Source of the DNA: Planctomycetaceae bacterium
GTDB taxonomy: Bacteria; Planctomycetota; Planctomycetia; Pirellulales; Pirellulaceae
Assembly (NCBI GenBank): GCA_002724245.1
Contig: PBOG01000271.1
Location: forward strand, 17,638-81,637
Reading direction: 5' to 3'
DNA length: 64,000 nucleotides
Of the stretch, positions 1 through 64,000 are shown in pieces. The position numbers and the translations under genes are program-made. The notes below the pieces were generated by a model. The model saw only the letters and a program-made list of their open reading frames with translations. It had not been told where the DNA came from and did not search any database. How positions within the stretch are numbered: the stretch's first letter is position 1; each line of letters begins with the position of its first letter.

Positions 1-1597
1 TAATCACCTTCCAGGAATTCCCTCGATCATCGCTACGATGAAGTTTCTTGGAACCAAAATACAACCGCGTGTGGGAGTGTGGGCTGATCAAGACAGGTGC
101 GTCCCAATTGAAACGTAGTGCATCTTCACCTGCCGCAGGTTGTGGCCGGATGTCGATGGATGTCCCAGTTCGGCGGTCGTAACGCCTGAGGAAACCCTGT
201 TGAGACTCGCAGTAAATCACATTCGGGTCTTCAGGATCGATCGCACAATCGTGGCCATCACCACCGATCGTTGTCTTCCAGTCACTGTTCCGAATCCCGG
301 CCTGATTCCCGGTACGACTGGGACCATACAGAGTATTATTATCCTGCGTTCCACCCACGATATTGTAGAACGGAAAGTCATTGTCGAGACTTAACTTGTA
401 GAACTGAGTCAACGGCAGGTTGGCGCAATACTGGAACGTCTCGGCAAAATCATACGATCGATAGACGCCGCCGTCGCACCCGACTAACAGAAACTCAGGG
501 TCTCGCGGATGGAATGCAACCGCATGATTGTCCACATGCTTCCAGGGACTTTCTACGGTGGTCCAGGTACGGCCACCATCATCGGTGCGTCCTAATTCAA
601 CATTGGCCTGGTAAACAACATCGAATCGATGCGGATCAACCCATATCTCCTGATAGTAATGTGGGCCAGTCCCGCCACTGACATAGTCACTCCTGCGTGT
701 CCAACTTTCACCACCATCTTGAGACCGCCAAAAGCCGCCCTTACGGCCAGATAATTCAATGCTCGTGTACATTACCTCTGGCCTTTGCGCAGAAACTGCC
801 AGAGCAATCTTTCCAAGATCACCCTGAGGCAAACCTCGATTTAACTGCCGCCAGGTTTGTCCGGCATCGACCGATTTGTAGATTCCTGATTCAGGGCCTC
901 CATCGATCAACGCAGCAACGGTGCGGTGACGCTGATGGGTAACCGCAAAGACGACATCTGGATTCCTCGGGTCCAAAAGAACGTCCGTTACTCCCGTATA
1001 AGGCCCTTTCGCCAGAACCTGTGTCCACGAGTTTCCACCATCGCTCGTTTTGTACAATCCTCGTTGTCCACCAGCAGACCAGAGAGGTCCCTGGGCCGCT
1101 ACATAGACCGTCTGGCTGTCTCGCGGATCAACGACAATCTTGGCAATGTGTTCGGTTTCTTTGAGTTGCATGTGCTGAAACGACTTGCCACCATCCAGAC
1201 TCCTGTAGATTCCATCTCCGTAACCGACGTGCCTGCCAGCGACTGCCTCACCAGTCCCTACCCAGATCGTAAAACGATTGCTCGGATCGATCGTGACACA
1301 GCCAATCGAATAGGATCCCTGATTCTCGAAAATGGGCTCCCACGTCGTCCCAGCGTTTTGCGTTTTCCAGAGATTCCCGGAGCCTGCCGCGACATACCAA
1401 GTATTGGGGCGTTCACGATCAACCGCGATATCAGAGATACGCCCCGACATCAGCGCCGGGCCGATCGACCGCAACCGCAATCCGGCAAATGTCGTGGATT
1501 TCATCCGGTTGATCGATTCCTGCTGGCTGAAGCCTTCGGACACCGACAAAAGCCAACAAACTATGATGACGACGTGCCAAGTAAGAACCCGGTTCAT
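1..1597 (-). CDS. Secreted BNR/Asp-box repeat protein, sortilin/VPS10-like glycosyl-hydrolase-like family (partial; C-terminus lies beyond the left window edge)
   Basis: Absent from the ORF track because it runs off the window. The minus-strand ATG at 1597 gives MNRVLTWHVVIIVCWLLSVSEGFSQQ (signal peptide), then ...FAGLRLRSIGPALMSGRISDIAVDRERPNTWYVAAGSGNLWKTQNAGTTWEPIF. The same frame read at ~600 (ELGRTDDGGRTWTTVESPWKHVDNHAVAFHPRDPEFLLVG) and at ~118 (LRFNWDAPVLISPHSHTRLYFGSKKLHRSDDRGNSWKVI) shows repeated Asp-box-like motifs. The frame read open at the three places translated (~1597, ~600, ~118-2); the stretches between were not checked by eye. Plus-strand ORFs at 140-1619 are low-complexity shadows. 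Confidence 0.75.
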   Translation of the reverse strand, partial: MNRVLTWHVVIIVCWLLSVSEGFSQQESINRMKSTTFAGLRLRSIGPALMSGRISDIAVDRERPNTWYVAAGSGNLWKTQNAGTTWEPIFENQGSYSIGCVTIDPSNRFTIWVGTGEAVAGRHVGYGDGIYRSLDGGKSFQHMQLKETEHIAKIVVDPRDSQTVYVAAQGPLWSAGGQRGLYKTSDGGNSWTQVLAKGPYTGVTDVLLDPRNPDVVFAVTHQRHRTVAALIDGGPESGIYKSVDAGQTWRQLNRGLPQGDLGKIALAVSAQRPEVMYTSIELSGRKGGFWRSQDGGESWTRRSDYVSGGTGPHYYQEIWVDPHRFDVVYQANVELGRTDDGGRTWTTVESPWKHVDNHAVAFHPRDPEFLLVGCDGGVYRSYDFAETFQYCANLPLTQFYKLSLDNDFPFYNIVGGTQDNNTLYGPSRTGNQAGIRNSDWKTTIGGDGHDCAIDPEDPNVIYCESQQGFLRRYDRRTGTSIDIRPQPAAGEDALRFNWDAPVLISPHSHTRLYFGSKKLHRSDDRGNSWKVI

Positions 1598-1832
1598 TGA
1601 CAATTCCCCGATCGAATGAAACCCACGGACAGGAGATCGACGACCCCATCGCTTGAGTCTGATTCGCCCGCGACGTCGCGTCAAATTACGCGTACTCGGT
1701 CAGTGCTGCGGTACAGACTTGAACACATACCCTGGCAAGTACGCGGTGTACCTCCGAGCAAGACACCGTCTCCAGGCTTTTCGACGATCGGATGGCTTGG
1801 GAGGCCTCTAGGAAGTAGAGCCCAGCGCACAG

Positions 1833-2993
1833 CTACAGTTTATTGGCGCGCAGTTGAGAAAGCGGATAGTGATGGTCACGCCAGCGAATACCACCCCGCC
1901 AATAGGTCAGAATGGTATTTCGCACTACGACGTAGACAAACAGCAGAAGTGTCACCGGATACCATAGAACACACCAAAAACGCCCTCCCGCGTCACGGGC
2001 CAACTTTCCCGCCGAGAGCAACAAGATCGCTGCGGTTGCCACATAGAGCCAGCGCGCGATGCCAGCCAGCACCCACATCGCAACAAAGGGCGAGAAAAAC
2101 ACTGCCAGGATCAACACGCAGTTGCCGAGCAGAATGCTCGGCCTGTAATCAACACCAGCCAGCACATTTTTTTCCAGCCCAACCACGACTTCTCGGACTG
2201 TCGCATACCAGGGAACACGAATTTCCGATGACGCCAGCACCAGTTCCTGACGAAATCCCGCGTTCTTGATGAGCTTTCCCAACTTGATGTCATCATCCGG
2301 TCGCATGCGAATCGGCTCGTGGCGCCCAATTTGTTCGTAGACCGATCGACGGACTAAATTAAAGGCACCAATGCCGATGTGAGCAGCACTCTTCGGATCA
2401 GTTGCGCGCCAGGGTACAAAATAGCTCAGGAAGAAAACACTGAACACTGTGGCGAAAGACTCCAGGAGCGTCGTCGGCATACTGAAGGCAGGTAACGCAG
2501 CCAGATGATCGAGCGAATGCGTTTTAGCATATGACACAGTACTCACCAACGCGCGCGGTCGAAACACCACGTCCGCATCCGTGAAGAGCAGGTATTCACC
2601 CGTCGCTACTTCGGCACCGCATTGCATTGCATGGTTCTTGCCCAGCCAATTCTCCGGAAGTGACTCCAAGTGAATCACCACAATGCGTGAATCCTCCAGT
2701 GCCACTCGATCAATAATTTCGCCAGTGCGGTCGGTCGACCGGTCATTGACAACAATCAGCTGGATCGGCGAGTACTGTAGTTCCATCAACGAACGCAACC
2801 CCGCTTCGATGTCGCGTTCTTCGTTCCTGGCAGCGACCACAATGGAAAGTGATGGCAACGCCCCTGCGCATGAGTCAAGGGCCGCCACACGGCGAATCCG
2901 CCGCATGCCAAGCATCAAATGGAGCTGCATTGCTGCCACGATCACCAGATGCAACGATGAAACCCACAGCACTAGATTTTCTGGCAGTGGCAT
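1833..2993 (-). CDS. Family 2 glycosyltransferase, membrane-anchored
   Basis: 386-aa ORF. It has an N-terminal TM segment, a GT2 core (SIVVAARNEERDIE...LIVVNDRSTDRT...LLFTDADV) and C-terminal TM helices. Its start overlaps the upstream stop in TGATG (2991-2995). Confidence 0.85.
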   Translation of the reverse strand: MPLPENLVLWVSSLHLVIVAAMQLHLMLGMRRIRRVAALDSCAGALPSLSIVVAARNEERDIEAGLRSLMELQYSPIQLIVVNDRSTDRTGEIIDRVALEDSRIVVIHLESLPENWLGKNHAMQCGAEVATGEYLLFTDADVVFRPRALVSTVSYAKTHSLDHLAALPAFSMPTTLLESFATVFSVFFLSYFVPWRATDPKSAAHIGIGAFNLVRRSVYEQIGRHEPIRMRPDDDIKLGKLIKNAGFRQELVLASSEIRVPWYATVREVVVGLEKNVLAGVDYRPSILLGNCVLILAVFFSPFVAMWVLAGIARWLYVATAAILLLSAGKLARDAGGRFWCVLWYPVTLLLFVYVVVRNTILTYWRGGIRWRDHHYPLSQLRANKL

Positions 2994-3976
2994 CAGCTTA
3001 ATCCAAGCACGCGTCGTGCATTGCCACGGTAGATTTTTTCGGTGACGTCAGCGGGCAGATCCAGCATTCGTTCAAACAGCTCGAATTGGGGAATGGGTTG
3101 TTTGGGGGTCAGGTAATCGGTTCCAAACATAATGCGATCCTGCCGACGCAGCAAAAACTCGTGACCAAATTCAAGCCCACGGCTGATCGAATTCGCGCCA
3201 CTTCCAGCAGATAAGTCCCCATACAAGTTGTCGTATTTTTCCATCAGACGATCAATCGCGCCACCAGGCGTGGGTGCCCCCTTTGGATAACCGGCCATTT
3301 CAGCGCGGGTGACATTCCCTGAAATCGAAGCCCACCAACCAGGACCATGTCCAATAAAAGTGCAATCCGGATGGTCTTGTAACGCTTTTTCCAAACCGGG
3401 CAGACCGGGCAGATCAGTATTGCGCTGATTATCAAGATGAAAAAGAAGTGGCAAACCTACTTCTGCGCACGCTGCGTAAACCCGCATGTTGGTCGGGGCG
3501 TCGACCGCGATGCCCGGCTTGTGTTCTCCAAACCCTTTGGCACCCGCGTCCTGGTAACGTTTAAGCATGGCAACCAGGCCAGCGAGCCCCCCTCGATACG
3601 ACGTTCGCGGGTCGACCGAGCAAAATGGTATTAAACGGTCGCGATGCGCTCGAGTCTCCGTGAGTACAAAGTCACTCGTCAACGGATAACTGGATGCTTC
3701 AGGAGAAACCAGAGGCAAAACGACAGCCTGCTCAATGTGCACAGAGTCCATCCACCGCAGCAAGACTTCGGCCGATAGATGCTCAGTACTGTTCCAGGTT
3801 TGTCCAAGATGGGTATGCATATCAACGTAGGGACCACGCTTGCCAGACGCAGTGGACCCGTTCAAGCCACCCCGCACCACACCGCAGCCTGCAGCAAGAC
3901 ACCCAACATGCGCCACCACCCGGGAATGAAATTGGCGTCGATTCACCACTGCCGGTCTGCCTCTTGACTCAGTCAT
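2993..3976 (-). CDS. Amidohydrolase-family metal-dependent hydrolase with a Tat-like leader
   Basis: 327-aa ORF. It has an NRRQF Tat-like motif near the N-terminus, a DMHTHLG metal-binding motif, and a TIM-barrel amidohydrolase_2-like C-terminal part (FGTDY). Confidence 0.8.
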   Translation of the reverse strand: MTESRGRPAVVNRRQFHSRVVAHVGCLAAGCGVVRGGLNGSTASGKRGPYVDMHTHLGQTWNSTEHLSAEVLLRWMDSVHIEQAVVLPLVSPEASSYPLTSDFVLTETRAHRDRLIPFCSVDPRTSYRGGLAGLVAMLKRYQDAGAKGFGEHKPGIAVDAPTNMRVYAACAEVGLPLLFHLDNQRNTDLPGLPGLEKALQDHPDCTFIGHGPGWWASISGNVTRAEMAGYPKGAPTPGGAIDRLMEKYDNLYGDLSAGSGANSISRGLEFGHEFLLRRQDRIMFGTDYLTPKQPIPQFELFERMLDLPADVTEKIYRGNARRVLGLS

Positions 3977-4038
3977 GTCAGTTACCCTGCAATACCTGCA
4001 ACAAAGCGTAGGCTTACGTGACGCCGTACCCCACTCGA

Positions 4039-4713
4039 TTAGTCGCGTTTTTTCTTTTCTTTCTTCGAGCGTGACCGGCGTTTCCGTTTCCGTTCATAAC
4101 GAATCGTACAGCCGATCGATACCGTCTCTTTTGTTTTGGGAAGTCTACCATCCAGCGCTGCAACAACTGCGAGTTCGAGGTAATTCACCTTGGCTTTCGA
4201 TGCAGTCGGATTGTCATCCATACCGCCCATGTAGATTACCTGGCGTTTCTTGTTCAACACAAAAAACTCCGGCGTGTACCCGGCTCCGTAGTCTCTGGCA
4301 ATCTTCTGACTCGCATCAAACAGATACGGGAATGTAAACCCTTTCTTCTCGGCTCGTCGTTTCATCTCAGGGAGGCTATCCGCCGGTATCTTGTTCACGT
4401 TGACAGCCACCATACCTACGCGTTTGCCGGCTCCCGTGTGATTCCGGGCAAATGCCACCAGTCGATCTTCATAATCAACCGCGTAATCACAGCTGTTGCA
4501 CGTGAACACGATGACCAGGACATCAAATTTCTTGAAGCTGTCCAATGAATATTTTTTGCCGTCAATCCCAGGCAGAGATTTCCACTGTGGTCCGGGATCA
4601 GAGATTTTCAGTACCGGGTTATATTTGCCGGCAAGAATTGGTCCGCAGGTCAGCAGCCACATCGCGCCAACTGACAAACCGAACCCGCGAAAACTAAATT
4701 TCAGCCCAGTCAT
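4039..4713 (-). CDS. Thioredoxin-fold (TlpA/redoxin-like) protein with a polybasic C-terminal tail
   Basis: 224-aa ORF with a signal/anchor segment. It has a CNSC (CxxC) motif in VLVIVFTCNSCDYA and a redoxin-like body. The C-terminus is RKRKRRSRSKKEKKKRD. Confidence 0.75.
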   Translation of the reverse strand: MTGLKFSFRGFGLSVGAMWLLTCGPILAGKYNPVLKISDPGPQWKSLPGIDGKKYSLDSFKKFDVLVIVFTCNSCDYAVDYEDRLVAFARNHTGAGKRVGMVAVNVNKIPADSLPEMKRRAEKKGFTFPYLFDASQKIARDYGAGYTPEFFVLNKKRQVIYMGGMDDNPTASKAKVNYLELAVVAALDGRLPKTKETVSIGCTIRYERKRKRRSRSKKEKKKRD

Positions 4714-4996
4714 GCAGTTACTCCCTGTCCACCGTTAACGAATCTTCGATTTGCGGCATCCCGCTGTCCGCCTCAAAATCTCCACGCATGTCACTCACAA
4801 AAAGCCCACCAGCCCAGACGTCCCTGGCAGACGCCCACCGCCTCTGAATGCGTCGGCCTGAGAGCGCCCCTGAAACGCAGTGAGGATCTACATTGTCCCA
4901 GAACTACGGCCCAGTAAAAGGCACCTCACAGCAATGCATGACGTCACGCTGGATCCCACTCAGACCGACTGCATAATATCCCAATCGGCAGCTGAT

Positions 4997-6100
4997 TCAA
5001 TCAAAAACCACAACGGTTTTTACTCCCTGGGGCTCTCGATTCTGATAGTGCCAAAGTGACTCATCCACCGAAACCTGGCGTGTTACAAGCTGGCGAATGG
5101 CGGAACCGTATCGCGGCCGCTGTGAAACCAGATGCTCCAGTGCGCGTCCCATGTCGACCGGAGCGTTGTTTACGGTGCCCAGATAAACATGATTGCGGAG
5201 GATACCGGCGCGCATGATTTCGGCCACATTGTGCTGGCACGGTTGAGGTAATCGCGTACTGCCTTCCCACACCAGAATACCGCATGACGCCAGCGTGCCG
5301 GCTGCCTGCATCATCACAACATCGTTGCCGGTACATTCCAGAATGAGATCAAACCCATCCTCTTCGACATCCGCCAGCGCCCAGTCGTATACCCCTTCAT
5401 GTACATAGTCACAATCAAAACTGGTAACGAGTCCGGCCCGAAAACTATCCGGATCATCGCGGCCATACATCGTGACAGGCCAGCCACGCGCGCGACAGAC
5501 AATCGCAGCCGCAAACGCAATCGGACCCAAACCAGTCACCAAGACTCGCGGAGCCTGCCGCTGCCATTCATCACCGAGACGAGCATTCTGAATTTGTTCT
5601 GCTTCACGCACCGCCTTTTCCGAAACCGAAATCGGCTCAGCCAGAACCGCAGTGTCTTTGATTTCGGGCGAAACAGGGAACAAGAATTCAGGTCGATCGA
5701 TCCACGCAGGCAAGGAAAACCCATGCTCTGCGACGATGCCACGCTCAACGTAATTGCCCCACGGCACCATATCGACACGACGACGAATCTGATCAGAACT
5801 CTCGTTATCCTGTTGTCGAGGACGTCTGACTGCTGGAACAACCAGGTCTCCCGGTTCACAATCGGTGACCTCCGGCCCGACTTGCTCAACGCGTGCCAAA
5901 CATTCATGGCCCAAGACCAAAAAGCCACTGCCAACCGGACAGGCAGGTGAAGTCGACTCAAGGATATCTCGATCGGTACCACAGATACCAAGCAGCAAAG
6001 TTTTACAGCGGACTTCGCCGGGTCCAGGGGGCTCCACTGGCGGGGGTGCGATCAACTTGGGAACCGCTGCCCCAGTGAACGCGGCTACAGAACTGGTCAT
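4997..6100 (-). CDS. Zn-dependent medium-chain dehydrogenase, archaeal-type glucose 1-dehydrogenase-like
   Basis: The ORF extends to 6202, but the ATG at 6100 (MTSSVAAF...) is the likely start. The motifs GICGTDRDI and FLVLGHE match the GICGTDRE / LGHE signature of the glucose dehydrogenase branch of the MDR family. Confidence 0.75.
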   Translation of the reverse strand: MTSSVAAFTGAAVPKLIAPPPVEPPGPGEVRCKTLLLGICGTDRDILESTSPACPVGSGFLVLGHECLARVEQVGPEVTDCEPGDLVVPAVRRPRQQDNESSDQIRRRVDMVPWGNYVERGIVAEHGFSLPAWIDRPEFLFPVSPEIKDTAVLAEPISVSEKAVREAEQIQNARLGDEWQRQAPRVLVTGLGPIAFAAAIVCRARGWPVTMYGRDDPDSFRAGLVTSFDCDYVHEGVYDWALADVEEDGFDLILECTGNDVVMMQAAGTLASCGILVWEGSTRLPQPCQHNVAEIMRAGILRNHVYLGTVNNAPVDMGRALEHLVSQRPRYGSAIRQLVTRQVSVDESLWHYQNREPQGVKTVVVFD

Positions 6101-6369
6101 CACAAATATCCCTCGTAAACAAAATTTCTCGCAGCGCGAAAACGCCGTCTTGGCTTGAAACCGCATCGTAGTCAGCGCCGAGAATACGGAAAAGGGGCAC
6201 ACGCCGACGCCGCCAGGTACCCGGCCGCGATACTACCAGCGGTCAGCAGGCAGAATCTGCGCAGCCAGGTATCGGCAAACCGGTTACTCTTCCGTCCAGT
6301 CTTAGGAAATGAATGAGACCACAAACGCAATCGGAATCCGTAACTTTTCCGCATACTTGAGCGAGTCCT

Positions 6370-7356
6370 ATGATCCTGGCGGGCGATATCGGCGGCACTA
6401 ATGCGCGACTGGGCTTGTTCACATCCCGGGGAGGCGCGCTGTCGGCGGTGGCTACCCATCAATATGCAACCCAGGACTTTGAAAGCCTGGAAAAGATCGT
6501 CACTTGTTTCGTGCACACATACGGACACGAAATCAGTTGCGCCTGCTTCGGCGTAGCCGGCCCCGTCATCGCCGGTCGCAGCCAAGGAGTCAACATGGCC
6601 TGGCCTGTTGACCAGGATGCACTGGCTCAAACGCTTTCTGGTATCCCCGTCACCTTGATCAATGATCTCGTGGCAAACGCGAATGGTTTAACTCAGCTCG
6701 TCGCTCAGGATTACAGAACAATTCACGCAGGAAAAATAAATCCTCAAGGAAACATCGCAATTCTGGCAGCAGGAACCGGCTTGGGAATTGCCAGCGTCAA
6801 CCGATCAGACGGAGAAGACCGAATCTCACCGTCCGAGGGTGGACACAGCGACTTTTCACCACAAAGCGATGATGACATCGCCCTGCTACGTTTTCTGCGG
6901 AAACAGTTCAGTCACGTTAGCTGGGAACGCGTTGTTTCCGGAAGCGGCTTGTGTAACCTTTATGAATTCTTACGTACTCGAGAGCCGGATCGGGAACCGC
7001 CTTGGCTGCGTGATGCACTCGCTGAGGGAGATCGAGCCGCGTGCATCGCCAAACATGGACAAGACGGCAGCTCAGAATTGTGCCGTCTGGCACTCCTGCG
7101 ATTTGCCCACTACTACGGTTCCCTGGCGGGCAATCTAGCTCTGCAGTTGTACACGACAGGTGGCATCTGGCTCGGGGGCGGTATCCCCTCAAAATTGTCC
7201 ACCATCCTGACAGAACCGACGTTCCTCGACGCATTTCTGAGCAAGGGGCGGATTCAATATCTCTTGGAAGCTATTCCGGTTCATGTCGTATTGAACGACC
7301 GCACCGCGCTGCTGGGAGCAGCACAGTGGGCAGCAGCAAGCACGAGTGCGACTTGA
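6370..7356 (+). CDS. glk: Glucokinase
   Basis: 328-aa ORF. The N-terminal MILAGDIGGTNARLGLF is the ROK-less glucokinase ATP-binding signature. Length is typical. Confidence 0.9.
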   Translation: MILAGDIGGTNARLGLFTSRGGALSAVATHQYATQDFESLEKIVTCFVHTYGHEISCACFGVAGPVIAGRSQGVNMAWPVDQDALAQTLSGIPVTLINDLVANANGLTQLVAQDYRTIHAGKINPQGNIAILAAGTGLGIASVNRSDGEDRISPSEGGHSDFSPQSDDDIALLRFLRKQFSHVSWERVVSGSGLCNLYEFLRTREPDREPPWLRDALAEGDRAACIAKHGQDGSSELCRLALLRFAHYYGSLAGNLALQLYTTGGIWLGGGIPSKLSTILTEPTFLDAFLSKGRIQYLLEAIPVHVVLNDRTALLGAAQWAAASTSAT

Positions 7357-7402
7357 TCGGCTACTCCACAGCCAGTCTGACTTCGTAAAACTCAAGCCAG
7401 CT

Positions 7403-8251
7403 TCAGCTGCCTGCAGGTCCGCTCCAACGTTGGCCACAAGCCAACACCCTGTAGGGTTGCTTGAGGCCTTCCGCCGCAGCCACAAATTGTTCGGTGTTCA
7501 CCGTATTGAACTCGAACATTTCAAAATGACAGGGAATCACCAGCCCAGCACCAATATCGCAAGCCAGTTCTGCCGCTTCAGCGCCCCAGAGATTACCGGC
7601 AACCCGGCGTGCTGGCAGGCGTCCATTGATTGGCAGCAGTGCCACAGTGACTACCCAAGGTCGTAACTGCTCGACAAGCCCCTCGTAGAGCACCGTATCG
7701 CCGCTGTGATAGAGCGACCATTCACCGAAACGGACGACGTAGCCCAGATACGGGTAACGTCCCGCCGCATCCCGGTCCAGTTGCTCATGAGCGGCTGGAA
7801 CACCGAGAAATTCAAAACCGGCAATTTCCCGAGATTCACCAGCATCCAGTGTGGTCAATCGCGTTTCCGGACACTCTAACCGAGCAGCGGCAAACTCCCG
7901 ATTCGCAGCGGGAACCAGAACGGACATCTGTGGGTTCACCTGCATCAATGGCAACAGAGTCTCCGCATCTAAATGATCTGTGTGGTTGTGGCTGGAAGTC
8001 ACCACATCGATGAAATTTAATTGCTGCGGATCAATCACTTGTTCGGTCATGCGCACATGTGGTTTGTCGGTTTCAGCATATTTCAGTGTCAACGAATCAG
8101 ACAAATAAGGGTCCATCAGCAAATGACGCCCCTGCCACTGCAGCAGAAACCCGCTTTGCCCCAGCCACCAAAGGTGAAACCTGCGTCTGTCCAGACGCGC
8201 GGCCTCAATGTCCGCGAGCAACCGCTCACCCGATAATCGAGGAATAATCAT
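7403..8251 (-). CDS. MBL-fold metallo-hydrolase
   Basis: The ORF runs to 8467, but the homologous body starts at ATG 8251 (MIIPRLSGERL...). It carries the HNHTDHLD (HxHxDH) motif and downstream His/Asp ligands. Confidence 0.8.
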   Translation of the reverse strand: MIIPRLSGERLLADIEAARLDRRRFHLWWLGQSGFLLQWQGRHLLMDPYLSDSLTLKYAETDKPHVRMTEQVIDPQQLNFIDVVTSSHNHTDHLDAETLLPLMQVNPQMSVLVPAANREFAAARLECPETRLTTLDAGESREIAGFEFLGVPAAHEQLDRDAAGRYPYLGYVVRFGEWSLYHSGDTVLYEGLVEQLRPWVVTVALLPINGRLPARRVAGNLWGAEAAELACDIGAGLVIPCHFEMFEFNTVNTEQFVAAAEGLKQPYRVLACGQRWSGPAGS

Positions 8252-8493
8252 GAGCCATCTCCAGACGCCGTCCCGCAGTACGTCAAACGCTCTTTTTACA
8301 CAACCTGAAGACTCGAAGCTTCTATTATGGCCGCAGTCAACAGGGCCACACGACCCCCAGTAAAGACGGCTGCGAACACCAACACTTGACAGCAGAATTC
8401 GGACGGTGGATTCCCAGTCGCATCGCGTTCGATTAAGATGCCGCCCGACAACCACGCAGTCCAACATGGAAATCCACTAAGGACGCTCCACGC

Positions 8494-9696
8494 GTGCAAT
8501 ACGAGACCATAACTTCCGCAGCCGCACTCAAAGATTTCTGTGCGGCGTTACGAACAGCAAACGTCATTGCGTTCGATACCGAGTTTGTCTCGGAAGATAC
8601 TTTTCGCCCCCAACTCTGTCTAATCCAAGTCGCGATCTCCGATCGACTTGCCATCATTGATCCACTGGAAATCGAAGATGTAAGTCCTTTCTGGAAAGCC
8701 CTCACAGAAGGGCAACACATCACAGTCGCACATGCCGCCCGCGAAGAATTTCTCTTCTGCTGGAGGTCTATGGAACAGCGACCCTCGAAGCTAATGGACA
8801 CTCAAATCGCAGCTGGCTTGATTGGAATGGAATATCCAGCGTCGTACAGTGGCCTGCTGTCCAAGTTACTCGGTGTTCAACTCGCCAAAGGTGAAACTCG
8901 TACCGACTGGCGCCGCCGCCCGCTATCGTCCCGACAGCTCGACTATGCGCGTCATGATGTTCTCCATTTGCAAGACCTCGCTGATCGGCTGCAAGAACGC
9001 CTGACACAACTAGGACGCGCATCCTGGCTCACCGCGGAAATGGAAAGCTGGCAAACCCGCCTGGAGGAATTTGAACAAGGGGAACAGTGGCATCGAGTCT
9101 CCGGTTCAGCAAACCTCCGACCGCGTTCGCTGGCCATTGTCCGTGAGTTGTGGCGTTGGCGCCGCAGTGAGGCTGAACAGCGGAACCAGCCAGCCAAACG
9201 TATCTTGCGGGACGATCTGATCGTTGAACTGGCTCGCCAGCAAACCGCGGATTTACAGCGCATTCGCGCCGTCCGCGGAATGAATTTCCGTGGCGCACAA
9301 AAGCATCAAGAGGCCATCGCCCAGGCGATTCAACAGGCTCTGGACATACCAGAAAGCGAGTGTCCCAAACGCCCATCGCGGCGATCATCGCGCTCTCACC
9401 TGACGCTATTGACACAATTTCTTTCTACAGCCCTGGGGAGTATTTGCCGCCAATCACAAGTCGCCCCCAGCCTGGTCGGCAACTCGCAGGATATTCAAGA
9501 ACTAGTCAAGTTTCACTTGGATTCGAAGCGTGCCTCAGCTGACCTGCCGGCACTGGCTACGGGATGGCGAGCGGAGATTGTCGGGCAGGCTATTAACGAT
9601 TTGCTGACCGGAAAATATGCGTTACGGATCAAAGATCCACATAGTGACCATCCACTGGTCCTGGAAACTGCTTCCGGCAACACCTCCACCAGCTGA
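8494..9696 (+). CDS. rnd: Ribonuclease D (DEDD 3'-5' exonuclease plus HRDC)
   Basis: 400-aa ORF with a GTG start. It has the AFDTEFV ExoI motif, the YARHDVLHL ExoIII motif, and an HRDC-like middle region. Confidence 0.85.
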   Translation: MQYETITSAAALKDFCAALRTANVIAFDTEFVSEDTFRPQLCLIQVAISDRLAIIDPLEIEDVSPFWKALTEGQHITVAHAAREEFLFCWRSMEQRPSKLMDTQIAAGLIGMEYPASYSGLLSKLLGVQLAKGETRTDWRRRPLSSRQLDYARHDVLHLQDLADRLQERLTQLGRASWLTAEMESWQTRLEEFEQGEQWHRVSGSANLRPRSLAIVRELWRWRRSEAEQRNQPAKRILRDDLIVELARQQTADLQRIRAVRGMNFRGAQKHQEAIAQAIQQALDIPESECPKRPSRRSSRSHLTLLTQFLSTALGSICRQSQVAPSLVGNSQDIQELVKFHLDSKRASADLPALATGWRAEIVGQAINDLLTGKYALRIKDPHSDHPLVLETASGNTSTS

Positions 9697-9877
9697 GGCG
9701 ATGTCCGCCAGCTAACGCGCACAAAAGCACAGCCAGAAATCCACCGGAACGCAAGAACCTTTGACAGCGGCTTCTGCGTCACCCGCGCATGACAACACGT
9801 CGCGGGGCCAGCACGACGTCCACAGAAATCCGATCAGACGCCGACCGAAAGGGAAATTCAAATCCAACGACAATCGC

Positions 9878-10312
9878 TCACGCACGTGGCTCTTGAGCCG
9901 CCATCTGCTCCGCGATCCACGCCTCCAGTTCATCCCAATCAACAGGAGGCAATTTCGACAAGTCTGGGCGCAAACGGACAGCATCCCGGATGTAAACGTG
10001 GTCAATTTCGTCCTGTTGTTTTTCGGTATTCCAATGGACTAGAACGCGAATACAACGTTGTAACGCATTGGGGACGTCGATCTCGTTGGTACACAACAAG
10101 GGCACTTCTAGCCAACCCATTTGACGTGCAGCGAGCGCCGGAAACTCTCGATTCAAATCGTGCGTCGATGAAAATGTTGCGCTGGCAACATCCTCTTTGC
10201 GAATATCATTTCGCCGAATCATCAACGCCAACAACTGCCGCGCCGCCGCAAGAATCTCGTCACGTGAGTTCGACTCAACGGTCGTTGCTCCACGGACTCC
10301 ACGGCAAGCCAT
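9878..10312 (-). CDS. aroH: Chorismate mutase, AroH class, with a ~25-aa C-terminal extension
   Basis: 144-aa [24 protein letters not shown]...FSSTHDLN...VLVHWNT is the AroH-type signature. Confidence 0.85.
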
Positions 10313-11339
10313 AACAGATACTCACAGGAAAAGAAACGAATTCTGCAACATAGCAAGATACGACATGCACACCAGCCGGTCGAACAGCCCCCCACCTGGC
10401 ATGTTCGAGCAACATCGACGAGACAATTTGGTACGCCGCTGCACGGTATCAATAGCGCGACCGGACTACGTTTGTTCGTCTCATGTTCGCAGGTTTCATC
10501 GTAGCATTCCCGCGCGAATATGCAACGTGCTGAAAACACCCAAAACACGTCGCTCCAGCACATTAACGAGCAAAACAGACAGGAGCTCGTAGCCGGCTTC
10601 GATTCCGCGAAGCCAAGTGCAACTCCCATGGCTCTACAAGACAACCACCAAGAGCAGGATGCTTTCGCGATCCAATCAGTCTGGTCATCGGAAAGGTTTT
10701 CGGAAATCGTGCCAGACTGGTCAAGCACGATTCGACATGGACAGCAGAATGCACAAGGAGCTGACACGCCGGGACGGCCCTGGTACTGGAAATGAGCCGG
10801 CAAGATCCGCCACCGGCTGACAGTCAAACAGTTCGAGCACGATTCCGGTTCCAGGCAGGGAAATCTCCTGCTGGGGCCATGCCATGCGAAAACTCACTTC
10901 CACACCATTGACGATCGCCTGGCAGATCGGGGCGGTCGCCGCAGTGCCACAGACGTCTTTTCCTGCTCCCTGATGTAAACAGGCCTTTGTGGCGCGCCAA
11001 GCTGGCGTTTCCCTGTTACAATGCGTCTAGCGTGTCACTGTGTTGCAACGACTCTTCGAGGTTTGTCTTGCCAGCTCGTCCCAAGGCAAACCGGCGGCGC
11101 TCCGTGACAAAACACCTAACCAATTGTATATTCCTTCATGAGAAGTCCACGGATTTCTCACCCAGGCAGCCAGGCGCAAAGTGTTCTACCAGATGTCAAA
11201 TTGTGTTCAGACAGAATTGGACCAAGGTATTGACCGGCAAGGTCACCCTGTCGTGATCGCCTGGCCTGCAATCGTTTCCGTGATCTCCGCTAAAAACAAA
11301 CTTCTTCTTTTCCTTGAACCTTGACTTGAGATTACCGGC

Positions 11340-12305
11340 ATGGACGGAACCAGCCTGGATACCTCTTCGGTGCTGCTCACGGGAGCGACTGGATTCCTTG
11401 GTCGTCATTGTCTGAATGCGCTTACCCAACGCTTCGGACAAGTACACGCTGTCGCGCACCGCAAGCCAATCGTAGCTGCGGACTCCGTGATCAAACATGA
11501 GGTCAATCTACTCGACCCTGCAGCCGTCGATCATTTAATCGACCAGACACGTCCCTCGCACTTGCTACATCTCGCGTGGGTGAATGCACACAGCACGTTC
11601 TGGCATTCCGCAGAAAACCTCCGCTGGCTGGAAGCCAGCCTGCATCTCGTCCAGAAATTTACCGAATGTGGTGGCCAGCGTCTGGTCACCGCGGGAAGCT
11701 GTGCAGAGTATCGCTATGATCAGGGAACCTGCCACGAAGATCGAACCCCACTTGCTCCTGATAGTTTTTATGGACAATGCAAACAGAGTATGCAGTCTCT
11801 AATTGAATCCTATGCCAGAGAGCAACAACTCAGTTACGCGCATTCGCGTATTTTCCACCTCTATGGGCCACACGAAAATCCATTACGTTTCGTGCCCACT
11901 GTGATTCGTTCGTTACTTCACACTTCTCACAGCAAATGCTCCGACGGACACCAGATTCGTGACTATCTGTATGTCGAAGATGCCGCCGACGCGCACACTC
12001 AGCTGCTCTGTTCTGACTATCAGGGATGTGTGAACATCGGTTCTGGCTTGCCGGTCTCCTTGCGGCAGTTGGCATCCACCATTCAGTCGCTGGTTGGCCG
12101 CTCTGCGCATCTCATTGAATTTGGCCGGATCCCGCGTCGCGATAATGAACCGACGGTACTGCTGGCAGATACCCGTCGAATTTCCCGCGAAATCGGCTGG
12201 GTACCACACTGGGATCTCAATGCTGGATTGTTTCATACTATCCAGTGGTGGAAGGATCAGGAGATGCAATGTACTTCTCCTCCTCCGGCCCCAGCCGCTG
12301 CCTGA
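11340..12305 (+). CDS. NAD-dependent epimerase/dehydratase (extended SDR)
   Basis: 321-aa ORF with a VLLTGATGFLGRH Rossmann motif and a YxxxK-type centre (FYGQCK). Confidence 0.85.
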   Translation: MDGTSLDTSSVLLTGATGFLGRHCLNALTQRFGQVHAVAHRKPIVAADSVIKHEVNLLDPAAVDHLIDQTRPSHLLHLAWVNAHSTFWHSAENLRWLEASLHLVQKFTECGGQRLVTAGSCAEYRYDQGTCHEDRTPLAPDSFYGQCKQSMQSLIESYAREQQLSYAHSRIFHLYGPHENPLRFVPTVIRSLLHTSHSKCSDGHQIRDYLYVEDAADAHTQLLCSDYQGCVNIGSGLPVSLRQLASTIQSLVGRSAHLIEFGRIPRRDNEPTVLLADTRRISREIGWVPHWDLNAGLFHTIQWWKDQEMQCTSPPPAPAAA

Positions 12306-12406
12306 ATCGACGGTTCCTGTTCAGACCGGCTCACACTAGCCTGGCCTGACGGTGCGAGATTTGTTTCTGATTTGCCAATTCCGATTTGCAATAAGGCGCA
12401 GAGTGC

Positions 12407-13348
12407 ATGGAACTCGAAACCAACACTGCGGGGATTCCAATCCGCGCCCTGGGAACTACCGGAACCAAAGTGTCAATCGTTGGCTTTGGAGGCGGCCATT
12501 ACTGTCGTAAACACATCGACGAAAACACCTCGGTGCGTCTCATACAAACCGCCGTAGACCAGGGCATGACCTTTATGGACAACGCCTGGGAATATCACGA
12601 CGGGGAATCCGAGCGGCGCATGGGGATCGCGCTGGCGGGGCGACGTGACAAAGTAACGCTAATGACAAAAGTCTGTGGACGCGACCGCCAGACTGCTCAA
12701 ACACACCTGGAAGATAGTCTTCGCCGCCTAAAAACAGACGTAATCGATATCTGGCAGTTTCATGAGATCAACTACGACAACGACCCCCAATGGATATTTG
12801 AATCCGAGGGCGCGATTCGAGCGGCGGAAGCTGCGCGAGAGGCTGGCAAGGTCCGTTGGATTGGTTTTACTGGCCACAAACACCCGCAAATTCTCGCCAG
12901 AATGTTGTCCCAGGACTTTCCCTGGGACACCTGCCAGATGCCAGTCAATGTGTTAGATGCGCACTACCGCAGTTTCCAACGGGAACTACTTCCCGAATTG
13001 GCCCGGCGAGGTATCGGGGTCATCGGGATGAAAAGTCTTGGTGGCGATGCGCAACTGGTGGGTGATGTTGGCTTGACGCCACAACAGTGTCGTGGCTATG
13101 CCTTGTCTTTACCAATCAGCACACTGGTTTGTGGAATCGAGTCACTGGAAAATCTTGAGCAAGATCTATCCATTGCCCGAAATTTCCAGCCTTATACGAC
13201 CACCGAGCAGGAAGCACTCGTCCAACAGGTTCGTGACGTGGCGGGGGATGGCCGCTTTGAGTGGTTCAAGAGTACGCGTTACTACGACTCACAATTTCAC
13301 CAGCAGCAACACGGTTTCCCTGGCTTTGAAGAGGGTTTCCGGTTGTAG
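12407..13348 (+). CDS. Aldo/keto reductase
   Basis: 313-aa ORF with an AKR-like body (GFGGGH..., DNAWEYHDGESE, IDIWQFHE, GFTGHK). Its 3' end overlaps the convergent kinase gene by 83 nt. Confidence 0.9.
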   Translation: MELETNTAGIPIRALGTTGTKVSIVGFGGGHYCRKHIDENTSVRLIQTAVDQGMTFMDNAWEYHDGESERRMGIALAGRRDKVTLMTKVCGRDRQTAQTHLEDSLRRLKTDVIDIWQFHEINYDNDPQWIFESEGAIRAAEAAREAGKVRWIGFTGHKHPQILARMLSQDFPWDTCQMPVNVLDAHYRSFQRELLPELARRGIGVIGMKSLGGDAQLVGDVGLTPQQCRGYALSLPISTLVCGIESLENLEQDLSIARNFQPYTTTEQEALVQQVRDVAGDGRFEWFKSTRYYDSQFHQQQHGFPGFEEGFRL

Positions 13349-16300
13349 TCTGAAATTCACCGAGCGGGGCCCACTCAACATCGGTTCGGGTGTGCAACCG
13401 ACGAGCGATCTCAATGTAGTCCCGGCGAGGCCCGATTAACCGCGCAGCAATCTGCTCCAATGCGACCTGTTCGCGATCGTAACAGACAACAACATCGCCA
13501 TCTTGATCAGGCACACTGGTCGGTTCCTGCCCTGTGGCTCGCTGAATTTCTTCAACAAGTCGTCCATCCCCCAGGGAATCTGGAGTAATCACCAGCAGAC
13601 GCTGGGCCCCCCCCCCCTCGTCAAAGCAGGGGCGTGCTTGCTGGACAAGTTCCTGTACCACTTTGGCGCCAAGATCACTGACATCTCGCGACACGAGGTC
13701 TACGTTGAAGTTCTTGACAATCTGCAGGATCGCATGACGTGAGGATTTACGGACTTCCAATTTGAGTTGCTGACGACTCTCCATCTGACCAAGCATCAGT
13801 GAAAGCCGGCGATGTGAACTGAAAAATCTACTTGCCAGATCGCGGTCAACTTGTTCGATCAACGCTGCCTCTTCTGATCGCAATCTCTCCGACAAGTGGA
13901 CAGAACGATCCTGTTCCGACATTGGTTGACTCGGTTCACGAACCCCTGGCCGAACCGCGAACTCATCTGCAAGTTGATTCAGGTCTTTCGCCAGCTCCTG
14001 CAGACGATCCATTGCGGTATTGACCTGGGCTGAGATGCCGCGGATCAGGTCACCGACTGATTTCTCCAGCAGATGTTGCAACCGTGTTTCAGCGTACTGC
14101 TTTGCCTGATCCCGCAGTTCCGCTGCAACGATCGCAGGTCGCCTTCGAGATTGCTTCGCGAATGCATGATTCTCAAACGATTCCAACCGTTGTTCCCATG
14201 CACTCTGGTACTCGCGGGATACCTTATGGATCGCATCCAACTGTTCCACCAAGAGATGGACAACCCGCTGTGCTCCAGGCACCCGTAATTCTCTCCGGTC
14301 TACCAAACTGACAATCCATTCTGAACATATCTTTCCCAGATGGACTAACCAAGGTCGCAAAGTCGTTTCAAGTTGTTCTGCCAGGAGCCCACAGGCTGTG
14401 TCGTTCGTCAGATACTGGTGGCGCACTCCCAATGCCCGGTCAATGGCCTGTACCACTTCACGTAAATCTGTTGCCGAGGGAACATTCCCCACAGCAGGAC
14501 CCACCGTCTCGGCGATTAATTGTTCCAGATAAGATTCCTGATCCTGGTCCAGCAGACCAGCCAACAGGTCAGCGACTCGGTCCCGCAATTGGTCACCTGC
14601 GAGCCCCCATTCCTCGAGCTGGCACAGAGCCAATTGTCGACAGAGGTCGCTCTCCGCCAGGCGACGGCCTCCGGAGTGATACCTGGTTTCATCCATTTCA
14701 CTTTGGACAGAACCTCTCCAACCTCGTACTACCATGCGACAAATACGTTCCACATCGTTATCTGAAATGTACTCTCGAATATTTGTAAAACCGGCAATCC
14801 CGAGGGTTCGCAAATAGCCATCTGCCAGAGGTGCATCACTGCTGCGCGGTTCCAGAGCGCGAAATTGATCCAGAACTTCAGCGGAACCAGGGATAACAGA
14901 CCGGTAAAGGTATTCCGCCAACAAACCGGTTGCCGTGTCAAACCGGTCTTCGTTCAAGTCATCTCCTAAATGCACCATATAGGTCGACTGAAACGCCGAT
15001 GGACGGTCGTAATACGCGGGCAGGTCGCAGGCGTGGTCTCCTGGGTAGGCGCCCCCATCTACACAAAAGTGATAGAGCTCGCTCAAAGCCGCATAGGTAT
15101 TGGCAACGGCGAGATCCCGAGCTTTCGTTTGACTCGGTGTGCTATGTGAGAGAATGCCACACACACGTTCGTCCGAGAATCCCAGTTGTGCCAGCACTGT
15201 GCGTACCGCATAGGCGAGATCCGGCAACATGCCGCTCGCAGTGCCACCAGCCAGGGAGCCTACAATGAACACACGCGGACCGGAAAGCGTGCCCGTGGTG
15301 GTGGCATCCGACTCTTGATAATGGGCCATCGATGAAGCAATCGTTTTCCGCAAACTATTGAGCACCGCCGCGCTATGATCCACAAATGCCAATCGTCCAA
15401 GCGGCCTGAGACCCTCTGTCCGTAACGACCTGGGAATATTGTATAGCCAGCGCCGACTCATCCATTGGAGAAGTTGCTGGGATTGTGAGCGATAGTCTTT
15501 ACTGGGGCGAAGTGGCATGGCCAATGTCTGGCTGTCGTGAAGCGTGGTTGAACTTTCACCACGCGTCGCGTCCGCTAACGCGCTGATGTCGGTATCAAGG
15601 AGCAGCATTTGAATTTGGCCCGACACTTGTGGCTCACCAAATCGATCACTCAATCGCTGCTGCAAATGGCGGAACGTGCGCGCGGCTGTCCCACCCACTC
15701 CCAGAAAAATGGTCGGACACAATTGCGGCGGCTGTACCACTGCTTTCAAAGCGGGTAATGATGCGACTTGATGCGAAACGCGTACTAGTGTTTCGGTCCG
15801 TTTGACAGAACGCGGCTTCTGCGATTCGATCGACGCCGTCTCACACATCTGCAAGCTGCCAGCAGCACGGTTTTGGATAACAGCCCGCCGCGGCGGCCGT
15901 CCTGTGCGCACGTCCGCATGCGACAAGTTCTCGACAAGAGAACGACAATTTGGGAATCGCCTCTCCGGATTCTTGCTCAATGCACGACCAATGATGGCCT
16001 GATCGCTACGTGACAACCTGGAAAGGTCGGGGCGCCGGTGAAGATGTTGAACCGCCAGTTGTGCTGCAGTCTGCCCCTCAAAAGGTAAATGCCCGGTCAG
16101 CATCTGCTGGAAGACAATCGCCAGGCTGTACTGGTCACTATACCGATTTGGCTGATCATCAAAGACTTCAGGCGGAGCATAGTTGGGAGTCAAACCCGCC
16201 GCATTCGAGACTTCGGCCTCACGCAGGTTCTTGATCAGCCCAAAATCGGCAACCTTCACACGACCTCCGAGGAGTAGCAAATTGGCCGGTTTGATATCCA

Positions 16301-16748
16301 GATGCTGCAATCCATGGTGCTGAAAAATGTAATCCAAACCGTCCGCCGCATCGCGCAAATAAACCAGCAACTCGTCACGTGGTATACCGATTTTGTCTTG
16401 CCGAAGACATGCTTCAAAACGATCTTCAAGACTACCGTCGGCCAATTCCGTGACAATAACCAGACAATCACGAATGACTTCAATCCGCTCCAATGAAAGC
16501 AGAAAAGGATGATGGGCATCCTTGATACGGTTCAGCGCCTTTAATTCCCGGGCAGCTCGCGCATCATCATGACGCCCAAGCACAATCTTGATTGCTTTCT
16601 CCAGCCCTCCCGGAGCTTCTGCTTTCCAGACATCACCAAATCCACCGGAACCAATTCTCTCCAGAATCCTATATCCTGGAATCGGCTCCAATAGATCAAG
16701 TTTAGGGTTCGAGAGAACTTCGGTTTCCATGCCTGCCACCAGAATCAA
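13266..16748 (-). CDS. Hanks-type Ser/Thr protein kinase fused to a tubulin/FtsZ-like (Tubulin_2-type) domain and a long alpha-helical C-terminal region
   Basis: 1160-aa ORF. The start is TTG 16748, overlapping the upstream stop, or ATG 16730. Kinase core, aa ~25-275 (nt 15924-16676): GSGGFGDVWKA, AIK, HLDIKPANLLL, DFG, APPE. Tubulin-like region, aa ~344-660 (nt 14769-15719): IFLGVGGTAAR (G-box 1-like) and VFIVGSLAGGTASGMLPDLAYAVR (tubulin signature GGTxSG, nt 15231-15248). The remaining ~500 aa are helical and charged. Confidence 0.85.
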   Translation of the reverse strand: MILVAGMETEVLSNPKLDLLEPIPGYRILERIGSGGFGDVWKAEAPGGLEKAIKIVLGRHDDARAARELKALNRIKDAHHPFLLSLERIEVIRDCLVIVTELADGSLEDRFEACLRQDKIGIPRDELLVYLRDAADGLDYIFQHHGLQHLDIKPANLLLLGGRVKVADFGLIKNLREAEVSNAAGLTPNYAPPEVFDDQPNRYSDQYSLAIVFQQMLTGHLPFEGQTAAQLAVQHLHRRPDLSRLSRSDQAIIGRALSKNPERRFPNCRSLVENLSHADVRTGRPPRRAVIQNRAAGSLQMCETASIESQKPRSVKRTETLVRVSHQVASLPALKAVVQPPQLCPTIFLGVGGTAARTFRHLQQRLSDRFGEPQVSGQIQMLLLDTDISALADATRGESSTTLHDSQTLAMPLRPSKDYRSQSQQLLQWMSRRWLYNIPRSLRTEGLRPLGRLAFVDHSAAVLNSLRKTIASSMAHYQESDATTTGTLSGPRVFIVGSLAGGTASGMLPDLAYAVRTVLAQLGFSDERVCGILSHSTPSQTKARDLAVANTYAALSELYHFCVDGGAYPGDHACDLPAYYDRPSAFQSTYMVHLGDDLNEDRFDTATGLLAEYLYRSVIPGSAEVLDQFRALEPRSSDAPLADGYLRTLGIAGFTNIREYISDNDVERICRMVVRGWRGSVQSEMDETRYHSGGRRLAESDLCRQLALCQLEEWGLAGDQLRDRVADLLAGLLDQDQESYLEQLIAETVGPAVGNVPSATDLREVVQAIDRALGVRHQYLTNDTACGLLAEQLETTLRPWLVHLGKICSEWIVSLVDRRELRVPGAQRVVHLLVEQLDAIHKVSREYQSAWEQRLESFENHAFAKQSRRRPAIVAAELRDQAKQYAETRLQHLLEKSVGDLIRGISAQVNTAMDRLQELAKDLNQLADEFAVRPGVREPSQPMSEQDRSVHLSERLRSEEAALIEQVDRDLASRFFSSHRRLSLMLGQMESRQQLKLEVRKSSRHAILQIVKNFNVDLVSRDVSDLGAKVVQELVQQARPCFDEGGGAQRLLVITPDSLGDGRLVEEIQRATGQEPTSVPDQDGDVVVCYDREQVALEQIAARLIGPRRDYIEIARRLHTRTDVEWAPLGEFQTTTGNPLQSQGNRVAAGEIVSRSNAYS
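13607..13617. repeat. C11 (G11 on the coding strand) homopolymer tract inside the kinase-tubulin-like CDS
   Basis: Counted directly: gctggg-ccccccccccc-tcg. On the minus strand it reads GAG GGG GGG GGG GCC (E-G-G-G-A, aa ~1044-1048). The other runs I spotted are 7 nt or shorter, but this was by eye, not a systematic scan. Confidence 0.95.
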
Positions 16749-18130
16749 GCGGACTCGCCTAGAACCATCGCAAAGTAGCTCGCTACAACGCGATCAAAAT
16801 ATTCAGGCTTCATTGAAAATTCAACATCGCGGTACGTACACATATTCCGAACTTGAGACAACAAATCGCGCGGATGACAGCGTCTCAACGCGCGTCCTAC
16901 CGTGCGGTAATGACACTCCAATAGATCCTCAACCACATCGGCACGATAATCACACCCGAAGTGGTAACAGCAAAGCTGAAACAAATGATGAAATTCTTCT
17001 TCAGATGGATCACCTACTTCGATCTTGTAGGGAATACGACGCAAGAACGCTTCATCAACCAGTTCGCAAGGCTCCAGATTCGTCGAAAAGATAATTAACT
17101 GCTCAAAGGGAACCTGAACCTTCTTACCACTAGGTAATGCCAAAAAATCATGACGGTTTTCAAGCGGGATAATCCAACGATTCAGCAAGTCCGCGGGAGC
17201 CACACGCTGACGACCAAAATCGTCTATCAACAAGCACCCACAATTACTCTTGAGCTGTAGCGGGGCTTCACAAATGTTACTGCGTGTATCGTGGCGAATT
17301 TCAAGGTTGTCGAGCGTCAATTCACCTCCGACCACGACCGTCGGGCGTTTGATTCTTATCCATCTGCGATCATGTGACTGAGCGTTCAATAACCCTTCCG
17401 AACTCGTATCCACCATGTGATGGTAAGAAGGGTCATAGAGCTTGATGACCTGGTCCCCATCGATGATGGTGCTTGGAATCCAGATCTGCTGACCAAAACA
17501 ATCGGTAATTCTCCGGGCAAGCGTCGACTTTCCATTTCCCGGCGCACCGTACAAAAACATCCCAGCGCCGGAGTTCACCGCTGGACCCAATAAGTCGAAA
17601 AGATCTTCGGACACTGAAATGTCAGCCACTGCGGCCTCCAGGTCCTGGCGACGCGGCGCCTCTGCACTAATCGACTGGGCGTCAACCGAAATCACATAGT
17701 CCATCAAGGGGACTGGTGCCGGTCCTACATAGGCACAGGTGTCCATGGCAACCCGGGCCTGGGCCGCCCCTTTTTCCGTCAGGCCATAGTAATAATCGTT
17801 GAACGGCGCCGGCCCAGCGTGTACCAGCACCTGGCGTGTACGCAGGCTACTCAGTACTTCCTCCAGCATACCAAACGGCAAACAGAGGTTATCGGCAACG
17901 TTTCGACCGCTCAAAGTCCCATGGATCAGAACGTTTTTACAGATCAACGATTCGATGAAAGAGACCGGAATCCCTGCCTCCTCAACGGTCTGGGGTGCGG
18001 TTGGCCAGAATGCATCATCGGACAGAATCGTTGCCAACAGGCCCAATTCAACTTCTGGAAAATGTGTTGTCAGCATGCCAGGTATCCAGGCGTGATTGGA
18101 AAGAGTGTTCCAGTTTCCAAATTTCCCCAA
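16745..18130 (-). CDS. AAA+ ATPase with a ~185-aa family-specific N-terminal domain
   Basis: 461-aa ORF, starting at TTG 18130 or ATG 18076. Walker A is GAPGNGKST (nt 17522-17548). Walker B is LLIDDFG (nt 17219-17233). It also has a LNRWIIPLE...IIFSTNLEP sensor-like segment and FLRRIPYKIEVGDP. The stop overlaps the kinase gene start. Confidence 0.85.
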   Translation of the reverse strand: MGKFGNWNTLSNHAWIPGMLTTHFPEVELGLLATILSDDAFWPTAPQTVEEAGIPVSFIESLICKNVLIHGTLSGRNVADNLCLPFGMLEEVLSSLRTRQVLVHAGPAPFNDYYYGLTEKGAAQARVAMDTCAYVGPAPVPLMDYVISVDAQSISAEAPRRQDLEAAVADISVSEDLFDLLGPAVNSGAGMFLYGAPGNGKSTLARRITDCFGQQIWIPSTIIDGDQVIKLYDPSYHHMVDTSSEGLLNAQSHDRRWIRIKRPTVVVGGELTLDNLEIRHDTRSNICEAPLQLKSNCGCLLIDDFGRQRVAPADLLNRWIIPLENRHDFLALPSGKKVQVPFEQLIIFSTNLEPCELVDEAFLRRIPYKIEVGDPSEEEFHHLFQLCCYHFGCDYRADVVEDLLECHYRTVGRALRRCHPRDLLSQVRNMCTYRDVEFSMKPEYFDRVVASYFAMVLGESA

Positions 18131-18280
18131 ACAAACTTTAGGTTACTTTTTGGACACCTCGACCTATTCGCCCTGAACGCCAAAACCATTCAACCTGAAT
18201 AACCCGCGTTACCGCACCTTCTTCGTTGCTCGTTCTATTTGTGGCGTAGAGTTTTTCGAGACACTGTTGGCGGACCTGTC

Positions 18281-19507
18281 ATGACCCGCTCTCAGTTCCA
18301 CGCTAATCGCGTTTCACATTTCCAGGAAAGTACTGTGACGACTGCATTTCATCCTGAAAGCATCTCCGGCAAGCAGGGGAACGCTGCGTGGTTTCTGTCA
18401 GGATCACTTGGTCCGGGGGGTGCCGTCACAGATGTCCCCGTCAATTCGACACCGTTCGTCGTAGGACGCAAAACGAACTGTTCACTTTGCCTGGCTGCAC
18501 CGACGGTATCTGGCCAGCACGCAACGATCAGTATGCAGGGTGAACGGCTGTTGATTACAGATCTGGCAAGCACCAATGGAACCTACGTCAACGGCCACCG
18601 TATCAAACAACCTACAATCCTTAACGACAAAGACCTGATTCAATTAGCGGATGCCCCTTTTCGTGTCCGTGCCCAAGTCACTCAAACCGACACACAAACC
18701 CAGCCTGAGAATGCATACAACGACGCGTTAGCGCTTGTGGAATTTGACCGTTTAATGAGCGCACGACTTGTCGCGCCGCGCTACCAGCCCATCCTCGACC
18801 TGAGCCTTCAGGAAACCTCTCCGACTTCACAGACACCAGCATCCCATTGCCCGCAACACATCGTTGGTTATGAAGTCCTGGGAAGGAGCGATTTACCTGG
18901 CCTGGAAACTCCTGCTGCAATGTTTCAGGCCGCCGGCCGCCTGGACTTGCAAGTGCCGCTCAGTCGGATGCTACGCTGTGAAGGTGTACAGGCGACACGG
19001 ACCGTGACCCCACTGCCCCGCCTGTTTATCAACACTCATCCGTCCGAATTAGACGAAGCAGGGCTGATCGAATCTTTGCAGGATCTGCGCAGGCTGGCGC
19101 CTGCACAAGAACTTGTACTCGAAATTCATGAATCTGCCGTCACGGACCTGTCTGCAATGCACCGTTTGGCTACGGTTCTCCGTGACCTCAATATGGGACT
19201 GGCATTCGATGATTTCGGAGCGGGCCAAACAAGACTGGTTGAATTGATCGAAGTACGACCCGATTACGTGAAATTTGACATGAGTCTGATCCGCGACATC
19301 GACACCGCGCATCACGAACGGCAACAAGTCCTGAGGCAGCTGGTCATTATGGTGCAAGAATTGGGTAGCACACCTCTGGCTGAAGGAATCGAACGCTCTG
19401 GAGAACTGGAAACTTGCCGACAGCTTGGGTTTACACTGGGGCAAGGTTATTTTCTGGGTTCCCCACAATCTCTGGAAAACATTGCTTGCCCCAGTGGTGC
19501 CGGATAA
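18281..19507 (+). CDS. FHA domain - EAL domain protein (putative phosphothreonine-regulated c-di-GMP phosphodiesterase)
   Basis: The ORF starts at TTG 18239, but ATG 18281 is the likely start. FHA domain (nt ~18386-18667): VGRK, SGQHA and TNGTYVNG conserved residues. EAL domain (nt ~18731-19462): YQPI, GYEVLGR (EVL variant of EAL), FINTHP, EIHE, DDFGAG, KFD, EGIE, QGY. All catalytic or metal-binding positions appear present. Confidence 0.85.
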   Translation: MTRSQFHANRVSHFQESTVTTAFHPESISGKQGNAAWFLSGSLGPGGAVTDVPVNSTPFVVGRKTNCSLCLAAPTVSGQHATISMQGERLLITDLASTNGTYVNGHRIKQPTILNDKDLIQLADAPFRVRAQVTQTDTQTQPENAYNDALALVEFDRLMSARLVAPRYQPILDLSLQETSPTSQTPASHCPQHIVGYEVLGRSDLPGLETPAAMFQAAGRLDLQVPLSRMLRCEGVQATRTVTPLPRLFINTHPSELDEAGLIESLQDLRRLAPAQELVLEIHESAVTDLSAMHRLATVLRDLNMGLAFDDFGAGQTRLVELIEVRPDYVKFDMSLIRDIDTAHHERQQVLRQLVIMVQELGSTPLAEGIERSGELETCRQLGFTLGQGYFLGSPQSLENIACPSGAG

Positions 19508-19744
19508 CACCTCCTGCGGTTTTCTTTCAATGCAGCGTGCTGTATTCCGGGCAACCAATAGACCGGCTGGCAAGGCCCCGTAGCTGCCCTCTTGATGGCA
19601 CCCTACAATCGCCACCGCGGCGTGTCTTTATTGTCCAGGACTCCTCCTCTGAGGCTCCGAGAAACTAATTCCGCTTCCGCAGCGTGGACAGCGCCAGAAA
19701 AATACGGACAGGATTCGCATCTTGCATCAAAGGGCGGGATTGTC

Positions 19745-20596
19745 ATGGGCCACCTACAAGGAAAAGTTGCCGTCATCACAGGAGCTGGCAGGGGAATTGG
19801 CCGAGCGCATGCGCTGTCGATGGCTGCGCAGGGTGCACGTCTGGTAATCAATGATGTTGGCTGTGAACGAGACGGCAGCGGCCAGGGCTCTGCCGCAGAA
19901 GATGTCGTCGAAGAAATTCGCGCAACAGGGGGGGAGGCGGCTATCAGTTCTGACGAAGTTGGCAGCAGTCAGGCTGCGCAATCCATCATGCAAACTGCAC
20001 TGCGAGAATTTGGCCAACTTGACATCCTGGTTAACAACGCAGGAATCCTTCGTGATCGCACATTGCTAAAAATGACAGATGACGAATGGGACGATGTCAT
20101 TCGCGTGCATTTGAAAGGTACCTTTTGTTGCCTCAGAGCGGGGGCCCAGATCATGAAAGACCAAGGAACCGGTGGTCGGATCATCAACACTTCTTCCAGT
20201 TCAGGGTTATTGGGAAACTTCGGTCAGGCAAACTATGGGGCCGCCAAGGCGGGCATTCATGCTTTAACTCGTATCGCAGCTGCCGAACTTGGACGCTATG
20301 CCATCACTGTCAATGCAATCGCGCCACTTGCCTGGACGCGCATGACAGACGATCTTCCCAAGGGAACTTCCTTGTCACAGCAACAAGCGATGTCACCCGA
20401 CTTCATCTCTCCTGTCGTCGTTTTTCTGGCTAGCGATGAAGCAAGAGACATCAGCGGAGAAACGTTCGGTGTCGAGGGAAATCACGTATTTTGTTACCGC
20501 ATGATGGCCAGTCACGGCATTACAAGAGCGAGCGGAGATGGGCCTTGGTCATTTGAAGAATTGCGGGACCTGATTCCTCGAGCGATTAGCTGGTAA
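19745..20596 (+). CDS. Short-chain dehydrogenase/reductase
   Basis: The ORF starts at 19592, but ATG 19745 gives the canonical N-terminus MGHLQGKVAVITGAGRGIG. It has an NNAG motif and the NYGAAKAG (YxxxK) motif. Confidence 0.85.
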   Translation: MGHLQGKVAVITGAGRGIGRAHALSMAAQGARLVINDVGCERDGSGQGSAAEDVVEEIRATGGEAAISSDEVGSSQAAQSIMQTALREFGQLDILVNNAGILRDRTLLKMTDDEWDDVIRVHLKGTFCCLRAGAQIMKDQGTGGRIINTSSSSGLLGNFGQANYGAAKAGIHALTRIAAAELGRYAITVNAIAPLAWTRMTDDLPKGTSLSQQQAMSPDFISPVVVFLASDEARDISGETFGVEGNHVFCYRMMASHGITRASGDGPWSFEELRDLIPRAISW

Positions 20597-20778
20597 ACAG
20601 GCAATTGGCCTAGCGTTGTTACACGATATACCAATTGAAACCCGCAAGGCAAAAGAACACCGCGGGTTGCACACGCTCACACCACACAGATGCGGCTTGA
20701 CGCAAGAACTACCCATCGATGAAGACCGTTTGACAAAGCACGCTGCGAACAGGCAGACATCTACTGTCGAAAACCTGG

Positions 20779-21750
20779 TCAGCCAGATTTACGTGGATTC
20801 AACTCGTGTTCCATCCGCCAGCCCGGCAAAGTCTGGGACTCCTGGGGTTCAACAAGTTTTCCGTAGAGCTCAGGCCTGCGTGCCTTCAAGTAGCGGCGGC
20901 CTGAAGACTGTGCAAGTTTATCAGCAGTCAATAAACCCACTACCACATCGTCATCCAGCGCGCGACTTTCGGCGACGATTTCACCATAAGGGTCCAGAAT
21001 CATCGCGAGGCCAGGCTTGACCGTGTCGTAATCCCAGCCAATCGGATTGCTGAATACCGCATAGATACCATTTTCATACGCCCTGGCCGGCAGCCAGCGC
21101 ATAAGCCACTCTCGTCCTTTGGGACCCTGGAACTCTTGCCGCAAACGCACAGGATCTTCGTGACGTCTATCCCATAACGCTCGCTCCACAACTCCCCGTC
21201 CCGGCATCACGGAAGGCAGACAGCCCGTGACGTGTGGCATGATAATGATCTCAGCGCCCAACATCGCCGTGAGCCGCACATTTTCGGGCAGATTGTTGTC
21301 GTAACAGATCAGAAATCCCACCTTGCAACCCAACAGGTCGATCACCTGGTACTCTGATCCGGCCGACAAGTGAGGATTGACAAAAGGATGGATCTTACTG
21401 AACTTGGCCACAAACCCGTCTGACGAAACCGTCACGTAAGTATTCCAAACCCGGTCTTGCGTGTCGCGTTCAAACAAGCCAGCCATGACAACGGTTTGAA
21501 ATTCAACCGCGATAGCTTCCAGTGCTGAGATTGAAGGGCCAGAGGGTACCGGCTCTGCAAGCTTCAGCAAAGCGGGTTTGTCAAGCGGCTGAATCCATGA
21601 GTAACCGTGAATACAGCCCTCATGGAAACTGACGAGTTCCGCGCCCAAATCCACTGCCCTCCGCGTGAGATCACGTATGCGTGACAAGTTGTACGCGGGA
21701 TCATTATCCCGATGTTCAAACTGGCACGCTGCGACTCGCACATTGCGCAT
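20779..21750 (-). CDS. Carbon-nitrogen hydrolase (nitrilase superfamily)
   Basis: The ORF runs to 21855, but ATG 21750 gives MRNVRVAACQFEH, a typical CN-hydrolase start. The catalytic Cys context is KVGFLICYD. Choosing 21750 removes the overlap with the upstream permease. Confidence 0.85.
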   Translation of the reverse strand: MRNVRVAACQFEHRDNDPAYNLSRIRDLTRRAVDLGAELVSFHEGCIHGYSWIQPLDKPALLKLAEPVPSGPSISALEAIAVEFQTVVMAGLFERDTQDRVWNTYVTVSSDGFVAKFSKIHPFVNPHLSAGSEYQVIDLLGCKVGFLICYDNNLPENVRLTAMLGAEIIIMPHVTGCLPSVMPGRGVVERALWDRRHEDPVRLRQEFQGPKGREWLMRWLPARAYENGIYAVFSNPIGWDYDTVKPGLAMILDPYGEIVAESRALDDDVVVGLLTADKLAQSSGRRYLKARRPELYGKLVEPQESQTLPGWRMEHELNPRKSG

Positions 21751-21799
21751 CAAACTGTTCCTCCACTGAGTACCCACAGCTGCTTGACAGAACGCCGCG

Positions 21800-23305
21800 C
21801 TAGCGAGGAGTTTCTCCTTGCCGCGGCTTCTTGATCCATCTCTGAGGCAACTCAAAGATCCGCAACGCCCAGTCCGACTTTTTGAGTTGGTCGATCATGG
21901 CGGCTGCCAGAATTAACGACCCAAAGACAACCATCTGTTCATAGGTTGCAACACCCTGCATATTCAAACCATTCTGGATGATGGCAATAATTCCGGCACC
22001 GACCAGTGTCCCAAAAATCCTCCCTTCTCCGCCCGCCAGGCTAGTACCACCCACCACGACTGCCGCAATCACGCGCAACTCGTAGAGTTCCCCCGCATTG
22101 GGACGCCCTCCTTCAAAGCGCGAGGCATCCATTACGCCACTCAAACCGGCGAATGCTCCACACAGCGTGTAAACAAAAATGAGCACCAGCATGACCGGGA
22201 CACCTGACAGCCTCGCAGCTTCGCGGTTTCCTCCGACGGCATAGATGTAACGCCCTACCGGCGTATTAGTCATCAAGATGTGGGCCAACAGGTAGAGCAA
22301 GAGCGTCAACAGGATCGGATTGGGAATCCCAAACAACTCTCCATTACTAAACGCGCCAAACGCCTCGTGATCAATCTTGACGGCTTCGGGCGTCCCTTTG
22401 GTCCCACCGCCGGAAAGAAAACTCTGGTAATCGACAGCGATGATCAATGCGAGGCCACGGGCCACCATCATCATCGCCAGCGTGACCACAAATGCCGGAA
22501 TATGACAGACCGTTACCATGATCCCGTTCAAGGTTCCGCTCAGCGCACAAATCCCGGCCCCAATCAGACAGCCCGCGATCAGCCCCCCTAGCCCGGCATC
22601 CTCACCTCCCCACCAGCGTTGGATCATCACCGCGCTAATGACTCCCGAGAGAGCCAATAAACTCCCCACGGACAGGTCAATTCCAGCGGTAATGATGACC
22701 ATCGTCATACCAATGGCAATGATCGCTATATCTGCATTGTTCTTGAATACGTTGAGAATATTTGACCAGGTGAGAAAACTCGGCCACATGTAACTCTCAG
22801 GAACATGCACTTTTGGCACCTGGGGCAACGACAGCTGATTTGCCAAGCGTTTCAGGCGGTCAACTTTAAGGGGGCCCCACTGGGTCCCCGCATGGTGCGT
22901 CGCAACCGCCTCGAGCGGATCATCAGAACTGATGCGACGCAGCGCACGGCCCGCATCCACAGGCGCTTTTGCAAAGACTGTTTCACGTACATGCCCACCA
23001 AGCTCTGTCAATTCACTGGAAATTGCCTTGGCAAAGACACGATCTGCTACGGTATCGCGCACGATAATCAAGGTATCGCTCTGAACACCATGCCTGGCAA
23101 TGATCGACTGCGCCAGCGATCGTCCGGCAGCCGCATTTGTGGGATGCTGCTCGCTCCAGGTGACCACGCTGTAGTACCCGCACAACAGCAAGAACACCAA
23201 TAGAGAACCATACTCAGAAAACAGTCTTTTCATCACCACTCGACAATCCGTACCAGGTCCTGAAATACACTCCGCACCGAACGCCTCGCTCTGCGCCATC
23301 TTCAC
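21800..23305 (-). CDS. Sugar ABC transporter permease (RbsC/AraH-like) with a ~125-aa insertion after TM1
   Basis: 501-aa ORF (alternative ATG at 23233). The RbsC-like core starts at ...NILNVFKNNADIAIIAIGMTMVIITAGIDLSVGS. It is preceded by one TM helix and a soluble segment absent from ordinary ~320-aa RbsC proteins. Confidence 0.85.
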   Translation of the reverse strand: MKMAQSEAFGAECISGPGTDCRVVMKRLFSEYGSLLVFLLLCGYYSVVTWSEQHPTNAAAGRSLAQSIIARHGVQSDTLIIVRDTVADRVFAKAISSELTELGGHVRETVFAKAPVDAGRALRRISSDDPLEAVATHHAGTQWGPLKVDRLKRLANQLSLPQVPKVHVPESYMWPSFLTWSNILNVFKNNADIAIIAIGMTMVIITAGIDLSVGSLLALSGVISAVMIQRWWGGEDAGLGGLIAGCLIGAGICALSGTLNGIMVTVCHIPAFVVTLAMMMVARGLALIIAVDYQSFLSGGGTKGTPEAVKIDHEAFGAFSNGELFGIPNPILLTLLLYLLAHILMTNTPVGRYIYAVGGNREAARLSGVPVMLVLIFVYTLCGAFAGLSGVMDASRFEGGRPNAGELYELRVIAAVVVGGTSLAGGEGRIFGTLVGAGIIAIIQNGLNMQGVATYEQMVVFGSLILAAAMIDQLKKSDWALRIFELPQRWIKKPRQGETPR

Positions 23306-23372
23306 CGCCGACCATTACACCTCCAACAGGCGGCGGCCTCCGTCAGTTATCGTAACCGCAACGACGCAATCG

Positions 23373-24920
23373 TTACTCCACTGCCAGCTCCATAATTTGC
23401 TCCTGCGTCGCAGTCGCGACTTCGCGAATCTCTCCATTAATCCGGCCTTCGCGCATCACCAGGATACGATCTGCCATTCCCAGTGCTTCCGGAAGCTCAC
23501 TCGTAATCATCAAAATTGCCTTGCCCTGGTCTGCTAAATGATTCAATAGCTGATAAATCTCATATTTGGCACCCACATCAATTCCCCGTGTGGGTTCATC
23601 AAAAATGATCACTTCCGCATTCCGTTCCAACCATTTCGCCAGCACTACTTTTTGCTGATTGCCACCCGAAAGTGTCTGAGCCTGCTGATAACGGCTGGAT
23701 ATCTTGACTTGAAGACGATCGACATGGCCGTCCAGCGCCCGGCGTTCCCGCAATTGTGAAATCCAGCCCCACGGAGCAAAACGACGCATATTCGGCAAGC
23801 CGAAGTTCTCGATCACGGCCATGCCAAGTACAAGGCCCTGCTGCTTGCGATCCTCTGTGAGCAAACAGATACCTGCGTTAATTGCATCACGCGGATTGCG
23901 AATGGCCAATTTCTCTCCATCCAAATTGACCGATCCCGACTCCATTCGATCGGCCCCAAAAATCAGCCTAGCGGCCTCCGTCCTCCCCGCACCAACCAGG
24001 CCCGTCAACGCCAGGATCTCTCCTCGATGCACCTCCAGTGACACGTCCTTGACTGCAGCCCCTCTTTTCAGATTCCTGGCCACCAGTCTGGGGCCACCGA
24101 TCGCAGCCGGTTTCTTGGGAAATTCCTCCGACAGGCGCCGGCCCACCATCATTTCAATAATCGCCTCGCGAGTCAGACCGGATACCGAACGCGTCTCGAC
24201 GTGCTCACCATCCCGCAACACCATAGCCCGATCCGCAATCTCCATCACCTCGCCGAGCCGATGGGTGACATAGAGAATTCCAATACCTTGCGCTTTCAGT
24301 TCACGGATGACCGCAAACAACCGATCGACTTCCCGAGGCGAAAGTGCGGCACTCGGTTCGTCCATAATGATCACGCGTGATTCGACCGCCAGTGCCTTGG
24401 CAATTTCCACCACCTGCTGCTGGGCAACAGATAGAGAGCGGCAGAGCTTGTCAGAATCCACGACAACACCAATCCGCTTGAACAGCGAACTGGCGTGTGC
24501 ACGTTCCTGGCGTTTGCCAAGAAATCCCCAGCGCGTACTTTCTCGTCCAAGAAAAATATTCTCTTGCACGGAAAGTGCCGGCACTAAATTGAATTCCTGG
24601 TAAATAACGCTGATTCCCAGTCGACGCGCATCAACGGGACCGGCAATCACCTCAGATGCCCCATGAACCTGCAACGACCCCTGATCTGGCGCGTGCGCAC
24701 CACCCAGGATCTTGATGAGTGTGCTCTTGCCTGCACCATTCTCACCCAACAGTGCCAGGACTTCACCTGCGTACAAATCCAAATCGACATCACGGAGCGC
24801 GTCAACACCTGGAAAGGACTTGGTGATCCCCCGCATCTGTACCAACGGCATGTCGGTGGCAGACACTCCATCGGCAAGTTCATTCATAGCGGATCCGATC
24901 GGACGACCAATTACTTCCAC
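23373..24920 (-). CDS. Sugar ABC transporter ATP-binding protein (two fused ABC domains, RbsA-like)
   Basis: 515-aa ORF, starting at GTG 24920 or ATG 24887. It has Walker A GENGAGKST, two signature motifs (LSVAQQQ, LSGGNQQK) and two Walker B motifs. Confidence 0.9.
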   Translation of the reverse strand: MEVIGRPIGSAMNELADGVSATDMPLVQMRGITKSFPGVDALRDVDLDLYAGEVLALLGENGAGKSTLIKILGGAHAPDQGSLQVHGASEVIAGPVDARRLGISVIYQEFNLVPALSVQENIFLGRESTRWGFLGKRQERAHASSLFKRIGVVVDSDKLCRSLSVAQQQVVEIAKALAVESRVIIMDEPSAALSPREVDRLFAVIRELKAQGIGILYVTHRLGEVMEIADRAMVLRDGEHVETRSVSGLTREAIIEMMVGRRLSEEFPKKPAAIGGPRLVARNLKRGAAVKDVSLEVHRGEILALTGLVGAGRTEAARLIFGADRMESGSVNLDGEKLAIRNPRDAINAGICLLTEDRKQQGLVLGMAVIENFGLPNMRRFAPWGWISQLRERRALDGHVDRLQVKISSRYQQAQTLSGGNQQKVVLAKWLERNAEVIIFDEPTRGIDVGAKYEIYQLLNHLADQGKAILMITSELPEALGMADRILVMREGRINGEIREVATATQEQIMELAVE

Positions 24921-24926
24921 CGTAGA

Positions 24927-25988
24927 TCATTGCAGATCCGGATCCTGGTCGGCATCCGCTTTCTTGTACAATTTAGGAGTGATCAGATTGACTTTTTCAA
25001 ACTCTTCACCGTCCAGATATTTCTGGATATTCTGCATTGTGAGAATCGCCATCTGGTCAGGGAACTGGATCGGATCAGCGTAAATTTCACCGTCCTTGAT
25101 CGCTTGTTTGCCTTCGATTTGCCCATCAAAACCGATGATCCGTACCTGATCCGCTTTACCTGCTTCCTCTAGTGCTTTACGTGCCCCGAGCGCAGACGGA
25201 TCATTGATCGCAAAAATACCCCGCAGATTGGGATAGGCAACGATCGCGTCAGCTGTCGCATTGTGGCCCACGTCGCGGAGTCCACCGCCATTGAGTTCTG
25301 CCACCACGTTAATTTTTCCATCGGCCCGCTTTTCATTGGTCGCATTAACGACATCGGTAAATCCGTTGACACGTAGCACACAAGAGTTGGCTTGTTTGAA
25401 GTGGAGCACTAGAACATCGCCACCCTCTTCCCCCAAAACTTCGGCCATCGCTTCCCCCGCTTGCCTGCCGCCAGCATAGTTGTCCGTGCCGACGTGGCCC
25501 GCGATTTCTGCATCCTCCGAAACGCATTGTAAATCGCAAGTAAAAACAGGAATCCCAGCGTCATTCGCTTTCTTGATTGCTGGACCGATCGCAATCCGGT
25601 CAGCGGGATTCAGCACGATCGCGGTGACTTTCTGGGACAGGTAATTGTCCAGATGTTTGGCCTGCGTATCGACATCGAGATTTGCATCATTGACGAGAAC
25701 AGTAAATCCCTGTTTCTCCGCTTCCGCAGTCAACGTATCGGCAATAATCTTGAAAAACGGATTCTTCAGCGTCAGCACGGAAAATCCAATCGTCCCGTTC
25801 GCGCCACCCGCTCCTGAATCCGCTGCACCTCCAGCACTACTGCCGCTGTCGCCACCCGCATTCGCTGCGTCAGCCACCGTTGAGTTAGCCGCTTCATTGG
25901 ATGCACCGTCAGAAGAAGCCGAACCACCACCACAACCCGTCAAACCGCACAACAACAAACCAATGAACACAAAACGGTAACACTTCAT
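24927..25988 (-). CDS. Sugar ABC transporter periplasmic binding lipoprotein (RbsB-like)
   Basis: 353-aa ORF. It has a lipobox (LLLCGLTGC), a Gly/Ser/Ala-rich linker and a type-I periplasmic binding fold body. It lies 6 nt upstream of the ATPase gene. Confidence 0.85.
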   Translation of the reverse strand: MKCYRFVFIGLLLCGLTGCGGGSASSDGASNEAANSTVADAANAGGDSGSSAGGAADSGAGGANGTIGFSVLTLKNPFFKIIADTLTAEAEKQGFTVLVNDANLDVDTQAKHLDNYLSQKVTAIVLNPADRIAIGPAIKKANDAGIPVFTCDLQCVSEDAEIAGHVGTDNYAGGRQAGEAMAEVLGEEGGDVLVLHFKQANSCVLRVNGFTDVVNATNEKRADGKINVVAELNGGGLRDVGHNATADAIVAYPNLRGIFAINDPSALGARKALEEAGKADQVRIIGFDGQIEGKQAIKDGEIYADPIQFPDQMAILTMQNIQKYLDGEEFEKVNLITPKLYKKADADQDPDLQ

Positions 25989-26394
25989 CGATGGGCTCCC
26001 AGGCAGGCACTACATGATCTGGACAATGCTGACGTTGACTTATCATGTCGCATCCGCATCACAAGCTCAAGCAGGAAGACCGCCACGAAATGGCCAAAAC
26101 TTGCCGGTTCGATCATCTGTGCCTCCGTGTGCATGGCCAGACCGACCACTACCAGGCCTGAAACGGATCCCTGGAACCTCATTTCAGGCCGCTCGAGGTC
26201 ACGGCAACCGACGATGCTGCGTCCCAGGATGGCCCTGCTTCGGCACCACTTTGATCCTGCCCAGGTTGACAACGGGCAGACGCTGGTCGCTAAATCAGGT
26301 AATGTGAAAGCCGGTCACAAGACGGCGGCTCTCGGCTTCCTTTTCTGCATGCCCGTTGGCTCCACACTTTGCATTCTTGATAAGGTCACTTTGC

Positions 26395-28005
26395 ATGAGC
26401 ACTTTAAGTCGCACACGCCCGTCTGTCGGCGGACTGAACGGTGCAGTGGCCTCCGCGCACCCGCTCGCCAGCCAGGCGGGACTGGAGACCTTGCGTACTG
26501 GTGGAAACGCGATCGACGCCATTGTTGCGACGGCAGCCACATTAAATGTCGTAGAACCCTACATGAGTGGCATCGGTGGTGTTGGCTTCCTGCTCTTTCA
26601 CCCGGCAGGTGGGGATACACGCGTCCTCAACTTTTCCGGCTACGCACCGCGGGCAGCCACCGCCGATCAATTGACTCCAGAAGACCAGGACATCGGTCCC
26701 AAGGCCTGTCTTGTGCCGTGCAATCTGGGAGGCTGGCTGGAAGCGCTCCAGGCACACGGCACGCAGCCCGCTGACCAGGTGTTTTCCCGTGCCATCGAAC
26801 TCGCCGAGCGTGGGTTTCCGCTGCATCCGGTCAACGCGCGGATGATCGAAGCAACCTTACCGCGTTTGAACGAGGCGGGACGCGCCATTTACGGACAGGT
26901 AGAACCACGTATCGGCAGTGTGCTCCGTCAGCCCGCTTTGGCGGAGACATTGCGCAATCTTGCCGCGCACGGTGCCGAGTGGTTACATGGGGGACCTCTT
27001 GGCCAGAAGATGGCGGACTACATACAGTCGGAAGGGGGCCTGCTGACAATCGAGGACCTGCAAGACCCAAAACTCGAGTGGCAAGAACCAATCTCCATTT
27101 CTTATCGCAATCTGGAGATCAAGACCTGTCCGCCCAATTGCGAAGGATTCCAGATCCTGCAAACCCTGAAGTTACTGGAACCATATGACCTGCAGACAAT
27201 GGGTCACAACTCGGCCGCGTACATTCACCTGTTAAGTGAAACGATCAAACTCGCGACGGCCGATCGGATCAAGTGGTCAGGAGATCCCAGGTTCCATCCA
27301 CTTCCACTGGAAGAGTTGCTTTCTGAATCCTATTTGGCGGAACGCCGCGACCAAATTGACTCACAACGCGCATCCCACAGCGAAGGAGAACGCTGGCAAG
27401 GAAAACGTACAGACGCGCACGTCTCCCCAGGCAAAGTCGACGGCCTGACCACACATCTGACTGCGGTCGATGCAGCGGGAAATGCGGCCAGCATCACGCA
27501 ATCGCTGGGCAATGGGTTCGGTTCCGGAGTCTTTATTCCTGATACCGGAGTAGCCATGAACAACTTCGCGTATTGGACCGAAATCGATCCTGACTGCCCG
27601 ACGCCAGGACTCATCGGACCCGGCAAACGATGGTCATGTTGCATGTCCCCGGTACATGTCTTTCGAGACGGACAATTCTGGTTCTCAATGGCCACGCCGG
27701 GAAGTTATGGCATCCTGCAAACAACCGTTCAAATGATCCTCAATGTCGTCGAATTCGCGGCGGACCCGCAAGCGGCAATTGAGGCCCCGCGTTTCCGGGT
27801 TTATGAAGAAACACGAATGGAAATCGAAGACCGCGTTTCAGAGCGCGTGCGCAATGAGCTAACGCAGTGGGGTCACTCGTTGGAACTGATCGGCGACTAC
27901 TCACTGCTGGTTGGTGGTGGCCAGTCAGTGATGATCGATCCGGTATCCAAGGCCCGCGTGGCCGGCGCCGATCCACGACGCGATGGCTACGCTGTCGCCT
28001 ATTGA
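26395..28005 (+). CDS. ggt: Gamma-glutamyltransferase family protein
   Basis: The ORF starts at 26356, but ATG 26395 is the likely start. It has GAVASAHPLASQAG near the N-terminus, an autoprocessing/catalytic Thr context (GLTTHLTAVDAAGNAAS), and a typical C-terminal GADPRRDG. Confidence 0.9.
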   Translation: MSTLSRTRPSVGGLNGAVASAHPLASQAGLETLRTGGNAIDAIVATAATLNVVEPYMSGIGGVGFLLFHPAGGDTRVLNFSGYAPRAATADQLTPEDQDIGPKACLVPCNLGGWLEALQAHGTQPADQVFSRAIELAERGFPLHPVNARMIEATLPRLNEAGRAIYGQVEPRIGSVLRQPALAETLRNLAAHGAEWLHGGPLGQKMADYIQSEGGLLTIEDLQDPKLEWQEPISISYRNLEIKTCPPNCEGFQILQTLKLLEPYDLQTMGHNSAAYIHLLSETIKLATADRIKWSGDPRFHPLPLEELLSESYLAERRDQIDSQRASHSEGERWQGKRTDAHVSPGKVDGLTTHLTAVDAAGNAASITQSLGNGFGSGVFIPDTGVAMNNFAYWTEIDPDCPTPGLIGPGKRWSCCMSPVHVFRDGQFWFSMATPGSYGILQTTVQMILNVVEFAADPQAAIEAPRFRVYEETRMEIEDRVSERVRNELTQWGHSLELIGDYSLLVGGGQSVMIDPVSKARVAGADPRRDGYAVAY

Positions 28006-28097
28006 CGGTAGCATTGCGCAACTCTGTTCTCACAGAGGGCACCACGTTCCCACACAGTGCACCACGACCGCCATCGCGTTGAACCGCTTACTGCAAC

Positions 28098-29141
28098 TCA
28101 AGTTCGCAAATGTCGATCAAACCAGTCGCGTGTTCGCTTCCACATTTCATCGGATAGTACGTGACCACTACCCGCTTCAATGTAGTGGGAAAAATGCGCT
28201 GGTGAGCCGGCATCCGCATAGTGCGCCGCAATCGTTTTCACTCCAGCGCGAACTTCATCAATCGGACTGCCGGTGTCCAGTTCACCAAAATTCATCAACA
28301 GCGGCCTGGGGGCAATCAAACCGGCGATGTCCGGCGTATCGCCAAATGGATAGATCCCAGGGACAAAATTAGGAAAACAGTGCAGCAGATGTTCTTCATG
28401 AATGCCCTTATAAGTAGGAAGACAACAGTTTCCTACCAGGCACTGAAGACGCGGTTCCCAGGGGCCCACCAGCCAGGTGTGCGTTGACCCCATAGAGTGA
28501 CCGTAACAACCGATCCGTTCTGCCTGTACTTCCGGTCGCTCTGCAAGAAGATCAACAGCTCTGCGCATGTCGAGAATGTTCTTCCAGGCCATGCACTTGC
28601 CAGCGACCACGTAACGTAGAAATTCATAGCGTTCAAATCGGCCAGCCGTCAACTTCTTTGTGGGATCCTGCCGCTCTTCAAAACAGAGCGCGTCAGGACA
28701 GAGCACCACATATCCGCAGCGTGCAAGGGCAGCGCCCGTGTGATGCATCGGATTGCCTGCTAATCCGGCTGGTTCACTTTTGCCCAGATGATACTGTCCG
28801 GCGTGCTGATGCCAGACCGCAACCGCCGGCGCCGGATCCGCAGCGGATACACCATCAGGTATCAGTAGCAGTGCGGGAACGCGATCGCCAGGCTCAACTT
28901 CGTAGTCAAGCGATTCGATGCGAAACCCCTGATGTTTCTGATGCTCTCGGAGTCTTACACTGAGATCACAGGGGTCCGGCCACTGCCCGCCCAAACAATG
29001 CAGCAGTTTCTGACGGAATGATTTCATCGTTACCTTTTCCGGCGAATCACCTTGCGGTGCAGCGACAAGTTGATTCGATGCGAGTGCTGCAGACGCTACG
29101 ACTGCAGACTCTTGAAAAAATACTCGTCGATTCTGAGGCAT
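28098..29141 (-). CDS. Alpha/beta hydrolase (dienelactone hydrolase/esterase-like) with a Tat-like leader
   Basis: The ORF runs to 29213, but ATG 29141 gives MPQNRRVFFQESAVVASAALA. The nucleophile elbow is GHSMGS. Confidence 0.7.
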   Translation of the reverse strand: MPQNRRVFFQESAVVASAALASNQLVAAPQGDSPEKVTMKSFRQKLLHCLGGQWPDPCDLSVRLREHQKHQGFRIESLDYEVEPGDRVPALLLIPDGVSAADPAPAVAVWHQHAGQYHLGKSEPAGLAGNPMHHTGAALARCGYVVLCPDALCFEERQDPTKKLTAGRFERYEFLRYVVAGKCMAWKNILDMRRAVDLLAERPEVQAERIGCYGHSMGSTHTWLVGPWEPRLQCLVGNCCLPTYKGIHEEHLLHCFPNFVPGIYPFGDTPDIAGLIAPRPLLMNFGELDTGSPIDEVRAGVKTIAAHYADAGSPAHFSHYIEAGSGHVLSDEMWKRTRDWFDRHLRT

Positions 29142-29499
29142 AACGGACTCCCGGATAACAAAACACAATGGCCATCTCCGGCAACTTGCAACCAGAACCC
29201 TGTTGCCGGACACTTACCCAGCGGATGAAGGCACAGCTGGAAACGGTCATCAAACGTTGGACAAATGTTCCCACCGGCGCAGAGACAACATACCATGTGC
29301 CGCGCCGACCTGCCGCATCACACGGCGAAAACCTTTTGTCTTGTTACCATACTCACTTCGCCAGTACCCGACACACTTGCAGTTCCGCGCACCAGGACAG
29401 CGCCGCATCGGCCAGTCGTTGCGGGCACGAAGACCCTCACCAACGCCCCTGGTTAGCCCCGTTTCGTTCGCCTTGATTTTGCAGGAGGAATTCACCGTT

Positions 29500-30225
29500 A
29501 TGAAACTTCAAGGAAAAACCGCGATCGTCACTGGAGCCAGTCGAGGAATCGGCTGGGAAGTGGCGTTGGCTTATGCGCGCGAGGGCGCTGATGTGGTAGT
29601 TTCTGCACGCTCAGAAGAATCGCTGCGAGAACTGGTTGAGCGGATTGCCGAACTGCGACAGCGCGCCATCGCAGTCACCGCTGATGTGGGAGATGCAACG
29701 GCTGTAGAAAAGCTCGTGAATACCACCTTGGAGGAATTCGGGAAGGTCGACATCCTGTGCAACAATGCCGGATTGTTGGAAATTGGTGAGGTCGATCAGC
29801 TCGCAGTCGCGGCCTGGGACCGTGTCATGCGCGTCAACGCACGCGGGCCTTTTCTCTGTTCCCAAGCCGTCTTGCCAATCATGAAGTCGCAAAACTACGG
29901 ACGCATTGTCAACATGTCCTCAGGCGCAGCGATTCGTTGTGCAGCAGGCTATGCGGCCTATAGCGCCTCGAAAGCTGCACTCAACGCTTTAAGCCTGACC
30001 ACCGCGATCGAGGTTGCAGACTATGAAATCCTCGTCAACGCAATGAGTCCAGGCTACCTGAAAACCGCAATGAACCCCGACGGCACTCGGCCGCCAACGG
30101 ACGCAGTACCAACCGCCGTCATGTTAGCATCGCTTCCCAGCGATGGGCCTCGTGGACGCTTCTTTCGATTTGAAGAGGAAATGATCGTGATCCCGGAATC
30201 ACCACAGATCGACTGGACAAAATAA
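29500..30225 (+). CDS. Short-chain dehydrogenase/reductase
   Basis: The ORF starts at 29203, but ATG 29500 is preceded by aggagg and gives MKLQGKTAIVTGASRGIG. It has NNAG and YSASKAA motifs. Confidence 0.9.
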   Translation: MKLQGKTAIVTGASRGIGWEVALAYAREGADVVVSARSEESLRELVERIAELRQRAIAVTADVGDATAVEKLVNTTLEEFGKVDILCNNAGLLEIGEVDQLAVAAWDRVMRVNARGPFLCSQAVLPIMKSQNYGRIVNMSSGAAIRCAAGYAAYSASKAALNALSLTTAIEVADYEILVNAMSPGYLKTAMNPDGTRPPTDAVPTAVMLASLPSDGPRGRFFRFEEEMIVIPESPQIDWTK

Positions 30226-30376
30226 CGGGGGCCCCATTCTCCGCAACGCCATCAACAACGGCTCGACAACAAAACGCGTCCAAACGTTTGCTCATCAACT
30301 CTGAGTAGGCTCGTCATGCGCCCGCATCAAAACACTCCGTGTCAGGGAACGCGAAAACAACCGGTCAATCCGCCCA

Positions 30377-31768
30377 TTATGCCAACAACGGCGATAGCAC
30401 ATTCCCACTGACATCGGTAAGACGAAACTGCCGCCCCTGGTACTTATAGGTCAGCTGTTCATGATCCACACCCAATAAATGCAAAATCGTTGCGTGCCAG
30501 TCATGCACATCGACGGGGTTGTCTGCAGGAAAATAACCCAAGGGGTCGGTTTCACCGAATGTTACTCCTCCCTTGATACCGCCACCTGCCATCCAGACAC
30601 TATAAGCCTCCTTGTGGTGGTCTCTCCCCGGTCTGCTCCGATCGCTCTGCAATAAAGGCGTGCGGCCGAATTCAGTACCCCACACAACCAATGTCTCGTC
30701 TAACAAACCGCGTTGCTTGAGATCCTGAATAAGTGCAGCAATCGGCTGATCGACCTGTTTACACTTTTTTGGCAGACTCTCAAAAACGCTGCCGTGATGA
30801 TCCCAGCCCTGGTCACAAAGCTGTACAAAGCGCACCCCGCGTTCCACCAGCCTCCGGGCCAGAAGGCAATTGTTTGCAAAGCTCACCTGACCTGGACGGG
30901 TGCCATACATTGCCTGGATGTGTTCTGGTTCGCGGGAAATATCCATCAACTCGGGTACGGAAGACTGCATTCGATAAGCCAATTCATACTGGCGTATCCG
31001 CGTCTCAATTTCCGGATCACCCAATTCTTCCAGTTGGATTGCATTCAGCCGGTTAATGCTCTCGACAACCTGGTGGCGATCGCTGCGTGAGACACCTGCA
31101 GGATTCGACAAGAATAGCACTGGGTCTCCCTGGCTACGGAATTCGATACCCTGATGGAGCGTTGGCAAGAAACCACTTCCCCACATACTGTTTCCAGCAC
31201 CTCCTACCAGGCCCGTGATCAAGACGACGAAACCTGGCAGATCCCGATTTTCGCTACCCAATCCGTAATTTACCCACGACCCCATCGTCGGTCTGCCAAA
31301 ACGCCCAAACCCGGTATGCAAGAACAACTGTGCGGGCGCGTGATTGAAATGCTCAGTCCGCATGGTCTTGATGACTGCTATTTCATCGGCAACCGCTGAC
31401 AAGTGCGGCAGTAGCTCTGACATTTCCAGACCAGATTCACCATGTCGATGAAACCTGTAGCGGGTACCTAACAACCGAGGGTGACCTCGCAAAAATGCAA
31501 AACGTGCTCCTTCCAACAAGGATGGGGGACACAGCTGCCCATTGAGCTGCTGCAATTGACGTTTGTAATCAAACAGATCCAAGTGCGACGGGGCCCCGAC
31601 CATGTGCAAAAAAATCACGCGTTTGGCGCGCGGCGCGTGGTGCAGGAGCTGTGATTGCGCAGTCTCCGCTAACAAAGAGGCCAGAGCAACACTACCGATA
31701 CCGGCACTCGTATGACGCAGAAACGCACGTCGCGCTAAGTTGTTCTGGATCGTATGCATCGCATCCAT
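30377..31768 (-). CDS. DUF1501 (sulfatase-like) protein, Tat leader
   Basis: 463-aa ORF with a RRAFLRH leader and DUF1501-type motifs (GEFGRTP, GRDHH). It lies 3 nt downstream of the DUF1549/DUF1553 gene. Confidence 0.9.
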
Positions 31769-31771
31769 CCG

Positions 31772-34700
31772 CTAACCCTTAGTTATCAGCTCATCCAGGT
31801 TCAACAAGACATTCGCGACGTAAAACCAGCCAGCCAGTTCAGCCGCAGCTGCCGGACTCAGGTCTCGACTACCGAGCAAGTCGCGTGCACGACCTGGTTC
31901 CGTTATGAAACGCTGTCGCTGCGTTTGAAACAACTCCACCAAATAAGCGACCTCCCGTGGCTCTGGCAGTCGCGTCAAACACAGGCGAAACCCATATTCT
32001 AATTGCTTCTCCAATGAAACCGAGGCAGCCTCACGGACGATCCGTTTGGCGAGTGCTAAAGCGATCTCAGCATAGGCCGGATCATTAAGCAAGGTCAGCG
32101 CCTGCAGCGGCGTATTGGTCACACTGCGACGCACTGTACAGGATGTTCGATCCGGCGCATCAAAACTCGTAAAACTGGGATAGGGTGCACTTCGGCGCCA
32201 CACCACATACACGCCGCGCCGAAATCGATCCGCACCGCGTGACGTGTTGTACTTGGGTGCATTGCGTCCCACATGACGCCAAATGCCATCAGGCTGAAGT
32301 GGATAGACCGCCGGACCACCCATATTGTTCGCTAATAGCCCCGCAATGGATAACGCCTGGTCACGAATCAGCTCTGCCGGCAAACGAAAACGCGGGGCGC
32401 GGGCCAGCCAGACATTCCTCGGGTCACGCTGCAATAGTTCCACAGACACACGCGATTGCTGACGGTAAGTCGCCGATGTCACAATCCGTCGGTGGATCCG
32501 CTTGGCCGACCATCCACCAAGTACAAATTCCCGGGCCAATAAATCAAGCAACTCAGGATGGGTCGGAGCCTCACCCTGGCTGCCAAAGTCCTCACTGGTT
32601 TCTACCAATCCACGTCCAAAAATCTCGGCCCACCAGCGATTGACCGTCACCCGTGCAGTCAAAGGGTTTTCTGGACTGGCTAACCAGCGGGCCAGCCCAA
32701 GTCGATTGGCAGGCAACCCTGATCCCATCGGATGCAACGCGCGGGGAGTTCCCGCAGTCACTTCAGCACCGGGATCTAGGAAATTACCGCGTCGCAGGAT
32801 GTGCGTACGGCGCGGAGTTTCCTGTTCAACCATGACCAGCGTCGAATCCGCTTGAATCTTGTCGAGTTGCTGCTGGATTGAACTGCGGCGCTGCTTGAGC
32901 TTCGTCAGCATCGCATCTTCGGACAAGTAATATTGTTCGAGCTGCTCTTGCTGCATCTTCGTTCGCGTCTGGCGATCACCCGACAGAACCGTGATGATCT
33001 CTGCGGGCAAGTGGAGTGTTGCCGGATCCCCGGTCATCGCGGACAACTGAAAACGACCTATCGTACGACTGGCACCGTGGTGCTGATCCATCACAAACGT
33101 CAACAAAGTACCTTGCGTATTACCAACAACCTCTCGAGTCAAAAACGTCGCGCGGTGCGACTTTCCGAATTGCGGGGCAATCGCCCATCCCGTTTTCGGA
33201 TTGCCATCGATCGCGCCAGCTACTGGGAAGTTAGCCTGTGAAAAATCGGCCTGGGCAGAATGAAGTACAACTGACTGCGCGGTGGCCTGGTCACGACAGG
33301 CTGCTGCGGAAATCGTGAATTCATGCAGCACAAAATTGGGGCGTTCTGGGTGGTGGCGACCCGGACCCTTTCCTGGCAGTGACGCGTCGGTCAATGCGGC
33401 CAGACGAAATCCCCGAATTCCTGTCAGCTCGGTCCGCACCGTGACTGTGTAAACATCCACCGGCGGCCGAGTACCGCCAACTAATACCGAGCCATCCGCG
33501 AGCAGCGTGTGGGAAGCCCCACCTTGTGAGGTGAACGACTCGACGTGCAACGGATGAAATTGAGGACGCATCGCCAGTCGTTTGATTTGCCGCGTCTCCC
33601 AGGATTGGATGTCCGCCAGCAACTCACGGCGGCGAATCTTGATGCGTTGTTGCGATTGTTCAAGCTGATCCTGATAGTTGGAGCGACGAGCCGCATTCTG
33701 GCTACTCAATGGCAAGGATAATTTAGGACCGACAAAATCAAATTGGATTCCGTCTCCCTTGACCTCCAAAGGCGTGTTATTGAAATACGCAAAGAGCTGA
33801 TAGTACTCGCGCTGTGAAAACGGATCGTATTTGTGGTCATGACATTGGCTACACGCGATCGTACTTCCCAACCATACCGTTGCAGTGGTGTTGACTCGAT
33901 CGATGATCTGATTGACTCGATTTTCTTCCGGGTCGACACCCGCTTCTACATTACACGTCGTCAAGCGATGAAAACCCGTCGCCAATTGCTGCTCTATAGT
34001 CGGAGCTGGCAACAAATCACCTGCAATCTGCTCGACCGTGAATTGATCAAACGGCATATCTGCATTCAACGCATCGATCACCCAATCGCGATAGGGCCAG
34101 ACGCTACGAAACTGATCGGCCTGATACCCGTTGCTGTCGGCATAACGAGCCAGGTCAAGCCAGGACCGGGCCCACTTCTCTCCATAGCGAGGTGAAGCCA
34201 AAAGGCGGTCGACAACACGCTCAAAGGCATCCGGCTGCCACGACAAACGGAACGCGTCTGTCTCTGCAATCGAAGGAGGCAACCCCGTCAGATCCAAGAA
34301 CACGCGCCGCAGCACGCGCGCAGGCATTGCAGCGGGTGCCGCGACCAATCGTTCTGTATCCAAGCGGTGTCGTATCCAGGAGTCCAGCGGGGACCGCGCA
34401 TCACCTTGAGTGCCCCCTGCAGGAAGCGGGGCCTGAACGGGTGCAACGTAAGCCCAATGTGGTTGCGTTTCCAGCGGAGCAGTCAACGCCACAGTGCTGA
34501 CCGCACCCTGGTCAATCCACCGTCCAATGAGGGTGATTTGATCCGCCGAGAGTGGGCTCTCGTCAAAAGGCATTCGCGTTGCGTGATCATCACTCACCAG
34601 CCGGCCAAACAATGCGCTGAGATCTGATCGGCCTGGCGTCAAGACTGCACCGGTAATTCCGCCGCGTAGTAGCCCCGGCCAGCTGTCCAGTCGCAATCTG

Positions 34701-34882
34701 CCGCGTTGTTCTTGAGGGCCGTGACACTTGACGCATCGCGCCTGCAAAACCGGCAAGACATCGCGGACGAACTCAGGTGGTTTATCGGCGTGGGCAGTCG
34801 TCACGTCGACACAACACGCCAAGACCAACAGAAAGATTACCCACGAGGGCGGAGCAAACGAGTGCGGAGCAAAACTGTGCAT
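31772..34882 (-). CDS. Planctomycete cytochrome-c domain / DUF1549 / DUF1553 (PSD1-type) protein
   Basis: The ORF runs to 34978. Candidate starts are 34978, 34954, 34933 and 34882; the last precedes a hydrophobic signal segment. It has a CVKCHG haem-binding motif, then DUF1549- and DUF1553-like regions (CAQCHDHKYDP-type CSQCHDHKYDP). Confidence 0.9.
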   Translation of the reverse strand: MHSFAPHSFAPPSWVIFLLVLACCVDVTTAHADKPPEFVRDVLPVLQARCVKCHGPQEQRGRLRLDSWPGLLRGGITGAVLTPGRSDLSALFGRLVSDDHATRMPFDESPLSADQITLIGRWIDQGAVSTVALTAPLETQPHWAYVAPVQAPLPAGGTQGDARSPLDSWIRHRLDTERLVAAPAAMPARVLRRVFLDLTGLPPSIAETDAFRLSWQPDAFERVVDRLLASPRYGEKWARSWLDLARYADSNGYQADQFRSVWPYRDWVIDALNADMPFDQFTVEQIAGDLLPAPTIEQQLATGFHRLTTCNVEAGVDPEENRVNQIIDRVNTTATVWLGSTIACSQCHDHKYDPFSQREYYQLFAYFNNTPLEVKGDGIQFDFVGPKLSLPLSSQNAARRSNYQDQLEQSQQRIKIRRRELLADIQSWETRQIKRLAMRPQFHPLHVESFTSQGGASHTLLADGSVLVGGTRPPVDVYTVTVRTELTGIRGFRLAALTDASLPGKGPGRHHPERPNFVLHEFTISAAACRDQATAQSVVLHSAQADFSQANFPVAGAIDGNPKTGWAIAPQFGKSHRATFLTREVVGNTQGTLLTFVMDQHHGASRTIGRFQLSAMTGDPATLHLPAEIITVLSGDRQTRTKMQQEQLEQYYLSEDAMLTKLKQRRSSIQQQLDKIQADSTLVMVEQETPRRTHILRRGNFLDPGAEVTAGTPRALHPMGSGLPANRLGLARWLASPENPLTARVTVNRWWAEIFGRGLVETSEDFGSQGEAPTHPELLDLLAREFVLGGWSAKRIHRRIVTSATYRQQSRVSVELLQRDPRNVWLARAPRFRLPAELIRDQALSIAGLLANNMGGPAVYPLQPDGIWRHVGRNAPKYNTSRGADRFRRGVYVVWRRSAPYPSFTSFDAPDRTSCTVRRSVTNTPLQALTLLNDPAYAEIALALAKRIVREAASVSLEKQLEYGFRLCLTRLPEPREVAYLVELFQTQRQRFITEPGRARDLLGSRDLSPAAAAELAGWFYVANVLLNLDELITKG

Positions 34883-34964
34883 CGGTTGAACATTTGACAC
34901 CGGACAACCACCGTGACCGGCAGGCCAGCGCATTCGCAGTTCAGCAACTTTCATCGGTCTTGCC

Positions 34965-36098
34965 TCAATCCCAAACAAGGTCTCCTGGCAAACGATTCAG
35001 GTTGATGCAACCGTCGTCCGTCACCACCACCATATCTTCAACCCGGATGCCTCCCAGATCACGACGATACAATCCTGGTTCAATTGTGAGCGCATCACCT
35101 GTCACGAGCTCCGGACCCTTATAGTCCAACAATGGCGGTTCATGCACATCCAGACCGATACCATGCCCACTTCCGTGTGTCATCGCACAGTAAGACTGGG
35201 CCGCCTCTTCGTCTGGCAATCCCATTGCGTAACCACGCTGTGTGATCACCGAGGCAATGGCGAGATGCACCGCTTCACCTGAAACACCCGCTCGAGTCGC
35301 AGCAACGCCTGCCTCCTTGGCAGCAACTACCGCCTGGTGCATCTCAACCAAGGTGTCGGAAATTTCTCCGTGTACAACTGTTCTCGTACAGTCACCGTAG
35401 TAATGCGTTGTTTTGTCGCGAGGAAAAATGTCAATGATGACCGGCTGGCCCGTGCGTAACACTCCAGATCCTCGATCATGACAGTCCGCTGCTGCTGGAC
35501 CGCCAGCAACAATCGATGGCGGGTTGGAGAACCCGTGATCCAATAGCCAGTGATCGATAGCAGCACGAACCCTTTCAGAAGTCAACGGTCGGTCGTCAAC
35601 CAGCAGTTGCCCGCCAGTACCCGCCGTTGCGCGAGCCACCATCTGGCAGGCCATTTGCATAGCCCCTTCGGTTACTTCCTGGGACTTACGAAGCCATTCA
35701 ACTTCCTGTTCATCCTTGGCGCGACGCGACAAAACGCCCCATTCGCTGTCACACTCCAACGCAATTCCCGCCTCCCGGATCGCCTCGGCATAGATCAGGG
35801 GCAAAGACCGGTCACCGACCACAGTGCGAACATCTGCCCGCCGCAAGAATTCGGCAGCCGCTTGTGCGGTTGCCGTTTCGCGGTCACCCGACAGGCCCCC
35901 AGCTGGCGCAAAGTCGGCAGGGCAGGCTATTGCATCTGCCCGGGCATGCTGACGAGCACGTTGCATCTCAATGTCACGGAGGATCAAGGTCGCGTGAAAA
36001 CCATCACCCGCCGGCAACTCAATCAGGACAGTCGGATCGCCGACCGAAAACCGCAACCGATGGAACAAAGCCGCATTGGTCTCGGGAATCCCCGCCAT
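34965..36098 (-). CDS. M24-family Xaa-Pro aminopeptidase/dipeptidase
   Basis: The ORF runs to 36290. The likely start is ATG 36098 (MAGIPETNAALFHRLRF), with 36131 as an alternative. It has the HGSGHGIGLDVHE metal-site motif. Confidence 0.85.
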   Translation of the reverse strand: MAGIPETNAALFHRLRFSVGDPTVLIELPAGDGFHATLILRDIEMQRARQHARADAIACPADFAPAGGLSGDRETATAQAAAEFLRRADVRTVVGDRSLPLIYAEAIREAGIALECDSEWGVLSRRAKDEQEVEWLRKSQEVTEGAMQMACQMVARATAGTGGQLLVDDRPLTSERVRAAIDHWLLDHGFSNPPSIVAGGPAAADCHDRGSGVLRTGQPVIIDIFPRDKTTHYYGDCTRTVVHGEISDTLVEMHQAVVAAKEAGVAATRAGVSGEAVHLAIASVITQRGYAMGLPDEEAAQSYCAMTHGSGHGIGLDVHEPPLLDYKGPELVTGDALTIEPGLYRRDLGGIRVEDMVVVTDDGCINLNRLPGDLVWD

Positions 36099-36542
36099 GA
36101 TTCTTCCCGATTGAACGTTTTCGCCGGCCATCCTGCAGGTTCCTCGTGCATGATCTGTGTTAGCTACCGCCCACGTCCGTCGACAGCCCCAAGCCCAGTA
36201 AGCCCCCAGCCCAGTATACGCACCCCGCGCATGGGCACCAGTTACAGGCGCCTGCGGGTCAACAGGAACAGTAACCAGCCGCTGGCACATTCAGAACACG
36301 GTACCGCGAAGTACCAGGAACAGCGTCCCATTCACGCAGCAAGAACGCCGTCCAGAGACCGTGCTAGCACCGCCTGTTCGTACCGTTTTAACCCGCAATG
36401 ACAGCCTAATCGTAAAACTTGAACAGATCGACCAGTTTTGATAGGATGATTGTGACCTGCGCTGGTCAATACGGTCGACATATATGATGATGTGTGTCGG
36501 TGCTTTTACAACATCAACTTCACTTTGCCGAGGTTCAAGCAT

Positions 36543-37931
36543 ATGCTCACCATTCTCGGAAAAACGGGTAGACGCAACGGTTTTTGTGACCGGGTGAGTC
36601 GTCGTGATTTCCTCACGATTGGCGGCGGGCTGACAATGGGTAGCCTCACCCTTCCGCAGCTATTGTCTGCGGAATCCAAAGCCGGAATCAAAAATTCGCA
36701 TAAAGCGATCATTAATATTTTCCTCGGTGGCGGCCCGCCACACCAGGATATGTGGGATGTGAAGGTCGATGCACCCCGCGAAATTCGCGGGGAGTTCAAG
36801 CCGATCCATACATCGGTAGAAGGTATCGAAATTTGCGAACTGTTCCCCATGATCGCGCAGTCAATGGAGAAATATGTCCCCATTCGCTCCATCGTCGGTG
36901 CCCGTGGAGGTCATGCGGCGGTTCAAGCCATGATTGGACGCGCTCCGAGCAATCCTCCGGCCGGTGGCTGGCCTTCGATGGGTGCCTGGGTCTCCAGGCT
37001 ACAAGGACCCGTCAACCACACCATTCCGCCTCATCTCAGCTTGATGTACAAGACCGACCACGCTCCCTGGGGTGATCCAGGTAACGGTGGTTTCCTCGGA
37101 ATGAAGCATGCACCCTTCCGGCTGGTAGGTGGTAAAGGTGCGAAACGTTCGGTGCAATCTCGCGAAAACATGGTGTTGAAAAACATCACCCTGGATCGCC
37201 TCAGCGATCGTAACGCGGTGTTGACGTCACTCGACAATTTCCGTCGTGAAACCGACGCCACGGGCGTCATGGAAGGTGTCGACTCGTTCACCCAGCAGGC
37301 GCTGGGGATTCTGACTGATTCAAAACTCGCCGAAGCGCTCGACTATACGAAAGAAGATCCCAAATTGATCGAGCGCTACGGTAAAGGAAATCCGGGTTTT
37401 ACGGCCGACGGCGCACCAAAGGTCACCGAGAATTTCCTGGTAGCGCGACGCCTGGTTGAAGCCGGTGCACGCGTGGTGTCGATGAACTTTAGCCGTTGGG
37501 ATTGGCATGGTGGCAACTTTAACCGCAGCCGTCAGGACATGCCGATGCTCGATCGGGCACTAACGGCTTTGGTGGATGACCTGGATGACCGCGGTATGCT
37601 GGATGATGTCGGCATCGTCTGTTGGGGTGAATTTGGACGGACCCCAAAGATCAACAAGAATGCGGGACGCGATCACTGGCCGCGAGTGTCCTGCGCCATC
37701 ATGGCAGGCGGTGGTATCCGTGCCGGCCAGGTGATCGGTGCGACAAATCGACTCGGTGAATACGCGACGGATCGGCCGGTCACCTTCTCAGAAGTCCACT
37801 CCACGCTGTACCACAATATCGGCCTGGATTGGGACTTCCTGGGAGTCTCGGCCAACCGCCAATTCGATCTGCGCGGGCGACCTTACTACCCGGTCGACCC
37901 GGAAGTCATGCCAATGAAAGAACTGGTGTAA
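36543..37931 (+). CDS. DUF1501 (sulfatase-like) protein, Tat leader
   Basis: The ORF starts at 36492, but ATG 36543 gives MLTILGKTGRRNGFCDRVSRRDFLTIGGG. It has GEFGRTP and GRDHW motifs. Confidence 0.9.
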   Translation: MLTILGKTGRRNGFCDRVSRRDFLTIGGGLTMGSLTLPQLLSAESKAGIKNSHKAIINIFLGGGPPHQDMWDVKVDAPREIRGEFKPIHTSVEGIEICELFPMIAQSMEKYVPIRSIVGARGGHAAVQAMIGRAPSNPPAGGWPSMGAWVSRLQGPVNHTIPPHLSLMYKTDHAPWGDPGNGGFLGMKHAPFRLVGGKGAKRSVQSRENMVLKNITLDRLSDRNAVLTSLDNFRRETDATGVMEGVDSFTQQALGILTDSKLAEALDYTKEDPKLIERYGKGNPGFTADGAPKVTENFLVARRLVEAGARVVSMNFSRWDWHGGNFNRSRQDMPMLDRALTALVDDLDDRGMLDDVGIVCWGEFGRTPKINKNAGRDHWPRVSCAIMAGGGIRAGQVIGATNRLGEYATDRPVTFSEVHSTLYHNIGLDWDFLGVSANRQFDLRGRPYYPVDPEVMPMKELV

Positions 37932-37960
37932 ACGTTAGACCAGCGCAACCCATACCCAAA

Positions 37961-37992
37961 GACCTGCGAGTCCGCTCGCAGGTCTTTTTTTG
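37961..37992 (+). terminator. Rho-independent terminator downstream of the DUF1501 gene
   Basis: Perfect 10-bp stem gacctgcgag / ctcgcaggtc with tetraloop tccg, followed by a run of seven T. It starts 30 nt after the stop at 37931. Confidence 0.85.
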
Positions 37993-38216
37993 TACCTCCG
38001 GGTCCACGGGATCCCACAATTCCAGACAGACCCGAGCAAATCTCCAGGTTCAACGTGGCAGAACACCCGGCAAGTCACTTTATTGCTGCCCCTCGCATCG
38101 CTCGATCGAAAACGGTCTACTGGTAACTGCTAGGCACTGGTGTCACCTGGTATGGTTTATTTACTGGCCCAAAACGCGATTCCAGCGCGTGTTCCCTGAC
38201 GTACGAATTCAAATCT

Positions 38217-39191
38217 GTGAACGCATCTTCCACAACTCCTCGCTTGCTCGACTACCTGCGACTGTTCCGCATTCCTAATGTGTTTACAGCCATCGCTGAT
38301 ATTGCCATGGGATTTCTGCTCGTTCGCGGAAGTCCTGATCCCGGCATTGCCTTCTTCTTGCTGGCAGGTGCGTCCGCCCTGATTTACACCGCCGGAATGG
38401 TATTGAACGACGTCTTCGACATTGACATTGACCGCCGTGAACGACCTGAACGTCCTCTTCCTGCGGGCAGAATCTCATTGCCGTCTGCCCGGTTTATTGG
38501 CATAGGAATGCTAGCCGGCGGCGTACTCTTGGCGGGTTTGGCAGGCGTCTTCTGTCCAGTCGAAGAAGTACTCGCCTGGCGTCCCGCAGCTGTAGCGCTG
38601 GTCCTGGCGAGCGCTGTGTTACTGTACGACGCCTGGTTAAAGAGAACTCCACTGGGACCGGTGGGAATGGCTGCTTGCCGGTTCCTGAACGTATTGTTAG
38701 GCGCGAGCATCGCAGCACCAGCTACCGATTGGTGGCTTGCCTACTATGGGCCCGCCCCACTCATTGCCGGCGGAGGTCTCGGAATCTATATCATCGGGGT
38801 AACGTGGTTTGCACGCAGTGAAGCTGAAACAAGTCATCGTCTGAGCCTCGCGCTGGCAACACTGGTCATGGTTGCAGGAATTATCACTCTAGGCTTACTA
38901 CACAACACCCTTGAGCGTATTGAGCCTGAGCGAACATTACTACTGGCCAAACAAGGCGGCTGGGTGCTGTTGATGACCCTGTTGACGCTTGTGATATTGC
39001 GACGCTGCCTACTCGCCATCGCAAACCCATCTCCACAGAAAGTGCAATTCGCCGTGAAGAATTGCATCCTCTCCATCATCACGCTTGATGCTGCCATCGT
39101 ATTGGACACCAGCGATGTGTACTGTGCGATTGGTGTGCTGGCCCTGCTTGTACCTACCTTAGTTACAGGTCGCTGGGTCTATTCAACCTGA
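38217..39191 (+). CDS. UbiA-family aromatic prenyltransferase (integral membrane)
   Basis: 324-aa ORF with a GTG start. It has the NDVFDIDIDRRERPERPLPAG (NDxxDxxxD) motif and multiple TM helices. Confidence 0.8.
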   Translation: MNASSTTPRLLDYLRLFRIPNVFTAIADIAMGFLLVRGSPDPGIAFFLLAGASALIYTAGMVLNDVFDIDIDRRERPERPLPAGRISLPSARFIGIGMLAGGVLLAGLAGVFCPVEEVLAWRPAAVALVLASAVLLYDAWLKRTPLGPVGMAACRFLNVLLGASIAAPATDWWLAYYGPAPLIAGGGLGIYIIGVTWFARSEAETSHRLSLALATLVMVAGIITLGLLHNTLERIEPERTLLLAKQGGWVLLMTLLTLVILRRCLLAIANPSPQKVQFAVKNCILSIITLDAAIVLDTSDVYCAIGVLALLVPTLVTGRWVYST

Positions 39192-39275
39192 GCTTGTCTA
39201 TCGCATCGCCCCCCGGTGCGTCATCATCCCAGCCCATAAACCACGTCAGGCTTGATGGATAGCCTGCTGAGACGA

Positions 39276-40913
39276 TCAAGGTACGACCATTTGCACAACC
39301 GGGCTATCGCGGTATCCCAGGCGGCAGGCTTTTACCCGCAGCCGGGTGTTGGAAGAAACTGTGATCGGCTCTGTATAGAGTTTCCACCCACGCTGCCCGG
39401 ACTGATCCGCTCCAATCGCATAGGCAATTGAAGCACCCTTGGTGCGACAAGACACCGTGACCCGGCCATCCTGGGCAGTGATTTGCGGCTGTTCTGTCGT
39501 TCTCCAACGACCTTCTGGTCGCACTACCTCATCGAGAATCGGCTCTGGGATTAAACCCAAATCTCCGGTTTCTCGGGACCAGATGTCGAGCGCCTTGCGC
39601 AGACGCTGTAGCTGACCCTGGAATTGAGGATCCGCTGCTAAATTCCGGATTTCATGTGGATCGGCCTGCGTATCGTAAAGCTCTTCGACCGGTTTAGTAG
39701 AGCGGAAAAACAGCTGCTGGGTAGCGTTCAAATCGCCTGCGACGTGGAGTCGGCGCATTTCGCGCATTGTCGGCATCTGATCCATATAGTCTATGGACTG
39801 GGCGTAGGGAAGTTCAGGCATGAAATTGCGGATGTACTTGAACCGCTTATCCCGGACAGCACGAATAATGTCCCGAGCTTCATCCATGCGATCACGCGCC
39901 GCAAAGATAAACTCACGTTCCGGTGCACGCTCAGGCCCTAAAATCACCTGTCCTTGCATATGGCGGGGCACTGTAACTCCCGCCAGCGACAGGACCGTTG
40001 GTGCCAGATCAAGAAAACAAACCATATCATCGCGGCGCGTATTCGGGACAAGATGTCCCGGCCAACGAACAACCAGGGGCACGCGAATTCCGGAATCGTA
40101 AATCCAACGTTTTGCTCGTGGCAGGCCACGACCGTGGTCACCCCAAAAAAAGACAACCGTCCGATCGGTCAGGCCATCTTGCTTCAGATCCCGCAGGATC
40201 TTTCCAACTCGTCGGTCTGTCGCAGTGATCAGATCAGCATAATGTGCCCAATCACTTCGCGTCACAGGAGTATCAGGATAGTAGGGAGGAACCTGTGCCT
40301 GATCAGGGTCATGCCGCTTTTCAGGTGGCAGTGAAGAACGCAACCTCTGGTAGGCCGCTTCCGGTTGTCGAATACGACTCTCGTGCGTACTGGTCAAATT
40401 AATGACACAAAAAAAGGGGGTCTTGTCGTCCGGTCGGTTACGCCAATGCGCGCCCCGTCGGTTGTCGTCCCAAGCCGTGAGTGGCGCCGCAAACTGATAA
40501 TCCGTTTTTGAATCGTTCGTGCAATAGTATCCAGCCGCGCGCAGGTACTCGGTAAAACAACGTACATATTCCGGAGGTACACCATTGGCCCGCATATGCT
40601 GCGTGCCAATCGTGGTGGGATACATCCCGGTGATCACACCCGACCGTGTCGGGGCGCACACACCAGAATGAGAGAAGGCATTGGTAAACAATACACCTTG
40701 TCGTGCCAGGCGATCGATGTGCGGCGTAATCGCGTAAGAATCACCGTAACAGCCCAAATCGGGACTGATATCCTCAAGACTGATCCACAGGATATTGGGG
40801 CGTTGCGCAATCTTCTGGCGCGCTGCTGTCCTTTCCTCTCCCAACCCATACCCACACAGGAAGCAACTCAAGACCAGACCTATCTGCAACCCCAGCCATC
40901 TACGTTTCTTCAT
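39276..40913 (-). CDS. Formylglycine-dependent sulfatase (arylsulfatase A family)
   Basis: The ORF runs to 40958, but ATG 40913 gives the MKKRRWLGLQ signal peptide. The active-site motif is SGVCAPTRSG (CxPxR). Confidence 0.9.
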   Translation of the reverse strand: MKKRRWLGLQIGLVLSCFLCGYGLGEERTAARQKIAQRPNILWISLEDISPDLGCYGDSYAITPHIDRLARQGVLFTNAFSHSGVCAPTRSGVITGMYPTTIGTQHMRANGVPPEYVRCFTEYLRAAGYYCTNDSKTDYQFAAPLTAWDDNRRGAHWRNRPDDKTPFFCVINLTSTHESRIRQPEAAYQRLRSSLPPEKRHDPDQAQVPPYYPDTPVTRSDWAHYADLITATDRRVGKILRDLKQDGLTDRTVVFFWGDHGRGLPRAKRWIYDSGIRVPLVVRWPGHLVPNTRRDDMVCFLDLAPTVLSLAGVTVPRHMQGQVILGPERAPEREFIFAARDRMDEARDIIRAVRDKRFKYIRNFMPELPYAQSIDYMDQMPTMREMRRLHVAGDLNATQQLFFRSTKPVEELYDTQADPHEIRNLAADPQFQGQLQRLRKALDIWSRETGDLGLIPEPILDEVVRPEGRWRTTEQPQITAQDGRVTVSCRTKGASIAYAIGADQSGQRGWKLYTEPITVSSNTRLRVKACRLGYRDSPVVQMVVP

Positions 40914-40971
40914 CACTGCATTCCATCCAGGAAAGTCACTTCTTGAAAGAACAAGCACGTGCAGAAGTCGA

Positions 40972-41814
40972 TCATTGCGATCGCATCAAAGAGAGTTCGG
41001 TGAACTGGCGGACGCGTTCTTCGATCGCGGGCTCCACAGGTAGCCGTTCCATACTGCTCGCGCCATAAAATCCACTGATACCTTCAGTCTGATCAAGAAT
41101 GTACTGAGCATCCTCCGGTTCGGCGATGGGACCTCCATGACAGAGAACCAGAATATCAGGATTGATTCGTTTCGCAGCGTCGTGCATTTCCTGCACAAGA
41201 CGAACTGCTTCTTCGAGCGTCAAGGCAGTCTCCGCGCCAATGGTCCCCTTGGTCGTCAAACCCATATGTGGAATCAAAATATCAGCTCCGGCAGTAGCTA
41301 ACGCTGCCGCCTGGTCACAATCAAAACAATAAGGCGTCGTCAGCAGGCCCATCTGGTGTGCTGTACGAATCATGTCCACTTCGGGACCAAATCCCATACC
41401 TGTCTCTTCAAGGTTTTGCCGAAAGCGGCCGTCAATCAGCCCCACTGTGGGAAAATTCTGTACCCCAGAAAACCCCGCCTGATCAACCTGTCGCAGAAAC
41501 AACTTCATCACTCGAAAAGGATCTGTTCCACAAATACCCGCCAGTACAGGCGTGTGAGTGACCACAGGAATCACTTCGCGTGCCATATCCATGACAATCG
41601 CATTGGCATCCCCATAGGGCATCATTCCTGATAAGGATCCACGCCCCCCCATGCGAAACCGGCCAGAGTTGTAGATCACGAGCAGGTCCACACCACCCGC
41701 TTCCGACATCTTCGCACTCAACCCGGTCCCGGCTCCACCGCCAACAATGGGCTTACCAGCCGCGAGTTTGGCACGCATTCGATCGAGAATTGCATCCCTT
41801 GAAAACAAACCCAT
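40972..41814 (-). CDS. Phosphoenolpyruvate-hydrolase-like TIM-barrel protein (Tm-1 C-terminal-domain homologue)
   Basis: 280-aa ORF with the family-typical N-terminus (...[37 protein letters not shown]). It lies immediately downstream of a UPF0261 gene, the usual partner. Confidence 0.8.
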
Positions 41815-41865
41815 TGCTCAGGCTCCTCGCACCGGCTAGTCCTATTCTGGTAATGCACGGCAAGC

Positions 41866-43089
41866 TCAGTCAGTTTGGTCAAGTTGTTCGGACTGGATCA
41901 TCCCCAACAAGTGCTCCGCCGCGGCCACCGCAAACAGTTCGTCATTAATATGATGATCCAACTCGAGCACTGGTACACCAGCGGCATGTTCTTTGATTGT
42001 GTCGAACAACGCCTGGCGAGCCATCAAATCCTCAAACGGCTGTCCCTCAGCATCGATCGCCGACACACCTCGCAACGGCAACAAGATGGCCACTGGGCCC
42101 TTGGCGTCAGAAACTTTCCTGGCAATGTCAGCACCCACACGCTGATTCTCAGAAATAGTTGTCCGCATCAGCGTCACGGTGGGATTGTGGTGGTAAAAAG
42201 TACGCCCAGAAAACTCCGCAGGAATCGTTTCTGGAGGGCCAAAATTGACCATATCAGTCGCACCCACGGAAATGACCTGTGGAATGCCGTGTCGAGCGGC
42301 TGCGGTGAGTCGATTTGGACCGGCCGATAGAATGCCGCCAACCAATTCATCTGCCAGTTCGGTCGTCGTTAAATCGAGAACGCCAAGAAGCAACCCTTCC
42401 TCGATCAATGACTCCATGGCCTGCCCGCCGTTACCAGTCGCGTGGAAAACTAATACTTCGTAACCGGCGTCTTCCAGTACGGCACGTGCCCGTTCAACAC
42501 AAGGAGTCGTCACGCCAAACATCGTAGCTGCCACCAGGGGTCGGTCTCGCGTCGTAAAGGAGGTTTGCTGCTGCACCATCCCGGCCATCGCCGCGGCCGC
42601 ATTCGTCAGCACTTGTCGACTGATTCGATTGATTCCGGCAAGATCAACCACCGAATTAAGCATCAGGATATCTTTGTCCGCCACATAGGGTCGGACCTGC
42701 CCTGACGCAAGAGTACTCACCATTAATTTGGGAATCCCCAGGGGCAGAACTCGCATTGCGGCAGTACCGATCGTCGTACCAGCTGAACCTCCCAATGCCA
42801 GGACACCCTGCACGGGATTGCGGTGATGCGCGTTCTTGACGATTTGCGCTGCCCCACGCGCAGCGGCTGTGACCGCAGCTCCCCGATCGTTGGCCACCAC
42901 CAGCTCATGATGAGTAGTGCCAGCCGCCGCAAATACCTCCTCGCGGGAAATGTCCGCCGCCACGGTCGGTGTTCCCAGGCAACCCACATCAACCAGGCAA
43001 ACCTGGATACCGAGTGCCTGCAAACGTTCGCGCAACAACTGCGTTTCCGGTCCCTTGGTATCCAAGGTTGCCAACAGGAACACCGTCAT
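41866..43089 (-). CDS. UPF0261 family protein (Tm-1 N-terminal-domain homologue)
   Basis: 407-aa ORF. MTVFLLATLDTKGPE is the characteristic UPF0261 start. Confidence 0.8.
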   Translation of the reverse strand: MTVFLLATLDTKGPETQLLRERLQALGIQVCLVDVGCLGTPTVAADISREEVFAAAGTTHHELVVANDRGAAVTAAARGAAQIVKNAHHRNPVQGVLALGGSAGTTIGTAAMRVLPLGIPKLMVSTLASGQVRPYVADKDILMLNSVVDLAGINRISRQVLTNAAAAMAGMVQQQTSFTTRDRPLVAATMFGVTTPCVERARAVLEDAGYEVLVFHATGNGGQAMESLIEEGLLLGVLDLTTTELADELVGGILSAGPNRLTAAARHGIPQVISVGATDMVNFGPPETIPAEFSGRTFYHHNPTVTLMRTTISENQRVGADIARKVSDAKGPVAILLPLRGVSAIDAEGQPFEDLMARQALFDTIKEHAAGVPVLELDHHINDELFAVAAAEHLLGMIQSEQLDQTD

Positions 43090-43219
43090 CGCTTCGCCTA
43101 TTCAGGACCCAGAAGTGACGTCAGAAAAACACGTCCGCGAACGCGACAAACCACCACCGCGTTGGCGCCAGCGACTCACAACTTATCCCGTATTGCCCGC
43201 CAGAACGCCAGTTAGCCAA

Positions 43220-44017
43220 TCAATAGCGGGCCACATCCCGCGCACCCTCTTCCGGAAAGACTGCTTGCACCACTTCTTGTGCCTTGGCAGTCATCATTCT
43301 CAAATCGCTGCCAATCGCCAGGAACTGCATACCTTGCTGTGCGCGATCCAGAGCGGACTGCTCATCCATCGCATGGATCCCGGTAGGGGTCCCTACCTGT
43401 TTGCCAACTTCGATCACGCGCTGGATCGCTGCTTCATGTGCATCCGGAGTTGGAAAAGTTCCATCCTCTTCGCGCATCTGGAAACGCAAATCATTCGGCC
43501 CAATGAAGATCGCATCGCAACCTGGCAAGCTATAGATCTCTGGGGCGTTCTCGACTCCCTGTGGACTCTCGGTCTGAAGAACCACCAGAATTTCATCGTT
43601 TGCTCGTTCGTAGTAATCGCCAGCGGTTGCAGAGAAGTTCATGGAATGCATCCCGCCACCTACGCTACGATTTCCAGTCGGCGGGTACTTGGCAGCCGCG
43701 ATCGCGATGCGCGCCTGCTCTACGGTGTCAACCATCGGCACCACGATCCCCCACGCTCCCGCGTCAAGCACGCGCTTAATGTAGTGGTGGGTGCCCTCAG
43801 GAACACGCGCCAAGGGAACACACCCAGCATCCGCAATCGCTCCAAAAATCGTTGTCGCCTGCTTCCAGTCGATTGCCGAGTGCTCAATATCGAGCGTCAT
43901 CCAGTCAAATCCCAAACGAGCTAGTACGCGAGTCGCATACAAGTCCCCCAAAGATAGCCATGTACCGAACGTCGGTTCGCCTTGCTCTAGCTTCCGCTTG
44001 ACAGGATTTGTTTTCAT
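43220..44017 (-). CDS. HpcH/HpaI-family aldolase
   Basis: The ORF runs to 44077, but ATG 44017 gives [22 protein letters not shown], a typical HpaI-like start. It has DIEHS and ...VPMV... motifs. Confidence 0.85.
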
Positions 44018-44227
44018 CCGATGGATCTCTACTCTTGAATTCTTGGTGTGATATGCTGGGCCTGCTGCAACGGGCATGACAGGGCTCGCATTCTAGCACT
44101 TCAAACGGCACAGACCCACTGGGGGCAGCGCGCCGCAACAAGACGCGCAAACAACGCAACCACTTCATTGGCGACTCACCTTTGTCACCAATGAAGTGGT
44201 TGGGCAACACCGGAGAGACAGGCTGCC

Positions 44228-45877
44228 ATGAAACCGCTCGTTCATTACTGGTATGTGTTCGTCGTCGCGTTGGCCACCGTATCTGACGGCTTCGGTGAAG
44301 ACACACCGCCGCAGTTTCCCCACTACATCGAACCGCAGGGCATTTCAGGATCGCTGGTAATCGCCGGGGGTGGTGAACTAGACAAGAGCCTCCTCCAGCG
44401 ATTTGTCAAACTGGCCGGAGGCAACGAAGCGCATCTCGTGCTGATACCAACCGCCAGTCAGCGGGCAGATGATGAGGGATATCTCGCTACGCTCTCGCAG
44501 AAGTGGCAGCGTCTCACGCCTGCATCTGTAACGGTATTACATACGAGATCACGGGACATCGCAAATCGTGAGTCGTTCAGCGCGATACTGCAGAACGCTA
44601 CGGGCGTCTGGATCGGTGGTGGCAGTCAAACACGAGTCACGGATGTCTATCTCAACACGCCTGTCGAGCGTGAACTCTACGCATTACTCGCGCGCGGTGG
44701 CGTGATCGGAGGAAGTTCTGCGGGAGCTGCTGTACAGTCTCGACTCATGATTGCGCGCGGATCACCTGTTGCAGAAATCGCAACGGGTTTTGCGTTCCTG
44801 CCCGGAAGCGTAATCGACCAGCATTTCCTGGCGCGTAAACGACAACCGCGACTTCTGAACGTCCTCAACAAACATCCCCAAATGATCGGTTTGGGAGTAG
44901 ACGAGGGCACTGCATTGGTCGTGACCAACCGCCGCATGGAGGTTATGGGTCGTTCCACAGTAACGGTTTGTTTCGCCAGAACCCAATACCACGAAACCAA
45001 AACTCTGGAACTCAAGTCCAGAGCGGTGGCCGACCTGACCGCTCTCCGCAGACAAGCTGCCAATCGACTCCATCCGCCGTTTCCAGCAGCCAGTCCAAGA
45101 CCAGCACAGCTAGCTTACGGATCTCTTGTGATTGTTGGTGGAGGAGTTCTCGACTCGGTGGCGGAACGTTTTCTCGAACTGGCCGGCGGCAAGAACCAAA
45201 CGATCGTCGTGCTGCCGACTGCAGTTCCCAATCCCCGCGGCAGTCGCGATGCCGATCGGTTTCGTCGTCTGGGCGCACGTGACGTACGAGTGCTGAAGCA
45301 GCGTTCGCGGACCGAGGTCGAATCCAAAGAGTACCTGGCAACCCTTCGTCAAGCCGGCGGAGTCTGGTTCAGCGGTGGCCGGCAATGGCGCTTTGTCGAT
45401 GCCTATTATGGAACACGTGCGCTGGAAGAATTTCATGCCGTATTGCGACGTGGTGGCGCGATTGGTGGCAGTTCCGCCGGAGCATCGATTCAGGCAGAAT
45501 TCCTGGCGCGCGGCAATCCGCTGGGCAACCGAGACATTATCGCTGCGGGATACGAGCGGGGATTCGGATTTCTTCCAGGGACCGCAATCGACCAGCATTT
45601 CACACAAAGAAAACGGTTTGCGGACATGACCCAGCTGACACAAGCGCATCCCCAATTACTGGGAATCGGTATCGATGAGCAAACCGCACTCGTCGTCCAG
45701 GGCGACGTAGGTGAAGTTCTCGGAAAGCACTCCGTTCATTTCTACAACCGCAAGGACATCGCAGCCTCGGATCAACAGGATTATGTCAGCGTCAAAGCAG
45801 GTGGCAAATATGATTTGCGCCGCCGCACACGACTCTCAGACACAAACTCCGCGATACAACCGTCAGGTTCAAATTAG
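44228..45877 (+). CDS. Secreted protein with two tandem S51 (cyanophycinase-like) peptidase domains
   Basis: 549-aa ORF with a signal peptide. It contains two ~250-aa repeats, each with GSLVI.GGG..., GGSSAGA (nucleophile Ser context) and IDQHF (His context). Confidence 0.75.
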   Translation: MKPLVHYWYVFVVALATVSDGFGEDTPPQFPHYIEPQGISGSLVIAGGGELDKSLLQRFVKLAGGNEAHLVLIPTASQRADDEGYLATLSQKWQRLTPASVTVLHTRSRDIANRESFSAILQNATGVWIGGGSQTRVTDVYLNTPVERELYALLARGGVIGGSSAGAAVQSRLMIARGSPVAEIATGFAFLPGSVIDQHFLARKRQPRLLNVLNKHPQMIGLGVDEGTALVVTNRRMEVMGRSTVTVCFARTQYHETKTLELKSRAVADLTALRRQAANRLHPPFPAASPRPAQLAYGSLVIVGGGVLDSVAERFLELAGGKNQTIVVLPTAVPNPRGSRDADRFRRLGARDVRVLKQRSRTEVESKEYLATLRQAGGVWFSGGRQWRFVDAYYGTRALEEFHAVLRRGGAIGGSSAGASIQAEFLARGNPLGNRDIIAAGYERGFGFLPGTAIDQHFTQRKRFADMTQLTQAHPQLLGIGIDEQTALVVQGDVGEVLGKHSVHFYNRKDIAASDQQDYVSVKAGGKYDLRRRTRLSDTNSAIQPSGSN

Positions 45878-46048
45878 CGGCGCGGCAGAAGCAGGAACCC
45901 AGCCGCAACAGAGCAAATCCGTCCTGTGCGCCAGGCCTGGCCCCAGCCAACCCATCATCGCAGCCAATCTACGCGAACGTTCACGAAACGACGCCGCGTC
46001 ACGCGCGTAAAGATCCACCTGTTGTGACGACGTTTCACGCATGACTGG

Positions 46049-48613
46049 CTACTCGTCGTCCAGTTTCTCTTCGAGCTTTTTCAACCGTTCTTCCAGCTCA
46101 CGGTTCCGCTTTCGCAAAGCAGTTGTTTCCTTGCGGAGCGCGTTGAATCCTTTCTCTTTTTCTCGCAAATTAGAAACGGCATCATCATACGCTCTCAATG
46201 CGCCAGCGGTTTCCTCTCGGCCACGATAGCGCAAAAGAACATCGATCGCTGCCGGGTCTCCGATTTTGACAATGGCATTGATCGCCGCTTGGCGGACTGA
46301 CCGCCGGTCATTGCCAAGCTGATCGTACAATTGACGAAGCAACTCCGGGTCTTCCGGATGCAATCGCGCCAACGCCGCGATCACGGCAACCCTGCGGTCC
46401 GGCGTCAGAGATTCCTCCAATGTACTTCGCAACGTCGTCTCCGCACCCTCGGCTTTGATATTGATCAACCCATCGACTGCAGCCCGCAAAATGAGATTCC
46501 GGTAACTATCCTGCTGAAGCGCCTGGAACAAATCATCTGCCACCTGCTCGCGATCCAACGCAACAAGTGATCGCAACGCGGCCGCGACGGCAAAATACGA
46601 CGGATCATCCGCAATGGTTTGACGCAAAGTCGCAATTGTCTCTTCGTGTTTGAAGTTCTTGAGTGCCGCAATTGCCTGACGCCGCACATTAGATTTCTGG
46701 TCATCACGAGAGATCGCGAGCAAAGTCTGACGCACCTGCTCTCCGTTGGCTCCACCCAGCGTCTTGACTGCCTGCTCGCGAACGGCCCAAAACGGATCGT
46801 TACCCGCAGTCGCCACCAAGGCTTCGATCACCTCAGGATCGGCTTTGAACGCAGACAACTTCTCGGCCGCCCTGACGCGCGGCATCACGTGATCGCTATA
46901 GGCGAGCTGATCTAACCACTCTTCGCGACTCTTTACGACAGTGAGTTTCTTGAGAACCCAATCACGCGGATCAAAACAAACGCGAGTTGGTTTCTTGTCC
47001 AGCTGGAAATGAAAGGTCTCTTCGGCTTTGGATACATTCACTCGACGGATCTGTGATGCACTGTGTGACGCCAATTCAATCTCGACCGGCATGCGGAACC
47101 GAGCGGTAAGGTCATCGGTCTTTTGGGTCTGCTTGACTGTCACAGTGACTGTCTTCGTCGCTTCATCCCAGTTCCAATTCACGGAAAACTCGGGATGCCC
47201 CCCATGGTGTACCCACTGATCGAAGAACCAGTTCAACCCCTGGCCCGTAGCATCTTCAACAGCAATGCGCAGATCCGCGGTCTCCACCGTACGGTGCTGG
47301 TTCACCGCGGCATAGCGACGAATCGATTCCCAAAACAACTCGTCACCGAGCACAAACCGTAACATGTGGAGCACCCGGCCGCCCTTCGGGTACGAGTGGC
47401 GGTCAAACATTGCACCCGGTTCACGGTATTGATAGTTGACGATCGACCTGCGGTATCTCCGGTCTTCCGCCTTGTACGATTCGCCATCACGGTGCCTTGT
47501 CCAGGTCGCTTCGTCCCACCCCTGGTCATGCTCCTGCCAAAGCGTTGTGAAGTACGTCGCGAAGCTTTCGTTGAGCCACAGCTCTCCCCAGTCTTTGCAC
47601 GTCAACAAGTCTCCGAACCACTGATGCACCAACTCATGCGCTACCAGTGGGTGACTCGATGTATCGAGATCTGCCCGCCCATCATGCAGGGTGCGAGAAG
47701 TCAAAGTGGTTGCCGATGTGTGTTCCATCCCGCCCCACATATATTCGTCAACGCAGATCTGGGCATACTTCGGCCAGGGATAACGCAATCCAATGCGTTC
47801 CGAAAAATAGGCCATCATCTCCGGTGTCTTCTGGAAAGAGCGCTCCGCGTCTGCCAATCTACCACGCGGCACATAGGAGCGAATTGGAATCCCGTCCCAC
47901 TCCTGCTCATAAACTTCAAAATCACCTGCCACGACCGACATCAGATAGGGAACATGAGATTTGGCTTGAGACCAATGCCAGGTATGCGTTCCATCCTGAT
48001 TGTCAATCTGCTGTTTCAGCGAACCGTTGGAGAGCACTTGAAATGAACTGGGAACCGTAGCGATGATCTCGCTAGTAAGCCGATCGACCGGGGAATCGAT
48101 GCAAGGAAACCAGTAGCGAGCGTATTCCGGTTCACTCTGAGTCCACACCATACGGGGCTGATCCGGTTCACTGACATCAGGAACAACAAAGTGTGCTCCA
48201 TGACGCGGCTTACGCACCTGATAATCGACTTCCAATCGAAACGGCTCACTCCGAGCGAACTCTCGATTGAGCGTCACGACAAGTTCCTGCCCCTGGAATT
48301 CATGTTCCAGTACAACTGCCTCGCCAGCAGTCGTCCCGGTAGCCAAACGTACACGACGCACCCGCATCTCAGCAGCATCCAGGGAAATGCGTTTGAGTGG
48401 CCGGAATGGCAGCAAGTCGAGGACCGCCCGACCGTTCAGGATTTGCTCCTCAAAATCAAACTGCAATTCCAGACGTATGTGTCGCTGGTCAACATCACGA
48501 CTTCGTACCGAGCGGTTGGGCTGCGTAAAGGTCCCGCGACGGTCTCCCTGAGCCCAAAGCATTCCGGTGATCGGCAACAGACAAAACCAAATTTTCACTA
48601 CACGCATCATCAT
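46049..48613 (-). CDS. M1-family aminopeptidase with C-terminal HEAT-like repeats and a coiled-coil tail
   Basis: The ORF runs to 48646, but the likely start is MMMRVVKIW at 48613. It has WGGMEH (GxMEN variant) and HELVHQWFGD...WLNESFA (HExxH-x18-E). The C-terminal third is repetitive and helical. Confidence 0.9.
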   Translation of the reverse strand: MMMRVVKIWFCLLPITGMLWAQGDRRGTFTQPNRSVRSRDVDQRHIRLELQFDFEEQILNGRAVLDLLPFRPLKRISLDAAEMRVRRVRLATGTTAGEAVVLEHEFQGQELVVTLNREFARSEPFRLEVDYQVRKPRHGAHFVVPDVSEPDQPRMVWTQSEPEYARYWFPCIDSPVDRLTSEIIATVPSSFQVLSNGSLKQQIDNQDGTHTWHWSQAKSHVPYLMSVVAGDFEVYEQEWDGIPIRSYVPRGRLADAERSFQKTPEMMAYFSERIGLRYPWPKYAQICVDEYMWGGMEHTSATTLTSRTLHDGRADLDTSSHPLVAHELVHQWFGDLLTCKDWGELWLNESFATYFTTLWQEHDQGWDEATWTRHRDGESYKAEDRRYRRSIVNYQYREPGAMFDRHSYPKGGRVLHMLRFVLGDELFWESIRRYAAVNQHRTVETADLRIAVEDATGQGLNWFFDQWVHHGGHPEFSVNWNWDEATKTVTVTVKQTQKTDDLTARFRMPVEIELASHSASQIRRVNVSKAEETFHFQLDKKPTRVCFDPRDWVLKKLTVVKSREEWLDQLAYSDHVMPRVRAAEKLSAFKADPEVIEALVATAGNDPFWAVREQAVKTLGGANGEQVRQTLLAISRDDQKSNVRRQAIAALKNFKHEETIATLRQTIADDPSYFAVAAALRSLVALDREQVADDLFQALQQDSYRNLILRAAVDGLINIKAEGAETTLRSTLEESLTPDRRVAVIAALARLHPEDPELLRQLYDQLGNDRRSVRQAAINAIVKIGDPAAIDVLLRYRGREETAGALRAYDDAVSNLREKEKGFNALRKETTALRKRNRELEERLKKLEEKLDDE

Positions 48614-48818
48614 CCTCACACTCCCTGCACAAAACCAATCAACCAACTACCTTGGGAACGAATCAGAATAGTCTTCTCGGAACCAGAAAGCGAGTTGCCA
48701 CAAAAACCAACCACCTGCAAGGACGCGACGATTCGATGTCGGCGGGCTGTTTTCGTGGTATAAACAGAAAGAGAAACGGTCGGTATTTTCACTGTGTACT
48801 TGACAGGATCACACCCGG

Positions 48819-50198
48819 ATGACAACGCGACGACAAGCCCTGCAAATCGGCGGTCTCGCGACATTGGGTCTATCCCTGCCGGAGTTGATCGACGCTGACG
48901 ATCGTCACGCTCCACCACGGCGCCAGAAACACGCGCGATCTTGTATCTTGTTTTTTATGGAAGGTGGTCCTGCCCATATTGATTTGTGGGATCCCAAGCC
49001 GTCGGCACCCGTGGAAATTCGTGGGAAGTACAAGCCGATTAGTACTTCAATCCCTGGTCTGCAAATCAGTGAGCGGCTCCCGCACTGGGCACCGATCATG
49101 AAGCACCTCAGCCTGGTGCGTTCGGTGTCACACAACATTGTCGACCACAACGCCAGCAGCTATTACACTGTCACGGGCCAATCTCCCCTCCGTGCTGGCC
49201 AGCTGATTCGCAGGCCCTCGCGTGACAACTTCCCACCCATCGGTTCAGTACTCGCGCATTTGAAACCGACGCGTCAGCCCCTACCAGACTTTATCCACAT
49301 CCCTCAACGGATGTTTAACTGCGGCAGCTTCATTCCCGGGCAATTAGGTGGGTTCCTGGGATTTCCTTTTGATCCTTTCATTACAGGTGACCCGAGTTCC
49401 GGAAATTTCCAGGTGCCCGGCCTGCAACGCCACCCCAGGCTTTCAGCACAACGTCTGGATCAGCGACGGAATCTACTCTCCCGGATTCGACGGGACGGCC
49501 CGCTCGATACATTACCGGTGACTGCTGAATTTCAGGGACAGTATCAACGGGCTTACGACTTGATCACGTCTCCGCAAGCGCGACGCGCTTTTCAGTTAGA
49601 AGACGAACCTGTCGGGGTCCGAACCCGTTACGGAGCGTTCGCTGCTGGGCGCGATTCAGGAAAACTGGCGCACCTGGGATCCTCACTTCTGTTGGCGCGG
49701 CGGCTGATCGAAGCAGGTGTCCGCCTCGTCACGGTGTGGGCCGGACGACAAGTATTCGACACCCATCGTGGGCACTACGCTGAGCTCGACAATGTCATTG
49801 GACCACCGCTTGACCGCGCATTCTCAGCCTTAGTGGAAGATCTCGCCGAACGCGGGTTGCTGGATGAAACGCTGGTCGTGGCGTTGGGTGAATTCGGGCG
49901 AACCCCGCGTTTAGGGCAAATCACTTCTTCGGCCGGGGCAACTGCGGATGGCCGCGACCACTGGGCGCGCTGCTATAGCGTACTACTGGGAGGCGGCCCT
50001 ATTCCAGCTGGTCAATTATTTGGCGCGTCAGATACGCTCGGGGCGTATCCTGCACGTAACCCGGTCACACCCGGTGACATCGCGGCCACCATCTACCAGG
50101 CAATGGGACTTGATCCGCAGAGACGGTTGCGCGATCCACTAAACCGCCCGCATACCCTTGCCGCAGGGAACCCGATCACTCCTTTGCTCGGCGGATAA
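48819..50198 (+). CDS. DUF1501 (sulfatase-like) protein, Tat leader
   Basis: 459-aa ORF with an MTTRRQALQIGG leader and GEFGRTP and GRDHW motifs. Confidence 0.9.
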   Translation: MTTRRQALQIGGLATLGLSLPELIDADDRHAPPRRQKHARSCILFFMEGGPAHIDLWDPKPSAPVEIRGKYKPISTSIPGLQISERLPHWAPIMKHLSLVRSVSHNIVDHNASSYYTVTGQSPLRAGQLIRRPSRDNFPPIGSVLAHLKPTRQPLPDFIHIPQRMFNCGSFIPGQLGGFLGFPFDPFITGDPSSGNFQVPGLQRHPRLSAQRLDQRRNLLSRIRRDGPLDTLPVTAEFQGQYQRAYDLITSPQARRAFQLEDEPVGVRTRYGAFAAGRDSGKLAHLGSSLLLARRLIEAGVRLVTVWAGRQVFDTHRGHYAELDNVIGPPLDRAFSALVEDLAERGLLDETLVVALGEFGRTPRLGQITSSAGATADGRDHWARCYSVLLGGGPIPAGQLFGASDTLGAYPARNPVTPGDIAATIYQAMGLDPQRRLRDPLNRPHTLAAGNPITPLLGG

Positions 50199-50320
50199 AC
50201 CGGCTAGCTGCGGTGCGCTGACAAAACACCGTCTGCTCCCACGGTCGTCCTCCAACATTCACACGATCGGTTTCAGGTATTCCTTGTCAGGCAACTTATG
50301 TTCGAGACCTCCAGGACGAC

Positions 50321-51568
50321 ATGACCACGATCCATGCCATTTCCTCTGTCGCAGCCCGCTTTCCCCTCCCTGCCGGAGCAGGGTCCGATGCGGTGCACAC
50401 CAATCCCGAATACGGGTATGCAGTCACCCGATTGCACACTGCAGACCAACGCTGTGGCTACGGTATTAGCTTTACACTGGGCGCAGGAACGCAACTGGTT
50501 TGTGATGCCATCGAACTGCTCGCTCAGCCACTGGTAGGCTGTGAAATTGAAGAGCTTATGAGCCGGTTTGGCACATTTCAAAAGGAACTGGCAGAACACC
50601 CTCAATTACGCTGGCTGGGACCTCATAAAGGTGTCATTCACCTGGCCCTCAGTTCAATCACCAACGCTTGTTTCGATCTCTGGGCGAAAGCTCGCAAGGT
50701 CCCACTCTGGAAACTGCTGCTGGACCTGGACTCCCAATCCCTTGTTCAGCTCCTCGATCTGTCCTATCTGGAAGATGAATTCAGCCCTGAGGAAGTTGTC
50801 GACTGGCTCGACAGCCAACGCAGCCAACGCAGCACCCGTGAAGCAGTTCTGCAGCGTGGCTACCCTGGCTATGACACCTCCGTAGGCTGGTTCGATTACC
50901 CGGACCAGCAGATTCGAGAAAATGCACTGCGTGCGGTGGATGCGGGATTTGGCGCGATCAAGCTCAAGGTAGGATCTTCCGACATACAACGTGACTTGCG
51001 GCGAGTCACCCTCGTCCGCGATGCCGTCGGCCCAGATATCAAGCTTATGCTCGACGCCAATCAAGCCTGGTCGTTGCCGACCGCCCTCAGTGTGGGAAGT
51101 GAACTCGCAACGCTCGCTCCCTTCTGGATTGAAGAACCAACCCAACCGGACGACATCCTGGCCCATCGACAGCTGGCACACGAATGGGCGCCAACTCCCA
51201 TCGCAGTAGGTGAGTCGATTCCCAATCGCGTGATCTGGAAAAACTACCTCCACAATGGCGCGGTTGGTATTGTCCAAGCTGATTGCACCCGACTGGCAGG
51301 CATTAGTGAGTACCTGACAGTCTCCATCATGGCCGCCCACTACCCTGTCCAAGTCATTCCGCACGTCGGTGACATGGGACAAATTCACCAGCATCTTGTA
51401 CTGTTCAACCACATCGCGTTGGGCCATGATGTAGTCCTGTTGGAACATATTCCTCATCTGCGTGAACAGTTTGTGGACCCTGTTCGCGTGGAACAGGGGC
51501 ACTATGCGGTTCCCCAGGAGCCGGGCACGGGCGCCGCCTTGAAGATCGCCATGGCAGACTCCGTCTGA
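50321..51568 (+). CDS. Enolase-superfamily dehydratase (L-fuconate dehydratase-like)
   Basis: 415-aa ORF. It has the KLKVG, MLDANQAW and IEEP metal-ligand contexts of mandelate racemase/muconate lactonizing enzymes. Length and N-terminal capping domain are fuconate-dehydratase-like. Confidence 0.8.
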   Translation: MTTIHAISSVAARFPLPAGAGSDAVHTNPEYGYAVTRLHTADQRCGYGISFTLGAGTQLVCDAIELLAQPLVGCEIEELMSRFGTFQKELAEHPQLRWLGPHKGVIHLALSSITNACFDLWAKARKVPLWKLLLDLDSQSLVQLLDLSYLEDEFSPEEVVDWLDSQRSQRSTREAVLQRGYPGYDTSVGWFDYPDQQIRENALRAVDAGFGAIKLKVGSSDIQRDLRRVTLVRDAVGPDIKLMLDANQAWSLPTALSVGSELATLAPFWIEEPTQPDDILAHRQLAHEWAPTPIAVGESIPNRVIWKNYLHNGAVGIVQADCTRLAGISEYLTVSIMAAHYPVQVIPHVGDMGQIHQHLVLFNHIALGHDVVLLEHIPHLREQFVDPVRVEQGHYAVPQEPGTGAALKIAMADSV

Positions 51569-51590
51569 CAGATCCAACCGAGGTGACTTC

Positions 51591-53159
51591 GTGTCGTTTT
51601 CGATGAGCGATCGCATTGTCGAAATCGGAATGCTGGTAGGCTATTTAGGCCTGCTCTTGTGGATTGGAATCCGCACGGCGCGGCGCGTCCAGACGGCGAG
51701 CGACTTCACGGTCGCCGGACGCAGCGTTCCCTGGGTCGTCGTGATGGCCACGACTGCGGCCACAATGATTGGTGGTGGAGCGTCGGTCGGTTACGTCGCG
51801 CAAGTCCACCAAATTGGGATCGCTGCAGCAGTGGTAACCATTGCCTGGCATGTACAACTGGTATTTACCGGACTGTTCGTAGCTCCCCGGCTACGCGGCC
51901 TGAACCTGGTCACCGTGGGGGACTATTTTCACTTGAAATTCGGGCCACTGGCCCGCGAAATGGCCGTCTTCAATTGCATCATCTTTCTGGTCGGGGCACT
52001 GGCTGCCCAAATGGCAGCAATCGGTCACGTAACGCATTCGATTCTCGGGCTGGATTATGCCACCGCGCTCTGGATCGGCGCCGTGGTCACCATCATCTAC
52101 TCGACGATTGGTGGAATGCGCGCGGTCATTGCCACCGATGTCCTGCAGTTCGCCATCCTGGTGTTCGGAATCGGCCTGGCATCTGCCTTTGCGTTCTACA
52201 CCACGGGGGGGTTTTCTGGTCTGGAAACCGCGGCTCAAGCCGGTCAGTTTGAACTGACCTCACACCGCTCCCTGCTCCGCACCGGCAGCTTGTTCATCGC
52301 TTTCCTGTTGGGAGAAACCTTCGTCCCCCCCTATGCCGTGCGGTGCTTTATCGCGCGCGATGCCCAGCAAGCTCGCTGGGGGGTGGCAGGTGCCGGACTG
52401 TTCTTATTGCTGTTTTTGCCAACCGCGACGCTGGTCCTGGGCACCGCGGCCCAGGTGGACCCTAGAGTCCAGCAAGAACTGGAACGCGAAACCGACGAGC
52501 TGCTCACACAAGCCCAAACAAATGGAGTGTCTCTGTCACGACCCGAGGCCCGGCAACAGGCCAACCAAAGTGCCTTGCCAACATTGGTGCGAACAACCCT
52601 GCACCCTCTGTTTGCCGGATTGTTGATCGCTGCTATTATCGCCGCCGTGATGTCCTCAGCCGATAGCTGTCTCTCATGCCTGGCAACCGTCATGATGGAA
52701 GATTACTACCGGCGTCACCTCGCGCCGCAGGCGACCGATCCAGCTTGTCTGCGGGTTGCCCGTATGACAACGCTGATCTGCGGATTTGCAGCAGCGATCT
52801 GCGCCTGGTACTTCAGCAATATCGCCAGCATTCTGGAGTTCGTTTACGACTTCTGGGCTCCCACCATGGTCCTGCCTTTCGCTGTTGGACTCTTCTGGTA
52901 CCACCCGCGCCGCGTACCTGCTGTCATCGTCGCCATGGCAACTGGATTTCTCACCGCGCTCGGTTGGCGCATGGGAAGCCAGGCCTTCGCACAAGTTAAC
53001 TGGTTCAAGATACGTCTCGAATGGACTGCGGATCTGTCACCCGCGGTAGTCGGATTTGTCGCCTGCTTGACCGCCTATTTCGTTGCGGTTCTCGTCACTG
53101 GCAATAACTCCACCGGCACGCGCTGGTTCCAACCCGACAACACATCTGCTTCCACCTGA
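51591..53159 (+). CDS. Sodium:solute symporter (SSS) family transporter
   Basis: 522-aa ORF with a GTG start, ~13 predicted hydrophobic segments and a DFTVAGRS motif near the N-terminus. It starts 22 nt after the dehydratase gene. Confidence 0.85.
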   Translation: MSFSMSDRIVEIGMLVGYLGLLLWIGIRTARRVQTASDFTVAGRSVPWVVVMATTAATMIGGGASVGYVAQVHQIGIAAAVVTIAWHVQLVFTGLFVAPRLRGLNLVTVGDYFHLKFGPLAREMAVFNCIIFLVGALAAQMAAIGHVTHSILGLDYATALWIGAVVTIIYSTIGGMRAVIATDVLQFAILVFGIGLASAFAFYTTGGFSGLETAAQAGQFELTSHRSLLRTGSLFIAFLLGETFVPPYAVRCFIARDAQQARWGVAGAGLFLLLFLPTATLVLGTAAQVDPRVQQELERETDELLTQAQTNGVSLSRPEARQQANQSALPTLVRTTLHPLFAGLLIAAIIAAVMSSADSCLSCLATVMMEDYYRRHLAPQATDPACLRVARMTTLICGFAAAICAWYFSNIASILEFVYDFWAPTMVLPFAVGLFWYHPRRVPAVIVAMATGFLTALGWRMGSQAFAQVNWFKIRLEWTADLSPAVVGFVACLTAYFVAVLVTGNNSTGTRWFQPDNTSAST

Positions 53160-53174
53160 TCGAAAGTACTTGAG

Positions 53175-53306
53175 ATGCTGTTGAACGTGCTGACAGCGCT
53201 GCATTACCTGTCACTGGCCACTGCCTGCGCCGCGCTACTCCTGCTGGCCCACCACTATTGGAAAACACGTACGTCCAGAGAACATTCACCCGGTGCCCCA
53301 GACTAA
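53175..53306 (+). CDS. Possible 43-aa single-pass membrane protein (below the ORF-track cut-off)
   Basis: Hand translation gives MLLNVLTALHYLSLATACAALLLLAHHYWKTRTSREHSPGAPD. That is one clean hydrophobic helix followed by a basic/polar tail. It starts 15 nt after the SSS stop. There is no homology evidence. Confidence 0.3.
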   Translation: MLLNVLTALHYLSLATACAALLLLAHHYWKTRTSREHSPGAPD

Positions 53307-53454
53307 ACACCGGCAGCGGGCCACCTGCTCCAGATCGAAAACCACAGATTCCCGACACCAGCTCGTTTTTCTCACAACTGCAGTCAGAATCCGATAGGAT
53401 AGATAGCTGGTGCTGGCAAACCAGAACCTCGATTCCAGTAGTGGAGCGCGATTG

Positions 53455-54867
53455 ATGGCAAAACGTAACTCGCCACTCTCAAGAGTCTCCCGACGATCGC
53501 TGATCGCCGCAGCGGGCGCGCCACTCGTGGGAGCTGGTACGAATCCCTGGGCGTTACTTCAGCGCGCAGTGGCGGCTCCAAAACAAACCGAAACAAAACA
53601 AGCACGCAGCTGCGTGCTGTTCTTTCTGTTTGGCGGACCCAGTCAGATTGATTTGTGGGATATGAAACCCACGGCACCCGTTGAAATTCGAGGGGATTTT
53701 CGCCCTGTCTCGACATCGGTCGCCGGTATCCATGTTTGTGAGCATCTGCCGCAAGTGGCCCAGCAGATGGACAAAATCTGCCTGCTGCGGAGCATGACGC
53801 ACAACATGAACGTCCATGGTCCAGCCTGTAGCGAAGTTTTTAGCGGTCGCGAGTATTTTGGCGCACCCACCACCGACCAGGCCACTGAACAGGACTGGCC
53901 ATCGACAAGCGCAATGGTCATGCGTTACGGACAATCGCATGGCGGATTACCCGCCTCCATCGTGCTTCCCTGGTATTTACAATTTCCCGGACAGGCCCGC
54001 CGGATTGCAGGGCAGACGGGTGCCCGGATGGGCGAACGTTACAATGCAATGCTCGTCCAGGGTGACGACAAGACCTCGCAATTTCAGATCGACGGCTTGC
54101 GTTTGAGAGAAACGCTGCCCCGCACACGGATTCAGCGCCGCAGCCAATTACTGGATGAGTTACTTGATCAGGCGGGTCCAGGAGGCTGGTCCGGAAAATC
54201 CATCGGTGGCTGGCGCCGACATCGCAATCGAGCGCAAACACTGGTCGAACGGCGTGCCGGGCGGTTGCTGGACATCGAACGGGAACCGACGCCAATACGT
54301 GAGCGTTATGGAAAAACAATCGTCGGTCAAAGCCTGTTGATGGCTCGACGCCTGGTCGAAGCCGACGTACCGTTGGTCACCGTAAACTGGATGGACGAAA
54401 CCAAGATTGATGGAGTCAACACCTGCTGGGATACCCATCAGGAGAACTTCCCCAAACTCAAGAATCTCTTGTGTCCCATGTTTGATCAGTCTTTTTCTGC
54501 ATTTGTCGAGGACCTGCATCAACGAGGACTACTTGAGACAACCCTGGTGGTGGCAATCGGTGAATTCGGGCGGACTCCACACATGGGACAATTCAGCCAA
54601 AGCAGTAACACGCAAAAAACGGGGCGAGATCATTGGCCCAGCGCGTTTACCGCGCTCCTCGCCGGTGGTGGCGTAAGAGGTGGGCAGGTGTACGGTGCCA
54701 CCAACCCCCACGCAGCCTTTGTGGCCGATAAACCGGTCTCTCCTGCTGACCTGGTAGCAACCATTCTCGACCATCTGGGAATCGATCCAACCCAGCATTA
54801 TGTCGACGAACTGCAAGGCTTGAATCACGCGTTGAGCCCCGGGCGAGCCCTCCGCGACCTCGGCTGA
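53455..54867 (+). CDS. DUF1501 (sulfatase-like) protein, Tat leader
   Basis: The ORF starts at 53410, but ATG 53455 gives MAKRNSPLSRVSRRSLIAAAGA. It has GEFGRTP and GRDHW motifs. Confidence 0.9.
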   Translation: MAKRNSPLSRVSRRSLIAAAGAPLVGAGTNPWALLQRAVAAPKQTETKQARSCVLFFLFGGPSQIDLWDMKPTAPVEIRGDFRPVSTSVAGIHVCEHLPQVAQQMDKICLLRSMTHNMNVHGPACSEVFSGREYFGAPTTDQATEQDWPSTSAMVMRYGQSHGGLPASIVLPWYLQFPGQARRIAGQTGARMGERYNAMLVQGDDKTSQFQIDGLRLRETLPRTRIQRRSQLLDELLDQAGPGGWSGKSIGGWRRHRNRAQTLVERRAGRLLDIEREPTPIRERYGKTIVGQSLLMARRLVEADVPLVTVNWMDETKIDGVNTCWDTHQENFPKLKNLLCPMFDQSFSAFVEDLHQRGLLETTLVVAIGEFGRTPHMGQFSQSSNTQKTGRDHWPSAFTALLAGGGVRGGQVYGATNPHAAFVADKPVSPADLVATILDHLGIDPTQHYVDELQGLNHALSPGRALRDLG

Positions 54868-54920
54868 CGCGCCGCCTCAAATCTCAGCCTGCTGCCGAAC
54901 AAACTCACCCAGAATCGACC

Positions 54921-57005
54921 TTAGTGCTGCGCGACGTAAACACGGCTTGAACGATAACTCAACGAGTGTCGCTGCTGGAAATCCAAGGACGGTCCGTCTG
55001 CCTCGGGAAAAATATCTCCTGGTGACTTTGCGGCGGTGTCAACAAACATCTTCCAGCGAAAGGAGCGCGCTATCGCTGGTAATACAAAATCCTGAGGATC
55101 GCTGGTTGAATTGAGCAAGAACAGCAGATCACAAGCGTTGACTGTTGATTGCTCGTCTACAGCAGGTCGCGTCAACAAGCAAATCAATGCCGATGGCCCG
55201 GCCCAGTCAACGGGTCCTCCATCAGGAGCGTACCAGCTCACATCCGGCAACCCGCCCGGTTGCGCAACACGTCCCGTCAAGAAATTCTGACGACGCACCG
55301 TCGGTTGTCGTCGTCGAAAGTGGATCAACTTCTGACAAAACCTCCATAAATCGGCATGCCGATCCACCAAATTCCAATCGAACCAGGAAATTACATTGTC
55401 CTGGCAATACGCGTTGTTATTGCCCCTTTGTGTGCGCCGACATTCGTCTCCTGAAAGTAACATGGGAACACCCTGGCTGAGCAGTAACGTCGTCATCATG
55501 TTTCGTATTTGGCGTGCCCGCAGTGATTCGATTGCCTTTTTTCGCGTTGGGCCTTCGGCACCATAGCCGTCACTGAGATTGTGATTTTCTCCATCGCAAT
55601 TGTCTTCTCCATTTTCCGCATTCTGTTTTTCGCGGTAGGAGACCAGATCATTCAACGTAAATCCATCGTGTGATGTGATGAAGTTGATACTGCAATGCGG
55701 CGCGCGACCCGCCCGTTCATAAAGATCACTCGACCCCGCCAGACGCGTCGCAAACGCACCCAGCGTGTCGACGTCGCCTCGCCAAAAACTTCGCACTTCA
55801 TCGCGGTAGCGCCCATTCCACTCTGCCCAGCGTTCATCGACACCAAAAGACCCTACCTGGTAAGCACCTGCAGCATCCCAGGCCTCCGCGATTATTTTGG
55901 TATCCGCCAACAACGGGTCTTCTGCAATCGCGTTGACAACCGGTGCGTTCGGTACCAACTCGCCGTTCTGATTGCGGCTGAGAATCGATGCCAGGTCAAA
56001 ACGAAACCCATCGACGTGATAATTATGTACCCAGTGACGGAGACAATTGAAAATCATCTCACGGACGATAGGATGATTTCCATTGACTGTATTTCCACAT
56101 CCGGAGTAATTGCGGTAACGACTTCGATCCGTGTCGAGCATGTAATAAACACGGTTCTCCAGACCCTTGAAACTCAATACGGGTCCGCGTTCATTGCCCT
56201 CGCAAGTATGGTTGAATACGACGTCGAGAATGACCTCGATTCCGGCCTGATGTAACGCCTTGACAAGTTGTTTGAATTCGCGGACCTGGGCACCCGGTTC
56301 ATCGCTGGCCGCGTAACCACGGTGTGGTGAAAAAAATGCCAGCGGATCATAACCCCAGTAGTTGGGACGTTCCGTTTCATGACCCGAGACATGCCCAATA
56401 GGAAACTCGTGGATCGGCATCAGTTCCACCGCCGTCACACCAAGTGACTGGAGGTAAGGAATTTTCTCGATCAATCCGAGGTAAGTCCCTGGGTGCTTCA
56501 CACCGCTGGAAGGGCTCTTGGTAAAACCTCGGACATGCATCTCATAAATTACGGTTTCGGAAAGTTCCCGCCGCAGGTGACGATCTCCCTCCCAATCAAA
56601 GTAGTCTTCCACGACGACACATTTCGGTGGACGAATCACACCGTCAGATCCAGGCTGGAACCGGCCAGCCAACGCCTTGGCATAGGGATCAATCAAACGC
56701 GCCTGTCCATCAAACCGCTGTCCATTCTCAGGGTCATAAGGACCATCCGCCTGAAAATGATAAAGCTGGCCCGCTTGAACGCCCGGTACGAACACGCTCC
56801 AAATGTCACCCCAACGATCTGTTTGCGGATCCAGATGCAGCACATCGACCGGTTCCGTGTCATCGACGGTCCTATAAAGTAACAACCGCAACGCGGTTGC
56901 CGACCGACTAAACACGACAAATTGCACCCCGTGATCGTGAATCACAGCTCCGTAGGGAAGCGCGTGTGTAAACTGCAGCTCAGGATGCGTGTAACGCATG
57001 AGCAT
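54921..57005 (-). CDS. glgX: Glycogen debranching enzyme (GH13)
   Basis: 694-aa ORF with YWGYDP, DGFRFDLAS, EAWD and FITSHDGFTLND motifs. Confidence 0.9.
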   Translation of the reverse strand: MLMRYTHPELQFTHALPYGAVIHDHGVQFVVFSRSATALRLLLYRTVDDTEPVDVLHLDPQTDRWGDIWSVFVPGVQAGQLYHFQADGPYDPENGQRFDGQARLIDPYAKALAGRFQPGSDGVIRPPKCVVVEDYFDWEGDRHLRRELSETVIYEMHVRGFTKSPSSGVKHPGTYLGLIEKIPYLQSLGVTAVELMPIHEFPIGHVSGHETERPNYWGYDPLAFFSPHRGYAASDEPGAQVREFKQLVKALHQAGIEVILDVVFNHTCEGNERGPVLSFKGLENRVYYMLDTDRSRYRNYSGCGNTVNGNHPIVREMIFNCLRHWVHNYHVDGFRFDLASILSRNQNGELVPNAPVVNAIAEDPLLADTKIIAEAWDAAGAYQVGSFGVDERWAEWNGRYRDEVRSFWRGDVDTLGAFATRLAGSSDLYERAGRAPHCSINFITSHDGFTLNDLVSYREKQNAENGEDNCDGENHNLSDGYGAEGPTRKKAIESLRARQIRNMMTTLLLSQGVPMLLSGDECRRTQRGNNNAYCQDNVISWFDWNLVDRHADLWRFCQKLIHFRRRQPTVRRQNFLTGRVAQPGGLPDVSWYAPDGGPVDWAGPSALICLLTRPAVDEQSTVNACDLLFLLNSTSDPQDFVLPAIARSFRWKMFVDTAAKSPGDIFPEADGPSLDFQQRHSLSYRSSRVYVAQH

Positions 57006-57375
57006 GAGCGGACCTCAGGCAATACATGGAGTCGATAACAGGGCCTCAAACGCAACGCACCAATACTCCATCGACCAGTGCACCCGATCGAATGTGGGTT
57101 CTCGTCCAGGAAGTTAGAGATTCTCTGCTCCTAACGCTATCGTCTGCGGAAATAGTCAAGCTGCGCACCGTAGCGGACCTGCGGATCGCAGTATCTGATG
57201 CGCCATTGAAAGAAATCGGCAAAGGCTCCCACCAGCACCGGCATTGCTAGCACTACCAGGTCAGGTACCGGCAATCCGGTGGCGCGACAAGGGCGCACGA
57301 CGGCCGCTCACTACCGCGGGTCGCGCCCGTCAGAGACGCCGCCACTTCAGACGCCAGCGTCTGCACCACCAATCT

Positions 57376-57606
57376 TCAGGGCCAATCTTCACCGCCCGGA
57401 TGAAACGGATGGCAACGGCAGATGCGCAAGGCACCCCGCCAGCTGCCACGAATCGCACCGAATTTACGTACGGCCAGAATAAAATAGCTGCTGCAGGATG
57501 GATTAAAGCGACACATCCGCGGCAAGAGTGGGCTGATAAACCGCTGATAGCCGCGCACCGCCAGTACTAACAGCACACTGGGAACAGAGATAACGATTCT
57601 CACCAT
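57376..57606 (-). CDS. yidD: Membrane protein insertion efficiency factor YidD
   Basis: [31 protein letters not shown]...CHPFHPGG is the YidD signature. The ORF runs to 57633, but ATG 57606 avoids overlap with rnpA. Confidence 0.85.
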
Positions 57607-57611
57607 CGCAT

Positions 57612-58004
57612 TCACTTGTTTTTCCGCTCCCACTTTCGGGCAACTTGCCGCGCCAACTTTGGCAACGATCTGCGGATTGCCAACAAACCTGGCTCGGCTC
57701 CCCGCCGAGGTCGCACCACTAAATCATACCCCACCGGCAATTCCAAGCGTCTCGTGCGGAAAGCTTCTCGGATCAGTCGCTTCCAATAGTTGCGCACCGG
57801 GGCGGGCCCCACTTTTCGAGAAACCGACAAACCCAGCCTGGGATAAGAACGATGATTCATCGATCCAAGAACGACCAGCATAGAATCAGCAGCAAAAACG
57901 TTGTGCCGATACACGCGGGCAAAATCCTTACCTCTGGTAACCCTCAAGCAACGTGGAAATCGCTCAGCATCCACGGCCACAAACGACAAATCATCCTGAG
58001 TCAT
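57612..58004 (-). CDS. rnpA: Ribonuclease P protein component
   Basis: 130-aa ORF with [27 protein letters not shown], the RnpA RNR-motif region. It lies directly upstream of yidD. Confidence 0.85.
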
Positions 58005-58086
58005 TAGACCCTGCTCTCGTAAGCCACGCGTCTCGGACCAACTCTCAACCGAGTGACACCGTCGCAGGAACGATGTTCGACACGAT

Positions 58087-59025
58087 TCACCAGCCCAGCT
58101 CGCAGCGGGGATCCATTTGATTCTGACTTGTAAACTGACGTATTAGCTCAGCACTCGATTCATCTACCTCCTCAGGTACCACGATGCGCAACACCGCAAA
58201 TAAATCACCACGTTGTTCTTCCGGACCGGACACTCCATGTCCTTTAATGCGGAGGCGTTTACCACTTGAAGTTCCCGCCGGCACGGTCAAGGCAATCGCT
58301 CCCCAAGGAGTTGGTACATCGATCTTGGCGCCCAATACGGCTTCAGCCAGCGTCAACGGCACCTCGACTTCAAGATTGTCACCGTGTCGGCGAAAACAGG
58401 GATGCGCCGTCACTCGAACCGTGATCAACAAGTCACCTGGCCGACCTCCCGGTGGTGCAGGCTCGCCCTGGCCGCGCAGGCGAATCTTTCTTTGATCTTC
58501 AATGCCAGCAGGGATCTTGGCTGACAAATTCTCGACCTGGCCCCCAGCACGTTGGATACTCAGACGCACTTCGCCTCCCAGAATAGCCGTCTTGAAAGGA
58601 ACTTGCACTTCGTGATGCAAGTCGGCCCCTTCGCGTGGCCTGGCAGGTTGTCTGCGACGAGGTCCTCCCGTCGAATTCATTTGCTCAAAGAGATCCGCAA
58701 AACCATTAAAGCCACCTGCCCCGGCACTGCCCTGTTGCCCAAAGAACTGGTCAAACTCGAAACCTGAAAACCCACCGGGATGGCCCTGACGACCAGAACC
58801 GGCAGGCCCCATCGACTTGCCAAAGCGGTCGTACATCGCCCGCTTCTCAGGGTCGTTCAAGATCTCGTAGGCCTGCTGGACCTCCTGAAACTTCTCCTTG
58901 GCCGTCTGGTCATCTTGGTTCAAATCAGGGTGATATTTACGTGCCAGTTTACGGTAGGCGCGTTCGATTTCGCCCTGGGGAACATCACGTTGTATGCCTA
59001 GGGTCTGATAGTAGTCGTTCGCCAT
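58087..59025 (-). CDS. DnaJ-class co-chaperone without a zinc-finger region (CbpA-like)
   Basis: The ORF runs to 59076, but ATG 59025 gives MANDYYQTLGI. It has a J-domain with KYHPDLN, a G/F-rich linker and two C-terminal beta domains. No CxxCxGxG repeats are present. Confidence 0.85.
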   Translation of the reverse strand: MANDYYQTLGIQRDVPQGEIERAYRKLARKYHPDLNQDDQTAKEKFQEVQQAYEILNDPEKRAMYDRFGKSMGPAGSGRQGHPGGFSGFEFDQFFGQQGSAGAGGFNGFADLFEQMNSTGGPRRRQPARPREGADLHHEVQVPFKTAILGGEVRLSIQRAGGQVENLSAKIPAGIEDQRKIRLRGQGEPAPPGGRPGDLLITVRVTAHPCFRRHGDNLEVEVPLTLAEAVLGAKIDVPTPWGAIALTVPAGTSSGKRLRIKGHGVSGPEEQRGDLFAVLRIVVPEEVDESSAELIRQFTSQNQMDPRCELGW

Positions 59026-59236
59026 CTTCCGAGCACCACGGGTATCCAAATGTGAATTGCACTCCACAACTCTCATTGTACGAAGTGTTTGTAGTAGCGT
59101 TCAACCGCTCCCGATCCTCCACCAAGACGAAGAACCAAGAAACTGCGTTTTCTGGATAACAGTGTTCCGTGTAGGATCTCGACTCCTGACCGCTAACGGT
59201 AGCCGAAACCCCGCGCCCTCCGGAGTGAATATCAAC

Positions 59237-60817
59237 ATGACGTCACAGCCCCCCAGCTGCACACGCTTTGCTCCAACATGGTGGAGTGTGTTCTCCTGGG
59301 CGGTGTTCTGGGCGGTGTGTCCAAACACCACCAGAACGTTACAGGCTGCTCGCGAAGGCCGTGTTACCCTACGCGCGGTCGAGCAACCCAGCGGGCAAGT
59401 CATCCCGGTACGCATGCATTTGCGTGACCGCCGCGGGCGCCCGGTCCGGCCACCGCGCGTTCCATTCTGGCACGATCATTTCGTTTTCAATGGCGAATTG
59501 ACATTAGAGCTCAAGCCGGGGCGATACCAGTTTGAAATGGAACGTGGCCCCGAATACAGAACGCTCCGCGGTGAATTCACGATCAGTCGAAATTCTGGAG
59601 ACACGCACGACTTGGAGATGCGACGTTTCGTGGACATGAAAAAAGAGGGGTGGTGGTCAGGAGATCTTCACGTGCAACGCAATCTCAAGGATGTCGAGCT
59701 GCTAATGCGGGCCGAAGATCTGCACATAGCACCTGTGATCAGCTGGTGGAATGAAAACAACCTGTGGAAAGATCGTGACGTACCGGACCCGCCACTGGTA
59801 CGATTTGATAACCATCGGTATTTCCGGCCCCTGGCAGGAAAAGACGCGCGCCAAGCAGGCACTCTCCTGTTCTTTAACCTCTCGCAACCACTGGAACTTC
59901 CCGGTTCGAGAGCTCGTTTTCCGGAATTCCCCACGCCTCTGACCTACTTGCAGTCAGCCCGGAATTTCCCGCATGCGCACGTCGATATCGAAAAACCGTT
60001 CTGGTGGGATGTACCATTGTGGATCACGACTGGCCGCGTCGATAGCATCGGCTTGTTAAACAATCACATGGGCCGCCGTACGCAAATACCAAACGAAGCC
60101 TGGGGGAAACCTCGCGACAAGCTGCTCTACCCGAACCCGCACGGTAACGGCCGCTGGAGCCAGCACATCTACTATCAGATCCTCAATTGTGGCCTCCGGA
60201 TTCCACCTTCAGCGGGAAGTGCATCTGGCGTCTCACCAAACCCCCTGGGATACAACCGTGTCTACGTCTATTGCGGTAAACAACTTACCTGGCGGCGATG
60301 GTGGGATGGCTTGAGGGCGGGGCGCGTTATTGTCACCAATGGCCCCTTGTTAAGACCCCGCGTGAACGGACAGCTTCCCGGACATATCTTTCAAGCCACC
60401 GCAGGCGAAACCGTGCGGTTGCAGACAAGTTTAAAACTCTCATTGCGCGACAAAGTCGACTATCTTGAAGTTGTCAAAAATGGAAAAGTAGAACACGAAG
60501 TACGATTGGATCAGTATGCTCGCTCCGGCGGGCGCCTGCCAGAATTGGAATTCCACGAAAGTGGTTGGATGCTGATTCGAGCTGTCAGTAACTACGGACC
60601 ATCTTACCGTCTGGGAAGTTCTGGACCCTACTATGTGGAAATTGGAAAACGGCCCCGGATCAGCCGCCAGGCAGCACAGTTCTTTCTCGATTGGGTCCAA
60701 CAGCGCATCGCAAATCTCGAGTCGAAGGAACTCGAAAATGCCGCAGCGATACTATCGCATCAGCAACAAGCTGAACGCTTCTGGCAGACGTTTGTCGACC
60801 AGGCAACAGCGCCATAG
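59237..60817 (+). CDS. Secreted hypothetical protein; N-terminal beta-sandwich-like segment plus a PHP/CehA-McbA-like metallohydrolase-like body (tentative)
   Basis: The ORF starts at 59057, but ATG 59237 precedes a hydrophobic leader (WWSVFSWAVFWAV). Its body shows motifs I recall from planctomycete CehA/McbA-like proteins (GDLHV..., LNNH, NCGLRIPPSAGSASGV, GYNRVYV, VTNGP). The assignment is from memory only. Confidence 0.55.
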   Translation: MTSQPPSCTRFAPTWWSVFSWAVFWAVCPNTTRTLQAAREGRVTLRAVEQPSGQVIPVRMHLRDRRGRPVRPPRVPFWHDHFVFNGELTLELKPGRYQFEMERGPEYRTLRGEFTISRNSGDTHDLEMRRFVDMKKEGWWSGDLHVQRNLKDVELLMRAEDLHIAPVISWWNENNLWKDRDVPDPPLVRFDNHRYFRPLAGKDARQAGTLLFFNLSQPLELPGSRARFPEFPTPLTYLQSARNFPHAHVDIEKPFWWDVPLWITTGRVDSIGLLNNHMGRRTQIPNEAWGKPRDKLLYPNPHGNGRWSQHIYYQILNCGLRIPPSAGSASGVSPNPLGYNRVYVYCGKQLTWRRWWDGLRAGRVIVTNGPLLRPRVNGQLPGHIFQATAGETVRLQTSLKLSLRDKVDYLEVVKNGKVEHEVRLDQYARSGGRLPELEFHESGWMLIRAVSNYGPSYRLGSSGPYYVEIGKRPRISRQAAQFFLDWVQQRIANLESKELENAAAILSHQQQAERFWQTFVDQATAP

Positions 60818-60862
60818 AAGACCTCTTTTAACTCGATCTGCAACGCCAGGAAGTGACTGCAC

Positions 60863-62233
60863 CTATTCAACGACGGGCGGCTGATTACTATCCCGAAAGT
60901 CCCGGGGAAGCGTAACGAGCATCGCCCAAGCCAACAGCGCGGCTGCGATCGCGGCAGGAACTGCCATACTGGTCAACAAGAATCCAAGTGAATTCGAAGA
61001 GCGGTTGACCAGGACTGTTTCGTTGATCCAGCCGATAACCGGATCAAACCACGAGTGAACAAGAACCCCCGATCCCAAGTTCAAAAACCCGACGGCAGTA
61101 GCCCGAGTGGCCGGATCAACGACTTCAAATGTCGCGGTCCAAGTATTCGACTGATAGAGCCCAACACCCACGCCGACCGCCAGCATCGACCCCGCCAGCA
61201 GGAAAACCGTCTGGCTGGTGCCAACCACCAGGATCGCTGGCGTCACTACCAACCAACCAACCAGCTGTACGAAGACGCGACCACGGTAAGTACGCGCCGA
61301 ACACCAATCGGCCAGCCAGCCTCCCACAAACAGGCCGATAATCGTACCACTCTGAATCCAAAACGTGGCAAACACTCCGGCATCTTCCAGGTTCCAATCG
61401 TAGGTGGTATGGAACACTCGATAGAAATGTCTGGGCAACCAGAACTGAATCATACTGACAACCATTCCTGCCAATGCAAACGTCAATGCAAACAAGCGAA
61501 AGGACGGGACCGCCAGTACACAGATCGCCGAACGCCAAACCCCCATCGCATTGGGTTCCGCCTGGGCCTCCGCGGAGTGCCCCGTACGATCTGGTTCACT
61601 CAGCAAGAACAACAGGAACAGCCAAACCACCAGGCCAGCAAAGCCAAACACAAAATGCGCCATGCGCCATCCGTCCACGTCGATGACAGATCTGCCAACC
61701 GGTACATGCCAAACCGCGGTGTCTGCCAATCGCCCTCCATATTTCCCGGCCACTACCAGTGCGCAGTTGTAGCTGAACAAGTAGATACCGAATGCCCGCG
61801 AACGGTTACGCGCCGTAAAGCAATCGGCAATGATACTGGCCATCGCAGGGACCGCGCACGATTGCCCGAGGCCCAACACAACACGCCCCAGCACCATGTC
61901 TCCAAACCCCCGGGACAAACCCATTGCCGCCAAACAACAACTACTGGCAAGCAGCGACGACAGCACCACGGTACGGCGACGAAACCGGTCGGAAAGATAT
62001 CCAACCCCTAGCTGGGCCAGGCAATAAGGAATCAACCAGGCGGGACGCAACCAGCCGATCTGGGTTTCCGTAAGATCGAGTCCCTCCTGCAGAGGGATCT
62101 GTACATAATTGAGCAGGTTTCGGTGGAGGTAGATCGTGAAATAGTTGAGTGCGACAAGCGTCAGCAAAAACCAGCGATCGGAGCGACCATAGAGTGAGTG
62201 GGAAGCCCCCGGTGCGTTGTGAATGCCGTTCAT
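60863..62233 (-). CDS. MFS transporter
   Basis: The ORF runs to 62308, but ATG 62233 is the likely start. It has twelve hydrophobic segments and a GYLSDRFRRR motif (MFS loop 2-3 signature). Confidence 0.85.
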   Translation of the reverse strand: MNGIHNAPGASHSLYGRSDRWFLLTLVALNYFTIYLHRNLLNYVQIPLQEGLDLTETQIGWLRPAWLIPYCLAQLGVGYLSDRFRRRTVVLSSLLASSCCLAAMGLSRGFGDMVLGRVVLGLGQSCAVPAMASIIADCFTARNRSRAFGIYLFSYNCALVVAGKYGGRLADTAVWHVPVGRSVIDVDGWRMAHFVFGFAGLVVWLFLLFLLSEPDRTGHSAEAQAEPNAMGVWRSAICVLAVPSFRLFALTFALAGMVVSMIQFWLPRHFYRVFHTTYDWNLEDAGVFATFWIQSGTIIGLFVGGWLADWCSARTYRGRVFVQLVGWLVVTPAILVVGTSQTVFLLAGSMLAVGVGVGLYQSNTWTATFEVVDPATRATAVGFLNLGSGVLVHSWFDPVIGWINETVLVNRSSNSLGFLLTSMAVPAAIAAALLAWAMLVTLPRDFRDSNQPPVVE

Positions 62234-62508
62234 GATCACCTCGAAGCGCTCGTGACGATCGACCCACCAGAAGACCTGCAACCAATGACCGCAACGCGGT
62301 CTGCTCACGGAAAGCCACCCAGAGAAAACGGCGTGGCCACATCAGTACGTTGACAGCACAACCATCATCCTGAATCCCTGCCGGCGGTGCAACGCGCAGT
62401 GCACCAGGCTTTCAGCAGCTTCACAGCAATCGACCGATACCAGCGGGCCAACTCGTGACACGTGACTTGTTCGCGAAGCGGGCCGCCGGCCAGACAAGCC
62501 TGCGCATC

Positions 62509-63996
62509 TTAACGCCGAAACAGGTCCGCGGTGGGCTGGTATTGGGGTATTTCATCCAGCGGAAAAATCGGGCGTTCACAGACCACATGTCCCAGCTCGC
62601 GTACGTTGGCACTGGTAGCGCCAGGCGCATCGACATTGACCAGTCGGTCACACCATTCGGCAAACATGTGTGGCTCGCAATGCGGGGATTTCACCACGAC
62701 CAGATCAAAGTGCTGGGGATTCTGGCCGTGAGCCAGGAAAAAAGAACGGTCGTACAGGCTCACCGGTTTGGTCGAAGCGACCACCGTCAGTGCACCCGAT
62801 TCCAAGACCGCCGTCGGTCCGGAATTCCAAGGCTGTCGAAATGACTCACTCAAGAAATGGCCATCCGACAACAAACGCACAACGCATTCGCGTTCTAACG
62901 GAGGAAACCGCGCAGGGTCCAGAGCACCGCCAAGCGTCGTGCGAATGGTACCTCCGATCCCTGCTTCCAAAGCGCGTTCTACGGCTGGAGGATCGACCAG
63001 CGGCAACAGGGCAGGACGGTGATAATTCGATGCAACTAATTCCCGCAGTATTGCGTTACTATCTCCCGAGGCGCCCGAACTGGTCGCATCTGCGGCATCC
63101 ATAAGCACCGTCGTTCCTGCGGTTTCGTGGGCCAGACGGATACTATCCGGGAGACTCGTCAAGGGAACCTGCATGTGCTCGTGATGTTGCCAGAACAACT
63201 CGGCCAGTGCGACCGCTTGCTGACGAGCCGCTTCTTCGTCACCATCGGTGACCACCACACTGTTGGACCGCAGCTCGGGAACATCTGTAAAAGGGTTGCC
63301 GATGAGCATGCCGGCCGAGAGACCCCAGGGCTGTGCTTCGATCTGCTGGGCCTGCCGAATGCAGCCACCGAAAAGCCCCGTGTCGGTAATTAACTCGTCT
63401 CCACGAACCAAAGCGGGGATCTTCACTCGGGCTGTAACGGGCCGCACTCCGTCTCGTACTATTCGCATTAGCAACCGCCCAGCGCGCTGACCGGTTTCGT
63501 AAAAATCGACATGTGGATACGTGTGATAAATCACCACCGCATCACTGAATCGCAACATGCGGTCGGTCAGGATTCCATGTAAATCGAGCGAGACGACGAT
63601 CGGAACCGTATCACCAAGGATTTCCCGCGCCTGCTGCAACAAGAATCCTTCTGGATCACTTTCTTGTTCCGCAGACATTGCTCCATGCAAGCAAAAATAT
63701 GCCGCATCGACAGATCCGGCCCGAGTCACACTGTCCAAGAACTCTCCGGTTAATTGCTCAAAACTAGCGTGATCCAAGGTTCCCCCTGAAGTCATCGCGC
63801 GGGCTCCAAAAGCCGGAACGAGTTCGACATCCTCCGCATCGAACACCGCCAGGGCCCCACCCACTTCATCGCGTACAGTGCGGTGGTAATCCAGGTGCTG
63901 CTGACCGCGGTAGGTCACAAAATCGTCATAATGACTGGCCGCTGGATTGAACGAAGAAACTTCCTGCTTACACTCAGTGATCAGAATTCGCGTCAC
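62509..63996 (-). CDS. M81-family metallopeptidase (MlrC-like, DUF1485 N-terminal domain)
   Basis: 495-aa ORF with the characteristic MTRILITECKQEVSSFNP start and a conserved HG...D...H pattern in the N-terminal half. Confidence 0.8.
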   Translation of the reverse strand: MTRILITECKQEVSSFNPAASHYDDFVTYRGQQHLDYHRTVRDEVGGALAVFDAEDVELVPAFGARAMTSGGTLDHASFEQLTGEFLDSVTRAGSVDAAYFCLHGAMSAEQESDPEGFLLQQAREILGDTVPIVVSLDLHGILTDRMLRFSDAVVIYHTYPHVDFYETGQRAGRLLMRIVRDGVRPVTARVKIPALVRGDELITDTGLFGGCIRQAQQIEAQPWGLSAGMLIGNPFTDVPELRSNSVVVTDGDEEAARQQAVALAELFWQHHEHMQVPLTSLPDSIRLAHETAGTTVLMDAADATSSGASGDSNAILRELVASNYHRPALLPLVDPPAVERALEAGIGGTIRTTLGGALDPARFPPLERECVVRLLSDGHFLSESFRQPWNSGPTAVLESGALTVVASTKPVSLYDRSFFLAHGQNPQHFDLVVVKSPHCEPHMFAEWCDRLVNVDAPGATSANVRELGHVVCERPIFPLDEIPQYQPTADLFRR

Positions 63997-64000
63997 GTTG

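Follow-up and report, generated by a model that had tools for sequence, protein, structure and literature searches.

A three-gene locus encoding an AAA+ ATPase, a kinase–FtsZl1 fusion and an FHA-EAL protein in Pirellulales and its probable role as a signalling module

Introduction

Do the three adjacent genes for an AAA+ ATPase, a kinase fused to a tubulin-like domain and an FHA-EAL protein form one functional unit? The question is raised by a locus of a Planctomycetaceae bacterium that lies within a window of 64,000 nucleotides (contig PBOG01000271.1), for which the initial annotation had proposed a module linking phospho-signalling, a cytoskeletal-type assembly and c-di-GMP. The analysis described here suggests, with a probability of roughly 0.55, that the locus represents type 1 of a signalling module of three genes, which is conserved throughout Pirellulales and operates by the mechanism outlined below.

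Results

Genetic organization of the locus

The coordinates of the open reading frames in the initial annotation were confirmed in the ORF list, and the deduced features are compiled in Table 1. ATG 18076 is the most likely start codon of the ATPase gene and specifies a protein of 443 aa instead of the 461 aa assigned at first, because homologues of the protein, with an identity of 63-67%, are 440-446 aa in length. The start of the FHA-EAL gene is most likely ATG 18281, since a 100% identical protein of 408 aa is on record. The two genes are thus divergent, as originally described, with a spacer of about 204 nt between the likely start codons in place of the 108-150 nt given before; the value of 108 nt applies only if both genes use their TTG starts. 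A search of the spacer for a sigma-70-like promoter, an Rfam family or a notable repeat found none.

Table 1. Features of the three-gene locus (positions refer to the window)
Feature	Position	Strand	Remarks
Kinase–FtsZl1 fusion gene	13266..16730	-	1154 aa from ATG 16730; ORF, translation, Pfam
Small C-terminal alpha/beta domain	13398..13604	-	ORF residues ~1049-1117; AlphaFold
Long alpha-helical (coiled-coil-like) stalk	13635..14672	-	ORF residues ~693-1038; AlphaFold fragment helices 363-708
FtsZ/tubulin-like GTP-binding domain (FtsZl1 / Pfam Tubulin_2)	14709..15713	-	Pfam, AlphaFold, Foldseek
T4-like GGTASG of FtsZl1 domain	15231-15248	-	Conserved in 111 orthologues
T1-like GVGGTA of FtsZl1 domain	15684-15701	-	Conserved in 111 orthologues
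Hanks-type kinase domain	15954..16673	-	ORF residues 26-265; Pfam Pkinase E 3.7e-33
ATPase/kinase junction	16731..16748	-	TTGA stop/start overlap, or 14-nt spacer before ATG
wHTH–AAA+ ATPase gene ('clade A')	16745..18076	-	443 aa from ATG 18076 (most likely start)
AAA+ core and lid of ATPase	16748..17629	-	Invariant alignment columns; Msp1 and spastin alignments
Walker A GAPGNGKST of ATPase	17522-17548	-	Residues 177-185
N-terminal winged-helix-like domain of ATPase	17738..17989	-	Residues ~30-113; AlphaFold, Foldseek
ATPase/FHA-EAL intergenic region	18077..18280	.	Divergent; presumed shared promoter region
FHA–EAL gene	18281..19507	+	408 aa from ATG 18281 (most likely start); Pfam FHA and EAL
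FHA domain	18458-18646	+	Residues 74-136; Pfam E 6.6e-20
EAL domain	18842-19465	+	Residues 202-409; Pfam E 2.5e-36

At the ATPase/kinase junction, the sequence bears out the overlap noted previously: the stop codon TGA of the ATPase gene (16747-16745) shares nucleotides with the TTG at 16748-16746, forming TTGA, and use of ATG 16730 leaves 14 nt. The TTG start at 16748 would yield a kinase–FtsZl1 protein of 1160 aa; the protein on record that is 99% identical comprises 1154 aa, and the stop codon is located at 13266-13268. The ATPase and kinase genes are co-directional in orthologous loci, with gaps of 23-344 nt between the tblastn hits in 31 loci, and the divergent arrangement of the ATPase and FHA-EAL genes is the commonest layout.

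Domain composition of the deduced proteins

The ATPase reached no family cut-off in Pfam and NCBIfam, with sub-threshold matches to Pfam P-loop models only, and is a member of what is here termed clade A, within an ATPase family of planctomycetes lying outside every Pfam model. Its designation as an AAA+ protein is nevertheless upheld by the Walker A motif, a Walker B motif (LLIDDFG, centred on D285-D286) that follows at a distance of about 100 aa, an SRH-like motif (DEAFLRRIP) and weak sequence matches in the PDB to the classic AAA+ proteins Msp1/ATAD1, spastin, VCP and Rpt (E 1e-4 to 1e-3). The AlphaFold model of the core was unusable (pLDDT 47, below 50), and the core was read from sequence alignments. 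The N-terminal region was modelled with pLDDT values of 64-86 and resembles MarR-family proteins and AspA in Foldseek (rmsd 1.8-1.9 Å over 72 columns, at E-values of only 2e-3 to 2e-2); together with a profile match to AspA (E 0.013), this gives moderate support to its predicted identity as a winged helix. The extreme N-terminus of clade A proteins follows the consensus M-x-x-T-[ED]-T-[QL]-[ED]-[ILV], with a threonine content of 18% versus 4.5% in the remaining protein. This tail fits the FHA motif pT-x-x-[ILV] and represents a candidate FHA docking site; the tail of the ATPase in the window, MLTTHFPEVELG, is without the best-conserved threonine (position -7).

The second protein is predicted to be cytoplasmic and to consist of an active-looking kinase, an FtsZl1 domain, a long stalk and a small C-terminal domain. 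Of the 120 homologues listed, nearly all carry both Pkinase and Tubulin_2. The complete Hanks kinase core recognized earlier was recovered by Pfam and is of the non-RD type, its catalytic loop reading H-L-D. Across 111 orthologous sequences, there is no variation in the residues K, E, H-L-D, N and DFG, and the whole set of G-loop, K, alphaC-E, HLD, N, DFG and APE is invariant or nearly so. The postulated tubulin/FtsZ fold was likewise substantiated, by a match to Tubulin_2 (PF13809) at residues 347-592 (E 1.1e-36, 127 bits versus a cut-off of 27) and by an AlphaFold model (pLDDT 82.8, pTM 0.77) whose best PDB matches in Foldseek are CetZ, FtsZ, tubulin and TubZ (E 6e-5 to 1e-3, about 320-360 aligned columns, target TM 0.47-0.52). 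One orthologue also matches the canonical Pfam Tubulin family (PF00091). Neither the GTPase-activating, catalytic T7 loop nor the canonical C-terminal domain was identifiable in the FtsZl1 domain, and a sequence profile of the domain retrieved no FtsZ or tubulin from the PDB, so that polymerisation and GTP hydrolysis are uncertain; T6-H7 of FtsZl1 was likewise not alignable for Makarova and Koonin 2010 (PMC2875224). The following sequence, initially taken as about 500 aa of helices, is divided in the AlphaFold model into a stalk of helices about 350 aa long, in agreement with the FtsZl1 architecture in PMC2875224, and a small alpha/beta domain with strands and helices at fragment positions 719-787 (pLDDT ~85-90). 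This domain matches no known family; the residues P726, C759, R787, R791, D793 and W796 are kept among orthologues.

In the FHA-EAL protein, both domains proved to be intact, as had been judged by eye. The phosphothreonine-binding residues R, S, H and N of the FHA domain and the ExLxR, N, ExxE, DDFG, KxD, EGxE and GQG motifs of the EAL domain vary little or not at all among 121 sequences, and the key residues of both domains are nearly invariant in 120 database orthologues. Judged by these residues, the kinase, FHA and EAL domains encoded in the window all look functional.

Conservation of the three genes across Pirellulales

A profile of the ATPase was used to scan 185,579 species genomes and yielded at least 596 matches, of which the best 80 loci all belong to Planctomycetota. 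Synteny was analyzed in the 47 loci that carry the orthologous clade A ATPase. Among the 36 of these that were informative for the kinase–tubulin gene, with at least 4 kb of downstream sequence, 33 contain a kinase–Tubulin_2 gene, usually located directly downstream of the ATPase gene on the same strand. An FHA-EAL gene is present in 37 clade A loci (~90% of the informative ones), and no other gene family is common to more than seven of the 47. The genes flanking the trio vary between genomes, and look-ups begun from the kinase and FHA-EAL proteins recover the same trio. Linkage is kept where the FHA-EAL gene is placed divergently, co-directionally upstream or downstream, and also in L084, in which the fusion is split into one gene for the kinase and another for the tubulin part. 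Moreover, one contig of 7.8 Mb contains two complete paralogous modules, indicating duplication of the whole module within a genome. Exceptions are L005 and L017, which lack the partners, L018 and L038, which have the ATPase–kinase pair without FHA-EAL, and L023, in which an FHA gene and a GGDEF-like gene stay with the ATPase gene in the absence of the kinase. An orphan paralogue of the ATPase, clade B, which functions without the partner genes, likewise counts against the module reading. On the whole, this survey shows that the trio has evolved as a single unit across Pirellulales, which supports the functional unit proposed in the initial annotation.

The kinase–FtsZl1 fusion of Planctomycetes was reported by Makarova and Koonin 2010 (PMC2875224) and again in 2023 and 2024, and the supplement and reviewer comments of the 2010 paper place an FHA-phosphodiesterase next to FtsZl1 in Pirellula staleyi and Blastopirellula marina. 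The novelty implied by the earlier statement that no characterised system shows this combination was overstated. Our literature search found no description of the ATPase partner, of the module-wide conservation or of the two module types, and no experimental work on any FtsZl1 protein or on the module.

Two types of the module and the link to c-di-GMP

Sequence comparison distinguishes two types of the module, the window containing a type 1 copy. Type 1 modules encode an EAL domain that appears catalytically intact: every one of the 31 type 1 loci retains R, S, H and N of the FHA domain together with the full set of catalytic EAL residues. In type 2 modules, the EAL domain is degenerate (R, N, D, D, E and E are lost) and a gene for a degenerate REC-GGDEF-CBS protein has been added, the GGDEF motif of which reads G-x-x-R-F. 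The phosphothreonine-binding residues of the FHA domain and the catalytic residues of the kinase are invariant in both types. Hydrolysis of c-di-GMP is therefore not universal to the module, and the proposed coupling to c-di-GMP turnover can be retained for type 1 only; the universal parts are only the FHA domain, the kinase–FtsZl1 protein and the ATPase. The c-di-GMP theme recurs, in that type 2 modules gained the REC-GGDEF-CBS gene.

Discussion

Since the three genes are kept together across Pirellulales, they probably constitute a single signalling unit, in which the kinase would generate phosphothreonine that is read by FHA-EAL, with the AAA+ protein as remodeller or target. The FtsZl1 domain and the stalk may self-associate, possibly in a GTP-dependent manner, and thereby concentrate the kinase domains for threonine phosphorylation in trans; candidate targets are the Ser/Thr-rich linker of the kinase protein itself, the threonine-rich N-terminal tail of the ATPase, or both. 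Docking of the FHA domain on these phosphothreonines would recruit or activate the EAL phosphodiesterase, by which c-di-GMP would be lowered locally. A tie of the ATPase family to phosphothreonine signalling is also suggested by its more distant relatives, which bear N-terminal FHA, HDOD or PAS domains. The ATPase, presumably made together with the kinase, might act as a remodeller, taking the assembly apart or resetting it, or might itself be the regulated output.

A transcriptional circuit is an unlikely alternative, according to which the ATPase is a DNA-binding regulator of the divergent promoter region, controlling FHA-EAL and/or its own operon, with the kinase–FtsZl1 protein as its sensor or modulator. 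The resemblance of the ATPase N-terminus to the winged helices of MarR-family and AspA DNA-binding proteins, the prevalence of the divergent layout and the presence of N-terminal FHA, HDOD or PAS domains in distant relatives are consistent with such a role, but the winged-helix matches are weak, and winged helices in AAA+ proteins often serve protein–protein contacts. Furthermore, linkage is preserved in several lineages in which FHA-EAL is co-directional or downstream of the kinase, the 204-nt spacer shows neither a conserved repeat nor an element resembling an operator, and clade B, an orphan ATPase paralogue without the kinase–FtsZl1 and FHA-EAL partners, keeps the same N-terminal domain and has no conserved divergent neighbour. 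It is distinctly improbable that only the ATPase and the kinase–FtsZl1 protein form the functional pair, whereas FHA-EAL is retained by chance or shared regulation and reads other kinases, although dozens of Ser/Thr kinases are encoded in Planctomycetes according to the cited literature, two loci keep the pair alone, the position and orientation of FHA-EAL vary, and the EAL domain of type 2 modules is decayed. Its frequency despite these rearrangements and its co-duplication with the other two genes argue against this explanation, as does L023, in which the FHA gene outlasts the kinase; the invariance of the FHA binding residues even where EAL decays is what would be expected if FHA docking inside the module is the function that has been conserved.

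An anti-phage or conflict system, with the kinase and the ATPase as sensor and threshold device and EAL as effector, is very improbable. Such a system would be akin to the tubulin-containing NTPase systems proposed for Firmicutes and Actinobacteria, and FtsZl1-type tubulins with coiled-coil tails indeed occur in predicted conflict systems beside vWA and GTPase genes (Kaur et al. 2020). In PADLOC, the kinase domain matches kinase models (mad6, PD-T4-6) and the ATPase partially matches IetA (E 4e-8 over ~50 residues), and an HSP70-like gene is located near one type 2 locus. The PADLOC matches, however, reflect generic kinase-domain or local P-loop/SRH similarity and fall far below the NCBIfam cut-offs (MADS6, 78 bits versus 460; IteA, 28 versus 510), and neither vWA nor GAP1-type GTPase genes, nor any gene for a toxic effector, are among the conserved neighbours. 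Defence islands tend to be patchy and to evolve fast, whereas this module is order-wide, lies amid housekeeping genes and is strongly conserved, as the identity among the ATPases illustrates.

For the three-gene signalling module, the most natural guess at its output is a cell-cycle or pole-linked decision between motile and sessile states, since a budding, dimorphic lifestyle is generally ascribed to Pirellulales.

Organization of the three genes in the window

The three open reading frames of the initial annotation are all present, namely a gene for a winged-helix AAA+ ATPase, a gene for a fusion of a kinase with a tubulin-like FtsZl1 domain and, divergent from them, a gene for an FHA-EAL protein (see the table). 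The overlapping stop and start codons (TTGA) of the two co-directional genes and the alternative ATG 14 nt downstream were both recovered from the sequence. The homologues of the ATPase comprise 440-446 aa, and ATG 18076 is therefore the likely start, giving a protein of 443 aa; an identical FHA-EAL protein of 408 aa is on record, which likewise makes ATG 18281 the likely start of that gene. The divergent arrangement had been recognized correctly, whereas the spacer, put at 108-150 nt, measures 204 nt with the corrected starts. Scans of the module region for promoters, terminators, Rfam families and repeats yielded nothing above background, and the repeat scan revealed no centromere-like repeats.

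The flanking genes encode an aldo-keto reductase, an epimerase, an SDR protein, a CN-hydrolase and an ABC permease (Pfam), and neither extra paralogues of the module genes nor a GGDEF gene were found in the 64-kb window. The aldo-keto reductase ORF runs convergently into the 3' end of the kinase–tubulin-like ORF, with which it has 83 nt in common; the Pfam Aldo_ket_red match does not extend over the last approximately 100 residues of the reductase ORF, and the other frame offers no frameshifted continuation. Metagenome-assembled genomes (MAGs) from Tara, ENA and NCBI that are labelled Planctomycetaceae or Pirellulales encode identical or near-identical proteins, and the source of the window is a marine planctomycete MAG lineage. 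The matching NCBI entries are named 'AAA family ATPase' for the ATPase, 'hypothetical protein' or 'tubulin-like domain-containing protein' for the kinase–FtsZl1 protein and 'diguanylate phosphodiesterase' for the FHA-EAL protein.

Table. Features of the three-gene region in window coordinates
Feature	Position	Strand	Domains and motifs
Aldo-keto reductase ORF	12407-13348	+	Aldo_ket_red (Pfam)
Overlap of aldo-keto reductase and kinase–tubulin-like ORFs	13266-13348		
Kinase–tubulin-like ORF	13266-16748	-	Pkinase and Tubulin_2 (Pfam)
T4-like loop of the tubulin-like domain	15231-15248	-	GGTASG
ATPase ORF	16745-18130	-	Walker A GAPGNGKST, Walker B LLIDDFG, SRH-like DEAFLRRIP
N-terminal tail of the ATPase	18041-18076	-	MLTTHFPEVELG
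FHA-EAL ORF	18239-19507	+	FHA residues 74-136, EAL residues 202-409 (Pfam)

Linkage of the three genes across genomes

A profile of the ATPase, run against the genomes of 185,579 species at one genome each, matched at least 596 stretches, and the best 80 of these loci all belong to Planctomycetota. Two clades were defined by a neighbor-joining (NJ) tree of the loci examined, the best-scoring of the at least 596 matches. Clade A, to which the window copy belongs, comprises 47 loci from Pirellula, Blastopirellula, Rhodopirellula, Rubripirellula, Stieleria and Mariniblastus as well as Bythopirellula, Aureliella, Laterigemmans, Lacipirellulaceae and Thermoguttaceae. The kinase–Tubulin_2 gene was detected in 37 clade A loci (33 of the 36 with at least 4 kb of downstream sequence), and in 31 it directly follows the ATPase gene in the same orientation, the tblastn matches being 23-344 nt apart. 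The FHA-EAL gene was likewise detected in 37 clade A loci, roughly 90% of the informative ones, and no gene family from outside the module recurs in more than seven of the 47. The same trio was returned when the look-ups started from the kinase protein or from FHA-EAL. The FHA-EAL gene is mostly located divergently upstream, but it is co-directional upstream in four loci (L014, L024, L026 and L027) and lies downstream of the kinase gene in three (L020, L043 and L084); in L029 the kinase gene is relocated to the other side of FHA-EAL. The neighbourhood survey proposed in the initial annotation found the orthologues to be syntenic, and a linkage that survives rearrangement in clade A speaks in favour of the single functional unit postulated there. 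It is very probable that the three genes form one functional module, which appears to be order-wide and inherited with the lineage rather than patchily distributed.

Several loci deviate from this arrangement. The clade A ATPase stands without partners in L005 and L017, and in the latter the gene after it lies on the opposite strand and encodes a GAF–sigma-54 activator; FHA-EAL is absent within 8 kb in L018 and L038, and Rhodopirellula-type loci have kept the ATPase and kinase–tubulin genes with FHA-EAL elsewhere or missing. At L084 (4592-10605) the kinase (311 aa) and the Tubulin_2 protein (839 aa) are encoded by separate adjacent genes, either a natural split of the fusion or possibly a frameshift; the ATPase, kinase, Tubulin_2 and FHA-EAL genes of this locus are all on one strand, and ParE-toxin and SLFN/AlbA_2 genes are located immediately upstream.

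Clade B represents a paralogue of the ATPase with about 50% identity that is present in Singulisphaera, Schlesneria and Phycisphaerae as well as in genera of the Pirellulales, its range across Planctomycetota (loci L047-L083) including Isosphaerales, Planctomycetales and Phycisphaerae; examples are L063:8001-9269 (Singulisphaera acidiphila NC_019892) and L056:8001-9266. No neighbouring gene is conserved in the loci of this orphan, and its context was dropped as a functional clue for that reason. Where clade A has the short Thr-rich tail, clade B carries a long low-complexity N-terminal extension, in which an L-x-R-[IV]-x-x-L-x-G helix is conserved.

The signalling domains and two types of the module

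The complete Hanks kinase core, the intact FHA domain and the intact EAL motifs read by eye in the initial annotation were confirmed by Pfam and by alignments of orthologues. The Pkinase match covers residues 26-265 (E 3.7e-33, 115.5 bits against a cut-off of 31.7), and 111 orthologues show little or no variation at the G-loop, the VAIK Lys, the alphaC Glu, H-L-D, Asn, DFG and APE, all of them sharing the non-RD catalytic loop H-L-D. The FHA domain scored 71.8 bits against a cut-off of 20.7, and its R, S, H and N residues (motifs G-R, S-x-x-H and N-G) are present in 120-121 of 121 aligned sequences. In the EAL domain of the window the motifs EVLGR, N, EIHE, DDFGAG, KFD, EGIE and GQG are all intact; the catalytic residues of a predicted c-di-GMP phosphodiesterase are thereby complete.

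Comparison of the loci revealed two types of the module, which have in common the ATPase, the kinase–FtsZl1 protein and an FHA domain with intact phosphothreonine-binding residues (R, S, H and N in 40 of 40 locus-encoded copies). Type 1, found in the window and 31 further loci, has an EAL domain that is catalytically intact by its residues and no GGDEF gene; the motif set ExLxR, N, ExxE, DDFG(T/A)G, KxD, EGxE and GQG is kept in all 31 loci, and the catalytic motifs also in about 120 database orthologues. Type 2 is represented by nine loci (L007, L013, L023, L036, L045, L046, L081, L085 and L086) in which most of the EAL catalytic residues are gone (e.g. L007:9400-15702). A REC-GGDEF-CBS gene is adjacent in eight of the nine; a GGDEF-cluster ORF is also present in L045, though it was not recovered by a later screen. 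The GGDEF signature of type 2 reads G-[SAG]-[DG]-R-F in place of GG[DE]EF. Judged by their residues, the EAL and GGDEF domains of type 2 look like pseudo-enzymes or receptors, and c-di-GMP hydrolysis is predicted for type 1, the window included.

Both types occur on one 7.8-Mb contig (contig_207), type 2 at 0.49 Mb (L085, 492355-509771) and type 1 at 4.58 Mb (L087, 4577226-4592338), and the module has therefore been duplicated and retained as a unit. In NJ trees the type 2 FHA-EAL proteins are monophyletic and the type 2 ATPases form a basal grade, while the kinase–tubulin tree is star-like. Since these trees are poorly resolved, congruent phylogenies of the module types are not claimed, and the duplication is deduced solely from the co-existence in one genome. 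At L086 an HSP70/MreB-like gene (11520-13091, 523 aa) was observed approximately 1 kb downstream of the type 2 module, at this one locus, which is reminiscent of the tubulin and HSP70 theme of Kaur et al. 2020.

The tubulin-like part of the kinase–FtsZl1 protein

Residues 347-592 match Tubulin_2 (PF13809) with 127.3 bits against a cut-off of 27 (E 1.1e-36), and one orthologue also matches the canonical Pfam Tubulin family. Residues 331-1160 were modelled with AlphaFold from an alignment of 45 orthologues, with a mean pLDDT of 82.8 and a pTM of 0.77. The model predicts an alpha/beta domain (fragment residues 16-350), about 350 residues of long helices (363-708) and a small conserved C-terminal alpha/beta domain (719-787); this predicted layout matches the FtsZl1 architecture of an FtsZ-like domain, an extended helical region and a C-terminal domain. 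The best 50 Foldseek matches in the PDB are all CetZ, archaeal or bacterial FtsZ, alpha-, beta- or gamma-tubulin or phage TubZ (E from 6e-5, 320-380 aligned columns, target TM 0.38-0.53). A T1-like loop G-[IV]-G-G-T-A and a T4-like loop S-x-x-G-G-T-G-S-G, to be compared with the tubulin signature GGGTGSG, are conserved across 111 orthologues. The alanine in the T4-like loop of the window is found in 6 of the 111, and 105 have GGTGSG.

The superfamily matches and the T1 and T4 conservation therefore bear out the tubulin/FtsZ fold that had been suspected by eye, and the model assigns the kinase–FtsZl1 protein to the tubulin superfamily as a predicted member. A helical tail of about 500 aa had also been described, of which approximately 350 residues are helical in the model and the remainder includes the small alpha/beta domain. 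The family alignments showed no invariant acidic residue of a T7 loop past the S6/H7 region. When PDB sequences were searched with a profile of the tubulin-like region (hmmsearch), neither FtsZ nor tubulin was recovered at E up to 10, so that the T7 loop could not be located; T6-H7 was likewise not alignable for Makarova and Koonin (PMC2875224). Binding of GTP by the tubulin-like domain is plausible.

The ATPase

The ATPase is the slowest-evolving protein of the trio, with 63-67% identity across many MAGs, and its family comprises 1146 clusters at E up to 1e-30 in a search of 1.84 billion representative proteins. The Walker A motif GxPGNGKST, the Walker B motif DDFG, a sensor-1-like STN and AFLRR(I)P are invariant in the family alignment (A1) and align with the corresponding motifs of Msp1/ATAD1 and spastin. 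By these motifs the protein is placed in the AAA+ superfamily. The Walker A, Walker B and SRH-like motifs thus support the AAA+ assignment of the initial annotation, but a curated AAA family threshold was reached neither by the window ATPase nor by any of its 28 orthologues (Pfam), and Pfam, NCBIfam and PADLOC provided sub-threshold or local matches only. The sub-threshold bit scores, confined to the P-loop, were 21.9 against 32.6 for AAA_16, 15.4 against 21.2 for AAA, 14 against 20.3 for Mg_chelatase and 16 against 22 for AAA_5. Among proteins of solved structure, Msp1/ATAD1, spastin, VCP and Rpt gave the best sequence matches (E 1e-4 to 1e-3); a 'microtubule-severing-like' function suggested by the top match to spastin was rejected, this match being marginal and P-loop-driven. 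A likeness to helix-2-insert AAA+ proteins (ChlI, MoxR, ComM), read by eye from the pattern RPxVVVGGELT...LLIDDFG...LLNRWI.PLE...FST N.EP, is not claimed, as no tool result supports it.

In an AlphaFold model based on 28 close orthologues (mean pLDDT 47) the AAA+ core is unmodelled, and the N-terminal wHTH is usable with caution. The N-terminal approximately 85 residues are predicted with fair confidence to form a winged helix, which has weak matches to MarR-family proteins and to the centromere-binding protein AspA. Distant relatives with a long N-terminal extension carry FHA (P0457, P0459), HDOD (P0405) or PAS (P0519) domains, and these fusions offer 'Rosetta-stone' evidence that ties the ATPase family, as a putative output or component, to phospho-threonine and related signalling. 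In clade A (proteins P0001-P0120) the N-terminal tail is acidic and Thr-rich, with 18% Thr against 4.5% in the rest of the protein, and follows the consensus M-x-x-T-[ED]-T-[QL]-[ED]-[ILV]-E, which is compatible with pT-x-x-[ILV], a motif that many FHA domains prefer. The tail resembles a candidate FHA-binding or phospho-acceptor motif. The tail of the window ATPase keeps two threonines and lacks the best-conserved one, so that the motif is a lead and not a result.

Comparison with known systems

Mycobacterial PknB with FhaA, FhaB/FipA and GarA exemplifies the bacterial pairs of Hanks kinases and FHA proteins. As in these pairs, a Ser/Thr kinase gene is linked here to a gene for an FHA domain with intact phosphothreonine-binding residues; unlike them, the FHA domain is fused to EAL and the kinase to a tubulin-like domain, and a PASTA or transmembrane sensor is lacking. 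The weak match of the window FHA domain to NCBIfam FhaB/FipA (57 bits, cut-off 125) reflects the common FHA fold, and the literature search found no characterised FHA–EAL protein. The plasmid-borne type III partition systems TubZ/TubR(/TubY) also place a tubulin-superfamily GTPase gene beside a gene for a winged-helix protein, and TubZ is among the Foldseek matches. However, the small DNA-binding adaptor TubR lacks an ATPase, and TubZ polymerises and has a recognisable T7 loop, whereas the window module is chromosomal and order-wide and shows no centromere-like repeats. The classic-clade AAA+ proteins spastin/katanin, Vps4, Msp1/ATAD1 and Cdc48 share with the ATPase the order of an N-terminal recognition domain and an AAA+ motor, a marginal and local likeness (E 1e-4 to 1e-3); the ATPase differs in its wHTH N-domain and in that an extra insert of approximately 100 aa separates Walker A from Walker B.

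The FtsZl1 family was defined by Makarova and Koonin 2010 (PMC2875224), who listed four planctomycete members with an N-terminal kinase domain, their supplement including Psta_0486/0487 and a Blastopirellula pair. The window protein shares with this family the N-terminal FtsZ/tubulin-like GTP-binding domain, the coiled-coil or helical region and the helical C-terminal part. Typical FtsZl1 operons contain vWA proteins, separate kinases, a divergent P-loop GTPase and OmpA-like proteins (PMC2875224), whereas the conserved partners here are the wHTH–AAA+ ATPase and FHA-EAL; vWA and divergent P-loop GTPase genes are absent from the window flanks and not recurrent in the 47 orthologous loci. The 'membrane remodelling' ascribed to FtsZl1 is a prediction. 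Other FtsZl1-type tubulins were placed in predicted conflict systems by Kaur, Burroughs, Iyer and Aravind 2020 (PMC7159879), which resemble the module in combining a helical-tailed tubulin with NTPases and signalling or effector genes; they differ in their occurrence in Firmicutes and Actinobacteria and in GAP1-N2 GTPases, FNIII repeats, vWA and HSP70, none of which is a conserved neighbour in the 47 loci.

According to the supplementary context table of PMC2875224, the gene adjoining FtsZl1 codes for an FHA-phosphodiesterase in Pirellula staleyi and for an FHA protein in Blastopirellula marina, and a reviewer comment pointed out the c-di-GMP link. The kinase–FtsZl1 fusion was mentioned again in 2023, and a 2024 report named tubulin-like as the commonest partner among the domains found solely in cytoplasmic planctomycete kinases. 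The initial annotation knew of no characterised system with this combination; the fusion and the FHA-phosphodiesterase adjacency had already been published, but the ATPase partner is apparently undescribed. No description of that partner, the order-wide conservation of the trio, the split into types 1 and 2 or the duplication was found in a search of mostly open literature. The same search yielded no experimental work on FtsZl1 or the module proteins, and literature and supplements held no functional data on RB10367, Psta_0486/7 or in P. limnophila essentiality tables. The module is an FtsZl1 system with a different, well-conserved set of partners and not categorically new.

Proposed mechanism and alternative explanations

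The ATPase and kinase–FtsZl1 genes are co-directional and probably co-translated. We propose that the FtsZl1 domain and its stalk would self-associate and cluster the non-RD kinase domains, which may then generate phosphothreonines on their own Ser/Thr-rich linker, on the ATPase tail or on both; FHA-EAL would dock on these and hydrolyse c-di-GMP locally, with the AAA+ ATPase acting as resetter of the assembly or as a regulated effector. The statement as a whole, one functional module including the phosphothreonine-FHA wiring, is given a probability of roughly 0.55, and the interpretation of the initial annotation is partly supported.

Planctomycetia divide without FtsZ, and to our knowledge FtsZl1 is the most divergent branch of the tubulin superfamily, with no member characterised. 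The data place the kinase–FtsZl1 protein in an order-wide module with a highly conserved ATPase and a predicted FHA-gated phosphodiesterase, alongside a paralogous version with apparent pseudo-enzymes. A lone curiosity thus becomes a defined three-gene target with testable links: kinase, phosphothreonine and FHA; the Thr-rich ATPase tail; and EAL activity. If these links are true, Ser/Thr phospho-signalling would be wired directly to c-di-GMP turnover through the FHA–EAL fusion, and they would provide the first functional handle on FtsZl1, of relevance to planctomycete cell biology, c-di-GMP signalling and Ser/Thr signalling. A farther-reaching idea, to be taken as a long shot, is that the kinase-bearing FtsZl1 protein might be a GTP-dependent polymer of the FtsZ-less Pirellulales that acts with the AAA+ remodeller and the phosphothreonine-gated phosphodiesterase as a pole or bud-neck machine for budding division or the swarmer-to-sessile switch, and such a machine would fill a gap in the division and polarity apparatus of planctomycetes. 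A direct role of the module in division is speculative and improbable.

Other readings of the trio deserve consideration. The winged helix of the ATPase might point to a transcriptional circuit built on the wHTH-AAA+ protein, which we consider unlikely. That FHA-EAL is merely a loosely coupled neighbour may be suggested by its shifting position, and is quite improbable given its presence in roughly nine tenths of the informative loci. A defence or conflict system, recalling the helical-tailed tubulins of such systems, is very improbable because the module is order-wide, strongly conserved and set among housekeeping genes, and because vWA, GTPase or effector partner genes are lacking. None of the component proteins had a full-length match to anti-phage models in PADLOC-DB or NCBIfam, FHA-EAL having no match among them at all. 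The matches obtained join the kinase domain to mad6/PD-T4-6 and approximately 50 residues of the ATPase to IetA, with NCBIfam scores of 78 bits against 460 for MADS6 and 28 against 510 for IteA.

Follow-up and report, generated by a model that had tools for sequence, protein, structure and literature searches.

A kinase-fused FtsZl1 gene of a Pirellulaceae-type planctomycete is part of a conserved module together with AAA+ ATPase and FHA-EAL genes

The tubulin-like family FtsZl1 was defined by Makarova and Koonin (2010, Biol Direct 5:33), and an N-terminal kinase was already noted there for members from Planctomycetes. The family is described there as having its own inserts between the T1 and T4 loops and a coiled-coil or long-helix region with a C-terminal domain unrelated to FtsZ_C or Tubulin_C; the segment from T6 to H7 was not alignable. 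Genes for a vWA protein, a diverged P-loop GTPase and OmpA are the typical neighbours of FtsZl1 elsewhere, whereas different neighbours are listed for the planctomycetal branch. The kinase-tubulin architecture is mentioned again in papers from 2023 and 2024, and homologues carry the NCBI name "tubulin-like domain-containing protein". The fusion itself, which an earlier note on this DNA had pointed out, has therefore been in the literature since 2010 and is annotated in the databases; as such it is a routine member of its family. Our literature search for experiments on the kinase-tubulin fusion or for FtsZl1 biochemistry found none beyond mentions of the architecture.

Signalling from a Hanks-type kinase to an FHA partner is known, for example from mycobacterial PknB with GarA and FhaA. 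Further, neighbourhoods that combine tubulin, coiled-coil and vWA/GTPase components have been reinterpreted as conflict systems (Kaur, Burroughs, Iyer and Aravind 2020, eLife 9:e52696).

Here we describe a kinase-FtsZl1 gene in a stretch of 64,000 nucleotides, referred to as the window, see Table 1. The earlier note had located two tubulin-type motifs within one kinase polypeptide, and both are indeed found in a single ORF: IFLGVGGTAARTF corresponds to residues 347-359 (nt 15672-15710) and VFIVGSLAGGTASGMLPDLAYAVR to residues 493-516 (nt 15201-15272), and the interval 14769-15719 is exactly residues 344-660. The kinase motifs GSGGFG (residues 33-38), HLDIKPAN (149-156) and DFG (168-170) lie upstream in the same polypeptide. 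Translation more likely begins at the seventh codon, an ATG (nt 16730); the product then has 1154 residues, the same length as in cluster P0001 (99% identical). The N-terminal kinase is followed by a linker of variable sequence and by the nucleotide-binding domain, which has a divergent tubulin/FtsZ fold; a long stretch of helices and a conserved alpha/beta domain make up the C-terminal part. The gene is chromosomal, its host being a planctomycete of the Pirellulaceae type, and no further copy was found within the 64-kb window.

Table 1. Features of the fusion gene and of the genes adjoining it, given as nucleotide positions in the window.
Feature	Position	Strand	Details
Kinase-FtsZl1 fusion ORF	13266..16748	minus	1160 aa from TTG start; Hanks-type Ser/Thr kinase and FtsZl1 (Tubulin_2) domain
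Protein kinase domain	15909..16673	minus	aa 26-280; Pfam Pkinase and column conservation
Linker between kinase and tubulin-like domain	15717..15908	minus	aa 281-344; poorly conserved, one conserved island at T318
Tubulin_2 / FtsZl1 GTPase-like domain	14973..15710	minus	aa 347-592 (Pfam); modelled alpha/beta core to ~aa 680
T1-loop equivalent G-V-G-G-T-A-A	15681..15701	minus	aa 350-356; aligned with G-V-G-G-G-G-G in E. coli FtsZ
T4-loop equivalent S-L-A-G-G-T-A-S-G-M-L-P-D	15219..15257	minus	aa 498-510; A504 where the family has Gly
Long-helix / coiled-coil-like region	13635..14672	minus	aa ~693-1038; AlphaFold2 secondary structure, model residues 363-708
Conserved C-terminal alpha/beta domain	13401..13607	minus	aa ~1048-1116 (model 718-786), then conserved RLHTRxDVxW
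AAA+ ATPase gene	16745..18130	minus	upstream of the kinase ORF; its end overlaps the TTG start by 4 nt
FHA-EAL gene	18239..19507	plus	divergently transcribed; Pfam EAL E 2.5e-36, FHA E 6.6e-20

The kinase domain matches Pfam Pkinase over residues 26-265 (E 3.7e-33, 115.5 bits; the cut-off is 31.7). Judged by its residues it appears to be catalytically intact, as K54, D151, N156 and the DFG motif are present and invariant over 113 homologues. The arginine of the HRD motif is absent, and the segment instead reads H149-L150-D151, with Leu in 110 of the 113 homologues. Because H-L-D replaces H-R-D, the domain is a non-RD kinase, i.e., still within the Hanks-type superfamily but of another regulatory subclass. 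Threonine 187 in the activation loop is invariant in the homologue alignment. The linker that follows has a mean column identity of only 0.24, and inside it lies T318 (nt 15795-15797), which is Thr in 104/113 homologues and is followed by L, F, I or V at position +3 in 96/113. Given its short sequence pattern and the linkage of the genes, this T-x-x-L is a plausible candidate for an FHA phospho-threonine docking motif.

The likeness to bacterial Tubulin_2 (PF13809), which had been suggested from motifs, is borne out by a profile match far beyond chance: residues 347-592 align with positions 1-267 of the 356 in the profile (E 1.1e-36; 127.3 bits, with the cut-off at 27). A Pfam search of the fusion protein gave no match to PF00091, which one homologue (P0044) has among its precomputed domains, nor to FtsZ_C or Tubulin_C. 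In the T1 loop, G352 is invariant over the 113 homologues, and G350 and G353 are nearly so. From T1 to T4 (residues 350 to 501) there are 151 residues, compared with 88 in E. coli FtsZ, and within the insert the block RRW..N.P....T...RPLGRLA is invariant. The spacing had been called tubulin-like; given that Makarova and Koonin describe inserts at this place, it is a trait of the FtsZl1 family and not generically tubulin-like. Regarding the other loops to be looked for, an equivalent of T4 is present but none was identified for T7, the loop whose catalytic acidic residue completes the active site of the neighbour in the tubulin/FtsZ superfamily. No NxDxxD motif is recognisable in the fusion protein. 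Conserved acidic positions (residues 596-600, D/E-D/E-L-x-E/D) follow strand S6.

Solved structures are not within reach of sequence comparisons alone. A phmmer search of residues 328-1160 against PDB returned nothing relevant, and a profile built from 44 Tubulin_2 domains found nothing above threshold in PDB. The CetZ match of this profile (E 0.39) is below threshold and spans T1 and T4, and the CetZ-type structure 4b45 has E 5.1. With hhalign, only S1-T1-H1-S2 of the family profile aligns to the single E. coli FtsZ sequence, at 3.5% probability, so that this alignment serves for motif mapping only; in it, GIGGTA stands opposite GVGGGG, and DTD opposite NTD. Taken by themselves, these results would fit glycine-rich motifs that are coincidental loops in a C-terminal extension of the kinase. 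A comparison of folds was therefore needed. The AlphaFold2 model of residues 331-1160 has a pLDDT of 84.4 and a pTM of 0.80, and the 50 top matches of a Foldseek search against PDB are exclusively structures of the tubulin/FtsZ superfamily, all at probability 1.00, in agreement with the proposed fold. They include CetZ (3zid), beta- and gamma-tubulin, phage TubZ (3v3t) and FtsZ of E. coli, S. aureus and M. tuberculosis. The scores are moderate, with target-normalised TM values of 0.36-0.49 over 317-385 columns and a modest best E of 2e-4. Together with the Tubulin_2 match and the conservation of the motifs over 113 homologues, the fold search leaves practically no room for coincidental loops.

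Compared with FtsZ, tubulin, CetZ and TubZ (the PF00091 superfamily), the protein thus shares the predicted core fold, GxGGxx in T1, (D/N)-T-D in S2 and GGT-x-S-G in T4. However, the identity is only ~10-15%, the stretch from T1 to T4 is longer than in E. coli FtsZ by ~60 residues, FtsZ_C and Tubulin_C are absent, and the domain is fused to a kinase and a ~460-residue helical and alpha/beta tail. Closest among known systems are the planctomycetal FtsZl1 proteins, such as RB10367 of Rhodopirellula baltica and Psta_0486 of Pirellula staleyi. Common to them are the T1 loop, a T4 motif (differing at the position of A504), the inserts, the helical region with the C-terminal domain, the lack of FtsZ_C and Tubulin_C, and the N-terminal kinase. 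Relatives are found in 387 species-representative genomes, and the best 80 loci are nearly all from Planctomycetota. The combination of a Ser/Thr kinase with Tubulin_2, for which a search had been proposed, proves to be widespread, as it is common to 114 of the best 120 homologue clusters. We are nearly certain that the gene falls within the kinase-fused branch that FtsZl1 / Pfam Tubulin_2 has in planctomycetes, and that it is typical of this branch.

In the window, the neighbours of the fusion gene code for an AAA+ ATPase and for an FHA-EAL protein, and there is no vWA, GTPase or OmpA gene among them. Since the 2010 paper lists other neighbours for the planctomycetal branch, the missing three do not speak against membership. 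An FHA-EAL gene also adjoins the P. staleyi gene, as Psta_0487 in the 2010 supplement, while the passages available to us do not mention the AAA+ ATPase; our literature search for a connection between FHA-EAL proteins and Planctomycetes found none. The FHA-EAL product retains the phospho-Thr-binding residues of FHA and all EAL catalytic motifs, and is predicted to be a c-di-GMP phosphodiesterase. The AAA+ protein probably starts at the ATG at codon 19 (nt 18076) and has the Walker A motif GAPGNGKST. Of the best 80 genome loci, 63 show linkage to the FHA-EAL gene and 46 to the AAA+ gene. The AAA+ protein is 57-67% identical over loci whose FtsZl1 part is just 36-48% identical. Three gene arrangements occur among the 80 loci, from which it can be argued that selection maintains the linkage. 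In 19 loci of arrangement B, no AAA+ gene was found within the 0.5-5 kb of upstream sequence covered. There is also a second arrangement, a paralogous one, which includes a GGDEF-CBS gene in addition. The fusion gene thus sits in a conserved three-gene module with the AAA+ ATPase and the FHA-EAL gene.

The best PDB sequence matches of the AAA+ protein are Spastin, Msp1 and VCP (E ~2e-3, Walker A region only), which might be taken as a tie to microtubule severing. We dropped this link, as the similarity is generic to classic-clade AAA+ proteins and Foldseek gives Lon, Rpt, Msp1, p97 and FtsH-type motors alike.

We suggest that the module could couple assembly and phospho-signalling to c-di-GMP turnover. 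The tubulin-like domain would self-assemble in a nucleotide-dependent manner, helped by the coiled-coil region, and thereby bring the kinase domains together. The clustered kinases could then trans-phosphorylate T187 in the activation loop and the linker T318-x-x-L. The phospho-threonine in the linker would in turn be bound by the FHA domain that the neighbouring EAL protein carries, so that c-di-GMP hydrolysis is recruited to, or switched by, the assembly. Finally, the AAA+ ATPase, whose fold is unfoldase- or remodeller-like, may take the complex apart or reset it. The proposal resembles PknB with GarA or FhaA in that a Ser/Thr kinase which looks active is encoded in linkage with an FHA protein, and a conserved T-x-x-[LIVF] lies in a flexible segment beside the kinase domain. 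In contrast, the putative FHA partner here has an EAL phosphodiesterase domain, and the kinase, which is of the non-RD type and cytoplasmic, is joined to a tubulin-like assembly domain. Direct phospho-control of polymerisation or GTP binding (or the reverse), as suggested in the earlier note, is likewise a hypothesis. This mechanism is tentative, and we would put it at somewhat less than an even chance; for identity and mechanism taken together, a rough blended probability is 0.6.

An alternative is that the module is an NTP-dependent conflict system (anti-phage or abortive), in which the tubulin-like domain provides a threshold oligomerisation and the kinase acts as sensor or effector. The tubulin-containing, GTPase-centric systems read in this way by Kaur et al. 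(2020) likewise combine a tubulin-like domain and a C-terminal coiled-coil or alpha-helical region with a conserved multi-gene neighbourhood. However, their hosts are Firmicutes and Actinobacteria, and the module has no GAP1-type GTPase, vWA or FNIII, nor any nuclease, protease or other effector gene. The kinase domain does score on the PADLOC models mad6 and PD-T4-6, and the ATPase weakly on IetA and IteA. The former matches, strong as they are, span just the generic kinase fold (residues 25-300) and were rejected as evidence of defence, while the latter are far under any family threshold. The flanking genes (an epimerase, an aldo-keto reductase, an SDR, a nitrilase and an ABC sugar transporter) are chromosomal housekeeping genes. 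Moreover, the module is present in hundreds of species, mostly Pirellulales, with the AAA+ protein conserved across them at the level given above, which suggests vertical inheritance and not a patchy defence island. All this makes a conflict system very unlikely, and signalling through an assembly is the reading that we prefer.

The family consensus in T4 is S-I-S-G-G-T-G-S-G-M, with GGTG[S/G]G in the wider family, including its planctomycetal branch, but the window gene has GGTASG. That this Gly-to-Ala change is a departure from the signature, as had been pointed out, is confirmed by the alignment: 107/113 homologues have Gly at position 504, and just 6/113 have Ala. GGTASG is limited to the small clade of the window gene (the window, P0001-P0004 and loci L005-L007), and a separate, independent Ala occurs in P0056 (GGAASG). 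It could be that the tubulin-like domain of this clade has lost GTP binding and is now a pure structural scaffold that oligomerises the kinase. This would fit the loss of a conserved Gly within the phosphate-binding T4 signature and the fixation of A504 throughout the clade, down to 63% identity, and A504 may indeed weaken nucleotide binding. On the other hand, Ala is small and has been accepted independently in P0056, and the remaining motifs of the nucleotide site (GVGGTAA in T1, D-T-D, D510, N550 and E557) are unchanged. Within the clade the tubulin-like domain shows a dN/dS of ~0.095, of the same order as for the kinase domain, i.e., the domain is under strong purifying selection. As this selection stays strong, we consider the scaffold unlikely, and G504A probably tunes the handling of the nucleotide and does not abolish it.

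What is added here to the known fusion is the conserved module and the conserved T-x-x-L of the linker. To our knowledge, Planctomycetes lack FtsZ. It can be speculated that the trio (with the GGDEF-CBS protein as a further component where the arrangement is the paralogous one) serves these FtsZ-less bacteria as a core machine of cytoskeletal signalling, in which the assembly state of a polymer of the tubulin superfamily would be turned into phospho-threonine marks and these into local c-di-GMP turnover, with a role in budding division or cell polarity; this wider proposal is a long shot. For groups working on planctomycete genetics, the module is a modest but concrete lead to a system that may couple assembly, Ser/Thr phosphorylation and c-di-GMP.

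The kinase polypeptide encoded at 13266–16748 contains both glycine-rich motifs in which the earlier note saw a tubulin/FtsZ signature, and the interval it flagged corresponds exactly to aa 344–660, see the table. Pfam assigns aa 26–265 to Pkinase (E 3.7e-33) and aa 347–592 to Tubulin_2 (PF13809; E 1.1e-36, 127 bits against a gathering cut-off of 27). Sequence searches of PDB chains with the tubulin-like region are uninformative; when a profile of 44 domains is used instead, CetZ (3zid) ranks first and spans the T1 and T4 stretches, below significance. Structurally, an AlphaFold2 model of aa 331–1160, built from an alignment of 84 sequences, has a mean pLDDT of 84.4 and a pTM of 0.80. Its top 50 Foldseek matches in PDB are tubulin/FtsZ-superfamily proteins only, all with probability 1.00, 317–385 aligned columns and target-normalised TM of 0.36–0.49. 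They include CetZ 3zid (E 2.2e-4), beta- and gamma-tubulins, phage TubZ 3v3t and FtsZ of E. coli, S. aureus, B. subtilis and M. tuberculosis. In the hhalign alignment to E. coli FtsZ, GIGGTA of T1 pairs with GVGGGG, and a nearly invariant D-T-D pairs with N43-T-D. Since both a profile match and a tubulin-like predicted fold are found, the family assignment is borne out and the tubulin/FtsZ-like reading of aa 347–592 is supported. That the motifs are coincidental loops is refuted.

Features of the kinase-FtsZl1 locus (nucleotide positions in the window; aa positions in the kinase-FtsZl1 ORF)
Feature	Position (nt)	Position (aa)	Strand	Remark
Aldo-keto reductase gene	12407–13348		+	convergent with kinase-FtsZl1
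Kinase-FtsZl1 ORF	13266–16748		-	1160 aa
T4-region motif VFIVGSLAGGTASGMLPDLAYAVR	15201–15272	493–516	-	read in translated ORF
T1-region motif IFLGVGGTAARTF	15672–15710	347–359	-	read in translated ORF
Kinase motif DFG		168–170		same polypeptide, N-terminal to tubulin motifs
Kinase motif HLDIKPAN		149–156		same polypeptide, N-terminal to tubulin motifs
Kinase motif GSGGFG		33–38		same polypeptide, N-terminal to tubulin motifs
AAA+/P-loop protein gene	16745–18130		-	461 aa; directly upstream of kinase-FtsZl1, 4-nt overlap with its TTG start
FHA-EAL protein gene	18239–19507		+	divergently transcribed

The true start of the kinase-FtsZl1 gene is probably the ATG at codon 7, as cluster P0001, which is 99% identical, has a length of 1154 aa. 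At their 3' ends the ORF and the aldo-keto reductase gene share 83 nt (13266–13348), and a related locus (L004, 63% identical) has this convergent overlap too. A conserved C-terminal alpha/beta domain at aa ~1048–1116 (13401–13607) is modelled with high confidence and is followed by the near-invariant residues of an R-L-H-T-R-x-D-V-x-W motif.

The combination of Ser/Thr kinase and Tubulin_2, for which the earlier note had proposed a database search, is widespread. At least 735 clusters match the Tubulin_2-plus-tail region at E<=1e-5, and 114 of the best 120 among them carry Pkinase and Tubulin_2 in ~1000–1260 aa. An exhaustive phmmer search of 1.84 billion 50%-identity representatives with the Tubulin_2 region gives 2166 matches at E<=1e-3 (587 at E<=1e-30), most of the top ones beginning around residue 320–390 of 1100–1200 aa proteins. 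Relatives are encoded in 387 genomes of a species-representative set. The best 80 loci are almost all from Planctomycetota, mostly Pirellulales, the closest being 94% identical in an uncultured Pirellulaceae MAG. One contig labelled Candidatus Nealsonbacteria (L012, JABMRB010000618.1, 3260 nt) encodes a planctomycete-type kinase-FtsZl1 and is most likely mis-binned.

The family was defined as FtsZ-like 1 (FtsZl1) by Makarova & Koonin 2010 (PMC2875224), who described the N-terminal kinase of its planctomycetal members and could not align T6-H7. FtsZ-like was equated with the Tubulin_2 Pfam model, and the kinase observation repeated, by Santana-Molina et al. 2023 (PMC9871819). Mahajan et al. 2024 (PMC11032199) report that, among cytoplasmic Ser/Thr kinases of Planctomycetota, the tubulin-like domain is the commonest partner. 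In NCBI, homologues already carry the name "tubulin-like domain-containing protein". The fusion is thus already known, and the window protein is an ordinary member of this family, whose description dates from 2010.

The Gly-to-Ala departure from the T4 signature, also pointed out in the earlier note, holds against 113 aligned full-length homologues with the consensus S-I-S-G-G-T-G-S-G-M-V-L-D. At position 504, 107 sequences have Gly and six have Ala: the window protein, the clusters P0001–P0004 (identity down to 63%) and, independently, P0056. In the Ala clade the tubulin-like domain is possibly a nucleotide-dead scaffold. However, dN/dS of this domain is 0.095 against both L005 and L007, two loci of the clade, while it is 0.04–0.05 for the kinase domain and 0.18–0.32 for the linker, and the remaining nucleotide-site residues are unaltered. 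Such values, together with the intact residues, indicate that the domain is maintained by selection, and both the purifying selection and the intact motifs argue against a complete loss of nucleotide function.

In the kinase domain, K54, D151, N156 and DFG are invariant in the homologue alignment, and so is the activation-loop T187 within G-L-T-P-x-Y-A-P-P-E. The HRD arginine is Leu family-wide (H-L-D at aa 150–152, 16293–16301), which makes this a non-RD kinase. The linker (aa 281–344) has a mean column identity of ~0.24 and a single conserved island around T318 (15795–15797), which is Thr in 104/113 homologues, with L/F/I/V at +3 in 96/113. T-x-x-[LIV] is the classic phosphopeptide preference of FHA domains. 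From its sequence, T318-x-x-[LFIV] looks like a candidate FHA docking site, and because it fits this preference it supports, although it does not prove, a connection from the kinase to the FHA-EAL protein.

Mapping the neighbour proteins by tblastn against the 80 best genome loci links FHA-EAL to kinase-FtsZl1 in 63 of them, in three arrangements: A, the window type, FHA-EAL(-), AAA+(+), PK-FtsZl1(+) in 22 loci; B, an FHA-EAL paralogue(+) directly upstream of PK-FtsZl1 in 36; and C, AAA+, PK-FtsZl1, FHA-EAL(+) in five. The other loci are mostly too short to judge. Of the 36 loci with arrangement B, 17 have the AAA+ gene 2.8–4.5 kb farther upstream. In one of these loci, L023, a GGDEF-CBS diguanylate cyclase gene (2081–3016, minus strand) separates AAA+ from the FHA-EAL paralogue; its genome also contains arrangement A (L011, both in CAWDFN010000001.1). 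This paralogous module strengthens the c-di-GMP connection. The FHA phospho-Thr-binding residues (GR76, S91xxH94, N113-G-T) and the EAL catalytic motifs (EVLGR, N265, ExxE, DDFG, KFD, EGIE, QG) are all present and intact.

The AAA+ protein, whose gene probably starts at the ATG of codon 19 (nt 18076), shows 57–67% identity across nearly all the loci (tblastn), against 36–48% for the FtsZl1 part, and is thus far better conserved than its partner. More than 100 planctomycete clusters match it at 63–68% identity, within a family of more than 8000 clusters at E<=1e-5. No Pfam model matches it above threshold. Its predicted structure (pLDDT 76) shows an N-terminal winged-helix-like domain and is similar to Lon, proteasomal Rpt, Msp1, p97 and FtsH-type motors and to the P. 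furiosus hexamer 8p49.

We suggest that nucleotide-dependent self-assembly of the FtsZl1 domain would cluster the non-RD kinase domains, which would then trans-phosphorylate each other at T187 and T318. The FHA-EAL protein would dock, placing or switching c-di-GMP hydrolysis, and the AAA+ motor would reset the assembly. The module could instead belong to the conflict systems that Kaur et al. 2020 proposed. However, the flanking genes are housekeeping genes, so the locus is not a defence island; the conservation is lineage-wide and the module is without effectors, all of which weakens this explanation.

For P. staleyi an FHA-EAL neighbour, and for B. marina an FHA protein, are listed undiscussed in the 2010 supplement (PMC2875224). 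We found no paper on FHA-EAL in Planctomycetes, and no mention of an AAA+ partner in the FtsZl1 literature covered here. The conserved AAA+/FHA-EAL module and the linker T-x-x-L motif are new here, as modest leads on this family in a phylum without FtsZ.
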